A stretch of DNA of 64,000 nucleotides from an uncultured Acidobacteriaceae bacterium (GTDB taxonomy: Bacteria; Acidobacteriota; Terriglobia; Terriglobales; Acidobacteriaceae), in contig CAWGZD010000007.1 in the NCBI GenBank assembly GCA_963827005.1, positions 1,161,837-1,225,836 of the forward strand, in the 5' to 3' direction. The notes beneath the pieces were generated by a model that saw only the letters and a list, made by a program, of their open reading frames with translations, made no database searches and was not told where the DNA came from. Position numbers and translations under genes: made by a program. Positions 1 to 64,000 of the stretch are shown piece after piece; within the stretch, counting starts at the first letter, position 1, and each line of letters starts with the position of its first letter.

Positions 1-416
1 AACAGCTTCGGCCATCTCGTTCTGCATCTCACCGGCAACTTGAACTACTACATCGGCACACAGATCGCGAAGACAGGCTACGTTCGCGACCGCCCGCGCG
101 AATTCAACGATCCGAATCCTCCGTCAAAAGACGAAGCGCTCAAACGCTTCGATGATGCCGTGGCAATGGTTCTCAAGACCATCCGCGCACAATCGCCCGA
201 AGATTGGTCGGCGGAATACTCAGGCATCGGCGCCGACGCCAGAACCGCCTCGAAATGGTCCTGCAGTGCGCCGCTCACATGCAGCACCACATCGGCCAGA
301 TGATCTATCTCGAATTACGAGTGGCAGCGGCAAACCAAGAGCCGATAGAAGTTAGACTGCCTGTTTCGTTTGTTTCCTCTGTGTCTCTATGTGTCCTCTG
401 TGGTGAAATGGTTTAG
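1..416 (+). CDS. DinB-family (DUF1572-like) protein, 5' end outside window, frameshifted
   Basis: Frame 1 from nt 1 reads NSFGHLVLHLTGNLNYYIGTQIAKTGYVRDRPREF. The C-terminal part continues in frame 3 (ORF 204-416: VLQCAAHMQHHIGQMIYLEL), the HHxGQ ending typical of DinB helical-bundle proteins. There is one frame change near 200-250. The 3' end is uncertain because 375-412 is a GTGTCCTCTGTGG-type repeat. Confidence 0.45.
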
Positions 417-1295
417 TGCAGCTAAAACAGGCCCTCACCGCCGCCATCGCCCGCCTCACCGCGGAACACGTTCCCTCCCCGCGCCTGAACGCGGAGCTTC
501 TCCTGATGTTCACTCTCAACTGCGATCGCGCTTATCTCTACGCCCACCCCGAGCGCGAACTCACCGCCGATGAACAACCCGCTACGAAGCTGCGCTCGCC
601 GAGCGCGCCCGCGGCGTCCCCGCGCAGTACATCACCGGCCATCAGGAATTCTGGGGCATGGATCTCATCGTCTCGCCCGCAGTGCTGATTCCGCGCCCCG
701 AAACCGAGCATGTGATCGAAACTGTGATCGAGTTGCTAGCTTCGGCATCCGGCGTCCGGCGTCCGGCATCCGAAAGCCGGACGCCGAAGGCCGGATGCCG
801 AATCGCTCGACGTCGGCACCGGCTCCGGCTGCATCGCCCTCGCGCTAGCCAAAGAACTGCCGCAAGCGGAAATCCACGCCACCGACATTTCCCCCGCCGC
901 GCTCGAAATAGCGCGCGCCAACGCCGCCCGCCATCAACTCGAACTTCGCATCCAATTCCATGAGACCGACTTGCTCGCAGGCTTCGAGAACGATTCCTTC
1001 GACTTCATCGTCTCCAATCCGCCCTACGTCGGCGAATCCGAAGAAGATCAAGTCCAGCTCGAGGTCCGCAAGTTCGAACCGCGGAACGCTGTCTTTGCCG
1101 GACCCACGGGAATGGAGGTGATCACGCGCCTGATCCCGCAAGCCCATGCGGCCCTCAAGCCCGGCGGCTGGCTGGTCATGGAAATCAGCGGAACGATCGC
1201 AGAAGAAGTGCGAGCAGTTGCTGAGGGATTGGAATGAAGTGCAAATCCGGCCGGATCTGCAATCGATCCCGCGCGTGGCGCAAGCGCGCAAATAG
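416..1295 (+). CDS. prmC: release factor glutamine N5-methyltransferase (HemK/PrmC), several frame changes
   Basis: ORF pieces 416-688, 658-963 and 971-1237 plus a last shift near 1215 join to MQLKQALTAAIARL..YAHPERELT / ERARGVPAQYITGHQEFWGMDLIVSPAVLIPRPETE / LDVGTGSGCIALALA / FIVSNPPYV / WNEVQIRPDLQSIPRVAQARK. The GxGxG SAM motif and NPPY motif are diagnostic. Confidence 0.8.
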
Positions 1296-1350
1296 TGCGG
1301 CGACGTTTGTCATCGCGCCCTCGCGGTGAGCTTCTGCCTTTTAGCGCGAG

Positions 1351-2779
1351 CTACCGCGGCACACTCGCCGGCAAAATCTCTTCCACGTCGACAATGCTCG
1401 TCGGATACTTGCCCGTGTAGCAAGCCGAGCAATAAGAAGTCTTCTCGCCCTCGCCGCAGGCTTTCTTGAGTCCTTCGAGCGAGAGATAGGCCAGCGAGTC
1501 CGCGCGAATGTATTCGCGAATCTCGTCGATCGATTTATTGGCGGCGATCAGCTGATCTCTTCGAAGGCGTGTCCACGCCGTAGTAGCAGGGCGAAATCGT
1601 CGGCGGGCACGAAATGCGCATGTGCACTTCCTTCGCCCCGGCATTGCGGATCATGCGCACGATCTTGCGGCTGGTGGTGCCGCGCACGATCGAATCGTCG
1701 ATCAGCACCACGCGCTTGCCTTCCAGCAGCGAGCGCACCGGATTCAGTTTCAGCTTCACGCCAAAATCGCGCACACTCTGGCTGGGTTCGATGAACGTGC
1801 GCCCCACATAGTGATTGCGGATCAGCCCAAAGCGAAACGGAATCCCGCTCTCCGCCGCATAACCCACGGCCGCAGTCACGCCGGAATCCGGCACAGGAAC
1901 CACCAGATCGGCCTCCACCGGCGCTTCGCGCGCCAATTGCCGTCCCAGTTCTTCGCGGCTGGTCTGCACCGCGCGGCCAAACACGATGCTGTCCGGCCGC
2001 GAAAAATAGACGTGCTCAAAAATGCAACTCGATTGCGGCGCGGCCGTCGAATAAAAGCGCGAAGTGATGCCTTCCGGCCCCACCACGATCAATTCTCCGG
2101 GCTTCACGTCGCGCTCGTAGTTCGCGCCGATCAGATCGAAGGCGCAAGTTTCCGAGGCGAAGACGATGGTGTCGCGCTTCTGCCCTTCCAGCGCCGGAAT
2201 GCGGCCCATCGCCAGCGGCCGGAAGCCGCGCGGATCGCGCGCCGCGATGATCCGGTCCGGACTCATCACCACCAGCGAAAACGCGCCTTCCACGCGCCGC
2301 AGCGCATCCGCAATCGCCTCGGGCAGCGTGTGTTCCCGCGAAAGCGCGATCAGGTGGACGATCACTTCGGTATCGCTGTTGGTCTGAAAAATCGAGCCCT
2401 GCGCTCCAGCCGGCTGCGCACTTCCGCGGCATTCGTCAGGTTGCCGTTATGCGCCACCGCAATCGATCCTTTATTCGATTGCACCAGAATCGGCTGCGCA
2501 TTCAACAGCGCCGAGTCGCCCGCGGTCGAATAGCGCGTGTGCCCGATGGCCAGCGTGCCGCGAATCTGCGACAGCACATCTTCGGTGAAGATGTCGGCGA
2601 CCAGTGCCCATCGCCTTGTGGACGCGGGAAGTCAGGCCATCGGAGGTAACAATCCCCGCCGACTCCTGCCCGCGATGCTGCAGCGCATGCAGTCCCAGAT
2701 AAGCGAGCTTCTCCGCCTCAGGATGAGCGAAGATCGCCACCACGCCGCACTCGTCGTGAAATTTGTCAGAAATGAGCAT
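1351..2779 (-). CDS. purF: amidophosphoribosyltransferase, at least 3 frameshifts
   Basis: Minus-strand pieces 2471-2779 ([18 protein letters not shown]-terminal Cys nucleophile), 2362-2577 ([17 protein letters not shown]), 1535-2365 ([17 protein letters not shown] loop) and 1351-1644 ([25 protein letters not shown]). Confidence 0.9.
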
Positions 2780-5224
2780 TCAGCTCCTAGCTCTAGCTCC
2801 TAGCTCCTCGGCTAAGACCAACATCGTGTCCGCCGCGATGCAAGCTTCTTCAATCCTGCCGCCCACCAACTCCGGATCAGTCCGCAAAACAGACTTCCAG
2901 CGCGGATTCGTAAGCTCGTTCAACTCCGAAACTGCCGCCGACACAACCACCTGCCCGTCCAGCGAAATCTCCAGCCGCTCCGGAATCGTTTCCCCAAGCA
3001 CATCCGCGGCAATGCCATGTCTTCCGCTATCTCTTGGATTCGCGCAACATGCTCCCGGGTCGCAAGAGACCACGATGCGGCTCGCATCTTCTCCAAACAA
3101 CACAAACTCCGCCGGAAGCCCGTTCGACGCCAGATTCACCCGCGCACCCACGCCCTTGGCAAATGCTTTCTCTGCCAGCGCCACCGCCAGCCCGCCATCC
3201 GCAGCAGTCGTGCACCGATTCCGCCAGGCCCTGCTGAATCAGTTCAATCACCGCCTTCTGCAGCGCCGCTTCTTTCTCCAGATCGAGTTCCGGAGGATAT
3301 CCCCACAGCGCGCCCAGAATTTCTTTCGCGTATTCCGACGATCCAAACTCGCTCTCCACATCGGTGATATCGGCTGCTTCGCCCGCGCGCAATAGCACGA
3401 TCGTGCGTCCGGCCGCGGCGAAATGCATCTTCGCGGTCTTGTGCACGTCGTCGAGAATCCCCACTACTCCCAGCACCGGCGTGGGATAAATGCCTTCGCC
3501 CAGCGTCTCGTTGTAGAAACTGACATTGCCGCCGGTGATGGGAATCTCCAGCTCCTCGCAGGCCTTGGTGATGCCATCGATGGTCTGCGAAAACTGCCAC
3601 ATGATGTGCGGCTTCTCCGGATTGCCAAAATTGAGGCAATTGGTCGCGCCCACGGGAGTTGCTCCCGAACAAGCCACCTTGCGCGCAGCCTCGGCGACGG
3701 CATGCATCGCGCCCAGCCGCGGATCGAGATAGCACCAGCGGCCGTTGCCATCGAGCGCCATCGCCAGCCCACGCTGCGGTGCATCTGGGTTTGGATTCTT
3801 GATGCGAATCACGCCCGCATCGCCCGCTCCCGGCGCTTCGACCGTGTTGGTTTGCACCATGTGATCGTATTGCTGCCAAACCCAGCGCTTGCCGCAAATG
3901 TTCGGGCTGGCCAGAAGCTGCTTGCAGATTCTGAGTGAAAGTCGCTGGCCGCCGTTTAAGCTTGATGTGCTCCGGCATCTCGCGCGGCACCGGAGGCTCC
4001 CAGCGCGCCAGCGGACGTTTATACACCGGCGCATCGTCGGTAAGCGCCTGATTCGGAATCTCGGCGACCACTTCGCCGTGATGCAGCACGCGCAATTTGT
4101 TGTCGGTAGTGACTTTGCCGACTTCGACCGCATCGAGTCCCCACTTTTCAAAAACGCGGAAGACTTCCTGCTCGCGGCCTTTCTGCGCCACCAGCAGCAT
4201 GCGCTCCTGCGACTCGCTCAGCATGATTTCGTAAGCGGTCATGCCGGTTTCGCGTTGCGGCACGCGATCGAGTTCAATCTCGATGCCCACGCCGCCGCGC
4301 CCGCCCATCTCGCAGGTCGAACAGGTAAGTCCCGCCGCGCCCATGTCCTGAATACCAACACGATCGCGCCCGTCTGCATGGCTTCAAGGCAGGCTTCGAG
4401 CAGCAACTTCTCCAGAAACGGATCGCCCACCTGCACGTTCGGCCGCTTCGCCTCCGAGGCTTCGCTGAATTCTTCGCTCGCCATGGTCGCGCCGTGAATG
4501 CCGTCGCGTCCGGTCTTGGCGCCAACATAGATCACCGGATTGCCTTCGCCGGCGGCGCGCGCGTAGAAGATTTCGTCCTTGCGAACCAGGCCCATGGCGA
4601 AAGCATTCACCAGCGGGTTGCCCGAGTAGCAGGGCTCGAACTTCGTTTCGCCGCCCAGGTTCGGCACGCCAAAGCAGTTGCCGTAGGAAGCGACCCCGCT
4701 GACCACGCCTTCGAGGATGGAATGGTTGCGATGAATCTCAGCTTTTGTGGGGACACGCCTCGGCTGTCCGGCCGCGTCGGGCGACTTTCATACATGCGTC
4801 GCCCGTGATCGGTCCAAACCGCAGCGAGTCCATCACCGCGACCGGCCTCGCGCCCATGGTGAAGATGTCGCGCAGGATTCCGCCCACGCCCGTGGTTGCG
4901 CCCTGAAACGGCTCGATGAACGACGGATGATTGTGCGACTCGATCTTGAACGCGCAGGCCCAGCCGTCGCCGATGTCGATGATGCCGGCGTTCTCTCCCG
5001 GCCCTTGCAGCACGCGCTTGCTGCGCGTGGGCAGTCGCTTCAGATGCACGCGCGACGATTTGTAGGAACAATGCTCGCTCCACATCACGCTGAAGATGCC
5101 GAGTTCGGTCAGCGTGGGCTCGCGGTCTCCGAGAAGCTGCTTTGATTTTTTCGTACTCGTCGGAAGTGAGGCCGTGCTGCCGGAGGGTCTCCGGAGAAAA
5201 GGCAGAGGTCATGGAGGTGGCCAT
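2780..5224 (-). CDS. purL: phosphoribosylformylglycinamidine synthase subunit PurL, multiple frameshifts
   Basis: Pieces 4607-5224 ([28 protein letters not shown]), 4738-5088 ([38 protein letters not shown]), 4239-4706, 3244-4344, 3027-4151 and 2780-3184. The stop at 2780 abuts the purF start at 2779. Confidence 0.9.
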
Positions 5225-5825
5225 GGGGAAACTCTATTGTCGCATTTAGCGGCGCGGCTGGGTAGGGGCCGCCATGACCATTTTTGACCGGAAAATTGCT
5301 GCCACATAGTCGGGACGTGCCGACCGCGAACCACCCTGCCGCGACGCCGAATGTTTTCAACAGCTTATCTGCAAGCTATTGAAACGACGCCGCGCGAGCC
5401 TACGACCGGCTCCAGCCGCTACAATGTCGTTTGTTTTCATCGTGCGTTTTATTAAGTGACTGAAAACAGGAGAAGGGCGATGAATCCGGCGTTTTCAAGC
5501 GGCAGATAGAATCGCGCGCGAGATGCCCCTGCAAGGCATGTAATCGGCCCGTGAGCGCACCTAATGGTTCGAGGCGCCCCAAAAGCTTATCCAAGAATCT
5601 GTTGGCTCTCAGATCGCCTCTAATGCGAAATTCGCCGCAACTCGTTGAAAATGTTTGTAACTTATTGAAGTTATCCAGAAGCTATTGAAAAGATTGGCGC
5701 GAGACTTGACCTCGTTCGACTCGGCCAGTGCAGGGCACCGCGGACAGGGGATGGTTGTAGAGAATCCCCCGCGCCGAGAGGACCGAAGCCCCGCCTTTTT
5801 CACTCACCAAACTCTTTCCGGTAAG

Positions 5826-7802
5826 ATGGCCACCCAGATGAAATCCATCATCGTAGGAACGGCGGGGCATATCGATCACGGCAAGACGGCGTTGGTGAAG
5901 GCGTTGACCGGGAATCGACGCCGACCGGCTGGAGGAAGAGAAGCGCCGAGGCATCACCATCGACCTCGGCTTCGCGCACATGGACTTGCCTGCCGGTGCT
6001 GAATAGCGAGATGAAAGGCGAGATGTTGCGGCTGGGCTTTGTCGATGTGCCCGGGCACGAGCGCTTCGTGCGCAACATGCTGGCGGGCGTGGGCGGCATC
6101 GATCTGGTGCTGCTGGTGATTGCGGCGGATGAGGCGATCAAGCCGCAGACGCGCGAACATTTCGACATCCTGCAACTTCTGGGCGTGCAGCGCGGCATCA
6201 CGGTGTTGACCAAATCCGATGCGGTGGATGCGGAGACGCTCGACGTGGTGCGGCTGGAGGTGGAAGAGTTTCTGCGCGGGACGTTTCCTGGATGACCCAG
6301 ACCAGATGGCCAACTCAATCGTCGCCGTGAGTTCGTTGACGGGCGCGGGACTGGAAGACCTGAAGCGGGCGATGGTTGCGGCGGCAGCCGAAGTGCGGCC
6401 GCGGGATTCGCAGGCCATCGCCCGCCTGCCGATCGACCGCGTGTTCACCATGAAGGGCTTCGGCACGGTGGTGACGGGAACGCTGGTGGCGGGAACGATT
6501 CGCCGTGAAGATGAGCTGGAGGTTTTCCCCACGGGGCGACGCGTGCGCGTGCGCGGCGTGCAGGTGCATGGGCAAACTGCGGACGCGGCAGTTGCCGGAC
6601 AGCGCACCGCGCTTGAACCTGGCGGGCGCGAGCACCGAAGATTTATCGCGAGGCATGACACTGGCGCCTCCGGCGACGTTCGAGACAACGCGGCAAGCAG
6701 ACGTGCGGTTGCGACTTATTGCCTTCCGCGCCGCGTCCGCTGAAAAACCGCGCGCGCGTGCATTTTCATTCCTACACGATGGAGACCGTGGCGGAAATCG
6801 TGCTCCTCGGCAACGAAACCCGCGGTCGAAGATCGAAGGCAGCATTGCGCCGGGCGAGGAAGCCTTCGCTCGCCTTAAGCTGCCGGAAGCGGCACTGCTG
6901 TTGCCGGGAGACCGGTTCATCATCCGGCAATTTTCGCCGGTGGTGACGATTGGGGGCGGAGTTGTGTTGGATGCGGCGCCGATGCCGCGCATGCCGGGGC
7001 AGAGCGACTTCCTCGGAATGCTGGCCGCGGCGATGCAGAAGCAATTCTGAGAGGCGCGAATCGCGCGGCGGCAGCACGAAGGAATCTCGATGTCGAAGCT
7101 TGTGGCGGAGACTGGATGGCAGGAAGTGTCATAGAACGCCAACTGGCGCCGGCAGTCGAAGAAGGTCAGCGTTTTGCGGATCGGAGGCCGGTAATTGTTG
7201 CTGCACCTGCCGGCGCTGAAACGCTGAACTGCAGGTGTTGAGCACAGTCGGAGAATTTTCACAAGAAGAATCCACTCGTGAGTGGCATCAGCCAGGAAGA
7301 ATTGCGCGAGCAAGTCGGAGCGATCCCGGAAGTGTTCAACGCGCTCTCGGCCATGCTGGTCCGGGATAAAAAGCTCGAGGTGGCTGGAGAGCTGGTGCGG
7401 CTGCCGGGTCACGGCGTAGTGATGAAGGACGAAGAAGCAGAATCGAAGAAGAAGATCGAAGACGCGTTTGCCTCGGCAGGATTGAAAGTCCCCGCGCTGC
7501 GAGAGGTGATTGCAGGATTGAAGGTGGACAAGGTGCGGGCCCAGAAGATCGTGACTTTGCTGTTCCGCGACAAAGCATTGATCAAGGTTTCCGACGAGCT
7601 GGTTTTTCATCGCAGTGCGCTGGAAGAGTTGCGGCGGCAAATGGCGGCGTACAAAGTGAAGTCGGCGAAAATCGATGTGGCGGCAGTTCAAAGAGATGAC
7701 CGGGGTAAGCCGCAAGTATGCGATTCCACTGCTGGAATATCTGGATCGCGAGCGAGTGACAAGCGCGTGTGGGAGATGCGCGCGAGATTCTTTAAGAATT
7801 AG
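5826..7802 (+). CDS. selB: selenocysteine-specific translation elongation factor SelB, multiple frameshifts
   Basis: [21 protein letters not shown] (G1), [10 protein letters not shown] (G3), LTKSD (G4), domain [20 protein letters not shown], and a C-terminal winged-helix block [25 protein letters not shown] read in shifted frames. ORF pieces are 5685-6002, 5996-6295, 6219-6743, 6505-7050 and 7278-7802. Confidence 0.85.
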
Positions 7803-7827
7803 TCATGCGCGATCGTGATATGGGCAA

Positions 7828-8425
7828 TTAAAACGCTGATACAAGCAAAATTTCTCGACTGATCCAATGGACAATCTTCTTAATCCGTGGCGTCTTAGAT
7901 TTTTCTTCCGGAAATTCCAGTTCCAGTCCGAGCGGGTCGGTGACGCGGTTGGTGAGGTTCGCGAGGCCGGCGAGCATGTGCAGATCGACAATCTCCGGCA
8001 TCGGAAAAATGCTTCTTCAGTTCATCGAAATCCGTCATCGCGTGATTTCGTGCGGGGCGCGAGTCAGCTTTCTCGACATAAGTCAGCGCCGCCCGCTCTT
8101 TCTCGCTATAAGTGCGAATAGTTTCCTGCCTTGAGCGCTGCCCAGTCTTCGGCAGTGAGCCCAGCGCGCTTCGATGAAGCCACGTGGTGCTGCGTGCAAT
8201 AGCGGCATCCGTTGATGAGCGAGACGCGGAGGTAGATGAGTTCGTACAGCTTGCGGTCGAGAGAGCGTCCCACGCTGGCGTAGAAGCTAGAAAATTCTTA
8301 AGCATCTCGGGACGATGAGCGAGCGCTTTCTGCATATTGCCGGGCTTGCCACGAAGCGTCGTTTCGTAAATCTCGCGCACTTCCGGAGATGCGGATTCCG
8401 GGGAGATCAGGCTGATGCGTGCCAT
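7828..8425 (-). CDS. carboxymuconolactone decarboxylase/AhpD-like family protein, frameshifted
   Basis: MARISLISPESASPEVREIYETTLRGKPGNMQKALAHRPEML. The reverse complement of about 8195-8230 gives LINGCRYC (CxxC). The C-terminus EIVDLHMLAGLANLTNRVTDPLGLELEF is read in a third frame and ends at 7828. Confidence 0.65.
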
Positions 8426-8581
8426 CCAATCCTCCGAAGGAGCTGAGAGACTCCTCATGATAGATGAATCGAGGATTCGACGCGACGGATGCGGAGATGC
8501 GGCGCTTGTCCGGCACTATCGAGCCCGACCACTGCAGAAAAACCTCGAGACTGCCGATAGAATTGTAGAGAGCCCAGTCGC

Positions 8582-9029
8582 ATGAAGACCGCGGGATTTG
8601 TTCATGATTCTGGTTTGCGCGCGCTGTCGCTGCGCCGCGGCGCAGGACGGTAACGAGTTTCGGGCGCCCGGTCAAACATTCTTGCGCTGGAGCACGCCTG
8701 GGACCAGGCGCAGGAGCGCGGGGATGCCAAGGCTCTCGCGGCGATCTTCGACAGTTCCCTGGTGTACGTCGACTACGACGGCACGCTGTTAACGAAAGCG
8801 GAATACCTGGCTCGGGTAAAGTCGAACACCACGCACATGGAGCAGATCGTCGCGCAACAGATGAGCGTTGCAAATGTTTGGCGACACGGCGATCGTGATT
8901 GGGACATACCGGGCCAAAGGCGTGGAAAAGGGAAAACCGTATCTTCGGCGGGGGCGCTTTACCGACACCTGGATGTTCATGCGTGGACATTGGATCTGCG
9001 TTGCCGCCGAGAGCAACGCCGATCTGCAC
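8582..9029 (+). CDS. DUF4440/SnoaL-like (NTF2-fold) protein, paralogue A, frameshifted, no clean stop
   Basis: LVYVDYDGTLLTKAEYLARVKSN..FGDTAIVIGTYRAKGVEKGKPYLRRGRFTDTWMFMRGHWICVAAES. Pieces are in ORFs 8762-9544 and 8868-9194. The N-terminus starts near ATG 8582. Confidence 0.5.
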
Positions 9030-9048
9030 TGGGGCGGGCGGGGGCGGT

Positions 9049-9544
9049 ATGCTGCGGGGATTGGTGCGAGGTCGGCAAGGAAATCAGGGGCCGTGGTGGC
9101 GAAACTTTTCTACGTTCTTCTGGTTTGCTGGCGACGTCTGGGCTCGCGCCCAGAGCTCGGCGCAGCCGGATGGCGAGCGAAGCCAGAGTTCTGACCCTGG
9201 AAAATGCATGGAACCAGGCGGTGCAACAAAAAGACACGCCCGCCCTCAAGATGCTGCTCGGCTCCGAATTGATTTACATCGAATATGACGGCAAACTGAT
9301 GGGGAAGGCGGAGTATTTGGCCAGCGTGCAATCGGCGTTGCTGCGTCCCGCGCAGGATTGTGAGCGAGTCCATGGATGTACATCTCTACGGAGCGGCTGC
9401 CGTGGTCAAGGCGTGTATCGTGAAAGTGGCGCCGCGAAAGATGGAAAGCCTTACGCGCTCCGGGAGCGTTTTACGGATACGTGGGTCCGCCGCAGCGACA
9501 GTTGGGTGTGCGTGTCCAGCCAATCCACTTTGGCAACACATTGA
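9049..9544 (+). CDS. DUF4440/SnoaL-like protein, paralogue B, frameshifted
   Basis: ARVLTLENAWNQAVQQKDTPALKMLLGSELIYIEYDGKLMGKAEYLASV..DGKPYALRERFTDTWVRRSDSWVCVSSQSTLATH, with a stop at 9544. Confidence 0.5.
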
Positions 9545-9595
9545 GGATTTCGACAATTTCTTAAGGCGCGCTAAAGTCGTTTCATCTTTCTGCCG

Positions 9596-10158
9596 ATGGA
9601 TTCAAAACAGCCCTCTTGCCATGACCTTGCCCTCTACCCATTCCCGCCGGATGTTCTGAGCGCCATGCCAGATTCCAAGCCCAAGTTCGATCCGAGCAGA
9701 ACTCGTTGCACCAAAGCGCTGATTTGCGGTGTGGTGCTGCTTCTTGCCGCGTCTTTCTTTGCGACTACGCAGGATGAAACCGACATGGCCGCCCGCCGGT
9801 CCAGGGTTATGGCTTTTGAAGCCGCCTGGGGCTTGCCGAGAAAACCAAAGACGCCAAGGCCCTGGACGCTCTGCTGGACAGCTCTTTGACCTACACCGAT
9901 TACGACGGTAGTCTAAAGACGAAGAGCGACTTTCTGGCCGGCGTGAAGGCTGCCGCTCACACTCCCGAGGAAGAGACGGCAGAGTCCATGTCCGCGCAGA
10001 TCTACGGGGACACTGCCGTGGTTGTCGGTGTGTACCGGGTAAAAGGCATCGACAAGGGCAAGCCCTATCTGCGGCGCGGACGCTTTACCGACACCTGGAT
10101 AAATCACAAGGGAAACTGGGTGTGCGTGGCCAGCCAATTTACACTGATAAGCCGCTAG
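9596..10158 (+). CDS. DUF4440/SnoaL-like protein, paralogue C with N-terminal TM/signal segment, one frameshift
   Basis: ORF 9596-9889 (ALICGVVLLLAASFFA TM segment) plus ORF 9886-10158 (TYTDYDGSLKTKSDFLAGV..GKPYLRRGRFTDTWINHKGNWVCVASQFTLISR). Confidence 0.55.
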
Positions 10159-10174
10159 GTTTTCCAACCGGCCA

Positions 10175-10654
10175 ATGCTTTCCATTCGTCCTGCTACGAT
10201 CAATGATGTGACGCTGCTGCGGACGATGATCCGCGAACTCGCGGAGTTCGAGCATGAACTCGATCTGGTCGTCATCCAGGAGGCCGACCTGGCGCGAGAT
10301 GGCTTTGGTGCAAGTCCCAAATTCCGCGCGCTGATTGCGGAGTGGGACCATCAGCCGGCGGGCTACGCTCTTTTCTTCGGCTGTTACTCGACCTGGGTGG
10401 GGCGAAGATTGTTTCTGGAGGATCTGTTTGTGCGCGAGCCGTTTCGCGGCCGGGGGATCGGGAAGGCATTGCTGGCTTTCGTCGCAAGCATTGCGGTGCA
10501 GGAAAATTGTCACGGAGTGCAATGGGAAGTGCTCAACTGGAATAAGAAGGCGATCGAACTCTACAAATCGTTGGGAGCGGAGTTCTTCGATCAGTGGAGG
10601 CCGGTGTTGCTGAAGGACGAGGCGCTGCGGAAGCTGGCGGAGAAGGCGTCATGA
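10175..10654 (+). CDS. GNAT family N-acetyltransferase
   Basis: Intact 159-aa ORF with the acetyl-CoA motif RGRGIGKALL and a WEVLNWNKKAIELYKSLGA C-terminal block. Confidence 0.85.
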   Translation: MLSIRPATINDVTLLRTMIRELAEFEHELDLVVIQEADLARDGFGASPKFRALIAEWDHQPAGYALFFGCYSTWVGRRLFLEDLFVREPFRGRGIGKALLAFVASIAVQENCHGVQWEVLNWNKKAIELYKSLGAEFFDQWRPVLLKDEALRKLAEKAS

Positions 10655-12021
10655 GCGCGCAGGTTCGCATTATCGGTGCGGGGCTGGCTGGGTCAGAAGC
10701 GGCGTGGCAGTGTGCGCGGCGGGGTGTGGACGTGGAACTGTTCGAGATGCGGCCGGTGCGGTCGACGCCTGCGCATCAGACTGCCGATTTTGCGGAGCTG
10801 GTGTGCTCGAATTCGTTGAAGTCGGACAGCGAGAACACGGCTCCGTGGCTGTTGAAGGAAGAAATGCGGCGCGCGAGTTCGCTGCTGCTGGAAATTGCGC
10901 GGGCCTGCGCCGTTCCCGCCGGGCATGCGCTGGCGGTGGATCGAGTCACATTTGCGGCGAAGGTGACGGAGGCGATCTGCCGCGAGCCGCGGATTGCGGT
11001 GCGGCGCGAGGAAGTGACTTCCATTCAAGAGGCGAGCCAAGGGATTACCGTTATCGCGACCGGGCCTTTGACTTCGGAAGCTCTGGCGGCGGAGATCGCG
11101 CGGCTTAGTTCCGATACTTCTTCAGCCGTCGCGAATTCAGCCGTTCCAAACCCTCATTTGTACTTTTACGATTCGATCAGTCCGATCGTGGAGGCGGATT
11201 CGATCGACATGTCGCGGGTATACCTGGCGGCGCGCTATGACAAAGGGTCGGCGGATTACATTAACTGTCCGATGACCGCGGAAGATTATGACCGGTTCTA
11301 TGTTGCGCTTGTGGCGGCCCAATCGGTGGAGGAGCGCGATTGGGAAAAGCTGAATTATTTTGAGAGCTGCCTGCCCATCGAAGAGATCGCGCGGCGCGGG
11401 CGCGATACGCTGCGCTTTGGCCCGATGAAGCCCGTCGGGCTGAAAGATCCGCGTACCGGGCGAATGCCCTACGCGGTGGTGCAACTGCGGCAGGAAAATC
11501 TGCGGGCCGATTCCTACAACCTGGTGGGATTCCAGAATCATTTGAAGTTTGGCGAGCAGGCGCGTGTATTGCGCCTGATTCCTGGCCTTGAGAACGCGCG
11601 CTTCCTGCGCTACGGACAGATTCATCGCAATACCTATATCAACAGCCCGTCGTTGCTGCGCGAAACTCTGCAGATGAAAGCCCATCCGGGAGTTTTGTTC
11701 GCGGGCCAGATTTGCGGAGTAGAAGGCTACGTTGAGTCGATTGCGACTGGACTGATGGCTGGGATGCATGCTGCGGCCCTGGTGCGCGGAGACGAACCTC
11801 TGCCGCCGCCGCGGGCTTCCGCGTTTGGATCGCTGGCTCATTACGTAACCCATGCCGACGCGAAGAACTTCCAGCCCGCGAACATCACGTTTGACTTGTT
11901 GCCTGCCCTGGAACAGAAGATCCGCGACCGCAAGGAACGTCACCGGCTGCAGTGCGAGTTGGCCCTGCGGCAGTTTGACGAGTGGAGGGAACAGACCTCC
12001 GCAACCGCGGCGAAGGTTTGA
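10651..12021 (+). CDS. trmFO: methylenetetrahydrofolate--tRNA-(uracil54-C5)-methyltransferase TrmFO
   Basis: MSAQVRIIGAGLAGSEAAWQ FAD fold, then CSNSLKSD and GFQNHLKFGEQ..GQICGVEGYVES. The ATG at 10651 overlaps the GNAT stop (ATGA). Confidence 0.9.
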   Translation: MSAQVRIIGAGLAGSEAAWQCARRGVDVELFEMRPVRSTPAHQTADFAELVCSNSLKSDSENTAPWLLKEEMRRASSLLLEIARACAVPAGHALAVDRVTFAAKVTEAICREPRIAVRREEVTSIQEASQGITVIATGPLTSEALAAEIARLSSDTSSAVANSAVPNPHLYFYDSISPIVEADSIDMSRVYLAARYDKGSADYINCPMTAEDYDRFYVALVAAQSVEERDWEKLNYFESCLPIEEIARRGRDTLRFGPMKPVGLKDPRTGRMPYAVVQLRQENLRADSYNLVGFQNHLKFGEQARVLRLIPGLENARFLRYGQIHRNTYINSPSLLRETLQMKAHPGVLFAGQICGVEGYVESIATGLMAGMHAAALVRGDEPLPPPRASAFGSLAHYVTHADAKNFQPANITFDLLPALEQKIRDRKERHRLQCELALRQFDEWREQTSATAAKV

Positions 12022-12185
12022 ATCACCAGTCGTCCTCGCAAGTCGTCCTCGCAAATCACGCTTTTTCCTGAAACATTTTCCTTGAACAATCAGACCGCCG
12101 GATACGTATCTGAATTAACGAGGGGATAAACCGTCCGGGCAGGCTTACTTTCCCGGCTCGGTCGCGTCCAATTCAAAGAAGCGCT

Positions 12186-13447
12186 ATGACTCTGGCAGAT
12201 CTCTTTCGTGACGTTTTGCGAACCTTGTGGGCGCACAAGCTGCGCGCCTTTCTGACCATGTTCGGCATCGCTTGGGGCATCGTGTCGATCGTCCTGATGG
12301 TTGCGGCTGGCGAGGGACTCGAGAAGGGGCAGGAAGCGCAAGCCCGCAACCTGGGCAAGGATGTGATGATTGTTTTTCACGGCCGCACCAGCCTGCAGGC
12401 CGGCGGAACCCACGCCGGGCGGGCCGTTCACTGGGACGACAGCGATCTGCCGGTGGTGCAGGCCGAGACGCCAGACTGCCAATATGCGATTCCCGAACTC
12501 GAGCAGGATACGGTGCGGGCGCACAGCAACTTCAACAATGCCGCGTTCACGGTGACCGGATCGCATCCGCAGTTTGCCTATATTCGCAGCTCTCGATGTC
12601 GGCGAGGGACGCTTCTACGACTGGGACGACATGCGCGAAGCCAGGCGCGTTGCGTTCATGGGATCGGATGCCGCCAAACAATTATTTCCGGGACGCAATC
12701 CGGTGGGGGACAACGTTTATCTGAACGATTTTCCTTACGTCGTGATCGGAGTGATGGCGAAGAAGAAACAGGATTCCAGCTACGACGGCTGGGATGTGAA
12801 CAAAGATTTTCATTCCGTTCTCTGCGATGCGCCGCGACTTCCCCGACAAACCTCCGGGTACAGCAACCACGTTCGATCAACTGCTGGTGACGCCGAAATC
12901 GGTGGAGCAGCACGAGGCCTGCAAGCACGAAGTACGCGTCGCGCTGGCTCGCATGCACCGCTACGACCCGACCGACAAAGAAGCCTGCCCCATCTGGGAT
13001 ACGGTGCAGGAAGCGCAGGCATTCAAAACGATGACCGACGGCATGAAATATTTTCTGGGCGCGGTCGGGATCGTGACCCTGGTGCTGGGCGGCATCGGCG
13101 TGATGAACGTGATGCTGGTGGCGGTGCGCGAACGCACGCGCGAGATCGGAGTGCGCAAGGCGATCGGAGCGCCCGCGGAAGTAATACTGCGCCAGTTTTT
13201 CGTCGAGGCTCTCATTATTGCGGGACTCAGCGGTGCGGTGGGGTTGGCTGTAGCGTTCGGCTTCTGTGCGCTGGTAAATTTGCTGCCCATGCCCGACTTT
13301 TTTGCCGGGCTGGTTCCCGACTGGACATCAGGCTTGGTGGCCGCAGGTTTACTGGGAGCGATTGCGGTAGCCGCGGCGCTGCTTCCGGCGCGGAGAGCCG
13401 CTTCCATTGATCCGATTGAAGCGCTTCGCTACGAAGCCGGCGGGTAA
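12186..13447 (+). CDS. MacB-type ABC transporter permease (MacB_PCD + FtsX), 2 frameshifts
   Basis: LRTLWAHKLRAFLTMFGIAWGIVSIV N-terminal TM. The FtsX C-terminus is GGIGVMNVMLVAVRERTREIGVRKAIGA...LPARRAASIDPIEALRYE. Pieces are 12186-12890, 12574-13410 and 12827-13447. Confidence 0.8.
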
Positions 13448-13543
13448 GGAGATTGGGCGAACGGGTCAATAGGTGATTGAACACGACTGTGCGTTTTTCA
13501 ATCGACAATCACCAAATCGCGCAATCACTCAATTTGGTTTCTT

Positions 13544-14802
13544 ATGCTGATTGAAATCATTCACGAAGCGTGGGTCGCACTCAAGAGGAACCTGACGCGC
13601 AGCTTCCTCACCATGCTCGGCATTGTGTGGGGAATCGCCACGGTCACGCTGCTGATCGCGTATGGCAGCAGCTTCCGCGGCGTTCTCGTGCACGGCTTCG
13701 ATGCCTTCGGCAAGAGCGTGGTGATCTGCTGGCCGCAGCAGACCAGCGAACAGCCGGGCGGCCAGCGCGCCGGCAAGAAAGTTCTGATCGAGCAGGCCGA
13801 CGTTGATATGGTGAAGGCCACGGCTCCGCTGGTTCGGCATGTGTGCCGCGAAACCGTGAACCGGCCCGGGATTGCCTATGGCGACCGCATGGTGGCACAG
13901 CGCCGGTGCGCGGCGTCTGTCCGGAATATGGCGAGATGCGCAACGAGGTCCCTTCGGAAGGCCGCTGGCTCGATGCCGGCGACGAACTCGAACGGCGCCG
14001 CGTGATCTTTCTCGGCGGGCGCCTGAAAGAAGAGCTCTTCAGCGGCCGGCCTGCCGTCGGCGAAACGGTGTAACGGTGAGCGGCGTGCGCTTTACCGTGG
14101 TCGGCGTGATGGCCCGCAAGATTCAGCTCAGCAACTATTTCTCCAGCGACGATGAATCGTCGTGGATTCCCTACTCGACGGCCGGCGACTTGTGGAACAC
14201 GCGCTACGCCGCCGTCATGCTGTTTGAGCCGATCGCGCCGCAGTTCGAGAAGAAAGCCATGGCGCAGGTGTTGGCCGCAGTGGCTACGCGGCAAGGATTT
14301 CTCGCCTACCGATCCCAAAGCCTTCCAGATGTTCGGGCGCGATGAATTCCGCCCCGTCATCGACGCGCTCACCATCGGGCTGCAGGTGTCTGCTCGCTTT
14401 TATTGGAACGTTGACGCTTGGCATCGGCGGCGTCGGCGTGATGAACATCATGCTGGTCTCGGTGGATGAGCGCATTCGCGAGATCGGGCTGCGGCGGGCG
14501 CTGGGAGCGCGAAAGCGGCACATCAAGCTGCAGTTCCTGGCCGAGACTCTGCTGATCATGATGGTCGGAGGCGTGATCGGGGTGGCGCTTTCCTACGTGA
14601 TCGCCTGGGCCGTCGGAACTCTGCCCATGATGGGGCCGCTGTTTGAAGATGATTCCGGGCAAGGCGATATCCACTTGCGCATTTCGTTGTCACGGTCGTG
14701 CTCTCAAGCCTGGTGTTGCTGATGGTAGGAGTGATCAGCGGACTGGTTCCCGCCATGCGAGCCTCGAAGCTGGATCCGGTCGAAGCGCTGAGGTACGAAT
14801 AA
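13544..14802 (+). CDS. MacB-type ABC transporter permease (MacB_PCD + FtsX), at least 4 frameshifts
   Basis: LKRNLTRSFLTMLGIVWGIATV, then GIGGVGVMNIMLVSVDERIREIGLRRALGA, then ISGLVPAMRASKLDPVEALRYE read in a shifted frame ending at 14802. Confidence 0.8.
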
Positions 14803-14971
14803 GCTGAAGATCAAGCCGCGATGCGAAAATAGTTGCAGCCTGCTTCTGCACTTGAGCCCATGATCTCGGTCTTTTTCTTTTCACCTCGAATTGATTTGAT
14901 CCGCGGCGCGATTCGCAGTACCTTGCTGTGAGTTACTCGTTGCCCGAGGTGCACCTTGCCAATTTTCCGCC

Positions 14972-16078
14972 GTGGATGCGATCACCCCCGCCTTTGAACA
15001 CACTAAGCGGCAGCTTTTCCAGCCATTTCGTTTCGGCCAATGGACGCGGCTTGCCGTCGTGGGCTTGCTGGCTGGAGAACTCGGCTCCGGCGGCGGATGC
15101 AACGTACCCAATCTCTCCAACTTCAAGATGCCCCGACAACCAGGCTCTACGGGACACGTTCTGGCGCCGGGTTTGGCGGGGACGGATCCCGCTTTGTTCG
15201 CGGGGCTGATCGCAGTGTTCATCGTGGCGGCTTTCGTGATCGGCATTGTGTTGATGTATGTGAGCAGCGTCATGCGCTTCATTCTGTTCGACGCCGTGCT
15301 GGCGAAGGAATGCCGCATCCGCAAGGGCTGGGGCACGCGGCAGGCGCCCGGGTTGCGCTATTTCGTCTGGAAGCTGCTCTACATGGTGGCGACGTTCGGT
15401 GCCATGATCGTGGTCGTTGGAATCCCCGCAGGCTTCGCCTTCGCCATGGGATGGCTCAACGGACCCAGGCAGCACTTGGTGCCGCTCGTGCTCGGCGGTG
15501 TCGCCGTGTTTTTCGTATTCGCAACCCTGGTCATCGCAACGTCGGTGATCTATGTATTGACCAAAGATTTCGTCATCCCGCAGATGGCGTTGGAAGGCGT
15601 TGGCGCGCTGGAAGGCTGGCAGCGGCTTTGGGCGATGATGAAGGCCGAGAAGGGCGTCTACGCCGGCTATATTGGCATGAAGATCGTGCTGGCCATCGGT
15701 TCCAGCATCATCTTTGGAATTGTGGGTTTTATTTTTGCTCTGATCTTTTTAATTCCAACCGCAGGATTGGCGGTTGCTGCGGTGGTAGCAGGAAAAGCGG
15801 CAGGCCTGGGTTGGACCGTAGGCACGATCACGCTGGCGGTAGTTGCAGGATGCATCGTGCTCGCTGTTTTCCTTTATATGATGGCGCTGATTTCAGTGCC
15901 GCCGATCGTATTCTTTCCGGCCTATTCCATTTACTTTTTTGCCGCACGCTATCCCGCTCTGAGCGCCGTGCTTTACCCCGCAGCGCCGGCCCCGGTCGCA
16001 CCCCAAATCCCGTCCGCCGTGCCGCCTCCACCGTATGAACCTCCACCGTTGCCACCTGCGCCGGAGCCGATCGGATAG
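14972..16078 (+). CDS. polytopic membrane protein with proline-rich C-terminal tail, unknown function
   Basis: Intact 368-aa ORF (GTG start). There are about 6 hydrophobic spans (e.g. FAGLIAVFIVAAFVIGIVLMYV, IIFGIVGFIFALIFLIP) and the tail is PAAPAPVAPQIPSAVPPPPYEPPPLPPAPEPIG. Confidence 0.6.
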   Translation: MDAITPAFEHTKRQLFQPFRFGQWTRLAVVGLLAGELGSGGGCNVPNLSNFKMPRQPGSTGHVLAPGLAGTDPALFAGLIAVFIVAAFVIGIVLMYVSSVMRFILFDAVLAKECRIRKGWGTRQAPGLRYFVWKLLYMVATFGAMIVVVGIPAGFAFAMGWLNGPRQHLVPLVLGGVAVFFVFATLVIATSVIYVLTKDFVIPQMALEGVGALEGWQRLWAMMKAEKGVYAGYIGMKIVLAIGSSIIFGIVGFIFALIFLIPTAGLAVAAVVAGKAAGLGWTVGTITLAVVAGCIVLAVFLYMMALISVPPIVFFPAYSIYFFAARYPALSAVLYPAAPAPVAPQIPSAVPPPPYEPPPLPPAPEPIG

Positions 16079-16103
16079 AGCGCGGCGCACATCAAGCAAA
16101 ATT

Positions 16104-16140
16104 TGTCATTCCCAGCGGGGCGAGGAACCCTGGTTTTGCC
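16104..16140 (+). repeat. solo REP-like element (GTCATTCC type)
   Basis: gtcattcccagcggggcgaggaaccctggttttgccg. The same GTCAT(T/C)CC-type motif recurs at 34573, 35397, 37078, 47440-48210 and 50112. Confidence 0.5.
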
Positions 16141-16278
16141 GGCGCACGGCAAAAGACCGTCCTCTGTTGCAGCCCTCGACAGAATCACAATCGACGAACA
16201 GCGTGGAACTCTCCCGAGACCTCAGGTGTCTGATCTTGCAGACACGCGCGTGCCAAACGAGAAGCCGAGGAGCTTTCT

Positions 16279-16722
16279 ATGTCGTTCTCAATGGCAGGCA
16301 GAGGTGCGCGCGGTCCCGAAATAAACGTCACCCCGCTGATCGACGTGCTGCTGACGCTGATCATCGTCTTCATGGTCGTGGTGTCGATGGACAAAGAGCA
16401 GGGCGAAACCGCGCAGATTCCGCAGCCGGAAGAGAAGCAGGCCGCGCCAGAGCCGGAGTCTCATGCGATCGTCATCCAGGTGATGTGGACGAAAGACGAT
16501 CAGCCGCCAACGGTGAAAATCAACCAGGACGATGTGCGCTGGGAAGATCTGGAAACGCGCCTCGCGGAAATCTATCTGAAGCGCGCCGAGAAAGTGGTCT
16601 TCGTCCGCGGCGATGATGACGTCGACTTCCAGTACGTTGCGGACGTGATCGACCTGGCGCACCACGCGGGCGTGCAGAGAGTGGGGTTGCTGACAATGGG
16701 TCGGGAAGTGGCGGGAGAGTGA
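16279..16722 (+). CDS. exbD: biopolymer transport protein ExbD/TolR
   Basis: EINVTPLIDVLLTLIIVFMV signature TM plus a C-terminal VFVRGDDDVDFQYVADVIDLAHHAG block. The ORF is intact and stands alone (no exbB/tonB next to it). Confidence 0.85.
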   Translation: MSFSMAGRGARGPEINVTPLIDVLLTLIIVFMVVVSMDKEQGETAQIPQPEEKQAAPEPESHAIVIQVMWTKDDQPPTVKINQDDVRWEDLETRLAEIYLKRAEKVVFVRGDDDVDFQYVADVIDLAHHAGVQRVGLLTMGREVAGE

Positions 16723-16775
16723 GCGCACCGGAGCGCGCGCAGGCGATGGGCACTATCTCTGACTGACACAACGGT

Positions 16776-18245
16776 TCAGGAATTCCTCGCCCGATTCTTA
16801 ATCCAGATCGGCGTCCCCAAAAATCCGAAAGCCTTCCGGATCTGGTTCTCCAGAAACCTCTGGTAGGAAAAGTGCAGCTTCACGGCGCGATTGGTAAAGA
16901 GCACAAACGTCGGTGGCGCAACTGAGGCCTGCGTCATATAAAGAATTTTCACGCGCGAGCGCATGGGAACAGAAGCACGCTCGAAATCCACCGTTTCGAT
17001 AAATCGATTCATCGCCGACGTGGAAATCCGCTTGCGGCGCTCCACCGCAACCTGTTCGAGCAGCGGAAAAATTCTCTCCACACCTTTGCCGGTATTGGCT
17101 GAAATAAAAACGATAGGCGCATAGGTCAGGAATTTGAGGTCCCAGCGCAAGCGCTCTTCGTAAGCGTCACGGTCGCCGGGCCGCTTGCCTTCGCGCATGC
17201 GCATGGCCTTCGAAGGCCTGCCGGCCTTCAGTTCGCCGCTGGTGACAAGATCCCATTTGTTGACCACGATAATAATCGAACGCCCGCTCTCGTGCGCGTA
17301 GCCGGCAATGGCGGCATCAAGCTGGCTTACGCCTTCCGTGGCGTCGATCACGAGCAGCGCAATATCCGCGGCTTCCAGATGTTTGCGCGCCATCACGACC
17401 GAAAGCTTCTCGGCCATCAAGTGAGTCTTGCCCTTGCGGCGAATGCCGGCCGTGTCGATAAAACGGAAGCGCCGGCCGTTGTGCTCAACAATTTCGTCGA
17501 CCGCATCGCGCGTCGTGCCGGGGATGGGCGAAACAATCGCGCGGTCAGACGCCGTAAGACAATTCAGCAGCGTGGACTTGCCCACGTTCGGGTGCCCAAT
17601 GATCGCAACCTTGGTTTCGTAAACGGGCTCCGCTTCGGCCGATTCGTCTGATTCTTGCCGCTCTTCCTCCGTGTCCCCTGTGTTTAAGGTTTTTGTTGGC
17701 GGCGGCAAGGCCTCAAACACCGCATCCAGCAGATCGTCAATGCCGCGCCCGTGTTCCGCGGAGATGGGAAACATCTGCTTGATTCCCAGCCGGTGGAACT
17801 CATCCACAATGTGCGCTTGCTTCTCGGTATCGGCCTTGTTCACCGCGAGAAACAGCGGACGCCCCGTCTTGCGCAGCAAGCGAACCAGCTCAAGGTCAGG
17901 CCCCGCGATCTCGGACCGGCCATCGACCACCAGAATAATGGCCGCCGCCTCATCGAACGCAACCCGGGCCTGCCGGAAAATTTCCGATGGAATGAAAGCT
18001 TCGTCGTCCGGAATAATCCCACCGGTGTCGATAATGCGGATGCGCCGCCCACGCCACTCCGCGTCGCCATAAAGGCGGTCGCGCGTGATGCCAGGTTCGT
18101 CGCCCACGATAGCCCGCCGCGATCCCACGATGCGATTGAACAGTGTGGACTTGCCTACGTTCGGTCGGCCCACGATGGCAAGGGTAGGAACGCCGGCTGC
18201 GGTGGTGGCGAGCGTGCTGGTCGAGTTGTAAGTGGGCTGGGTCAA
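16776..18245 (-). CDS. der: ribosome-associated GTPase Der (EngA)
   Basis: Two GTPase domains: GRPNVGKSTLFN/DTGG/NKAD and GHPNVGKSTLLN/DTAG/NKWD, followed by a KH-like C-terminus. Confidence 0.95.
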   Translation of the reverse strand: MTQPTYNSTSTLATTAAGVPTLAIVGRPNVGKSTLFNRIVGSRRAIVGDEPGITRDRLYGDAEWRGRRIRIIDTGGIIPDDEAFIPSEIFRQARVAFDEAAAIILVVDGRSEIAGPDLELVRLLRKTGRPLFLAVNKADTEKQAHIVDEFHRLGIKQMFPISAEHGRGIDDLLDAVFEALPPPTKTLNTGDTEEERQESDESAEAEPVYETKVAIIGHPNVGKSTLLNCLTASDRAIVSPIPGTTRDAVDEIVEHNGRRFRFIDTAGIRRKGKTHLMAEKLSVVMARKHLEAADIALLVIDATEGVSQLDAAIAGYAHESGRSIIIVVNKWDLVTSGELKAGRPSKAMRMREGKRPGDRDAYEERLRWDLKFLTYAPIVFISANTGKGVERIFPLLEQVAVERRKRISTSAMNRFIETVDFERASVPMRSRVKILYMTQASVAPPTFVLFTNRAVKLHFSYQRFLENQIRKAFGFLGTPIWIKNRARNS

Positions 18246-18324
18246 AAGGTTGAGCCAATGGGTTGAGTCAAAATGAACGGCAATCCGCTACTGATCACTG
18301 CGAACCCTTATTATAGAGACTCCC

Positions 18325-20388
18325 GTGGCTTTGCGTTCCCAACCCGCGTCTCCCGCAGCCGCTGCTCCCTCCGCGCCTGGCGGCAAGGACGCATCTCTCT
18401 ATCAATTCTTTGCCCCGGGCGGAGTGCTCGCGCGCACCCATCCCGCCTATGAATTCCGGCGCGGGCAGTTGCAGATGGCGCAGACGGTCGAGCAAGCGCT
18501 CGAGGAAAAACGGCACCTGATCGTGGAAGCCGGCACCGGCACGGGAAAGACACTGGCCTACCTGATGCCAGTGATTCGCTCGGGCAAGCGCGTCATCATC
18601 TCAACCGGCACCAAGAATTTGCAGGAGCAGCTTTTCTACAAAGACGTGCCTTTTCTGGAGCACGCCTTATTCGGCGAGGCCGCTTCCGGCCAGCTCTCCG
18701 TCTGCTACATGAAAGGCCGCAACAATTATCTCTGCCGTAAGAAACTCTACGACCTCACCGACCAGCCAGTGTTGAGCGGGCTGGAGGAGATCGAGCAGTA
18801 TCGCGCCATTGCCGCGTGGGAAAAAACCACCGCGACCGGCGACCGCGCCGAACTTGCCGAACTTCCGGAAGCCAGCGCGCTGTGGCACAAGCTCGACGCT
18901 CGCTCCGACACCTGCACCGGACAAAAATGCAGCGAGTGGGAGCGCTGCTTCATCACCGAAATGCGACGGCGCGGGTTGGAGAGCGACATTGTCATCGTCA
19001 ACCATCATCTATTCTTCGCCGATCTTGCCATCAAGCTTCAGGCCGAAGGCGCGCCTGATGCCGGAATCCTGCCCGATGCCGCGGCCGTCATTTTCGATGA
19101 AGCGCACGAACTCGAAGACGTGGCGGGAAGCTACTTCGGAATTTCCGTCAGCAACCTGCGCGTCGAGGACCTGGCGCGCGATGTCGAAGCCTCGCTGCAA
19201 CACAACCGCATGCTGTCGGCGCCGCTTTCAGGTGCGCTCGGCAGCTTGCGAGAACGGTCTCAGTTTTTCTTTTCGCTCTTGCCGCCCGGAGAAGGACGAT
19301 TTGCCTTCGAGACCCGCCGCGAGTTTCTGGAGGAAAACGGAGATGAGTTCCTCGCGTTCAATCAGGCACTCACGCGCCTGGCGGGGGAACTGGAGGGCTT
19401 GCCGCAGAAGCCGGAGGAAATTTTCAACTTTGTGCGGCGCGCTCAGGAACTTCAGGTGCAACTCAGCTTCGCCATGGAGTCAGACGATCGCAATACCGTG
19501 TTCTGGATCGAGCGCCGCGGCGGCAGAGGAAGAACGAGTTCAGCAAAAAGAGGCGCAGACGCCGAGAGAACCGGCAGGCAGAATGTCTTCCTACAAGCCA
19601 CTCCCATTGATGTCGGCCCCATCCTGCGCGAATGTCTTTGGTCAAAGCTGGAATGCGCCGTGCTCACGTCAGCTACTCTCGCAGTGGGCGGCGGCTTCGA
19701 ATATATCCGGCAGCGGCTCGGGCTAGAGCACGCCCGCGAGTCCGTGCTGCCTTCGCACTTCGACTACGAGAGCCAGGCTCTGTTCTATGTTCCGCCCGAT
19801 CTCCCGGATGCCCGCACGCCGCAGTTTACCCCTCAGGCGGCGGACCGCATCCGCAAGCTGCTCGAAATCACCCGCGGACGCGCCTTCGTTCTTTTCACCA
19901 GCTACGCCCAGATGAATGACGTTTATCAGCGCCTGCTGGGCGAGCTGGAGTTCCCCATGCTCCGCCAGGGCGACGCGCCGAAGAGCGCGCTGCTTGAGGA
20001 GTTCCGGCTCACCCCGAATGCCGTCCTGTTTGCCACTTCATCGTTCTGGCAGGGTGTGGACGTACAGGGCGAGCAACTCAGCTGCGTCATCATCGATCGG
20101 CTGCCCTTTGCCGTGCCCAGCGATCCCGTAGTGGCCGCGCGCGTGAAGGCGATCGACGCCGATGGCGGCAACGCATTTTTTCAGTACCAGGTCCCGGCCG
20201 CGGTGATCACCCTGAAACAGGGCTTCGGACGCCTGATCCGCTCCCTGCACGACCGCGGCTTGCTGGTGCTGCTCGATAACCGCATTCTGAAAAAGCAATA
20301 CGGCCGCGTTTTCATCGAGAGCCTGCCGAATTACAAAAAGACGACAGACATGCGCGTGGTGGAAGAATTCTTTGGTGTGGGAACTTAG
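18325..20388 (+). CDS. dinG: ATP-dependent DNA helicase, DinG/XPD (Rad3) family
   Basis: Walker A EAGTGTGKTLAYL, a DEAH box (FDEAHELED), four Cys of an Fe-S domain (CYMKGRNNYLC..C..C) and the C-terminal helicase motif QGFGRLIRS. Confidence 0.85.
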   Translation: MALRSQPASPAAAAPSAPGGKDASLYQFFAPGGVLARTHPAYEFRRGQLQMAQTVEQALEEKRHLIVEAGTGTGKTLAYLMPVIRSGKRVIISTGTKNLQEQLFYKDVPFLEHALFGEAASGQLSVCYMKGRNNYLCRKKLYDLTDQPVLSGLEEIEQYRAIAAWEKTTATGDRAELAELPEASALWHKLDARSDTCTGQKCSEWERCFITEMRRRGLESDIVIVNHHLFFADLAIKLQAEGAPDAGILPDAAAVIFDEAHELEDVAGSYFGISVSNLRVEDLARDVEASLQHNRMLSAPLSGALGSLRERSQFFFSLLPPGEGRFAFETRREFLEENGDEFLAFNQALTRLAGELEGLPQKPEEIFNFVRRAQELQVQLSFAMESDDRNTVFWIERRGGRGRTSSAKRGADAERTGRQNVFLQATPIDVGPILRECLWSKLECAVLTSATLAVGGGFEYIRQRLGLEHARESVLPSHFDYESQALFYVPPDLPDARTPQFTPQAADRIRKLLEITRGRAFVLFTSYAQMNDVYQRLLGELEFPMLRQGDAPKSALLEEFRLTPNAVLFATSSFWQGVDVQGEQLSCVIIDRLPFAVPSDPVVAARVKAIDADGGNAFFQYQVPAAVITLKQGFGRLIRSLHDRGLLVLLDNRILKKQYGRVFIESLPNYKKTTDMRVVEEFFGVGT

Positions 20389-20399
20389 TCCGAAGTTCT

Positions 20400-22367
20400 T
20401 TACTTCCCCTCTTCCCCCACCCCCGCGGTCGGCAACACCCCCACAACAACCCCTGAAGCTTCTGCCTTCGTGTGATAAATGCGTTCGGTGGCTTTCACAA
20501 AGTCCGCCGGCGTAGCGTCAGGAATGTTGACGAAGGTCTGCGGGTTGCGGTCGGTGAGCGGGAACCATGAACTCTGGATCTGCACCATGATCCGGTGGCC
20601 GCGACGGAAGGTGTGGTTGACGTCCTGCATGTGGAAGTCAATCGTCTCCACCTTGCCGGGAGCGAAGGGCTCCGGCTTTTCGAAGCTGTGGCGGAACTTG
20701 CCGCGAAACGGCTCGCCCCGCACCAGTTGCTGGTACCCACCCATGGTGAAAGCAGGCGGAGGCACATCCGTCCGCGGCTTGCCGCGGTCCTCAGGCTTGG
20801 GCTCGTCCAACTTGCTATCCGGATAATCCGCGGGATACACGTCGATCAGCTTTACATCCCAATCGGAATCGGTTCCGCTGGTCGAAACAAAAAGCCGCGG
20901 CGAGATCGGACCGGCAATGGTCACGTCTTCCTGTAACACCGGCGTCTGATACACCAGCACGTCGGTTCGGCTCGACGCAAATCTCTGGTCTGAGAGCATG
21001 TATTCCTGCGGCACGTTGGTCGAGACATAATTCACAAACGGCACCGGCTTGGCCGGGTCGCTGACATATTCATCGTATGCGGGCGCATCCGAAGCGGGCG
21101 CATCGAAGGAAAGCACGCCGCCCGCGTGGAAATAAAGCGTCTTCGCCTCAACTTCTTTCGGAGGCCACGCTGAATAACGCCTCCAAACATTGGTGCCTGT
21201 CTCAAACACGTATGCTTTCGGAAGTTTCGCGTCGCTATTGCCCTTGAGATACTGCTCGAAAAATGGAAACAGAATATTTTTCCGGTAATAGTCGCCGGTA
21301 TTGGCTGCGAACTCCACCCGCCCCAAATGATCGCCGTCGTAACGTGCCCAACCCCCGTGAACCCATGGTCCAACCACTAGCGCGTTAAATATTCCGGAGT
21401 TATTTTTGTCGATCGCGTGGAACGTGCTGAACGGACCTTGCAGATCTTCGGCGTCGAACCATCCTCCAACCGTCAAGACGGCGCAATGGATGTTCTTCAT
21501 GTGTGGCGCCAGGTTGCGCACCTTCCAATAATCGTCGTAGGTATCATGGCGCATCTGGTCGTCGAACAGCGCGCTCTTGCCTTCAAGATATTTTGAAAGG
21601 TTCCCGATCGGGCCAACCTTCAGGTAGAACTCATAACCGTCCTTGGTGCCGTAATCGAAGGGAACAGGCGTCTTCGGCGGCAACTGCGGATTCTCCTGCG
21701 GCTTGAACGAACTATAGAAGCCAAAGTTCGCATTCAGCATGAAAGCCCCGCCGTGGTAAGCGTCGTCGCCCATGAAAAGATCGGTCATCGGAGCTTGCGG
21801 CGATGCCGCTTTGAGCGCCGGATGCGAGTCGATAATGCTGGCCGAGGTGAAGAAGCCAGGATACGAAATGCCCCAGATCCCGGCATTGCCGTTGTTATTG
21901 GGGACGTTCTTCAGCAGCCAGTCGATGGTGTCGTAGAGATCGCTCGCGTCGTCCACATCCTGCTTGGATTTCTTGTTGTCGATGTGCGGACGCATTTCGA
22001 CAAACGTTCCCTCCGACATGTAGCGGCCGCGAACGTCCTGGTTGACGAAGATGTATCCCGCCTTGTCGAAGTCAACCGAGGGCCCGAGGCGCGTGCGGTA
22101 CAGATCCACGCCATACGGCGCCACGCTGTAAGGCGTTCGATTGATCAGAAATGGGTAGGTGCGGGAGGTGTCCTTCGGCACGTAGATGGAAGTGAAGAGG
22201 TGCACGCCGTCCCGCATGGCGATTCTGTACTCGTACTTCGTATAGTGCTCCTTGACGTCGAACTCCGGCGCGTCCGGTTTGCTTTGGGCGGCAAGACCGG
22301 CCGTAATTGCCAGGATGACGAGAATCGGGTTGAGCAGAATCGCGAACTTTATTTTGCAGCCGGGCAT
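20400..22367 (-). CDS. CocE/NonD-family hydrolase (X-Pro dipeptidyl-peptidase S15 family), secreted
   Basis: The start is taken at MPGCKIKFAILLNPILVILAITAGLAAQ (AAGGAG 5 nt upstream). It has a GISYPGF nucleophile elbow and a C-terminal beta-sandwich domain. Confidence 0.85.
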   Translation of the reverse strand: MPGCKIKFAILLNPILVILAITAGLAAQSKPDAPEFDVKEHYTKYEYRIAMRDGVHLFTSIYVPKDTSRTYPFLINRTPYSVAPYGVDLYRTRLGPSVDFDKAGYIFVNQDVRGRYMSEGTFVEMRPHIDNKKSKQDVDDASDLYDTIDWLLKNVPNNNGNAGIWGISYPGFFTSASIIDSHPALKAASPQAPMTDLFMGDDAYHGGAFMLNANFGFYSSFKPQENPQLPPKTPVPFDYGTKDGYEFYLKVGPIGNLSKYLEGKSALFDDQMRHDTYDDYWKVRNLAPHMKNIHCAVLTVGGWFDAEDLQGPFSTFHAIDKNNSGIFNALVVGPWVHGGWARYDGDHLGRVEFAANTGDYYRKNILFPFFEQYLKGNSDAKLPKAYVFETGTNVWRRYSAWPPKEVEAKTLYFHAGGVLSFDAPASDAPAYDEYVSDPAKPVPFVNYVSTNVPQEYMLSDQRFASSRTDVLVYQTPVLQEDVTIAGPISPRLFVSTSGTDSDWDVKLIDVYPADYPDSKLDEPKPEDRGKPRTDVPPPAFTMGGYQQLVRGEPFRGKFRHSFEKPEPFAPGKVETIDFHMQDVNHTFRRGHRIMVQIQSSWFPLTDRNPQTFVNIPDATPADFVKATERIYHTKAEASGVVVGVLPTAGVGEEGK

Positions 22368-22529
22368 GCGTCTCCTTTTCCAAGAAAACCAACTAGGCAA
22401 GCTATCCTTCAAAGCCGCTGGCCGTCAAGCCGGATCGCGGCTGGAACCGGAGCGGCGGCGCGGTACAATAAGATGTTTCGCTTTAGACCGCGGTCCGGCC
22501 TGTATTCAAGCGGTGCCGCTGAGGGATGC

Positions 22530-22907
22530 ATGTTCGAAGTAACCGTTGACGATACTTTTGCCGCAGGACACTACCTGCGCAACTACAAAGGCAAGTGCGA
22601 GAATCCGCACGGGCATAACTACAAGATCCGGGTCACGCTGGCCGGGGCCGAGCTCGATAAGGCCGGACTCCTGCTCGATTTCAAAGACCTGCGCGAGGTC
22701 ATGAAGCATGTGATCGACCGGCTCGATCACCAGATGATCAACGACATCGAGCCCTTTACCGTAATTAACCCCTCGGCAGAGAATCTGGCCAAGTATTTTT
22801 ACGACGAAGCAAACGCCCGGCTGAAAAGCGTAACCAATGGCCGCGTGCACGTAAAAGACGTAACCGTGTTCGAGACCGACACGACGACAGCGAAATACAG
22901 CGAGTAG
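22530..22907 (+). CDS. queD: 6-carboxy-5,6,7,8-tetrahydropterin synthase QueD
   Basis: MFEVTVDDTFAAGHYL..CENPHGHNYKIRV. Only the last 125 codons of the long ORF 21753-22907 are real. Confidence 0.9.
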   Translation: MFEVTVDDTFAAGHYLRNYKGKCENPHGHNYKIRVTLAGAELDKAGLLLDFKDLREVMKHVIDRLDHQMINDIEPFTVINPSAENLAKYFYDEANARLKSVTNGRVHVKDVTVFETDTTTAKYSE

Positions 22908-22914
22908 CAAGAGC

Positions 22915-23040
22915 GGTGGTCAGTGGCTAGTGGTCAGTGATTAACGATCGACGTCCGATGATCAGCGGCTGCATTCAGACTCGGGAGCCGCAAGCTAAAC
23001 AGATTTCTTCCGACCACTGATCACTAGCCACTGACCACTG
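22915..23040. repeat. long inverted repeat (about 24-bp stem, about 70-nt loop) built from GGTCAGT/GGCTAGT heptamers, between queD and queE
   Basis: Left arm ggtggtcagtggctagtggtcagtgat (22915-22941). Right arm gaccactgatcactagccactgaccactg (23012-23040). 17 nt are perfectly complementary and 6-7 more pair after one mismatch. Confidence 0.75.
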
Positions 23041-23046
23041 TTTTCC

Positions 23047-23730
23047 ATGCAGATCACCGAGATCTACAAATCGCTGCAAGGTGAATCTACTTACGCCGGC
23101 TTGCCCTGCGTATTCGTCCGCCTCACCGGATGCAATCTGCGTTGCTCCTGGTGCGACAGTGAGTACACGTTCCAGGGCGGCCACAAGATGACGTCCGAAG
23201 AAGTCCGCGACGAAGTAATGCGCCTCAGCCCCAACCGCGGCCTGGTCGAGATCACGGGCGGCGAGCCCATGCTGCAAGAACGCGAACTCGTTCCTCTGAT
23301 GCGGCAACTGCTCGACACCGGCTATCGCCTTCTGCTCGAGACCAGCGGAGAGCGCCCGCTCGATCGCGTTCCCCCGGAGGTCATCAAAATCGTCGACGTA
23401 AAGTGTCCAGACTCCGGCGCGGCCGGTACATTTCACCTCGAGAATCTCAAGGCCCTGACCGCGCACGACGAAATCAAGTTCGTCCTGAGCAGCCGGCAGG
23501 ACTATGAATTTGCCCGCGAATTCACCCGCCAGCATCGTCTCGCCGACCGCGTAAATGCAGTCCTGTTCTCGCCCGCTTTTCGCAAAGATGCCACCGGTGC
23601 ACGCGATAGTTCCCACTGCCTGCTCGATCCCCAGGAATTAGCCGAGTGGATGCTTGCCGATGACGTTCCCGCGCGCCTCGGACTCCAATTGCACAAGTTC
23701 ATCTGGGATCCGGCCGTGAAAGGAGTCTAG
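23047..23730 (+). CDS. queE: 7-carboxy-7-deazaguanine synthase QueE (radical SAM)
   Basis: [33 protein letters not shown] (CxxxCxxC cluster). Confidence 0.9.
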
Positions 23731-23743
23731 AATCGTTCCACAC

Positions 23744-24451
23744 ATGACTCCATCCACTCAGCGCGCCGTTGTTCTGCTTAGCGGAGGCATGGACTCCTGC
23801 GTGTGCGCAGCCCTCGCCGCCCGCGACTACGATGCCGCGGCCTTGCACGTCAGCTACGGTCAACGCACCGAAGACCGCGAGCACCAATCCTTCCTGTCCA
23901 TTTGCCAGCGCCTCAACATTCAGCAGAAACTCCTCGTGCGCAACGAATCCCTTCGCGCCATCGGAGGCTCCGCCCTCACCGACGAAAGCATTGCCGTGCC
24001 CACCGCGGACTCGCCCGATCACCCCATCGGCCACGACATCCCCGTCACCTATGTGCCCTTTCGCAACGCCCATTTCCTCGCCGCCGCCGTAAGCTGGGCC
24101 GAGGTCCTCGGAGCCTCGAAAATCTTTATCGGCGCCGTGGAACCGGACAGTTCCGGTTACCCCGATTGCCGCCCCGCCTACTACGACGCCTTCAACCAGG
24201 TCATTAAAACCGGCACAAAAGATGGAACCATCGAAGTGCTTACCCCGCTCATCCACCTCCGGAAAGCCGAAATTGTGCGCTTGGGCCTTGAATTGGGCGC
24301 GCCATTCGATTTAACTTGGTCATGCTACAGCCGCCAGGATCGGGCGTGCGGCGTCTGTGACAGTTGCGCGTTGCGGCTGCGCGCGTTTGCGGCCGCGGGA
24401 GCCGCCGATCCAATTCCGTATGCGACCACGCACCAGCATTCAACACTCTAG
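23744..24451 (+). CDS. queC: 7-cyano-7-deazaguanine synthase QueC
   Basis: [12 protein letters not shown]-loop and a C-terminal Zn site [18 protein letters not shown]. Confidence 0.9.
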
Positions 24452-24471
24452 TTGTGCGCCGGGAGGCCAAG

Positions 24472-25641
24472 ATGAAGAAGCATTTTGCGATACAATCGTT
24501 CGTTTTCGTTCTCTTAATGCTGGGACTGTGCGCGCCTCCGGGGTTCTCCCAGGCTTCGGCTACCGTCAAAGGCGTTTGCAAAGACGCCGACGGTAAGGCC
24601 ATTCCTGACGCCATCGTCGTCTACGCCAACCAGGATAATGGCCAGAAATATACCCTCAAGACCAACAAGAAAGGCGAGTATTTCTCCCTTGGCCTCGCCG
24701 CTGGCACCTACAACGTCATACTCTACCGCAATGCGGATGACGCCAAGGCCAACAAGGAACTCTTCCACTTCAACAAATATACGCTCCCTCTGGGCGACCA
24801 TCCCGACCTTGACTTCGACTTGAAGCAACAAGCCGCCGACGCCGCCAAGGGCCAGGGCCTCACTCCGGAACAAATCAAGGCTCGCCAGGAGGCCGAAGAA
24901 AAGGCCAAGAAGGAAAGCACCACCATTAAGAGTCTGAATGAAAAGATCGTCGCCGCCAGTACCGCCATGAAGGCTGGAGACTTCGACAGCGCCATCGCTA
25001 CCCTCACCGAAGCTACCCAGATGGATGCGACGCGCGACGTGATCTGGGGCCTGCTTGCCGACGCCTACCGCGGTTCGGCCTTGAAGCAGACCGATCCGGC
25101 CGAAAAGACGAAGCGCTTGCAGGAAGCCATCACCGACTACCAGAAAGCGATCGAACTCCGGCAGAAGGCCATGGAAACGAAGAAGGATCCCACCGATAAC
25201 CAGAGATTGGCCGCCTATTACAACAATCTCGGCGAAGCTGCCAGCAAGGCGGGCAAAATCGATGACGCCGTAAAGGCCTATTCCCAGGCGGCCACCTTGA
25301 ATCCCGAAGGCGCTGCAGGTTATTACTACAACGCTGGCGCAGTGTTGACCAATGCCGGCAAGGTCGACGACGCCATCGCCGCCTTCGATAAGTGCATCGC
25401 CGCCGATCCCACCAAGGCCGATGCTTATTACCAGAAGGGCGTGAACCTCATCGGCAAGGCCACACTACAAGGCGACAAAATGGTCGCGCCCCCGGGCACG
25501 GCGGAAGCCTTCAATAAATATCTCGAACTCGCCCCCACTGGCCCCTACGCCGACGTAGCCAAGCAGATGCTCGCCAGCATCGGCGCTCCAGTGGAAACCG
25601 GCTTCGGTGCGAAAAAGAAAGCCGCCCCAGCCAAAAAGTGA
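24472..25641 (+). CDS. secreted carboxypeptidase-regulatory-like domain + TPR repeat protein
   Basis: Signal peptide MKKHFAIQSFVFVLLMLGLCAPPGFSQA, a CarboxypepD_reg-like beta domain (VKGVCKDADGKAIPDAIVVYAN..KKGEYFSLGLAAGTYNV), then TPR-like A-Y-Y-N/G repeats. Confidence 0.75.
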   Translation: MKKHFAIQSFVFVLLMLGLCAPPGFSQASATVKGVCKDADGKAIPDAIVVYANQDNGQKYTLKTNKKGEYFSLGLAAGTYNVILYRNADDAKANKELFHFNKYTLPLGDHPDLDFDLKQQAADAAKGQGLTPEQIKARQEAEEKAKKESTTIKSLNEKIVAASTAMKAGDFDSAIATLTEATQMDATRDVIWGLLADAYRGSALKQTDPAEKTKRLQEAITDYQKAIELRQKAMETKKDPTDNQRLAAYYNNLGEAASKAGKIDDAVKAYSQAATLNPEGAAGYYYNAGAVLTNAGKVDDAIAAFDKCIAADPTKADAYYQKGVNLIGKATLQGDKMVAPPGTAEAFNKYLELAPTGPYADVAKQMLASIGAPVETGFGAKKKAAPAKK

Positions 25642-25678
25642 GCTGAAGTCCCCACGGGCATTGATTCGGATGGATAAG

Positions 25679-25704
25679 GCGGCCTAACGGGCCGCCCTTT
25701 TTTC
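25679..25704 (+). terminator. Rho-independent terminator after the TPR gene
   Basis: GGCGGCC-taacg-GGCCGCC stem followed by TTTTTT. Confidence 0.6.
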
Positions 25705-25924
25705 AGTCCTCAGGTCGCATCAATCGACCCCGCACGGAAAGTGGGGTAACTGAGAACTGAGAACTGCCTTCCAGTTACCAAGGGCTATGTCCTATCCGTC
25801 CTTACCTTTTGCCCATCCGCGCTGGTAAAGTATGGGTAACCGGCTGACTTCGGTTGGCCCCGTACTCCCTTTCTGTGGTGCTTGCAATTCCCTAAGAATC
25901 GGCACAGCTTCGTGCGAGGATGGA

Positions 25925-27070
25925 ATGGCATCACCTGGCATCGCCGCAATTTCAGTTTCTTTGGAAGGTTATTCCGGCAGCGGCAAAGTAGCTACGCCCG
26001 CCCTGCTGGGAGCAATGCTGCGCGCATCTGAAAAGATCAGCGATTTGATCTTTTCTCCCGGACGCCCGCCCCAGGTTCAGGTTTACGGCCAGCTTATCCC
26101 GGTGCAGGTGCCCGGACTCGCAACCCTGACCCCCGACGATACCCGCCACATCGCCGCTGATCTGATCGGCGATAACAAACAAGCCGTCGCCACCCTCCGC
26201 GAACACGGATCGTGCGACATTTCCTACGGCTTGGCCGGCGTGGCCCGCTTTCGCGTCAATATTTTCATCCAGCGCGGCAGTTGCGCCGTCGTCATGCGCG
26301 TCATTCCCACCGCCATCCCTGATTTTGCTTCGCTCCGCCTGCCTTCGCACCTGGCCGATGTATCCAAGTTGCGCGATGGCATCGTCCTGGTCACCGGACC
26401 CGCCGGCTCCGGTAAGTCCTCCACTCTCGCCGTGCTGCTCGATTGCATCAATCGCGAGAAAAACTATCACATCATCACCATCGAAGATCCCATCGAGTTC
26501 CTGCACAACCACAAAAGTTCCACCATTCATCAGCGCGAACTGCATAGCGACACTCCCAGCTTCTCGCACGCCCTGCGCTCCGCCCTGCGGCAGGCGCCCA
26601 AAGTGATTCTGGTCGGTGAGATGCGCGACCGCGAAACCATCGAGAGCGTGCTCGAAGCCGCTGAAACCGGCCACCTCGTGCTCTCCAGCCTCAATACCAT
26701 GGATGCCCCCAAGACCGTCGAACGCATCATCAGTTCGTTCTCGCCCGGCGAACAGCAGAGTGCCCGGGACCGCTTTTCCAAGACCTTCCGCCTCATCATC
26801 TGCCAGCGCCTTCTGTCCAAAGCGGATCGCAGCGGCCGCGTCCCCGTCGCCGAAATCCTGAAAGCCAATCCCCGCACTCGCGAATGCATCGAAAAAGGTG
26901 AGCGCGATGGCAAGACCTTGCTCGACGCCATGAAGGCCGGCGCCGCTGAAGGCATGCAACACTTCGACGGCGAGATCGCCCAACTCGTCCGCGACCGCAT
27001 CGTCGACCTCGAAACCGGCCTCTCCTACGCCAGCAACCCCACCATCCTCGGCCAGGAACTCGCCCGATAA
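25925..27070 (+). CDS. pilT: type IV pilus retraction ATPase PilT family
   Basis: SDLIFSPGRPPQVQV, Walker A GPAGSGKSST, Walker B ILVGEMRD, and LVLSSLNT. The start is chosen at the ATG with GAGGA upstream. Confidence 0.85.
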   Translation: MASPGIAAISVSLEGYSGSGKVATPALLGAMLRASEKISDLIFSPGRPPQVQVYGQLIPVQVPGLATLTPDDTRHIAADLIGDNKQAVATLREHGSCDISYGLAGVARFRVNIFIQRGSCAVVMRVIPTAIPDFASLRLPSHLADVSKLRDGIVLVTGPAGSGKSSTLAVLLDCINREKNYHIITIEDPIEFLHNHKSSTIHQRELHSDTPSFSHALRSALRQAPKVILVGEMRDRETIESVLEAAETGHLVLSSLNTMDAPKTVERIISSFSPGEQQSARDRFSKTFRLIICQRLLSKADRSGRVPVAEILKANPRTRECIEKGERDGKTLLDAMKAGAAEGMQHFDGEIAQLVRDRIVDLETGLSYASNPTILGQELAR

Positions 27071-27118
27071 CAGGCGGCTTGTACAGGAATCTCAGGCATG
27101 TTTGAAGATCGCACGCTG

Positions 27119-29962
27119 CTATTGCAGCTTCGCGTACTCGGCTTTTGCGTCTTTGAGGATGGGGATGTCAGGGTCGGCGTCTTTCCACAACGCCAGGAAA
27201 TCCTGATACGCGGCGCGTGCCCTTACCCTATCGCCCTGCATCGCATAGGCACGGGCAAGACCGGCGCGCGCCAGGGCGCCTATTAAGTTGTTGGTGATGA
27301 CGCCGGGATGATCGATTATCTTCTGAAACTCAGCCGCCGCCGCTGACCCCTGGTGAGCCGCCAGATACGCCTCTCCGGCTAAATAAGCCGAATAAAGAGG
27401 GAGACCGTGGTCCCCCAGTTCGTACTGCCGGGCCGGGGCCAGGATTTTTATCACGCGATCACTGCTCGCCGCCATGGGCAGCGCTGCTGCCCGAATCGTC
27501 GGCAGATATACAAACTGCATGATCGTATCCTCAGGGAACTCGCTGGCCAGTTCGTCCGCCAAGCGCCCGGCCTGAGCAGAATCACCAGCCACGCCGAACG
27601 CGACCGCGGCTAAAGTTCTTACGTCTCTGCCGTTGGCCAGCACAAGCGCCGCTTGGGCCCGCTGCTTCGCCAATGCCTGGTTGCCGGCCAACGCTTCCCG
27701 CAAGGCTCCTGTGGCCTCGAATAGTGCAGCCGCCTCGTCCCCGTCGGTGCGCCGCGCAGCCTCCACCGCGCGTCGCGTAAGCTCGCGTGCCTTTGAAAAC
27801 TGCCCACCGTAGGCGCTTGTGTTCGCTTCCGCGAGGAGTGTGGCCGGTACGTAACCCGGATCACCCATCAGGGCAGTCGCCTCGCGCTCCATGCCGGCGC
27901 TATCGCCCTGCACAAAGTACAAGTCGTAAAGGATTTCATGAATCCCTGAATTGTCGCCATTTTGTCGCAAGGCTTCTCGTGATACCGCCATCACTTGATC
28001 GAGGCGGTTAAGTACGAGGTTTTCCTGAGCAAGATTTTCGTAGGCAATTAGACTTCCGGACTCGAGTTGCAGACTCTGCTGCGTCGCCGCCAGGCTTCTC
28101 TCATGGTCGCCAAATTGGGCATAGATGTCGCCCAGGTTGCCGATCGGGACCGGATCGCGCGGGTAGATTTGCACCCACAGCTCATAGGTTGAGCGGGCCG
28201 CCTCCAGGTTCCCGGTTACAAGTTCCTGGTAGTGTGAAACCAGGTAGAGTTTTTCGCGTTCGCTCACCTGCTCGCGTAAATCGTAGGCCTTGCGTATGAA
28301 CTCCGACGCTTGCTTCCCCTGCCGTTGCGTGTAGTAACTATTTCCCAGCCGAACGTAGGCCATGGCAAAACGAGGGTCCAAGTCGATGGCTCGCCGAAAA
28401 AACGAGATAGCTCCATGGTAGTCACCCTTGAAGTTCTGCGCTTGAAAACCCAGGCTGTAGGCCTTCAGTGCTTCCATTGACGGCGTCGTGACATTTTCTG
28501 GCGGGGCATCAAATTTCTGCACCGAAGTCAACGATTCCCCCAGCCTGCTGCGAAGGTCCGACGCTAACTTACTCAGGGCCTCGAGCACGTGGTTCTTGTC
28601 GCCGGCCTGCGCTTCCGTGCTGGCCAGCGTTTCCCCGTTCGAACAGTTGACCGCCTTCAGGCTCAGAAGATATTGCGTGCCAATCTGAGCGATCGAGCCG
28701 TCCAGAACTGCCGCACTGCCCGTGCGCTGGCAGACCTCGCGGCCCAACTCATGCGTCAACCGAGCATCTTTCGGCTGCGACATTAGCGCCAGAGTCTGCG
28801 AAATGCGCTCATCGGAGAGCAGACTCAGAAAGGGCGATTGCTCCAGTTGAGCCGAAAGCCCTTGCCGCAGTGCATCATCGAAAACTGCGTCTCCCGTGGT
28901 GTTGGCAAAGTCGGCGAGAACAATGGTGTCCTTCGCGGTCAGCTTTGGCGCGCGATGAAGGTAGAAGTAACCGCCGGCTGCGAGGACCACCACAGCCAAT
29001 GCAACCGAGAGCCCGACCTTCCAGTGCTTTCGCGGGTCAGTGTTGGCTTCGCGCATTGACGCTGCGGATATCCGCGCTGACTCCGTGTCACGCTTCAACC
29101 GCTGCAGGTCGGCACGAATGTCTGCCGCGTGCTGGTAGCGCAAGCTGCAGTCCTTCTCCATCGCCTTCCGGATTACTGCCTCTAGAGCCGGCGCAACCTT
29201 TGCGCTTATCCGTGATGGCGGAGGCGGCTCCTGGTGAAGAATCGCGCCGCATATCTCCCCTGCGCTCCCCGCATCAAATGGCGGCCTGCCGGTTGCCATC
29301 TCATACAGCGTCGCTCCGTAAGAGAACAAGTCGGTTCGGGCATCGAGCTCTTTGGCCCGCACCTGTTCCGGCGACATGTAAGCCACCGTGCCCAACAAGG
29401 CGCCCTCGCTCGTCAGTTGTGAGGCGTCGGAGTCGAGCGTAACGGTTACTGAATCGCTTCCCGCAGACGCCGTCTTGGCCGTCATCTTCGCCAGTCCGAA
29501 GTCGAGAATCTTGGCGTGGCCCGCCTGGGTCACAAAGATGTTCGCTGGCTTGATATCGCGGTGAATAATTCCGGCCGCGTGCGCCGCATCGAGCCCATCG
29601 GCGATTTCAATGGCCACTGGAAGCAAAGTCTCCGTTTCCAGCGGGTGCCCGGCAATGCGATGCTTCAGCGTCATGCCCTGCAAAAACTCCATGGCGATGA
29701 ACTGGCGGTCGTTTAGTTCGCGATCCTGGTGATGCCCGATCTCATAGATCGTGCAGATGTTCGGGTGGTTCAGCGCGGAAGCCGCACGGGCTTCCCGGCG
29801 GAAGCGGTCCAGGGCCTGCGGGTTCTGCGCAACGTTGTCAGGAAGGAATTTCAGGGCAACGAAGCGCCCAAGATCAAGGTCTTCGGCTTTATAGACCACC
29901 CCCATCCCCCCGCCGCCGAGTTTTTCGACGATGCGGTAGTGCGAAATGGTCTCCCCAATCAT
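27119..29962 (-). CDS. Hanks-type Ser/Thr protein kinase with TM segment and long TPR C-terminal region
   Basis: [42 protein letters not shown] segment ([18 protein letters not shown]) is followed by about 550 aa of TPR-like repeats. Confidence 0.9.
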
Positions 29963-30569
29963 TGGATTGAAATCTTAGGGCTGAGGCTGGAGCAAGTCAA
30001 CGAAGGCGAAGAAGTTGGTGCCTTCTCGAAACGATGGTGGTTGAAAAATCTCCATTACGCTCACTGACCAGGTGACCGGGATTTTGAGTGAACGCCGGAT
30101 TTCAACGGTTACCTTCCGGTTCGCCATCAACTGGGAGCCGTCGTGATCACTTGTTGAGGTTGCGGGAATAAATCAGAAGGAGACCCTCTGAGCATCGCTC
30201 GATGATTGCCCTAGCAGCTTGGTGGAACATCTCCCATGGCGGGGTGATGGCTATTCAAACCGTGGAAGCGCGGATTCACGGGCGTCCACCGGAACTTTGC
30301 TGATGTGATCGTAGCCCTTGTGATCGGAGTCGTCCTGTTAGCGCTTCTGCCCGCAAAACGAGAGGCAGTCACGCCAGGAGTTGCGTGAACGAGCGCAGAA
30401 ATCCCACTCGTCTTCTTTTCACGGGTTCTCCCCGATTGGATGACAGTGGTAGCAGCGGCCCTGAGGCAGACTGGCGTTAAATCCCCATAGCACTCATTGA
30501 CCGGTTCCTTGAGCAATCCACGCCGCGCTCCGGCGCCCGCGTAGCCCTCGCTTGCACTATCATCTCCCC

Positions 30570-31857
30570 ATGGCTGCACCCCCGGCCCAACCCACGGTCC
30601 TCACCTTCGAAGAAGCCCGCCGCGTAGTCGAAGAACAAGCGTCCAGGACAACTCCGGGCGCCACCGAAAAGCTCGACCTGCTCCACGCCGCCGGACGAGT
30701 TCTCGCCGAGCCCATCACCGCCGACCGCGACATCCCTCCCTTCCCGCGCTCCACGCGCGATGGCTACGCCGTCCACGCAGCCGATCTGGCAACGCTCCCA
30801 GCCAAGCTACCTGTAATAGGAGAAATCAAAGCCGGGCCGCTGCAAGTCCCATCCCAGCTCAATCGCGGCCAAGCATTTTCCATCATGACCGGAGCGCCCG
30901 CACCGCAGGGCGCCGACGCCGTCGTAATGGTCGAATACACATCGCAAAAAGGCGATATCGTCGAAATCACGAGAGGCATCGCACCCGGCGAAAACATCGT
31001 CGCCCAGGCGGCCGAGGCCAAACGCGGCAGCCTGCTGCTCGCTCGCGGCACGCGCCTCAACGAAGCCGCCATAGCCCTCGCCGCCTCGGTCGGCAAATCA
31101 AGGTTGCAAGTGTTTGATCGTCCTCGCATCGCAGTGCTCGCCACCGGCGATGAGATCGTCGAGGTCGATCCTGCAATCGGCTCCACGCAGATTCGCAACT
31201 CCAACACCTACTCGCTCGCAGTGCAGATCCAGCAGGCCGGCGCCGAACCTGTTCTCTTGCCCATCGCCCCCGATGAACCCCGCAAGCTCCGCCAACTGAT
31301 CGAGCAAGGTCTGCAGTCGGACCTGCTGGTCATGACCGGCGGCGTCTCCATGGGACGCTACGACCTAGTCGAGCAGGTCCTCGCCGAAATGCAAGCCGAA
31401 TTCTTCTTCACCGGAGCAAAAATCCAACCCGGAAGGCCGGTAGTATTCGGCCAAGTCCCATGCGTAGCTGGCTCATGTGGCGCGGGCACTCCTGCCCGCG
31501 GGGCTCCGGCCCCCGCTTCGCAAATATTTCTTCGGCCTCCCCGGAAACCCAGTCTCTACCATGGTCACCTTCGAACTCTTCGTCAGACCCATGCTCGAGG
31601 CATTGTCTGGCGCGTCTCCGCGCCCGCTCACCTTCCTGCACGCCCGGGTCAAATCCGAGATCCGCGTCAAGCCCGGACTCACCCGCTTCCTCCCCGCAAT
31701 CCTCTCCGGCCAGTACGACCGTTCACGGGCCGAACTCGTCCCCTGGCAAGGCTCCGGCGACATCGCCGCCCGCACCCGCTCCAACTGCTACATAGTCATC
31801 CCCCCCGATCGCGAACACATCCCCGCCGGCGACTGGATCGCGGTCTTGCTGCGTTGA
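30570..31857 (+). CDS. moeA: molybdopterin molybdenumtransferase MoeA, one frameshift at about 31480-31525
   Basis: PFPRSTRDGYAV, IMTGAP.P.GADAVV, and TGGVSMGRYDLV in ORF 30552-31925. FGLPGNPVSTMVTFELFVRP and the C-terminal domain are in ORF 31477-31857. Confidence 0.85.
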
Positions 31858-31939
31858 TGCCAGCCCGGCCCTCCGTTCCAGAAACTGAGAACCGAGAACT
31901 GAGAACTGCTCAGCATCCCATGTAAGATAGAACTTCCGC

Positions 31940-32410
31940 ATGCCGAAGAAGCTATCCCATTACGATTCCGCCGGCCGCGCCCGCATGGTCGATGTCTCTG
32001 CCAAGCCCTCCACCAGGCGCGAAGCCGAGGCCAGCGCCTTTGTGCGCATGAGCCCCGCCGTTCTCAAAGCGCTCCCTCACAACCCCAAAGGTGATCCACT
32101 CGAAGTAGCCCGCATCGCCGGAATCATGGCCGCCAAGCGCACCGCCGATCTAATCCCCATGTGCCATCCCCTCCCTCTCACCCACGTTGCCGTCGAGATG
32201 CGCCTATGCGAAAATGGCGTCGCCATCACCACCAAAGTCGCCACCACCGCCGAAACCGGAGTCGAGATGGAAGCCCTAGTAGCCGCCAGCATTTCCGCCC
32301 TAACAATTTATGACATGGCGAAAGGGGTGGATAAGGCGATTGAGATTCGCGACATCGTTTTAGAGCGCAAGTCCGGCGGCAAGAGCGGAGAGTACCGGCG
32401 CGCGAAGTGA
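31940..32410 (+). CDS. moaC: cyclic pyranopterin monophosphate synthase MoaC
   Basis: RMVDVSAK..KGDPLEVARIAGIMAAKRTADLIPMCHPL..TGVEMEAL. Confidence 0.95.
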   Translation: MPKKLSHYDSAGRARMVDVSAKPSTRREAEASAFVRMSPAVLKALPHNPKGDPLEVARIAGIMAAKRTADLIPMCHPLPLTHVAVEMRLCENGVAITTKVATTAETGVEMEALVAASISALTIYDMAKGVDKAIEIRDIVLERKSGGKSGEYRRAK

Positions 32411-33267
32411 TTCCCATGGCCAACGACGTCAAACTACTTTTAGTCGACGACAATCCGATGGTGCTGAGCATGTTGCAGCACGCGCTGACTCCGTTCGCGA
32501 AAGTTGTGGCTGCGGGCGATGCTGCCGATGCTTTGCTGAAGGCGGTCGACGATCCTCCCGACCTCGTCGTCTGCGACTACCGCATGCCCGGCATGGATGG
32601 CCGCCAGCTGGTCGAACGCCTCAAGAGCCGGCCGGCTACGGCAAACTTTTCCGCGATCCTGATGGCGAGCCGCGTCGACATTGACGAGCGCCTTTCCCCT
32701 CAGGATGCCGCCGACGACTACCTCGCCAAACCGTTTTTCCTGAAAGAAGCCACGCGCCGCATCAAGCGCACGGTCGACCGCATCGCGCTCGAGAAGATGG
32801 CGAAGACCGCGCCTTCCGACGGCGTGGTTCGCGGCAATCTCTCGCAGATGAATGTGATTGACCTGATGCAGTCCCTCGAAATGGGACGCAAGAGCTGCCA
32901 GCTCAAACTCAACAACGAGGGCGACAAGTGCGAAGTCTTCTTTGTCGAGGGCCAGGTCAAGCATGCAACCTACGGATCTTCCACGGGAGATGAGGCCGTC
33001 TTCAAAGTCTTGCGCTGGACCGGCGGCAATTTTGAACTCAACTTCGAGGGCAAGACCGATCAGGAAACCACCAAGCTCAACACGCAGGGATTGCTGATGG
33101 AGGGCTTGCGTCTGCTCGACGAATCGCAGCGCGATAGTGGCGCGGAGCCCGTTGAGGAGGCCGCGACCGGCGCCAGCCCCGCTGCCAGCGCGGCCGGCGG
33201 CCCCACCCCCAGCTCCGGCGGCGGCGGCCGGAAAGAAGAGGAAGAAGATGTCCTCCTCGATAGCTGA
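32407..33267 (+). CDS. response regulator receiver + DUF4388 (PATAN-like) domain protein
   Basis: The receiver has LLLVDDN and [15 protein letters not shown] (phospho-acceptor D), ending in AKPF. The C-terminal [26 protein letters not shown]...[18 protein letters not shown] block is typical of DUF4388. The tail is low-complexity and acidic. Confidence 0.8.
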
Positions 33268-33766
33268 CGGGGCCGGCGAAGAGCGCTCCACCCTTCTCAC
33301 CGCTGCAGTAGTAACCGTCAGCGATTCTTGCGCTCGCGGGGAGCGCGTTGATCTTTCCGGACCGGCAGTCGTCGAAATCCTAAAGAAATCCGGCTTTCAC
33401 GTCGCGGCCACCAGAATCGTCCCGGACGACAACATGCAGATTCAGAATGCGCTGGTTCATCTCGCCATCGAGGTGCGCCTGATCGTAACCACCGGTGGAA
33501 CCGGGATTGCGCCGCGCGATGTCACTCCCGAAGCGACCGAAGCGATCTGCGATCGTCTGATCGACGGCGTCGGCGAACGCATGCGGCTCGAAGGCGCAAA
33601 GAAAACTCCGTTCACCGCCTTGAGCCGCGCCGTGTGCGGCGTGCGGGAGAAGACTCTGATTCTGAATCTGCCCGGCAGCCCGAGCGGAGCGGTCGAATCG
33701 CTCGAAGCGGTGCTGGAATTAATTCCTCACGCGCTGGACTTGCTGGATGGGAAGACGGAACATTGA
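33248..33766 (+). CDS. mog: molybdopterin adenylyltransferase MogA/MoaB family
   Basis: VVTVSDS, then [20 protein letters not shown], then [23 protein letters not shown]. The ATG at 33248 lies 20 nt inside the preceding response-regulator gene. Confidence 0.85.
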
Positions 33767-33842
33767 TAGGTGGCCAGGTAGCGCCATTCCCAAATTGACA
33801 ATGGTGAACACGCAATTTACAGACAGATACTCCAGTAAACTA

Positions 33843-33870
33843 TTGACACGAGGGAGCCAAGGGCTATTAT
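33843..33870 (+). promoter_or_regulatory. near-consensus sigma70-type promoter
   Basis: TTGACA (33843-33848), a 16-nt spacer, then TATTAT (33865-33870), about 45 nt upstream of ATG 33917. A second TTGACA lies at 33795. Confidence 0.4.
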
Positions 33871-33916
33871 CTGTGCTCGGGACTCCAAACATTCGGAGAA
33901 AGAAAGTGGTGTCGGC

Positions 33917-34123
33917 ATGGCGGATCGGAAACAATTTTTCGGTGAGATCACAACCAGTCCCGAACTGGTGAAAGCACTCGAGGAATCGCGCCATACGGTT
34001 GTAACGGAGGACGAGTTGCGCGAACAAAGAATCAGCTTTGCCTTCGGTAACGCCCCGGCTAATGCCAGAAATACTAAGGACAGCGTACGGCAGGCATCTG
34101 AGCACATACGCTTGCTGCCGTAG
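33917..34123 (+). CDS. small hypothetical protein (68 aa)
   Basis: ORF MADRKQFFGEITTSPELVKALEESRHTVVTEDELREQRISFAFGNAPANARNTKDSVRQASEHIRLLP sits in an AT-richer islet behind a strong promoter. I recognise no family. Confidence 0.45.
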   Translation: MADRKQFFGEITTSPELVKALEESRHTVVTEDELREQRISFAFGNAPANARNTKDSVRQASEHIRLLP

Positions 34124-34459
34124 GCCCTCTCGCGGTCCGTGATGCTCGGGCCGAGACTCCCCACCATGTCCGTTCGCGAAAAAGATAATCCCGCCCTCTA
34201 TACGAGAATCCAGGACCAGAATCTCCTCCGGCAGTATGACCTGAGCTGCTCAGGGGCCAACTCACGGACAAGTGAATCGGTTAGATCAGGACTTTAAATT
34301 CAGATCTCCGATTCATTGGCTTCCATAAGCAACGGGACCACTGTCAAGAGGCACAAATCACCCAATCGGGTTATGTGAGTGCAAGCAAAGGAAATATAAA
34401 TCTGTGTTTGCATAGAATATTGTGCAGTTTGGCCTATAGCAATATGATATAATGGTCTT

Positions 34460-34519
34460 AGCGAATTGAGAAATCGATTCGAACAAGGCGTGGCCCACGG
34501 GCCGCGCCTTTTGTGTTTC
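34460..34519 (+). ncRNA. candidate small RNA (extended -10 promoter + intrinsic terminator about 60 nt apart)
   Basis: TGATATAAT (34445-34453). The downstream hairpin CGAAT..ATTCG comes first. Then GGCGTGGCCC-acg-GGGCCGCGCC (34487-34509) is followed by TTTTGTGTTT. Confidence 0.25.
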
Positions 34520-34572
34520 TAGGGAGGGTCTGAGAGTGGCGGGTCCGGGTTCAGGGCCTCCCCTTTTGGACT

Positions 34573-34663
34573 GTCATCCCGAGCGAGGGACCTTGGTTTT
34601 TGCCTGCGACGGCTGTGGTGCTGCAGGCGGACACCAAGGTCCTTCGCTTTGCTCGGGATGACA
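34573..34663. repeat. REP-like inverted repeat pair (GTCATCCCGAGC...GCTCGGGATGAC)
   Basis: gtcatcccgagcgagggaccttggt ... accaaggtccttcgctttgctcgggatgaca gives about 25-bp arms. A related solo half is at 35397-35428. Confidence 0.7.
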
Positions 34664-34665
34664 AT

Positions 34666-34775
34666 CCGGTCGGAAGCACAGTTCGGTTCGGGAAGACAGT
34701 TCGGCTCAGGAGGACAGTTCCGGTTCGGAAGCACAGTTCGGCTCGGGAGGAAAGTTCGGTTTGGGATGAAATGCA
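34666..34775 (+). repeat. six tandem 18-19-nt repeats (consensus CGGYTCGGRAGVACAGTT)
   Basis: ccggtcggaagcacagtt / cggttcgggaagacagtt / cggctcaggaggacagttc / cggttcggaagcacagtt / cggctcgggaggaaagtt / cggtttgggatgaaatgc. The array sits directly upstream of the endonuclease gene. Confidence 0.75.
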
Positions 34776-34797
34776 GGCAGCACTTTAGGAGAAAACT

Positions 34798-35328
34798 ATG
34801 AGGCGGCAGGGTAAGAGGGTGTTTGCAAATTACAAGCGGCGGGGGGAATGGGTGGAGTTGCTGTTTATGACGGTGGCTTCTGGGCTGGGGCTTAACGTGG
34901 CGAAACCCTGGGGAGATTCGGCTAGCTACGATGTGGTGGTGGAGAAGGATGGGAGGTTTCTGCGGGTGCAGGTGAAATCCACGGAGAATTGGGTGGCCGG
35001 GTGTTACCTGTGCCAGATCCACGGCTTTGGAGGTCGGCTGTATACGGCGAAGGAGATTGATTATTTCGCGGTTTACGTTTTGCCGGATGACGTGTGGTAC
35101 ATCTTTCCGGCGAGAACGCTGGCAGGGATGCAGGCTGTGGGGCTGACGCCGCATCGGGCGACAGCCAAATATCGCATGTACAAGGAAAACTGGTGGCTGC
35201 TGACGCGGCACCACTTTCGCCGCGGAACGAGGACGGTGACGCCGAGTCAGGACCAGCGGCCGAGCTCGATCAACAAGCTGAGCGGGAGGATTGCCAAGCG
35301 GCTGAGAGGAGCTGAGGAGCGGCTGTGA
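34798..35328 (+). CDS. PD-(D/E)XK endonuclease family protein (group I intron-associated-type, PF11645-like)
   Basis: KRRGEWVELLFMTVASGLGLNVAKPWGDSASYDVVVEKDGRFLRVQVKST gives the E...D...(V)Q-V-K arrangement of the PD-(D/E)XK core. The RBS is AGGAGAAAACT-ATG. Confidence 0.65.
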   Translation: MRRQGKRVFANYKRRGEWVELLFMTVASGLGLNVAKPWGDSASYDVVVEKDGRFLRVQVKSTENWVAGCYLCQIHGFGGRLYTAKEIDYFAVYVLPDDVWYIFPARTLAGMQAVGLTPHRATAKYRMYKENWWLLTRHHFRRGTRTVTPSQDQRPSSINKLSGRIAKRLRGAEERL

Positions 35329-35508
35329 TTTCGGCTGGTGGGCGGGGAGCGATTGGGCTCCCCGCTTAGGCTCGGATGCGGGGCGCTGCGGGCAGGCACC
35401 AGGGTCCTTCGCTTCGCTCAGGATGACAAGGCTTCTTAGGTGCGCCCCTCTATTCGGGACGACAAACATTTGTCCGCGGCGGAGCTTTATCCAGGCGTTA
35501 CTTCTGCT

Positions 35509-35784
35509 TTATTTCTGTGTTGGGGGCACGTATTCCTTGGGGACGGCGGAGCCTTCGCCGAAGAAGAACTGGTCCAACTGCTTGACGATCACTTCCTGAT
35601 CTTCGCGGCGGGCGGGGTTCAGGCGGTATTCATTGAGCAGCATTTTGCAGTGTTCGGTCCACATCCTCCAGGCTTCCTGGGATACGTTGTCGTAAACTTT
35701 GCGTCCCAGATCGTTGTCGAAGGGAGGTTCGTCGAGCCCGGGCAGTTCCCTCTTCAATTTCACGCAAAAAACGGTGTGCGCCAT
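35509..35784 (-). CDS. yggX: oxidative-damage protection / Fe(2+)-trafficking protein YggX
   Basis: MAHTVFCVKLKRELPGLDEPPFDNDLGRKVYDNVSQEAWRMWTEHCKMLLNEYRLN (91 aa). The longer ORF to 35970 only reads through the heptamer repeat. Confidence 0.85.
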   Translation of the reverse strand: MAHTVFCVKLKRELPGLDEPPFDNDLGRKVYDNVSQEAWRMWTEHCKMLLNEYRLNPARREDQEVIVKQLDQFFFGEGSAVPKEYVPPTQK

Positions 35785-35836
35785 ACCACTTCCTTCGGTC
35801 AGGTATTTGTCTCTCTGCAGATTATTACACGGGCTG

Positions 35837-35998
35837 TCGGGCTTCGGCTTTCGGGCTCCGGGCTTCCGGCTTCGGGCTTCCGGCTCCGGGCTTCCGGCTC
35901 CGGGCTTCCGGCTCCGGGCTTCCGGCTTCCGGCTTCGGGCTTCCGGCTTCCGGCTTCCGGCTTCCGGCAAAAGATATTCGACCGGAAGCCGGAAGCCG
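35837..35998. repeat. heptanucleotide microsatellite, 19 x YCSGGCT, closed by an inverted 2.5-unit arm
   Basis: 35837-35968 parses exactly into 19 heptamers (tcgggct/tccggct/ccgggct). Then comes the loop aaaagatattcga, then ccggaagccggaagccg (35982-35998), which gives a 14-bp hairpin with the last units. Confidence 0.9.
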
Positions 35999-36052
35999 TT
36001 AGCATCGGACGCCGACTAAAGCTTGCCCGAGGCCCGCAAGCCGCGAGCCGGC

Positions 36053-36935
36053 CTACTTCTTCTCCTGATCCTTACCCTTGTCTGCGTCCTTGGTCTTGTC
36101 TTCGATGGAGAGCAGTTCGACTTCGAAGATAAGCGTAGAGCCGGGCGCAATACCGGGGCGGCCGGGATCGCCATAGGCAAGATCGGAGGGAATGACGAGC
36201 TGCCACTTCGAGCCGACGGGCATGAGTTGCAGAGCCTCGGTCCATCCTTTGATGACGCCGGTCACCGGAAAGGTCGCAGGCTGGCCGCGTTTGTAAGAGC
36301 TGTCAAACTCTTCGCCGTTGATGAGCGTGCCGCGATAGTTGCAGACCACGGAGTCGGTGGCCGCCGGCTTCGGTCCGGTACCGGCCGTCAGAATCTTGTA
36401 TTGCAAGCCGCTGGGCAGCGTAACGACACCATCTTTAGTTTTGTTGCTGGCCAGATAAGTCTTCTCCATCTTTCTTGTTGGCTGCGGCGATTTTCTTGTT
36501 GGCTTCCTCGGCCTCTTGAGCCTTCGCCTGCTGTTGCTCACGCACCTGCTTGCCCACTTCTGTGAGCACGGCCTGGGCTTCAGCGTCGGTGAGTAGAGGC
36601 TTGGCGCCCGTCAGGCCGTCTTTCATGCCACGAACCAGCAGGGCGGAATCGAAGGGAACCGACTGCTTGGTAAGCCCTTCAGACATCCTCTTGCCGGTGT
36701 TCATGCCGAGCGCGTAGCTGAATTTTTCCTTTTGGGTTTTGAGAGTCAAGGGAACTGGAGCCTTTGCCGCCGTGGCGGTGTGCGGCTTGGTCGCAGGCGT
36801 CTGCGCCTTGGGCGCCGTCGTGGAAGATGGAGTAGCTGGTTGCGTGGCTGTCGGCGGAGTCTGCTGTGCCAGGGCATTCCCCAGCAGCATTGCAGCCGCT
36901 AATATGTTTACCGCTGAAGTGAAGAATTTATGCAT
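36053..36935 (-). CDS. fkpA: FKBP-type peptidyl-prolyl isomerase with FkpA-like N-terminal domain, one frameshift near 36480
   Basis: Signal peptide MHKFFTSAVNILAAAMLLGNALAQ, FKBP_N-like FSYALGMNTG, and a C-terminal LPSGLQYKILTAGTG..YRGTLINGEEFDSSY..VIKGWTEALQLMPVGSKWQLVIPSDLAYG. Confidence 0.8.
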
Positions 36936-36993
36936 GTAGACATTGTCCCATTGGCAGCAGATCTCCGCAAACCGGGGTAGCCGGGAGTAGAGG

Positions 36994-37115
36994 TGCAGTT
37001 TGATAAGGAAGCGAGCCAGACGCGCTATTAATGTGTCGCAAAGAGCGCGACACATCGCGCGGCTCGCCCGGATCCTTCGCTGCGCAAAAAACGCTTGCTC
37101 AGGATGACAATCAAA
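36994..37115 (+). repeat. 122-nt dispersed element, copy A
   Basis: tgcagtttgataaggaagcgagcc..tgtgtcgcaaagagcgcgacaca..ggatccttcgctgcgcaaaaaacgcttgctcaggatgacaatcaaa. It is near-identical in architecture to 50028-50149. Confidence 0.8.
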
Positions 37116-37167
37116 TTGGAATAGCCAGGGCCGGCATCTGGGAGACGCCGGCCCGCGACTCCATCAT

Positions 37168-38426
37168 CTAACGTTGAATTTCGAACACTGCGCCGCAACC
37201 CCCAATGCAGTTGGGATTGGAACCGCCGCCGCCACTCTCCGCGGCGCCGTAAAGATTGCCGGCGCCATCGATGACCAGGCCGGGGACGGGCAGAGACCCG
37301 TTTCCGTCTTTGGAGTCGAAGTTATAGAGAATGCGTTCCTGCCAGACGCCGCCTGCAGCCGGGACCAGCGAGAAGACGGTTCCCTGTCCACGAGCCCCGC
37401 CGCTCGGCGTGGTGCCATATAGATTGCCGGAGGAGCCGAAGATCAGGTTGGTGGAAGGATTGATGCCGTCCCTGCCATTGGAAGTGAATTGATGCAGAAT
37501 CTTCTCTTTCCAGGCGCCGCTCGGGGTTGGGGTCAACTCGAAGACGTTGCCCGTGTTGCCCGGACCGCCCTGGCTGGCCGTGCCGTAGAGATTGCCGTTG
37601 GAGTCGAAGATCAGGGTGCCGTAAGGATTTGCGCCGTCGGTGTTGTTGAAGCTGCGCAGCAATTTCACCGTCCACTTGCCGCCGGATGGAGTCAACTCGA
37701 AGACCGTTCCGCAGCCGTCGGTGCAGGCGGAAGATCCGCCACCGGAGGCCGTGGTGCCGTAGAGATTGCCGGCGGCATCGAAAATCAGGCTCGAGAACGG
37801 ATTCTGGCCGTCGGCGCCGCGGAAGCTGTGCAGCACTTTCTCGGTCCAACCTCCACCAGTGGCGGGAGACAATTCGTAGACTGTGCCGTCGCCGGCAGCG
37901 CCGCCACTGCCCGTGGTGCCGTAGAGATTACCGGACGAGTCCATCATCAGGTGAGCGTGGGGATAGGTTCCGTCTCCGCCGTTGGGGCCGAAGCTGTGCA
38001 GCGTTCTCTCGATCCACTTGCCGCCGGTGGTGGGGCTTAGCTCGTAGACGGTGCCATCGCCGAAAGCGCCGCCGAAAAAGGTTGTGCCGTAAAGATTGCC
38101 GGCGGTGTCAAAGATCAGACTGCTGTTGGGAAAGAACGGGCTGGGGCCGTTGCCGGTGAAGCTGTAGAGACTGTCTCTACCCAGCCGCCCGATCCAGGAG
38201 AGAGTTCGAACACCATACCGTTACCTTCGGCGCCGCCGTAGAACGTGGTGCCATAAAGATTTCCCGAACCATCGATGGTCACGCCCGCAATGGGCTGGTC
38301 GCCGTTGTCGTAGTTGAAACTAAGCAGTAGAGTTTCTTGTGCAGACACAGTCCCCTTCATGGAGAGCACCACCGTAAGCATCGCGACCATCGCGGTAAAG
38401 CCAACGAATAGTCTTTTGCGTCGCAT
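37168..38426 (-). CDS. secreted GloVer (Gloeo_Verruco) tandem-repeat protein, about 2 frameshifts
   Basis: MRRKRLFVGFTAMVAMLTVVLS signal, then about 9 repeats of the type G-NLYGTT..GG..G.GTVFEL (e.g. GNLYGTTGSGGAAGDGTVYEL). Pieces are 38115-38693 (part) and 37168-37947. Confidence 0.7.
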
Positions 38427-38596
38427 GAACGAATCCTCCCTGGCATAGCCAGAACTTCTGCTTCGACCTAAAAAAAGCAGCCGATTGTACCACGGAGGTC
38501 GAGCGCAGCCGGCTTTAGCGTGCGCTATCGAAACCCGCGCTTGGCGGCTGTCCCGCCCACGCTCGATGCTGCGGAAACACGGAGGGAAGAAACGGT

Positions 38597-38672
38597 TGGT
38601 GGGCCCGCCAGGATTCGAACCTGGGACCAATGGATTATGAGTCCACGGCTCTAACCGCTGAGCTACGGGCCC
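38597..38672 (-). tRNA. tRNA-Met (CAT anticodon; elongator-type or lysidine-modified Ile2 not distinguishable), CCA encoded
   Basis: The reverse complement is GGGCCCGTAGCTCAGCGGTTAGAGCCGTGGACTCATAATCCATTGGTCCCAGGTTCGAATCCTGGCGGGCCCACCA. It forms a cloverleaf with a paired 1-72 and a GTTCGAATC T-loop. Confidence 0.9.
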
Positions 38673-38772
38673 GGAGTTGTTGCTTTGGGACATTCTACAG
38701 GAGTGCGCGGAGTGCCACGGGTGGAGGTTATCGTTTATGCTTTCGGTAGAGACTTGGTTTGAAAGGAGTGTT

Positions 38773-39309
38773 ATGAAAACTTTGTCGATCTTATTTGTGA
38801 CGATGGTGTTGGCGGTGGTTTCTGGGGTGGCGGCGGATCAGGCTCAGCCTCCGGCTGCCGGGAGTCAGGCGCCTGGTTTTACTTTGCCCAACCAGGAAGG
38901 TGCGCAGGTTTCGCTGGATCAGTTCAAGGGGAAGTGGGTGGTGCTTTATTTTTATCCCAAGGACTTCACGTCGGGCTGCACGATTGAGGCTCACAACTTC
39001 CAGCGCGACCTGGATAAATACACGCAGAAGAATGCGGTGATTGTGGGCGTGAGCGTGGACGGCGTGGATTCTCATAAAGGGTTCTGCACCAAAGAAGGAT
39101 TGAACTTCAAGCTGCTCTCGGATACAGGCCACGTCGTGGTGCAGGAGTACGGCTCGGTCATGGACCACGACGGGACGACGATGGCGGCACGCAATACTTT
39201 CGTGATCGATCCGGCGGGCGTGATCCGAAAGGTGTACGTCAAGGTGAGTCCGCAGGGTCACAGCGAAGAAGTGCTGGCTGATCTGCAGACGTTGCAAGCG
39301 GCGAAGTGA
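38773..39309 (+). CDS. bcp: thioredoxin-dependent peroxiredoxin (Bcp/PrxQ type) with signal peptide
   Basis: RBS GAAAGGAG. APGFTLPNQEGAQVSLDQFKGKWVVLYFYPKDFTSGCT contains the peroxidatic Cys motif. Confidence 0.85.
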   Translation: MKTLSILFVTMVLAVVSGVAADQAQPPAAGSQAPGFTLPNQEGAQVSLDQFKGKWVVLYFYPKDFTSGCTIEAHNFQRDLDKYTQKNAVIVGVSVDGVDSHKGFCTKEGLNFKLLSDTGHVVVQEYGSVMDHDGTTMAARNTFVIDPAGVIRKVYVKVSPQGHSEEVLADLQTLQAAK

Positions 39310-48272: not shown

Positions 48273-48725
48273 ATGACTTATGCGGCTTTTGCCAGAGTGT
48301 CGGCTGTCCTGGTTATTCTCTCGGCGGCGGGTTTAGGGCAAGAAGCGCAAAGCCAGCCTGTCACGGACGGTCATTTCACCGTCGCGGTGAAAGACTTTCA
48401 AGATTTTGCGTTCACGGTGGGCGAGGGCGTGAAGGACATTCAGCTGTCTGGCCATTTCAAGGCAACGGGCGGCAGAGCGAACCTGATTTATGTGGTCGTG
48501 ATGACGGATGAGCAATTTACTCGATGGCAGAAAGCACATGATGCGCCGGTTACTCCGAAAAACGGCGGTGCGCTTTATAACAGCGGGGCCGTGTCACAGG
48601 GGAATATCCAATTGAGCGTGCCCAATGCTCCTGCTAATTACCATGTCGTTTTTAACAACTCGAACTTTCCTTATCCCAAGAGCGTTGAAACAGACTTGAC
48701 TTGGCAATGGCATGAGGTGCAGTAG
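48273..48725 (+). CDS. small secreted hypothetical protein (150 aa)
   Basis: RBS GGAGGG, signal AFARVSAVLVILSAAGLGQEAQ, and an intact ORF. The sequence looks beta-rich and I recognise no family. Confidence 0.6.
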   Translation: MTYAAFARVSAVLVILSAAGLGQEAQSQPVTDGHFTVAVKDFQDFAFTVGEGVKDIQLSGHFKATGGRANLIYVVVMTDEQFTRWQKAHDAPVTPKNGGALYNSGAVSQGNIQLSVPNAPANYHVVFNNSNFPYPKSVETDLTWQWHEVQ

Positions 48726-48734
48726 TGCTGGTGT

Positions 48735-48875
48735 TCGAGATCCCACGGGGTTGAGAGCTGTGGGGGCACGGCGAACAGCAGGTTCCTCCGCTGCGCCGTC
48801 GCTGGCGCTCCCGCTCCGGTCGGAATGACAGAATTAAATGGGAAATCTGGGGATCGGGGCACAAACCGGTTCTGC
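48735..48875 (+). repeat. solo, internally deleted copy of the 47.3-48.2 kb repeat unit
   Basis: cccacggggttgagagctgtggg..cagcaggttcctccgctgcgccgtcgctggcgctcccgctccggtcggaatgaca..ggggcacaaaccgg. Confidence 0.6.
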
Positions 48876-48956
48876 CCGCCGCCACGCAATCGCTGCGAGG
48901 GACAACAAAGAAAAAGGGCCGCTGGCATTTCGCCGGCGGCCCCTGCCCCCTGCAAA

Positions 48957-49412
48957 CTACCACATCAGAGTAACGACGCCGGACATCGCGATCGTGTTGG
49001 CGTTGTGAATGATGAAGGTGTCGGTGCTGGCAACCTCGATATCAACCAGATGGCTGTAATCGATGTAGACAATGTGGGTGCCGGACGTGCCGCTGAAGCC
49101 TGAGGTGATGGCGGCTGAGGCGGGCGATTCGATTCCTGACCACTCGAGGAAGCTGGAAGGTACGCGCAGCAGGGATACGTGCCCGACTCCGCGATAGCCG
49201 AGATTATTTTGCACGCCCATCACCAGCACAGGAACGCTTTCTGCGGGGGTTACTGCGGCGCTGGAAGCTCCTGCAGCGAGGTTGTAAGCGACCTTTGCGG
49301 CGTTCGGAACGGTAAGGGCTTGCGTGGCATGCATGGAGAGAGTCAGTGCCACGGTGGCCACGACCACGGCTACAAGCAACTTTGATACGCGGGACAATCT
49401 TGAGTTTTTCAT
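48957..49412 (-). CDS. small secreted hypothetical protein (151 aa)
   Basis: RBS GGAGGGATCCCAA-ATG, signal LLVAVVVATVALTLSMHA, and an intact ORF. No family recognised. Confidence 0.6.
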   Translation of the reverse strand: MKNSRLSRVSKLLVAVVVATVALTLSMHATQALTVPNAAKVAYNLAAGASSAAVTPAESVPVLVMGVQNNLGYRGVGHVSLLRVPSSFLEWSGIESPASAAITSGFSGTSGTHIVYIDYSHLVDIEVASTDTFIIHNANTIAMSGVVTLMW

Positions 49413-49607
49413 TTGGGATCCCTCCTGGGAGTGATTCGAGTTGGCCCTGATATGTATTCAGGGGAAAAGACGAAGTTGCTCACGTTCCGGTGAACTTTCG
49501 TCGGCTATGGTTTTGGTGGCTCCTGCCGGTTTATTTTTTTGATCTCCGTTGCCACACGCCCCTTTTCTGCGAGAACTTTTTTTGGAGAGAAATCTACGGT
49601 CTGGCGC

Positions 49608-49955
49608 TCAACCCTTCAGGGCCATCGCCAGCGTTCGCCGGTAGTAAACGCCTAGAGCTACTGCACCTCCAAGGGTGAGAAGGCCGGAAGCGGCCTGCAT
49701 CCAGCGCTCACGGCGCACCAGGACGTCCGGCTGCAGCGTGGCGGTCTGCGCATTGCTGATCGGCGGCATCACGAACGTGTTATTTTCAATCTTCAAACGC
49801 GGCGCCGCGAACTGCACCAGCAACCCCACCGCAAATATTCCCCAAAGGCACAGCGCGAGGCTGTACTGCCGCACTCTGAGGAACCGGCTTTCGATGGGTG
49901 CATCTTTTGGATTGGTCACGGATGAGTTCCTTTCATTGCGGATGGTTCGTTGCAT
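49608..49955 (-). CDS. hypothetical two-TM membrane protein (115 aa)
   Basis: Two hydrophobic spans (LALCLWGIFAVGLLVQFAA and AASGLLTLGGAVALGVYY). There is no clear RBS, so the start is uncertain. Confidence 0.4.
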   Translation of the reverse strand: MQRTIRNERNSSVTNPKDAPIESRFLRVRQYSLALCLWGIFAVGLLVQFAAPRLKIENNTFVMPPISNAQTATLQPDVLVRRERWMQAASGLLTLGGAVALGVYYRRTLAMALKG

Positions 49956-50027
49956 ATGGTCTAAAATCTAGAGCCCAAAGGCTTCGATCACGGGTTCTGG
50001 AGGTCTGGGTGAAAGTCGGGTTAGTGT

Positions 50028-50149
50028 TGCAGTTTGGTAAGGAAGCGAGCCAAACGCGCGATTATTGCGTCGCAAAGGATGCGACGCACTGCACGGCTCG
50101 CCCGGATCCTTCGCTGCGCAAAAAGCGCTTGCTCAGGATGACAATCAAA
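50028..50149 (+). repeat. 122-nt dispersed element, copy B
   Basis: tgcagtttggtaaggaagcgagcc..tgcgtcgcaaaggatgcgacgca..ggatccttcgctgcgcaaaaagcgcttgctcaggatgacaatcaaa. It has the same orientation and length as 36994-37115. Confidence 0.8.
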
Positions 50150-50306
50150 CTACGCCACTACTTGACTCAATACCCCGGTTGAATGGCGTGCTAAACTCTC
50201 GTACGTTGTAAGCTCCGCTTCCCCGGCGGAAGGACGTTAGCGCTGGAACCAAAAAAAGTCCTTAAATCGCCCGTCAGAGATTCTAAAAAGTTCTCAAACG
50301 GAAGTT

Positions 50307-52229
50307 ATGTCGTTGATGCAGGGTGAGATATACGAATTCGGCGATTTTTGCCTGGAAGTGCAGCAACGAGTTTTGCGGCGGGGACAAAATCTTGTTCCGC
50401 TGACCCAAAAGGCATTTGAAGTACTGCTGCAACTGGTGCGCAGCGAGGGGAAGCCGGTCTCGCGCGACGAGCTGATGAATGCCGTGTGGGGAGATAGTTT
50501 TGTTGAAGAATCGAACCTGACGCAGACGATTTTTATGCTGCGCAAGGTGTTGGGGGACAGCCGGGAACAGCCGTACATCCTCACGATTCAGGGCAAGGGT
50601 TACAGATTTGTGCGGGCGGTGAAAGAAGTTGGCGCCGCTCCGGTACCGCCGGCCGCCGGGGAGGCTGATTCAGTTCCCGCGGGGTTGGGGGCGGCGAACG
50701 GAAAGCCTCCGCAGCCGGAAATCCTCAGGCGAACGGGTTCTGTTATCCGGCTGCTGGCTCTGGCAGCGCTGGCTTTGCTGGCGGTGGCTGGCTTCCTGTG
50801 GTTTCGTTCGCGGCATAATTTCCAGGCGGCGTCTCAGCCGGCGGGCCGCCTGATGCTGGCCGTTCTTCCCTTTGAAAACTTAACCGGCGACGCCGGCCAG
50901 GAATATTTCAGTGATGGTATGACCGAGGAAATGATCACGCAGCTCGGTCGCGTGGACCCGTCGCGGCTGGGAGTGATCGCGCGGACTTCGGTGATGCAGT
51001 ACAAGAAACCTCCGAAGGGACTCACCGAGGTGGGGCAGGAACTGGGCGTGCAGTATGTATTGGAGGGCAGCGTCCGGCGTGAGGGCGAGAGAATCAGAGT
51101 TACGGCGCAGCTGATCCAGTTGAAAGACCAGACTCACCTGTGGGCGCAGGAGTATGACCGCGAACTCAAGGACCTGCTCGTGGTGCAGGGGGATATTTCG
51201 CGCGAGATCGCTTCGGCAATCGAGCGTACGCTGGGGGCTGCGCCGGCGAATTTTCCTGCGAGCCCGGCTATGTCTCCGCAGCGCTACGAGGCGTATGACC
51301 TGTACTTGAAGGGGCTGTTTTTTTGGAACAAGAGGACTGACGACGGCTTCGGGCGGGCGATCCATTATTTTCAGCTGGCTACTGAGAAAGATCCGGGGTA
51401 TGCGCCTGCCTATGCTTTGCTGGCGGATGCCTATGCCATGCAGGGCGCCTACAGTTCTGCGCCGTCGGGAGAATACGTGGCCAAAGCGCGGGCTGCGGCA
51501 ATGCGGGCGGTTGAGCTGGACGATCGTTCGGCGGAAGCGCACACGGCGCTGGCGCTGATCACGCAAAATCACGACTACGACTGGGAAACCTCGGAGCGCG
51601 AGTTTCGTCGCGCCATCGAGCTGAACCGCGGTTATGCCACGGCCCACCACTGGTATGCGGAACACCTGATGTGGGAGGGCCGATTTGACGAGGCGCTGGC
51701 CGAGAGCAAGGAGGCGCAGCAACTGGATCCTATGTCGTTGATTATTGCCGTCGACAAAGGCTACATCTTGTATTGCGCACGCCGCTACGACGAGGCGCTC
51801 CAGCAGTTTCGCTCCGTGCTGGATTTGGATCCGAACTTTTCCCGCAGCAACCTCATCGACATGGTGTACGTGCAGAAGGGAATGTTCCCCGAGATTTACG
51901 CCACGCTGGATTCCGAGCCAGCCGTGGATGCCGCCTGGTACTGGTCGAGGGCCGCCTACCTGTACGGGCGCGGAGGACGCAGGCAACAAGCGAATCATGC
52001 CCTGCAGAAGCTGAAGGAGTTGAATCAGGAGCAACTGCTCGATCCCATGATGATGGTGCCGGCTTCTGTGGGTACGGGTAACAATGAGGAAGCCATCGCA
52101 TGGCTCGAAAAAGCCTACGCGCAACGCTCGAATAAGATGGTCAGCATCAAAGTGGATCCGACTTACGACCCGCTGCGGAAGGACCAGCGATTCCGGGACA
52201 TGCTGCGCAGGGTGGGACTGGATCAATAG
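50307..52229 (+). CDS. CadC/OmpR-type winged-helix transcriptional regulator with TM segment, TolB-N-like module and TPR domain
   Basis: trans_reg_C: FGDFCLEVQQRVLRRGQNLVPLTQKAFEVLLQLV..VSRDELMNAVWGDSFVEESNLTQTIFMLRKVLG..IQGKGYRF. The TM is LLALAALALLAVAGFLWF. Next is LAVLPFENLTGDAGQEYFSDGMTEEMI, followed by TPRs. Confidence 0.8.
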   Translation: MSLMQGEIYEFGDFCLEVQQRVLRRGQNLVPLTQKAFEVLLQLVRSEGKPVSRDELMNAVWGDSFVEESNLTQTIFMLRKVLGDSREQPYILTIQGKGYRFVRAVKEVGAAPVPPAAGEADSVPAGLGAANGKPPQPEILRRTGSVIRLLALAALALLAVAGFLWFRSRHNFQAASQPAGRLMLAVLPFENLTGDAGQEYFSDGMTEEMITQLGRVDPSRLGVIARTSVMQYKKPPKGLTEVGQELGVQYVLEGSVRREGERIRVTAQLIQLKDQTHLWAQEYDRELKDLLVVQGDISREIASAIERTLGAAPANFPASPAMSPQRYEAYDLYLKGLFFWNKRTDDGFGRAIHYFQLATEKDPGYAPAYALLADAYAMQGAYSSAPSGEYVAKARAAAMRAVELDDRSAEAHTALALITQNHDYDWETSEREFRRAIELNRGYATAHHWYAEHLMWEGRFDEALAESKEAQQLDPMSLIIAVDKGYILYCARRYDEALQQFRSVLDLDPNFSRSNLIDMVYVQKGMFPEIYATLDSEPAVDAAWYWSRAAYLYGRGGRRQQANHALQKLKELNQEQLLDPMMMVPASVGTGNNEEAIAWLEKAYAQRSNKMVSIKVDPTYDPLRKDQRFRDMLRRVGLDQ

Positions 52230-52242
52230 ATAAGGAGGCATC

Positions 52243-52425
52243 ATGGAATTTGTCATGTTTGAGGATGTGGACGGGCTGGAAGTTTTTGTGAACCCGGAAC
52301 GGGTGATCTGGGTGAGGGAGCACTCCAATCAAACAACAATCATCAGCTGCGGGCACGACGACAAGTTCGCCGTGCGCCTGGCTCCGGCGCATGCGGTTGC
52401 TGCGTTGGGCAAGACGGCTCGCTAG
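52243..52425 (+). CDS. small hypothetical protein (60 aa)
   Basis: Strong RBS AAGGAGGcatc-ATG, 13 nt after the regulator stop. The protein is MEFVMFEDVDGLEVFVNPERVIWVREHSNQTTIISCGHDDKFAVRLAPAHAVAALGKTAR. Confidence 0.5.
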   Translation: MEFVMFEDVDGLEVFVNPERVIWVREHSNQTTIISCGHDDKFAVRLAPAHAVAALGKTAR

Positions 52426-52577
52426 AGCGACTGCTTGACGGCGGAATATGAGAATCGTTCTCGCGCCGACTTTCTGCACATTGATTTTTTCGAGCTTGAT
52501 TTTCTCCAGCTTGATTTTCTCGAGCCCGACGCGCGGTTTCGTTGACTTGGGGGTTTCAGCAACGTAGGATTCTGCGA

Positions 52578-55294
52578 GTGATCGGGCGGACCATCTCGCA
52601 TTACCGGATTGTGGAAAAACTCGGCGGCGGCGGGATGGGCGTCGTCTACAAGGCGGAAGACACGCGGCTGCACCGGTTTGTTGCGCTGAAGTTCTTGCCC
52701 GAGGAAGTTGCCCGAAACGCCCAGTCCCTGGCCCGTTTTCAGGTGGAAGCGCAGGCGGCCTCGGCGCTGAATCATCCCAACATTTGCACGGTCTATGACA
52801 TTGGCGGGCAGCAGGGCGAAGCCTTCATCGCCATGGAGTTTCTGGACGGGCTTCCGCTGAAGCATCGTATTGCGGGGCGGCCGATGGAAATTGGGACGCT
52901 GTTGCCGCTGGCAATCGAGATTGCCGACGCGCTCGACGCGGCTCACACGCACGGCATTATTCATCGCGACATTAATCCGACAAACATTTTTGTCACCAAG
53001 CGGGGACACGCCAAGATTCTGGATTTCGGACTGGCGAAGCTGACGGTCGACGACCAGGCTCATGTGAGCGGCGGTACATTCGGGGGCGTCACGCATTCGC
53101 CAGAGGACCTTACGCGGCCGGGATCCGCGCTGGGAACGGTTCCTTATATGTCTCCGGAGCAGGCGCTGGGGCGGCCGCTCGACTCGCGCACCGACCTGTT
53201 TTCTTTTGGCGTGGTGCTCTATGAGATGGCGACCGGAGTGCTGCCCTTCCAGGGACAAACATCGGCCGCATTTTTCGATTCTCTGATTCACAGCGTGCCC
53301 GAGTGGCCGCTGCGATTCGATGCGGCGACGCCTGCGGAACTTGAACGCATGGTGAGGAAGGCGCTGGAAAAAGATCCGGGACAGCGCTATCAAAGCGCGG
53401 CCGAGATGCGGGTGGATTTCCAGCGCCTGCAGCGGGGGCTGGGGCTGGGGAAGGCTCGGGTGGCATATCGGCTGCGAGGCCGGCCGTGCCGGACTCGAAG
53501 GAAAGAATCCGGGCCTTGTTTGCTACGGCTCACACCCCCGTTGCGGTTCACCCGAAAGCGAAGATCGCACCGTGGCTAGCGGCGGGCGTCGGTTGCCGCG
53601 GCTGCGGTGGTTGGTGGGCTGCTGTGGGTGAGATCGCCGGAGCCCGCGCCGGTGGTGGTTTCGTCGATGCAGATTACTAACGATGGAGCTTCGAAGCGGT
53701 CGCTGGCCACGGACGGCACGCGGGTGTACTTTTCCGAATATCTGAGTGGACACTCGGTGCTGCGGCAAGTTTCGGCCTCGGGGGGAGAAACGGCGCCGCT
53801 GCCGATCGCGCCGGCGAGCGCCGACATTTACGACTTCTACGCGGGCCGTTCTGAATTGCTGGTGAAAGGCGTGGCGGAAGGTTCGGAAACGGAATGGCCG
53901 GTGTGGGTGCTGCCGGTCCCGGCAGGGTCGTTGCGGCCGGTGGGAAGCATTCTGGCACATGCGGCGGTGTGGGCTCCGGATGGGCAGCGCATCGTATATG
54001 CCAGGCAGTCAAGTTTGTACACGTGCAATTCCGACGGAAGCGATTCGCGGGAGCTTCTGGCGGTAAAGGGCATTCCTTTTGCGCCGCGATTTTCTCCGGA
54101 CGGCCGCCGGTTGCGTTTCACGATTCGGGATACGAACCAGCGCACGTCTTCGTTGTGGGAGGTTTCAGCGGAGGGCAAGGGTTTGCATCCGATATTGGCG
54201 GAGTGGAACAAACCGCCGCAAGAGTTTGGCGGGGCCTGGAGCGCAAATGGAAAATACTTTCTGTTTGACTTGACTCGCGATCACACGCAAAACATCTGGG
54301 CCTTGCGCGATGGTGAGTCTTTGTTTCACAAAGCAAGCACGGCGCCGACGCAGTTGACGGTGGGGCCGCTGTTGTTCAGCAATCCGACTCCGAGCCCGGA
54401 TGGAAAGAAGTTGTTCGTGATTGGGCAGCAGCGGCGGTTCGATCTGGTTCGGCTGGAGGGAAAAGCGGAGCAGTTCTCGGTATATCTTCCCGGCGTGTCG
54501 GCGGGCGAGGCCGATATTCTGGGCAACGGCGAATGGGTAACTTATGTAGCGCATCCGGAACTCACGCTGTGGCGAAGCAAGCCGGACGGAAGTTCGCGGA
54601 TGCAATTGACGTATGCGCCGATGCAGGCGCACATGCCGCGCTGGTCGCCGGATGGAACCCAGATCGCGTTTATGGGATCGCGTCCGGGAAAGCCGTGGAA
54701 GATTTTTGTGATTGCAGCAGAAGGCGGCACGCCGCGGGAAGTGACCGCGGGCGACCATAATCAGGGCGACCGCAATCAAGGCGATCCGACCTGGACGCCC
54801 GAAGGCGATTCGATTGTGTTTGCGGGGATGCCGTGGCTGGAATACGGGGCCGCGGCCGGGCCCAATATTCACGTCGCTGATTTGAAGACTTCGGAAATCT
54901 CGGATCTGCCGGACTCGGAAAACTCTTTTCAGCCCTCGGGTTTCGCCGGATGGGCGCTACGTGGCGGCGCTTTCGGCAGACTCGACGAAGCTGATGCTTT
55001 ACGACGTGGAGAAAAGAAACTGGATGCAGCTTGCGGTTTCGCGATTCGGTTTTGAAAACTGGTCGCGCGACGGCAAGTATCTTTATGCGGAAGATTATTC
55101 CGACAAGAGTCGATGACATTGTGCGCGTGAGTGTCCCGAGCGGAAAAGTGGAAGGACTGCTCAGCCTGAAGGAAATTCCACGAGGGTTTGATCCGTGGGA
55201 GTTCTGGGTAGGGCTGGCGCCCGATGACTCGCCGCTGCTGATGCGGGATCGCAGCACGCAGGAAATTTATAGTTTGGATGTGCGTTCGCCGTAG
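52578..55294 (+). CDS. Ser/Thr kinase-like domain fused to TolB-like PD40 beta-propeller, about 3 frameshifts
   Basis: [42 protein letters not shown] (Asn where the catalytic-loop Lys is expected), DFGLAK, and YMSPEQ. The propeller has [20 protein letters not shown], and [10 protein letters not shown]. Pieces are 52542-53579, 53607-55055 and 55031-55294. Confidence 0.8.
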
Positions 55295-55337
55295 AGCCGA
55301 TGCTTGCTCGATCTGCGCTCGGCTTAAGCTCGATCTG

Positions 55338-55958
55338 CTATTTCGCTTTGTTCAGAAGCGCCAGTGCCTGGTCTGTGGTGATGAATTTTGCACCGAGAGC
55401 CTGGAGCTCAGCAGCGGTCCGTTCTCCATCTGCGGCCGTCAGCGTTTCAATTGCGTCCTCAACTACGAAAACGCGGCGGCCGCGATCGAGCAATCCCTTG
55501 GCCGCGAAGCGGACGCAGTATTCCGTGACCACGCCGAAGACGACGAATTCTGCGTCATCCCCCAATCGCTTCACGAGGTCCGCAGCATGCCGGCTTTCAA
55601 AAATGTCGAGCGTCTGTTTCTCGAGGAGAATCTGCTGGTATTGCGACAGGTCTTGCGGCAGCGAGGCCGTTGGTTCATTCGGTACGGTGACAACTTTCCC
55701 CGTGAGTGCCTCGGAAACATATGCGGAACCGGCGGTGCCTTCGATGCAGTGCGGCGGAAAGGTTTTGAACTCGGGATCATCTTTCGTGTGGTAGCAACCG
55801 TGGGAAACCAGAAAGACGCGGCCCTGGCGGGCGGCGTCGGTGAGCCGGCGAATGTTCGGAAGCAGGCGTTCGGCGCCGGGCACGTAGAGTTTGCCGCCGG
55901 GGAGCATGAAGTCCGCCTGCGTATCGACTTCCCAGAAAACGAGATTGCGAGATACCAT
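55338..55958 (-). CDS. isochorismatase-family cysteine hydrolase, nicotinamidase (PncA)-like
   Basis: MVSRNLVFWEVDTQADF (catalytic Asp region), FPPHCIEGTAGS (compare PncA WPxHCV..T.GA), and VVFGVVTEYCVRF (nucleophile Cys). Confidence 0.65.
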   Translation of the reverse strand: MVSRNLVFWEVDTQADFMLPGGKLYVPGAERLLPNIRRLTDAARQGRVFLVSHGCYHTKDDPEFKTFPPHCIEGTAGSAYVSEALTGKVVTVPNEPTASLPQDLSQYQQILLEKQTLDIFESRHAADLVKRLGDDAEFVVFGVVTEYCVRFAAKGLLDRGRRVFVVEDAIETLTAADGERTAAELQALGAKFITTDQALALLNKAK

Positions 55959-56057
55959 TGCCGTTCCGCCTGACCGCCGTGGTCGTGGTGAGAACAAGCT
56001 TATAACATTCTTTGCGGATGGCGGGGATTCCGTGAAACTCAACCTTGAGGTGTTCCG

Positions 56058-57224
56058 ATGGCACGGCTTCTGATTCGTAATATCGGTTTGATGCTAAGCG
56101 GTGATCTGAAGAATCCGATGCTCGATGCCGACGCCGTGCTCGCCGTGGACGGGAAAATTTCCGCCGTCGGCAAAGAGAAAGAGATCGACGTGGAGGGGGC
56201 GACGCTCGTGATCGACGCCAAGGGCACGACTCTGGCTCCGGGATTGATCGACAGCCACGTGCATCCGGTGGCGGGCGATTGGACGCCGCGGCAGAACCAG
56301 ATTGGCTGGATCGACAGTTATCTGCATGGTGGAGTGACCAGCATGATTTCCGCAGGGGAAGTGCACACTCCCGGAAGACCGAAGGATGTGGTTGGATTGA
56401 AGGCGATGGCGATCTTTGCCCAGCGCGCCTTTTCAGCCTTTCGCCCCGGCGGCGTGAGAATTTATGCGGGCGCTCCGGTGATCGAACATGGAATGGTTGA
56501 GGAAGATTTCAAGGATCTGGCTGCCGCCGGAGTGAGCATGCTCGGGGAAGTTGGCCTGGGCAGCGTGAAGGATGGGGCGACGGCGCGCCAGATGGTCGCG
56601 TGGGCGCGGAAGTACGGCTTGCAAAGTACGATTCATACTGGCGGGCCTTCGATTCCTGGCTCCAGCTTGATCGATAAAGATATTGTGCTCGCGGCCGACG
56701 CCGATGTGATCGGCCACATCAATGGCGGCCACACTGCTCTGCCGGATGAGCAGATCGTTGCGCTGTGCGAGCAATCACCGCGAGCTCTAGAGTTGGTGCA
56801 CAACGGAAACGAAAAGGCGGCGCTGCTTACGTTGCGGACCGCAAAAGAATTAAGGAAGCTTGATCGGGTGATCCTGGGCACGGATTCGCCTGCGGGGTCA
56901 GGAGTGCAGCCGCTTGGGATCCTGCGCATGATCTCGACGCTGTCGTCTCTTGGGGATGTGCCGGCCGAAGTTGCCGTCTGTCTGGCTACGGGCAACACCG
57001 CACGGATCCGAAATCTTGATTGCGGAATGATCGAGCCCGGCCGCGCCGCGACCTTTGTGATGATCGACAAGGCTCAGCACTCGCCGGGAAGGACGGTACT
57101 GGAAAGCATTCAACGCGGAGACTTGCCGGGCATCGGGATGGTCATCATCGACGGTATGGTCAGCGCGCAACGCAGCCGCAACACGCCACCGGCAACAATG
57201 GCGCCGGAAATCGTACGGCAGTGA
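56058..57224 (+). CDS. amidohydrolase-superfamily protein, enamidase-like
   Basis: IRNIGLMLSGDL..PGLIDSHVHP (metal His pair), HTGGPSIPGSS, GHINGGHTA, and a C-terminal SRNTPPA. The length (388 aa) and these blocks match what I recall of the enamidase family. Confidence 0.6.
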   Translation: MARLLIRNIGLMLSGDLKNPMLDADAVLAVDGKISAVGKEKEIDVEGATLVIDAKGTTLAPGLIDSHVHPVAGDWTPRQNQIGWIDSYLHGGVTSMISAGEVHTPGRPKDVVGLKAMAIFAQRAFSAFRPGGVRIYAGAPVIEHGMVEEDFKDLAAAGVSMLGEVGLGSVKDGATARQMVAWARKYGLQSTIHTGGPSIPGSSLIDKDIVLAADADVIGHINGGHTALPDEQIVALCEQSPRALELVHNGNEKAALLTLRTAKELRKLDRVILGTDSPAGSGVQPLGILRMISTLSSLGDVPAEVAVCLATGNTARIRNLDCGMIEPGRAATFVMIDKAQHSPGRTVLESIQRGDLPGIGMVIIDGMVSAQRSRNTPPATMAPEIVRQ

Positions 57225-57244
57225 AATTGTGGATAGCGCCGACG

Positions 57245-58498
57245 CTACTTTGGCATGACTACGACTTCATCCTTCGGTATGGCGTCGAGCGTTGCCTTAT
57301 CGATGCCCAGGTGGGCAATGACCAGCTCCGGAGGCGTATGCGTGAGCCACTCTGAGAGCGCGAGGTCTTGATACAGGTTGCTCTTGAACATCTCCAGAAA
57401 CTTCAGATCGGTGTCGCCCGTGTTCTCGACGTAGTGGGGCAGCGTCTTCTGGACGTAGCCCACGTCTCCGGCTTGAAAGTCCATGGTGCGGGCGCGGCCT
57501 CCGGTAGCGAACACAGTCATTCGTCCCGTACCGCTGATGTAGTACTGCCATTCATCTGCGTTGGGGTGCCAGTGTAGTTCGCGAATGCCTCCGGGGTGGA
57601 CGGTGACAATGGCCGCGGCGATCGTCGTGGATATTTTGAATTTGCTCGAATCGACGATCTTCACCTCGCCGCCCTTGGTGCGCTTGGTGACGGTTTGATC
57701 GGCGGCGCGAAACGCGAAATCTTGCGGCGACAAGCCACGCGTGCCTGCAGAAATCTTCTGATCCTCAGCCAGAGAACCGGGGACCGCGGCCTGGAAGATA
57801 AATTTCTCTTTCCGCGGCATCTTCTCCATAGCCTGCTCGCTCACGCCAAAGTTTTTCGAGAGTACGTCGTGAGGAGTGTGCGCCATCCAGTCGGTGAGCA
57901 GCACGGTCTCGTATTCCGAGAAATTGCCGTCGTCGAACACCAGCAGAAATTCACAACCATCGGGGTTCAGACCCTGGATGGAATGCGGAATTCCCGGGGG
58001 AAAATACCAGAGGTCGCCTTCTGTTACGTCGGCCACGAAACTCTTGCCGTCGGCATCGAGCCCCGTGATTCGCGCGTTTCCATAGAGCATGATGGACCAT
58101 TCGGCAGCCGTGTGCCAGTGCAGTTCTCGAATGCCTCCCGCGGTCAATCTCATGTCCACGCCGGCGATCGACTTGGAAACCGCAAGCTCGCGGACCGTAA
58201 CCTCGCGCGACCATCCCCCCTCCTGCATGCGTTTGTGAGAGAGCGCGAAAGGATACTTGAAGGTCTGCACGCCGCCTGCGTCCGTGGGCGGCGGCAAGAA
58301 GGAATCCGGATTCTGGGCGTCGAGCGGGGGATTGCCGGGGCCGGGCGCGCTCGCACTGCGATCGTTCTTCGTCGGGTAGGGCTTCTGCTCTTGCGCCGCG
58401 GCATCGGCCGATAGCACGCCGGCAGCCGCTAGCGCCGCCGAACTCATTCCCAGGAATCCACGGCGCGAAAAGGTGTCTCGGTTGGCATCATCACTCAT
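57245..58498 (-). CDS. Tat-exported bicupin, oxalate decarboxylase/oxidase family
   Basis: Tat motif SRRGFLGMSSAALAAAGVL, and two cupin motifs: RELHWHTAAEWSIMLYGNARIT and RELHWHPNADEWQYYISGTGRMTVF. Confidence 0.8.
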   Translation of the reverse strand: MSDDANRDTFSRRGFLGMSSAALAAAGVLSADAAAQEQKPYPTKNDRSASAPGPGNPPLDAQNPDSFLPPPTDAGGVQTFKYPFALSHKRMQEGGWSREVTVRELAVSKSIAGVDMRLTAGGIRELHWHTAAEWSIMLYGNARITGLDADGKSFVADVTEGDLWYFPPGIPHSIQGLNPDGCEFLLVFDDGNFSEYETVLLTDWMAHTPHDVLSKNFGVSEQAMEKMPRKEKFIFQAAVPGSLAEDQKISAGTRGLSPQDFAFRAADQTVTKRTKGGEVKIVDSSKFKISTTIAAAIVTVHPGGIRELHWHPNADEWQYYISGTGRMTVFATGGRARTMDFQAGDVGYVQKTLPHYVENTGDTDLKFLEMFKSNLYQDLALSEWLTHTPPELVIAHLGIDKATLDAIPKDEVVVMPK

Positions 58499-58676
58499 AA
58501 TCGCTCCTTCTTTTTCAAATGCAGATATAGAGAAGCTCCCTATCTAGTTTTCTGTTTCGGTAAACGGCGCAGCGGCAATCGTACGCTGTCAATTCTAAAT
58601 CAAGATAACGGCGCAGAGTGGAAACGGTCATGAGTGGTTTGGCGAACGACTAACGAGAAACGACCAAAGCGGTTTC

Positions 58677-59273
58677 CTAACGTAAACCGTCTTCGCCTTT
58701 GATCTGATCCTTCGTCAGCCCACCGACGCGCGCCAGCGGGCGCCCGCTATTCGTGACAGCGACCGCGACCATGATCTCGTTGGCCCGGGGAGCGTCATTG
58801 ATTCGCACCTCCATGCCATCGAAGTGGCTGCGGACGAAGGCAGCGTCTTTGTGCCCCAGAGGAATGTCGAGGGCGACGCCCATGCCGCCTCGCTTCTTGG
58901 AAGATGGGATGAGTGCGGCGCCCTTGCCGAGAACTCGCCGCACTGGCGCGCCGAGTTTAGGATGCAGAATCGCCGCGGCGTGCTCGAGTTCGCCGTTCTC
59001 ACCGACCGCGGCGGCCTTGCCATAACTCTCGACACTGGTCGCCTGCACACCCAGAGCGGCAACCGCGCGAAGCGTGAGCAGTTCCCCGAGTTCCTCGCCG
59101 ATCTCCATCAACGCAGACAGGTCGTCGACGTATTTTCCGGGAAAAGGATTTTCAATCACTGCGACTGCCGCGGCGCGGCGCGTGGGAGGATCGATGGTCC
59201 GGCCCATTTCGCTCTTTGTCTCTTCAAGAAAGGTTGCAATCTTGCGGATCTTCGCTGTCGTAGAGGCTTTCAT
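58677..59273 (-). CDS. 'amino acid synthesis' family protein (DUF1185/PF06684-like), paralogue 1
   Basis: RRAAAVAVIENPFPGKYVDDLSALM..SYGKAAAVGENGELEHAAAILHPKLG..LDIPLGHKDAAFVRSHFDGMEV..GLTKDQIKGEDGLR. Confidence 0.65.
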   Translation of the reverse strand: MKASTTAKIRKIATFLEETKSEMGRTIDPPTRRAAAVAVIENPFPGKYVDDLSALMEIGEELGELLTLRAVAALGVQATSVESYGKAAAVGENGELEHAAAILHPKLGAPVRRVLGKGAALIPSSKKRGGMGVALDIPLGHKDAAFVRSHFDGMEVRINDAPRANEIMVAVAVTNSGRPLARVGGLTKDQIKGEDGLR

Positions 59274-59854
59274 CGCAGTCCGTCTTCTCCTTTAATCTCC
59301 GAGGCTTTGAGGCCGCCAACGCGGGCATGAACGCGGGGGCCGGTGGTCATCACCAGCGCCAGCAGAATCTCATCGGCCCGTGGGGCATCGGCCACGCCGA
59401 CTTCCATGGAATCGAAGTGACTTCGCACGTAGGATGCATTGATGTGCGTGATGGGAACATCGAGCCGAGTGCCGGGTCCGCCAACTTTTTTCGTTGAAGC
59501 CACGATCGCCTTCGCGTCGCCAAGGATCTCGCGCATGGCATAGCCTCCCGGCACGTGCCATAAAGCTCCGTGCTCGAGCTCTCCGTTCGCGCCAACAATG
59601 GCTCCCTTGCCATAACCTTCAACGACTTTTGCATCTCCGCCCAACGCGGCGATCAGGGAGTGCGCCATTTCGAGGCCGAGCGGTTTCAGATCGTCCATGA
59701 ACCCTACAATTTCCTGCACGTACGAACCTGCAAACGGATTGCGAATGATTGCCAGCGCCGCAGCGCGGCGAAGCGGCGTGGCCGAGACGGGACCACCCTC
59801 ATGAAATATTTCCTCGACGACCGTAAATTTCTTTCGAACGTGAACCTCAGGCAT
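59270..59854 (-). CDS. 'amino acid synthesis' family protein (DUF1185/PF06684-like), paralogue 2
   Basis: MPEVHVRKKFTVVEEIFHEGGP..RRAAALAIIRNPFAGSYVQEI..GYGKGAIVGANGELEHGALWH..LDVPITHINASYVRSHFDSMEV..GLKASEIKGEDGLR. There is a 4-nt overlap with paralogue 1. Confidence 0.65.
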   Translation of the reverse strand: MPEVHVRKKFTVVEEIFHEGGPVSATPLRRAAALAIIRNPFAGSYVQEIVGFMDDLKPLGLEMAHSLIAALGGDAKVVEGYGKGAIVGANGELEHGALWHVPGGYAMREILGDAKAIVASTKKVGGPGTRLDVPITHINASYVRSHFDSMEVGVADAPRADEILLALVMTTGPRVHARVGGLKASEIKGEDGLR

Positions 59855-60752
59855 GGATGAGACTCCTGCTGGATTTCTCTGGACCAGCGACAAATTGGCC
59901 TGACTCGAGGCTTGCACCGGCAATGCGAGTCTCGCCAGAGAGTCGGAGCGCCGCGGAGTGGACCAACCCCTCCGACACGAGCGAACGCGCGACTGCAACG
60001 CCTCGATCGAGTGCGGCTGCAATCTCTTCGTGGAAAAGTTTTCCCACCCCTTGGGTCACGAGCCGGTCTCCCAGGTCGCTATCGGGAGCGAGGCAGCGGG
60101 CGGGCAAGCGCATGATCGCTGGATGACTCGGCAAGTCCACAGCGTTGGCGATGATGGTAGCGGCGGCGTCGGCCGTGGCCGCACGGTCGGCAAGAACCGT
60201 AACCGCATCGGCAATGCCGAGTGAAAAGCTGCGGCCGCGCCAACCGCTGGTAGCAATGCCTCGTACCGGCTGCGCCGAGTGCAACTCAACTTTGCCAAAG
60301 AGTGATGGACGATCCGGACGCTCGACCATGCCCACAAAAAAGCGTTCTCCAGGCGAGAGATGCAGCGCAATATCCCCGCCGTTATTAACGTAGGCACGGG
60401 AAAGCGTTGCCGCAGAGCTCATGCAGTCCAGGATTTCCTCCGCGACTGCGCCCGCCACAGCCGCCATCGGAGTGATGAAGGTTCGCTCGCGGTAGGGCAT
60501 GACGGCTGCCGTCATGCGTCTCGCGACAACGCCTACTGCCGGCGGACTACTCGCTGTCGCAGGCTGCCGCAGAAGCGGAAGCTCCTCGCAGAGTTCGTCG
60601 AGCACCGTGACGAAGCGCTCGGCCGCCGCGCGATAGGCCGCATTCACTTCGCTGACGGGCGCAAAGGCCTCGACGACCAGATCGATGGGTCCATCGTGCA
60701 GATGCAGGCGGCGGCCATCGGGCAAGAGTCTTACCTGCGCGCGCGTCCTCAT
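59847..60752 (-). CDS. UPF0280 family protein (ApbE-like fold)
   Basis: LHLHDGPIDLVVEAF, then FITPMAAVAGAVAEEI, then NNGGDIAL, then GIATSGWRGRSFSLGIADAVTVL. Its ends overlap both neighbours (8 nt and 4 nt). Confidence 0.6.
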   Translation of the reverse strand: MRTRAQVRLLPDGRRLHLHDGPIDLVVEAFAPVSEVNAAYRAAAERFVTVLDELCEELPLLRQPATASSPPAVGVVARRMTAAVMPYRERTFITPMAAVAGAVAEEILDCMSSAATLSRAYVNNGGDIALHLSPGERFFVGMVERPDRPSLFGKVELHSAQPVRGIATSGWRGRSFSLGIADAVTVLADRAATADAAATIIANAVDLPSHPAIMRLPARCLAPDSDLGDRLVTQGVGKLFHEEIAAALDRGVAVARSLVSEGLVHSAALRLSGETRIAGASLESGQFVAGPEKSSRSLIHA

Positions 60753-62230
60753 CGGTTGGACCTCGGAGGCTCGGTGTCATTCAGCGGCCAGGGATTCTGC
60801 GGGTTGGCTGAAACATGGCGGCGGCCTTCGCCATGCAGAATGGAATCGAGAGGGCGAACGTGATCGAGGTAGCCGCCGAGCGCAGCGTAATCTTTGAGCT
60901 TCAGCGTGAATTCTATGGGAGCGACCAGCGCCGGCGTGGGCACGTATCCGAATGCTTTTTCGGGCATGCGGCTCACGTCAACCATGAAAGTGATGCCGCC
61001 TCCCGGCCAAACATAAACCGGCGCGCCGCCGCAGGTGACGCGGGTTAGCGCGTCCCTGACCGAATGAGTAAGCCGCACCGGATTTTCGGTGACGCCGGCC
61101 CGCAGCGACCCTCCGGCTCCGCCCATGAACAGGACCGTAGTGAGCGCAGGTTCGCAATTCTCTTTGATGCGGGCGACCGATTCGCGGAGCTCGGCGGGCA
61201 ATTCTTTTTCCACCGGCCGCAGGGACTCGTCGAGTTCGTAATAAGCATGGTGTTCGCCCGTGGTGCTCACCATGAGCAACCGAAGCTTGGGCCATGCGAT
61301 CTTCGGATCGAACTCCTTCACGATAGATAGAGGATCGTCGATGTTCGTACCGCCCCACGCGGTGCCCGGTTCTGCCACCCGGAAGTAGCGCCCTGGAGTG
61401 GAACGCCGGCCCTTCATCTCAATGCCGGTCTCCGGAATGCCCAGCAATTTCCCTGCCTGGTGTTCGGAAAGTACGCCGGTGATGTGGTCATCGACGACGA
61501 CCACTTCATCGACCTTACCGTGCCACTGCCGGGCAAACATTCCGATTGTCGCCGAGCCGCAGCCCACACGCATCCGCTCTTCTCTGGCACCATCGACCAC
61601 CGGCGGCTCGCCCGCCTGCAGAATCATGGTGGCGCCTTCGTCGATCGTGAGTTCGACCGGCTTCCGGTCACACAGGTGCAACAGCGTCTCGCAGGTGACT
61701 GTACCTTCCCTGCGGCTGCCGCCGGTGAGGTGGCGAACTCCGCCCAGTGAGAGCATCTGCGAGCCGTATTCGCTGGTAGTGACGTGCCCAACCGGCTCGC
61801 CTTGTGCGCGTACCAGATTCGTCTCCGGTCCCAGGTATCGATCAGTATCGATCTTCACCTTGACGCCGCAGTAGCTGAAAATGCCTTCCGTGACCACTGT
61901 GACCATGTCCACGTCCTGCACGGCGGAGGAGATGATGAACGGAGCTGGCTTGTAGTCGGGATACGTCGTGCCTGCGCCGATGGCGGTCACAAAAGTGTCA
62001 GGGCCGCTCACGATGCGGCCATCCCATTCCTTTTCACGATCGAGGAAAGGGACGACCGATTCGCCGCGCGACAACGCGCGATCGAGCACAACGTGCGGAT
62101 CAATCCGTATTAATTGACCGTTGTCATTCGCGTAGCGGTCGCACGCACCGGTCCTTCCCGGCTTGATATAGCAGAGCACAGGGCAGGCATCGCAGCGGAT
62201 GGCGTCGTCATCAGCCACGAGCGCCTCCAT
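60749..62230 (-). CDS. 6-hydroxynicotinate reductase-like Fe-S protein (493 aa)
   Basis: The N-terminus MEALVADDDAIRCDACPVLCYIKPGRTGACDRYAN (Cys cluster) is what I recall for proteins annotated 6-hydroxynicotinate reductase. The start is taken at the internal ATG 62230 (GGGAAG upstream). Confidence 0.55.
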   Translation of the reverse strand: MEALVADDDAIRCDACPVLCYIKPGRTGACDRYANDNGQLIRIDPHVVLDRALSRGESVVPFLDREKEWDGRIVSGPDTFVTAIGAGTTYPDYKPAPFIISSAVQDVDMVTVVTEGIFSYCGVKVKIDTDRYLGPETNLVRAQGEPVGHVTTSEYGSQMLSLGGVRHLTGGSRREGTVTCETLLHLCDRKPVELTIDEGATMILQAGEPPVVDGAREERMRVGCGSATIGMFARQWHGKVDEVVVVDDHITGVLSEHQAGKLLGIPETGIEMKGRRSTPGRYFRVAEPGTAWGGTNIDDPLSIVKEFDPKIAWPKLRLLMVSTTGEHHAYYELDESLRPVEKELPAELRESVARIKENCEPALTTVLFMGGAGGSLRAGVTENPVRLTHSVRDALTRVTCGGAPVYVWPGGGITFMVDVSRMPEKAFGYVPTPALVAPIEFTLKLKDYAALGGYLDHVRPLDSILHGEGRRHVSANPQNPWPLNDTEPPRSNR

Positions 62231-64000
62231 TCTTCCCGCTTGTTTTCGCGCTCGATGCACTCGCCAGCATCGCTTCGCGTATGCGATCGGGCGTGGCGGG
62301 AACCCGGCGCATGCGCACGCCGGTCGCGTGGTGAATCGCATTCAGAATGGCAGGCGCAGTTGGAATCACGGCCTGCTCTCCAATTCCTTTTGCTCCGAAC
62401 GGCCCTATGGACGAGGCATCTTCAATCAGGATGAATTCGACTGCGGGGATGTCGCCGGCCGAAGGAATCAGATAATCGTGCAGGTTCTCGCCTTTGCCGG
62501 GAAAAAATTCTTCCATCAATGCCATTCCGATTCCCTGGGCGACGCCGCCCTCGATTTGCCCTTCAATCAAAGTCGGATTGATGGCGCGCCCCACGTCGTG
62601 AGCGGCAACGATCTTGAGCACGCGCACCGTCCCGAGTTCAATATCGACGGCAATCTCGGCTAGGTGAGCGCCGAATCCGTAAACCGCATACGGAACACCC
62701 TGGCCGTTTTCATCGAGCGCGCTGGTCGGGGGATCGAACGTCTGCTCGGTGGTGAGCACGTAGCCATGCTTATCGAGCGGCAGGTTCTGCAAGCAGACGC
62801 TGCTCTCCTTTCCGTCGGATCGAACCGTCAACGTGCCTTCGCCAAACTCGATAACCGCATCGTCTTGATCATGAACTTTTCGAAAACCAGCCAGCCGAAG
62901 AATCGCACGCCGCAGTTCTTTTCCCGCCATGTGCGCGGCTTTGCCCGTGACCAGGGTCTGCCGTGACGCGGAGGTCTTGCCGCAATCCGGCGTGATCGAG
63001 GTATCGCCGGAAATCAAGTCGAAGCAGTCGATGGGCGCGCGCAACGCGTCGGCACAAATCTGCGTCACGATAGTATTCGATCCCTGTCCAATGTCGACCG
63101 CTCCCTGGTGTAGCGCAATTCTGCCGTCGCGCTTCAGGCCGATGCGCATCGTGGAGGGGTTAGGCAGCGACGTGTTGCCGCATCCATACCACATTCCAGC
63201 CACGCCAACGCCGCGACGAATCGGGCCGTTGGTCATGGAATTAAATTCGACCGCTTCGGCGCGCGCCGCATTCCACCGCGGGCGCAAGGCTTCAAAGCAC
63301 GCGCGAATGCCGACACCTTCTCCCATGACCTGGCCGGTGACCGTGGGAGTATGATTGCCCAGCGCGTTCAGGATGCGAAACTCCAGCGGATCGATTCCGA
63401 GGCGGATGGCGAGATCGTCATAGAGTTGCTCTTGAGCGATCGCCATCTGCGGCACTCCAAATCCGCGAAACGCTCCGGCAGGAACGATGTTGGTGTGAAC
63501 GGCACGCGTGAGGGCGCGGTAGTTCGGAACTACGTACGGCCCGGAAGCGTGCACCGGAACCCGCGCGGCAACCGTGGGGCCCCACGAGGAGTAAGCGCCG
63601 GTATTGAAGTCGGCGGTGAAGTCGAGGGCCAGGAGTTTTCCGTCCGCGCTGGCTCCGACCCGGCAATGCATGCGCGCGGGATGGCGTTTGGTGGTGCACA
63701 TGATCGACTCGGTGCGCGAATAAACCATGCGCACGGGCTGCCGCAAATGCCACGCCGCTAGCGCGAGAAACGGCTGCACTGACAAGTCCAGCTTGGTTCC
63801 GAAGCCGCCGCCGACCGCTGTCGGAATAATCCGCACGGCGTCATCGGCAATGCCAAGCAGCTTCGCGATATCGGCGCGGTCCATATAGGGCGACTGGGTG
63901 CAGGCCTGGATCTCGATACGGTCGCCGATGCGCCGGGCAAATCCCGCTTCCGGCTCAATGCAAGCATGCTCGACAAAGCCGGTTTCGAATTCGCCTTCCA
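62211..64000 (-). CDS. xanthine dehydrogenase/aldehyde oxidase-family molybdopterin-binding large subunit, 5' end outside window
   Basis: The same frame continues to the window edge (GEFETGFVEHACIEPEAGFARRIGDRIEIQACTQSPYMDRADIAKLLGI). It carries GGGFGTK, the HASGPYVVPNY..RGFGVPQ blocks, and a C-terminal GIGEQAVIPTAPAILNAI. Confidence 0.85.
   Translation of the reverse strand, partial: EGEFETGFVEHACIEPEAGFARRIGDRIEIQACTQSPYMDRADIAKLLGIADDAVRIIPTAVGGGFGTKLDLSVQPFLALAAWHLRQPVRMVYSRTESIMCTTKRHPARMHCRVGASADGKLLALDFTADFNTGAYSSWGPTVAARVPVHASGPYVVPNYRALTRAVHTNIVPAGAFRGFGVPQMAIAQEQLYDDLAIRLGIDPLEFRILNALGNHTPTVTGQVMGEGVGIRACFEALRPRWNAARAEAVEFNSMTNGPIRRGVGVAGMWYGCGNTSLPNPSTMRIGLKRDGRIALHQGAVDIGQGSNTIVTQICADALRAPIDCFDLISGDTSITPDCGKTSASRQTLVTGKAAHMAGKELRRAILRLAGFRKVHDQDDAVIEFGEGTLTVRSDGKESSVCLQNLPLDKHGYVLTTEQTFDPPTSALDENGQGVPYAVYGFGAHLAEIAVDIELGTVRVLKIVAAHDVGRAINPTLIEGQIEGGVAQGIGMALMEEFFPGKGENLHDYLIPSAGDIPAVEFILIEDASSIGPFGAKGIGEQAVIPTAPAILNAIHHATGVRMRRVPATPDRIREAMLASASSAKTSGKNGGARG

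Follow-up and report, generated by a model that had tools for sequence, protein, structure and literature searches.

The nicotinate fermentation cluster of Eubacterium barkeri is reportedly that of Alhapel et al. 2006, with structures 3HRD and 2VUN. In Proteobacteria, clusters for a route via 1,4,5,6-tetrahydro-6-oxonicotinate (THON) are found in Azorhizobium caulinodans (AZC_2790-2804), Bradyrhizobium (blr3818-3830) and Bradyrhizobiaceae SG-6C (PMC3511419). The cluster of SG-6C and A. caulinodans has been linked to their ability to grow on nicotinate and 6-hydroxynicotinate through THON (PMC3511419; PMC9304392), and in Azorhizobium the continuation via glutarate is known from physiology (PMC3511419).

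Judged by its sequence, the locus in the window (the whole 64,000-nucleotide stretch of DNA analyzed) is the copy, in an acidobacterium from soil, of a known, widespread cluster for the first steps of nicotinate (vitamin B3) breakdown. Publications of 2006 and 2012 already describe this cluster type in Proteobacteria. As a whole, the region is very probably best explained as encoding the upper steps of nicotinate catabolism by the reductive (THON) route in a Terriglobia-class acidobacterium. The preliminary description had proposed a nicotinate/nicotinamide catabolic cluster from the E. barkeri trio of Mo nicotinate dehydrogenase, 6-hydroxynicotinate reductase (Hnr) and enamidase (Ena), which orthology supports. 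Its acidobacterial attribution also holds: the nearest loci are in Ca. Sulfotelmatobacter and other Terriglobia MAGs, and the close relatives are all MAGs.

Gene order and enzyme identity

All eight open reading frames were reproduced at the coordinates and strands first reported, and profile and structure matches bear out the family assignments of the Mo subunit, UPF0280, both DUF1185 proteins, the bicupin, Ena and the isochorismatase homologue (Table 1). The four start/stop overlaps described for the minus-strand run are real. The Mo-subunit stop (62211-62213) and the hnr ATG at 62230 overlap by 20 nt; the remaining stop/ATG overlaps are hnr/UPF0280 at 60749-60752 (ATGA), UPF0280/DUF1185-A at 59847-59854 and DUF1185-A/DUF1185-B at 59270-59273. 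The starts of the 493-aa and 194-aa proteins match gene calls of close relatives.

Table 1. Features of the nicotinate cluster, in window coordinates
Feature	Coordinates	Strand	Basis or remark
Mo hydroxylase subunit, nicotinate-dehydrogenase-like, C-terminal 595 codons	62211..64000	-	open at window end
Hnr (6-hydroxynicotinate reductase), 493 aa, short form	60749..62230	-	homologues, identity to L089 Hnr
UPF0280 / PF27030 ('AbpE_bact'), 301 aa	59847..60752	-	NF003322, 408 bits
DUF1185 (PF06684) paralogue A, 194 aa	59270..59854	-	PF06684, 236 bits
DUF1185 (PF06684) paralogue B, 198 aa	58677..59273	-	PF06684, 247 bits
Bicupin, oxalate decarboxylase family, twin-arginine motif	57245..58498	-	TIGR03404, 548 bits
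Enamidase (Ena), 388 aa	56058..57224	+	2VUN, 367 bits
Isochorismatase-family cysteine hydrolase, nicotinamidase-like, 206 aa	55338..55958	-	PF00857, 76 bits
ena/isochorismatase divergent intergenic region, presumed promoter/operator	55959..56057	.	

The Mo subunit has MoCoBD_1 and MoCoBD_2 domains. Among solved structures it scores highest against E. barkeri NdhM (233 bits) and NdhL (205 bits), together 438 bits versus 238 for the next protein. The part in the window shares 97.8% identity with residues 358-952 of the 952-aa gene in locus L088. In a contig that is 95.7% identical, this Mo ORF corresponds to residues 358-952 of a 952-aa protein in which 2x[2Fe-2S] and Mo parts are fused, and the FAD subunit gene lies just upstream; in close relatives the 2x[2Fe-2S] and Mo domains likewise form one polypeptide of 952-955 aa, with the FAD subunit before it. 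The preliminary description suggested looking beyond 64 kb for 2Fe-2S and FAD subunits; in the relatives the FAD subunit is present, while the 2Fe-2S part is not separate, being fused to the Mo subunit.

Pfam and PDB sequence searches with the 493-aa Hnr returned no match. The protein has thousands of homologues, many named 6-hydroxynicotinate reductase, with identities of 72-78% to those of Bradyrhizobium and Xanthobacter, 61-67% to PGAP-annotated Hnr on plasmids, and 41.9% over 456 aa to the Hnr encoded at L089, an E. barkeri-type locus. It is the short form, without an N-terminal 2x[4Fe-4S] ferredoxin domain. Residues C13, C16, C20 and C30 are invariant, as is the MRVGCGSA motif in set A5 (41 sequences); C224 is near-invariant in A1, and the Thr of GCGSAT is variable.

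The 388-aa protein aligns end to end with the E. barkeri enamidase 2VUN, without gaps, and keeps its DxHVH, HTGG and HINGG motifs; by this alignment it is an enamidase orthologue over its full length. Identity to L089 Ena is 44.8%, and ena lies within 9 kb in all 24 acidobacterial relatives. The cluster assignment had been made to depend on the 493-aa and 388-aa proteins grouping with Hnr and Ena, and both do.

The isochorismatase homologue has P. horikoshii nicotinamidase 1IM5 as its best solved match (58.6 bits), with the Asp/Lys/Cys triad, PPHC and TEYCV aligned and the metal-binding Asp replaced by Cys. It scores 31.5 bits against a PncA equivalog cut-off of 174. Of the acidobacterial loci 21/24 carry the gene, and of the proteobacterial ones 0/36. 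The family given earlier stands, but the start at 56042 most likely does not, 55958 being the likelier position. The adjoining intergenic region has a short stretch common to the closest relatives L001 and L005, CGCAAAGAATGTTATAAGCTT, and an imperfect palindrome at 55993-56012; no match to a sigma-70 consensus was found in 55959..56057.

In the proposed pathway, the nicotinamidase-like cysteine hydrolase would probably convert nicotinamide, its putative substrate, to nicotinate. The Mo hydroxylase, of the three-domain type with an FAD subunit and a subunit fusing 2x[2Fe-2S] to Mo, would convert nicotinate to 6-hydroxynicotinate, a step we infer because of orthology to E. barkeri NdhFSLM. Hnr would then reduce the C4=C5 bond to give THON, and Ena would open the THON ring by hydrolysis, yielding 2-formylglutarate and ammonia.

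UPF0280, DUF1185 and the bicupin

UPF0280 and DUF1185 accompany hnr in 72-73 of the 74 surveyed loci having enough downstream sequence. All 31 acidobacterial loci have hnr-UPF0280-DUF1185x2, and 24/24 also have ena and the FAD subunit, with the fused FeS-Mo gene directly upstream. Proteobacterial loci have UPF0280 in 41/43 and DUF1185 in 42/43, and six anaerobe and Firmicute loci also have both with hnr. Anaerobe loci with a ferredoxin-domain Hnr hold the hnr/UPF0280/DUF1185 trio plus Fer2, FAD, Mo and ena genes; three Firmicute loci have the same gene set, to which L089 and L090 add B12 mutase, PrpF, ICL and aconitase genes. UPF0280 directly follows hnr in all these lineages, and lies immediately 3' of it in almost all loci examined. 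By sequence, L089 comes from E. barkeri or something closely related, since its Ena shares 97% identity with the 2VUN sequence and its NdhM matches 3HRD_B at 713 bits over 330/330 residues. Since UPF0280 and DUF1185 co-occur with hnr in every lineage examined, they belong to a shared upper pathway, as fixed components of this module in fermentative and respiratory lineages alike.

UPF0280 is, on motif evidence, a distant homologue of the ApbE superfamily. The NNGGD, ATSG and ADAAAT motifs, invariant in UPF0280, line up with their counterparts in an ApbE, and ApbE FAD:protein FMN transferases (PF02424) have the same motif order (NxGGD, ATSG, SVxVLA...ADAxAT). An hhalign comparison with one ApbE sequence aligns NxGGD, ATSG and ADAxAT (probability 77%, E 2e-5). 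The window protein has no PF02424 match in Pfam; its orthologues match PF27030, which Pfam names AbpE_bact, and weakly PF02424. The family profile reaches PDB 2O34 (66 bits) and none of the solved ApbE structures. Unlike ApbE, UPF0280 is a separate family (UPF0280 / PF27030), cytoplasmic, with no evident signal peptide.

Alhapel et al. 2006 reportedly found a covalently bound flavin in Hnr. UPF0280 might be an ApbE-type maturation factor that installs it, a tentative assignment for which our confidence falls somewhat short of even. The canonical ApbE acceptor motif is absent from Hnr, and no recognized acceptor motif was found in UPF0280 neighbors; the near-invariant Cys224 in Hnr would suit autocatalytic cysteinyl-flavin attachment without a transferase. 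The literature searched holds no report of a tested UPF0280 activity. Alhapel et al. 2006 are also reported to have found E. barkeri Hnr and Ena each active when isolated, so UPF0280 and DUF1185 may be dispensable in vitro.

DUF1185-A and DUF1185-B are 49% identical to each other. Paralogue B is the universally conserved copy and the best-conserved protein of the cluster (55.5% identity to the single DUF1185 of L089; 296 bits against PDB 2QTP). Paralogue A (44% to the same protein) is a lineage-variable second copy missing in Bradyrhizobium-type loci. The dimer-interface cavity residues His, Glu and Arg are invariant in the nicotinate-linked set; the DUF1185 crystal structures are those of SPO0826 (2QTP) and BB2672 (3BYQ), solved by JCSG (PMC2954203). 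The hexameric protein could use this His/Glu/Arg cavity to assist the enamidase step or to handle a labile enamine or aldehyde product, although we regard this as doubtful. The transporter type noted in connection with the DUF1185 structures is, in nicotinate clusters, the proposed importer of nicotinate (PMC3511419).

The bicupin had been presented as a Tat-exported partner of the cluster. Its family is clear (TIGR03404 cut-off 254) and export is likely, given an RRGFLG twin-arginine motif with a TAT model score just under threshold (16.4 versus 16.7). Conserved membership failed: tblastn (E<=1e-3) found it in 0/91 related loci, and its slot in relatives is empty or holds unrelated genes. The gene lies 178 bp 3' of DUF1185-B with its own GAAGGAG ribosome-binding site and is not translationally coupled. 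It is an oxalate-decarboxylase-family passenger in a variable slot, outside the pathway.

Alternative readings

Instead of acting in maturation and as an auxiliary enzyme, UPF0280 and DUF1185 could be part of an Hnr holoenzyme, as subunits with a structural role or one in electron transfer, with the adjacent Mo hydroxylase donating electrons directly in Acidobacteria. If so, nicotinate-to-THON conversion would be redox-neutral in Acidobacteria. The FeS-Mo, hnr, UPF0280, DUF1185-A and DUF1185-B genes are translationally coupled, which fits, although gene overlap indicates co-expression and not complex formation. It also fits that the 2x[4Fe-4S] input domain is lost from the short Hnr, and that the acidobacterial loci have no ferredoxin-NADP reductase (FNR) gene within 9 kb (0/24) and have FeS-Mo directly upstream of hnr (24/24); proteobacterial loci have FNR in 20/36, with Mo genes often elsewhere. 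DUF1185, however, is cysteine-free and has no known cofactor, and it follows ena, not hnr, in two B12-route Firmicute loci. True fusions join Hnr to GltD-like NAD(P)H oxidoreductases and so suggest that the donor is pyridine-nucleotide-linked; an apparent Hnr-UPF0280 fusion (P0033) proved to be a frameshift artefact, and no real one was found. We consider this arrangement unlikely.

It is less probable still that the substrate is another N-heterocycle, such as a purine, 6-chloronicotinate, isonicotinate or picolinate. Substrate specificity in the Mo family is not readable from sequence, the top NCBIfam models of the Mo subunit are xanthine dehydrogenases (all below cut-off), and the isochorismatase homologue departs from canonical PncA. 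Nicotinate is favored by the NdhL plus NdhM score, by the end-to-end conservation of Ena and Hnr, which are specific to THON chemistry, and by the growth phenotypes linked to the homologous proteobacterial clusters.

The preliminary description's proposal that two DUF1185 proteins, UPF0280 and the bicupin take the place of the late enzymes of E. barkeri in an undescribed continuation from 2-formylglutarate is very improbable: late fermentative genes are indeed missing from the window, and L001, a relative with 90% identity, has none within 10 kb, and the conserved DUF1185 cavity might bind a dicarboxylate, but E. barkeri-type and Acetobacterium operons pair UPF0280/DUF1185 with B12 mutase, PrpF (methylitaconate) isomerase, ICL-type (dimethylmalate) lyase and aconitase-type dehydratase, so UPF0280 and DUF1185 are not alternatives to the late enzymes, a DUF1185 decarboxylase role misfits organisms that reduce 2-formylglutarate without decarboxylation, and the bicupin, missing from related loci, is probably exported and separately expressed.

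Comparison with described clusters

The E. barkeri cluster, as represented by L089, shares with the window a Mo nicotinate dehydrogenase, Hnr, enamidase, UPF0280 after hnr, and DUF1185, at 35-55% protein identity. The Hnr cores have the CxxCxxxCx9C and MRVGCGSA motifs in common; the window Hnr differs in lacking the ferredoxin domain. The Mo subunit in the window type is fused to the 2Fe-2S domain, whereas the E. barkeri type has split NdhS, NdhL and NdhM, and there are two DUF1185 copies rather than one. The window adds a nicotinamidase-like gene and has no nearby hgd, B12 mutase, isomerase, dehydratase or lyase genes.

Proteobacterial THON clusters share with the window the short Hnr, UPF0280, DUF1185 (a single copy in Bradyrhizobium) and enamidase; some loci also have the same FAD and fused FeS-Mo genes. 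Besides the difference in FNR, a Liv-type ABC transporter occurs in 33/36 proteobacterial and 0/24 acidobacterial loci. In both, the route that likely follows, via glutarate, is encoded away from the cluster. For the acidobacterium, the Azorhizobium route would be the most likely path from 2-formylglutarate onward, with decarboxylation and oxidation to glutarate and then glutaryl-CoA, encoded elsewhere.

Gene content and enzyme assignments

The genes at 55338–64000 lie mostly on the minus strand, where the run from the molybdenum (Mo) hydroxylase gene through the second DUF1185 gene overlaps by 20, 4, 8 and 4 nt. The ORF list and a start-codon check agree on these values with the preliminary description. 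For the isochorismatase-fold gene, the most likely start gives a protein matching its relatives.

Genes of the nicotinate cluster, in order from the window end
Gene	Position	Strand	Family or structural match
Mo-hydroxylase subunit	62211 to beyond 64000	minus	MoCoBD_1 and MoCoBD_2 (family scan)
6-Hydroxynicotinate reductase (Hnr), 493 aa	60749–62230	minus	no match in family scans; homologues named Hnr
UPF0280, 301 aa	59847–60752	minus	NF003322, 408 bits
DUF1185-A, 194 aa	59270–59854	minus	PF06684
DUF1185-B, 198 aa	58677–59273	minus	PF06684
Bicupin, 417 aa	57245–58498	minus	TIGR03404, 548 bits (cut-off 254)
Enamidase-like amidohydrolase (Ena), 388 aa	56058–57224	plus, convergent with bicupin	2VUN alignment
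Isochorismatase-fold gene, 206 aa	start most likely 55958	divergent from amidohydrolase gene	PF00857

The general assignment to nicotinate catabolism is borne out by orthology of Hnr, Ena and the Mo nicotinate dehydrogenase (Ndh) to the Eubacterium barkeri enzymes. As a reference we used L089, an E. barkeri-type locus whose Ena is 97% identical to the E. barkeri enamidase structure 2VUN and whose NdhM matches the full 330 residues of 3HRD_B (E. barkeri nicotinate dehydrogenase) at 713 bits. Both the 493-aa and the 388-aa protein group with their counterparts: the window Hnr is 41.9% identical to the L089 Hnr over 456 aa, and the window Ena is 44.8% identical to the L089 Ena and aligns to 2VUN without gaps over 385 residues (367 bits). 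Exact-sequence look-ups of the window Hnr and DUF1185-B returned no match; relatives of 90–98% identity stood in for them.

Hnr homologues number in the thousands, many labelled 6-hydroxynicotinate reductase (names from JGI, NCBI and PGAP), and the window protein is 61–67% identical to PGAP-annotated Hnr on alpha- and betaproteobacterial plasmids. Both invariant motifs, CxxCxxxCx9C and MRVGCGSA, are retained, and the protein begins at the CxxCxxxC motif, without the N-terminal 2x[4Fe-4S] ferredoxin domain; this Fer4 dicluster domain is restricted to the forms from anaerobes and Firmicutes (~40% identity). The AlphaFold model of Hnr (ma50e79edc0bc; pLDDT 77, pTM 0.71) is confident over residues ~98–460, but a Foldseek search of the PDB with it gave no match at E<=0.001. 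Judged from this model, Hnr appears to lack a solved structural relative, so no mechanism is borrowed from a solved fold. Two proteins of ~970 aa in the representative library (P0128 and P0133) have a 4Fe-4S/GltD-like NAD(P)H oxidoreductase fused N-terminally to Hnr, suggesting that certain lineages supply electrons to the enzyme via NAD(P)H. Given these fusions, and the ferredoxin-NADP reductase (FNR) gene beside hnr in Proteobacteria, the electron donor of Hnr is probably lineage-specific. A 754-aa protein from a public genome (P0033) was considered as an Hnr–UPF0280 fusion that would serve as Rosetta-stone evidence, but its Arg-rich, out-of-frame middle marks it as an assembly or frameshift artefact.

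The Mo ORF corresponds to residues 358–952 of a 952-aa protein with an N-terminal 2x[2Fe-2S] domain, as seen in contig L088, 95.7% identical at the DNA level, and in the relative L001, 90% identical. Among solved proteins, the Mo ORF is closest to NdhM (233 bits) and NdhL (205 bits), which between them span both of its halves, and the protein ranked next reaches 238 bits; identity to the L089 NdhL and NdhM is 40–44%. The preliminary description had proposed looking past 64 kb for the FAD and 2Fe-2S subunits. Both components exist in L088 and L001, which show the missing upstream part, and the Mo hydroxylase therefore has its electron-transfer components: an FAD-binding subunit is encoded directly upstream of the Mo gene, past the window end, and the 2Fe-2S domain is fused to the Mo subunit rather than separate. 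Counting this sequence from the relatives, the XDH-family Ndh composition (FAD, 2Fe-2S, Mo) is present. By orthology to the characterised enzymes, Mo hydroxylation would be followed by ene-type reduction by Hnr and then by ring hydrolysis and deamination by Ena, an orthologue of the bifunctional amidohydrolase that acts on 1,4,5,6-tetrahydro-6-oxonicotinate (THON).

The 206-aa isochorismatase-family hydrolase scores 31.5 bits to NF008623, far below the PncA equivalog cut-off of 174. Its best solved match is the Pyrococcus horikoshii nicotinamidase 1IM5, with which the Asp/Lys/Cys triad and the PPHC and TEYCV motifs align; the position of the metal-binding Asp is Cys. From these sequence matches, an initial nicotinamidase step by this hydrolase is plausible.

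Around the cluster we found no promoter consensus, and terminator signals are not above shuffled expectation. The divergent intergenic region between ena and the isochorismatase gene (55959–56057) contains an imperfect palindrome at 55993–56012 and a short stretch, CGCAAAGAATGTTATAAGCTT, common to the window, L001 and L005. This element, which may be an operator or promoter element, is not kept in more distant Terriglobia. The sole RNA gene and Rfam match in the 64 kb is a tRNA-Met (CAT) at 38597–38672 on the minus strand; no riboswitch or other Rfam element was found. On the plus strand, a Ser/Thr-kinase-like ORF (52542–53579) and a PD40/beta-propeller ORF (53607–55055) are separated by a stop codon, where L001 has one 903-aa kinase–PD40 gene adjoining the isochorismatase gene; the split in the window may be genuine, or it may reflect a pseudogene or a sequencing error. 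MoeA (molybdopterin molybdenumtransferase) is encoded at 30552–31925 on the plus strand, ~30 kb from the Mo hydroxylase, and nothing ties it to the nicotinate cluster.

Gene neighbourhoods across lineages

A scan of one genome per GTDB species gave at least 593 Hnr-encoding stretches, from which 80 loci were kept. These and other fetched loci (91 in total) were searched by tblastn with the window proteins. The narrower scan alignment yielded Acidobacteriota and Alphaproteobacteria only; the E. barkeri-type locus was reached via the 2VUN sequence.

UPF0280 directly follows hnr in all lineages examined. Among Acidobacteriota, all 31 loci whose downstream sequence is long enough have UPF0280 and a pair of DUF1185 genes after hnr, and all 24 with full flanks have ena and the FAD subunit gene, with the fused FeS-Mo gene directly upstream of hnr. 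The isochorismatase gene is present in 21 of 24 acidobacterial loci versus none of 36 proteobacterial loci. No FNR or Liv-type ABC binding protein was found within 9 kb in the 24 acidobacterial relatives, and the window's own ORFs from 50 to 64 kb include neither FNR nor a Liv-type ABC transporter; proteobacterial loci have FNR in 20/36 and the binding protein in 33/36. UPF0280 occurs in 41 of 43 proteobacterial loci and at least one DUF1185 gene in 42, with two DUF1185 genes in 14 only. Loci from Bradyrhizobium and relatives (L043, L051–L083) have a single DUF1185 gene after UPF0280, of the paralogue-B type, so the second copy is dispensable or lineage-specific. One Pseudosulfitobacter plasmid locus (L003; 12946–14616 and upstream) has a Rieske dioxygenase alpha subunit gene following its two DUF1185 genes, and genes for hydantoinase/oxoprolinase A and B adjoining the Mo enzyme, which hints at lineage-specific pathway extensions.

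The fermentative loci contain the same two families. In L089 the order is LysR regulator, hnr (with Fer4), UPF0280, hgd-like dehydrogenase, ndhF, ndhS, ndhL, ndhM, transporter, ena, DUF1185, B12-binding mutase, PrpF-type isomerase, MutL-like protein, ICL/PEP-mutase-type lyase, a 468-aa protein, and the aconitase large and small subunits. The Acetobacterium bakii locus is organised in the same way. The order in Clostridium sp. DL-VIII is ena-hnr-UPF0280-DUF1185, and in three MAG loci from anaerobes, where Hnr is of the Fer4 type, it is Fer2/FAD/Mo/ena/hnr/UPF0280/DUF1185; two of these three also have an aldehyde dehydrogenase. The late fermentative genes (hgd, hmd, B12 mutase, isomerase, dimethylmalate dehydratase/lyase) are present in L089 and in the Acetobacterium locus L090; none was found in the window ORFs scanned or within 10 kb in L001.

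These arrangements bear on the proposal, made from the window sequence, that two DUF1185 proteins, UPF0280 and a bicupin replace the late fermentation enzymes and encode a different, undescribed continuation of the pathway. Since UPF0280 and DUF1185 coexist with the late enzymes in L089 and A. bakii, they belong to the part of the pathway common to fermenters and respirers, and the case for their encoding a different continuation falls away. Both families accompany Hnr and Ena universally, and the cluster type of the model organism is no exception. This negative result is the more useful one: UPF0280 and DUF1185 do not mark a new pathway branch.

The bicupin likewise does not stand in for a late enzyme, and it is the part of an otherwise sound initial observation that did not hold. 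Its gene starts after a 178-bp gap with its own GAAGGAG ribosome-binding site, and tblastn with the protein gave no match at E<=1e-3 across the 91 loci. It belongs to the oxalate-decarboxylase family and has two Cupin_1 stretches with HWH...E...H motifs in both halves, and a twin-arginine motif, which suggests that it works outside the cytoplasm. Across Terriglobia (L005–L037) the slot between DUF1185-B and ena is variable: it is empty in some loci and elsewhere holds a ~470-aa second amidohydrolase, a metallo-beta-lactamase-fold hydrolase, or an FG-GAP or MASE1-PAS-GAF-GGDEF protein. Among the Terriglobia loci compared, only the window has a bicupin there. The bicupin is a passenger in this slot.

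Candidate roles of UPF0280 and DUF1185

UPF0280 resembles ApbE at a distance. The window protein is 34.5% identical to its L089 counterpart and has no Pfam match at E<=0.01; orthologues give weak or faint matches to PF02424, and the Pfam name for the family is AbpE_bact. A UPF0280 family profile finds only 2O34 among solved structures and does not reach solved ApbE structures, and hhalign against one ApbE gives a probability of 77% (E 2e-5). All 16 UPF0280 sequences compared carry NNGGD and ADAAAT unchanged, and these motifs line up with NaGGD and ADALAT of an ApbE; an ATSG motif is likewise invariant and aligned with its ApbE counterpart. We take GGD and DAxxT to be the nucleotide/metal-site motifs of ApbE. 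Because Hnr reportedly holds a covalently bound flavin, the most economical hypothesis from these alignments is that UPF0280 flavinylates Hnr. Its weak point is the acceptor: no canonical ApbE acceptor motif is conserved in Hnr sequences and the Thr in GCGSAT is variable, yet Cys224 is nearly invariant; T442 and a Ser/Thr at position 114 are conserved.

DUF1185 is the best-conserved protein of the set, with DUF1185-B and DUF1185-A 55.5% and 44% identical to the L089 protein. The family is cysteine-free and forms a hexamer with a conserved His/Glu/Arg cavity, and its gene adjoins ena in both B12-route Firmicute loci. We suggest, with low confidence, that DUF1185 helps the enamidase step or handles the labile enamidase product. 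A role as 2-formylglutarate decarboxylase is disfavoured because DUF1185 coexists with the late fermentation enzymes in the B12-route Firmicute clusters. Weak DUF1185 matches to OMP decarboxylase (E 0.1–0.9) were noise.

The solved DUF1185 structure 2QTP (SPO0826, from Ruegeria (Silicibacter) pomeroyi) scores 296 bits to DUF1185-B. Its structural paper interprets the neighbouring Liv-type ABC genes as a sign of amino-acid metabolism and makes no mention of nicotinate (PMC2954203). The gene context of 2QTP looks like a nicotinate cluster of the L003 kind and gains a new reading.

These roles can be joined in one tentative and rather unlikely scheme: UPF0280 would be a dedicated cytoplasmic ApbE-type transferase for the Hnr flavin, DUF1185 an auxiliary enzyme of the enamidase step, and acidobacterial Hnr would take electrons directly from the hydroxylase. 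Translation of the ferredoxin-less acidobacterial Hnr is coupled to that of the Mo hydroxylase, and no FNR gene lies close by. If electrons did pass directly to Hnr, conversion of nicotinate to THON would be a redox-neutral hydration. The survey narrows the roles of UPF0280 and DUF1185 to the common upper pathway and leaves two testable assignments for long-standing unknown families: Hnr flavinylation factor and enamidase-step helper.

Relation to known nicotinate clusters

Hnr homologues occur in >590 GTDB species genomes, and Terriglobia, abundant soil and peat bacteria, join the organisms predicted to obtain nitrogen and carbon from nicotinate or nicotinamide via the reductive THON route. 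The ecological point is modest. Our literature searches found no paper on a nicotinate pathway in Acidobacteria and, for UPF0280, DUF1185 and PF06684, no functional study. The first three genes are said to have been reported already in nine Proteobacteria.

Two known systems are closest. The E. barkeri type has Ndh-, Hnr- and Ena-type proteins in common with the window, but there Hnr has the two-[4Fe-4S] ferredoxin domain, the Mo subunit is split into NdhL and NdhM, and the late fermentative genes are adjacent; the window has none of these. The other is the proteobacterial THON type. In Bradyrhizobiaceae strain SG-6C, which grows on nicotinate and 6-hydroxynicotinate, the Hnr homologue is 42% identical to E. 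barkeri Hnr, and the cluster is kept in Azorhizobium caulinodans ORS571, Bradyrhizobium japonicum and Rhodopseudomonas palustris; Azorhizobium takes THON to TCA intermediates via glutarate (Shettigar et al., 2012; PMC3511419). The same THON route has been summarised for E. barkeri and A. caulinodans (PMC9304392). The question of what UPF0280 and DUF1185 do is real and not peculiar to the window, having been raised already in 2012. The proteobacterial type has the same short hnr followed by UPF0280 and DUF1185 with an enamidase nearby, but often includes the FNR and Liv-type ABC transporter genes. The window cluster is an acidobacterial representative of a cluster type already known, and its accessories are lineage-specific: an isochorismatase gene is gained, and the FNR and ABC transporter genes are missing.
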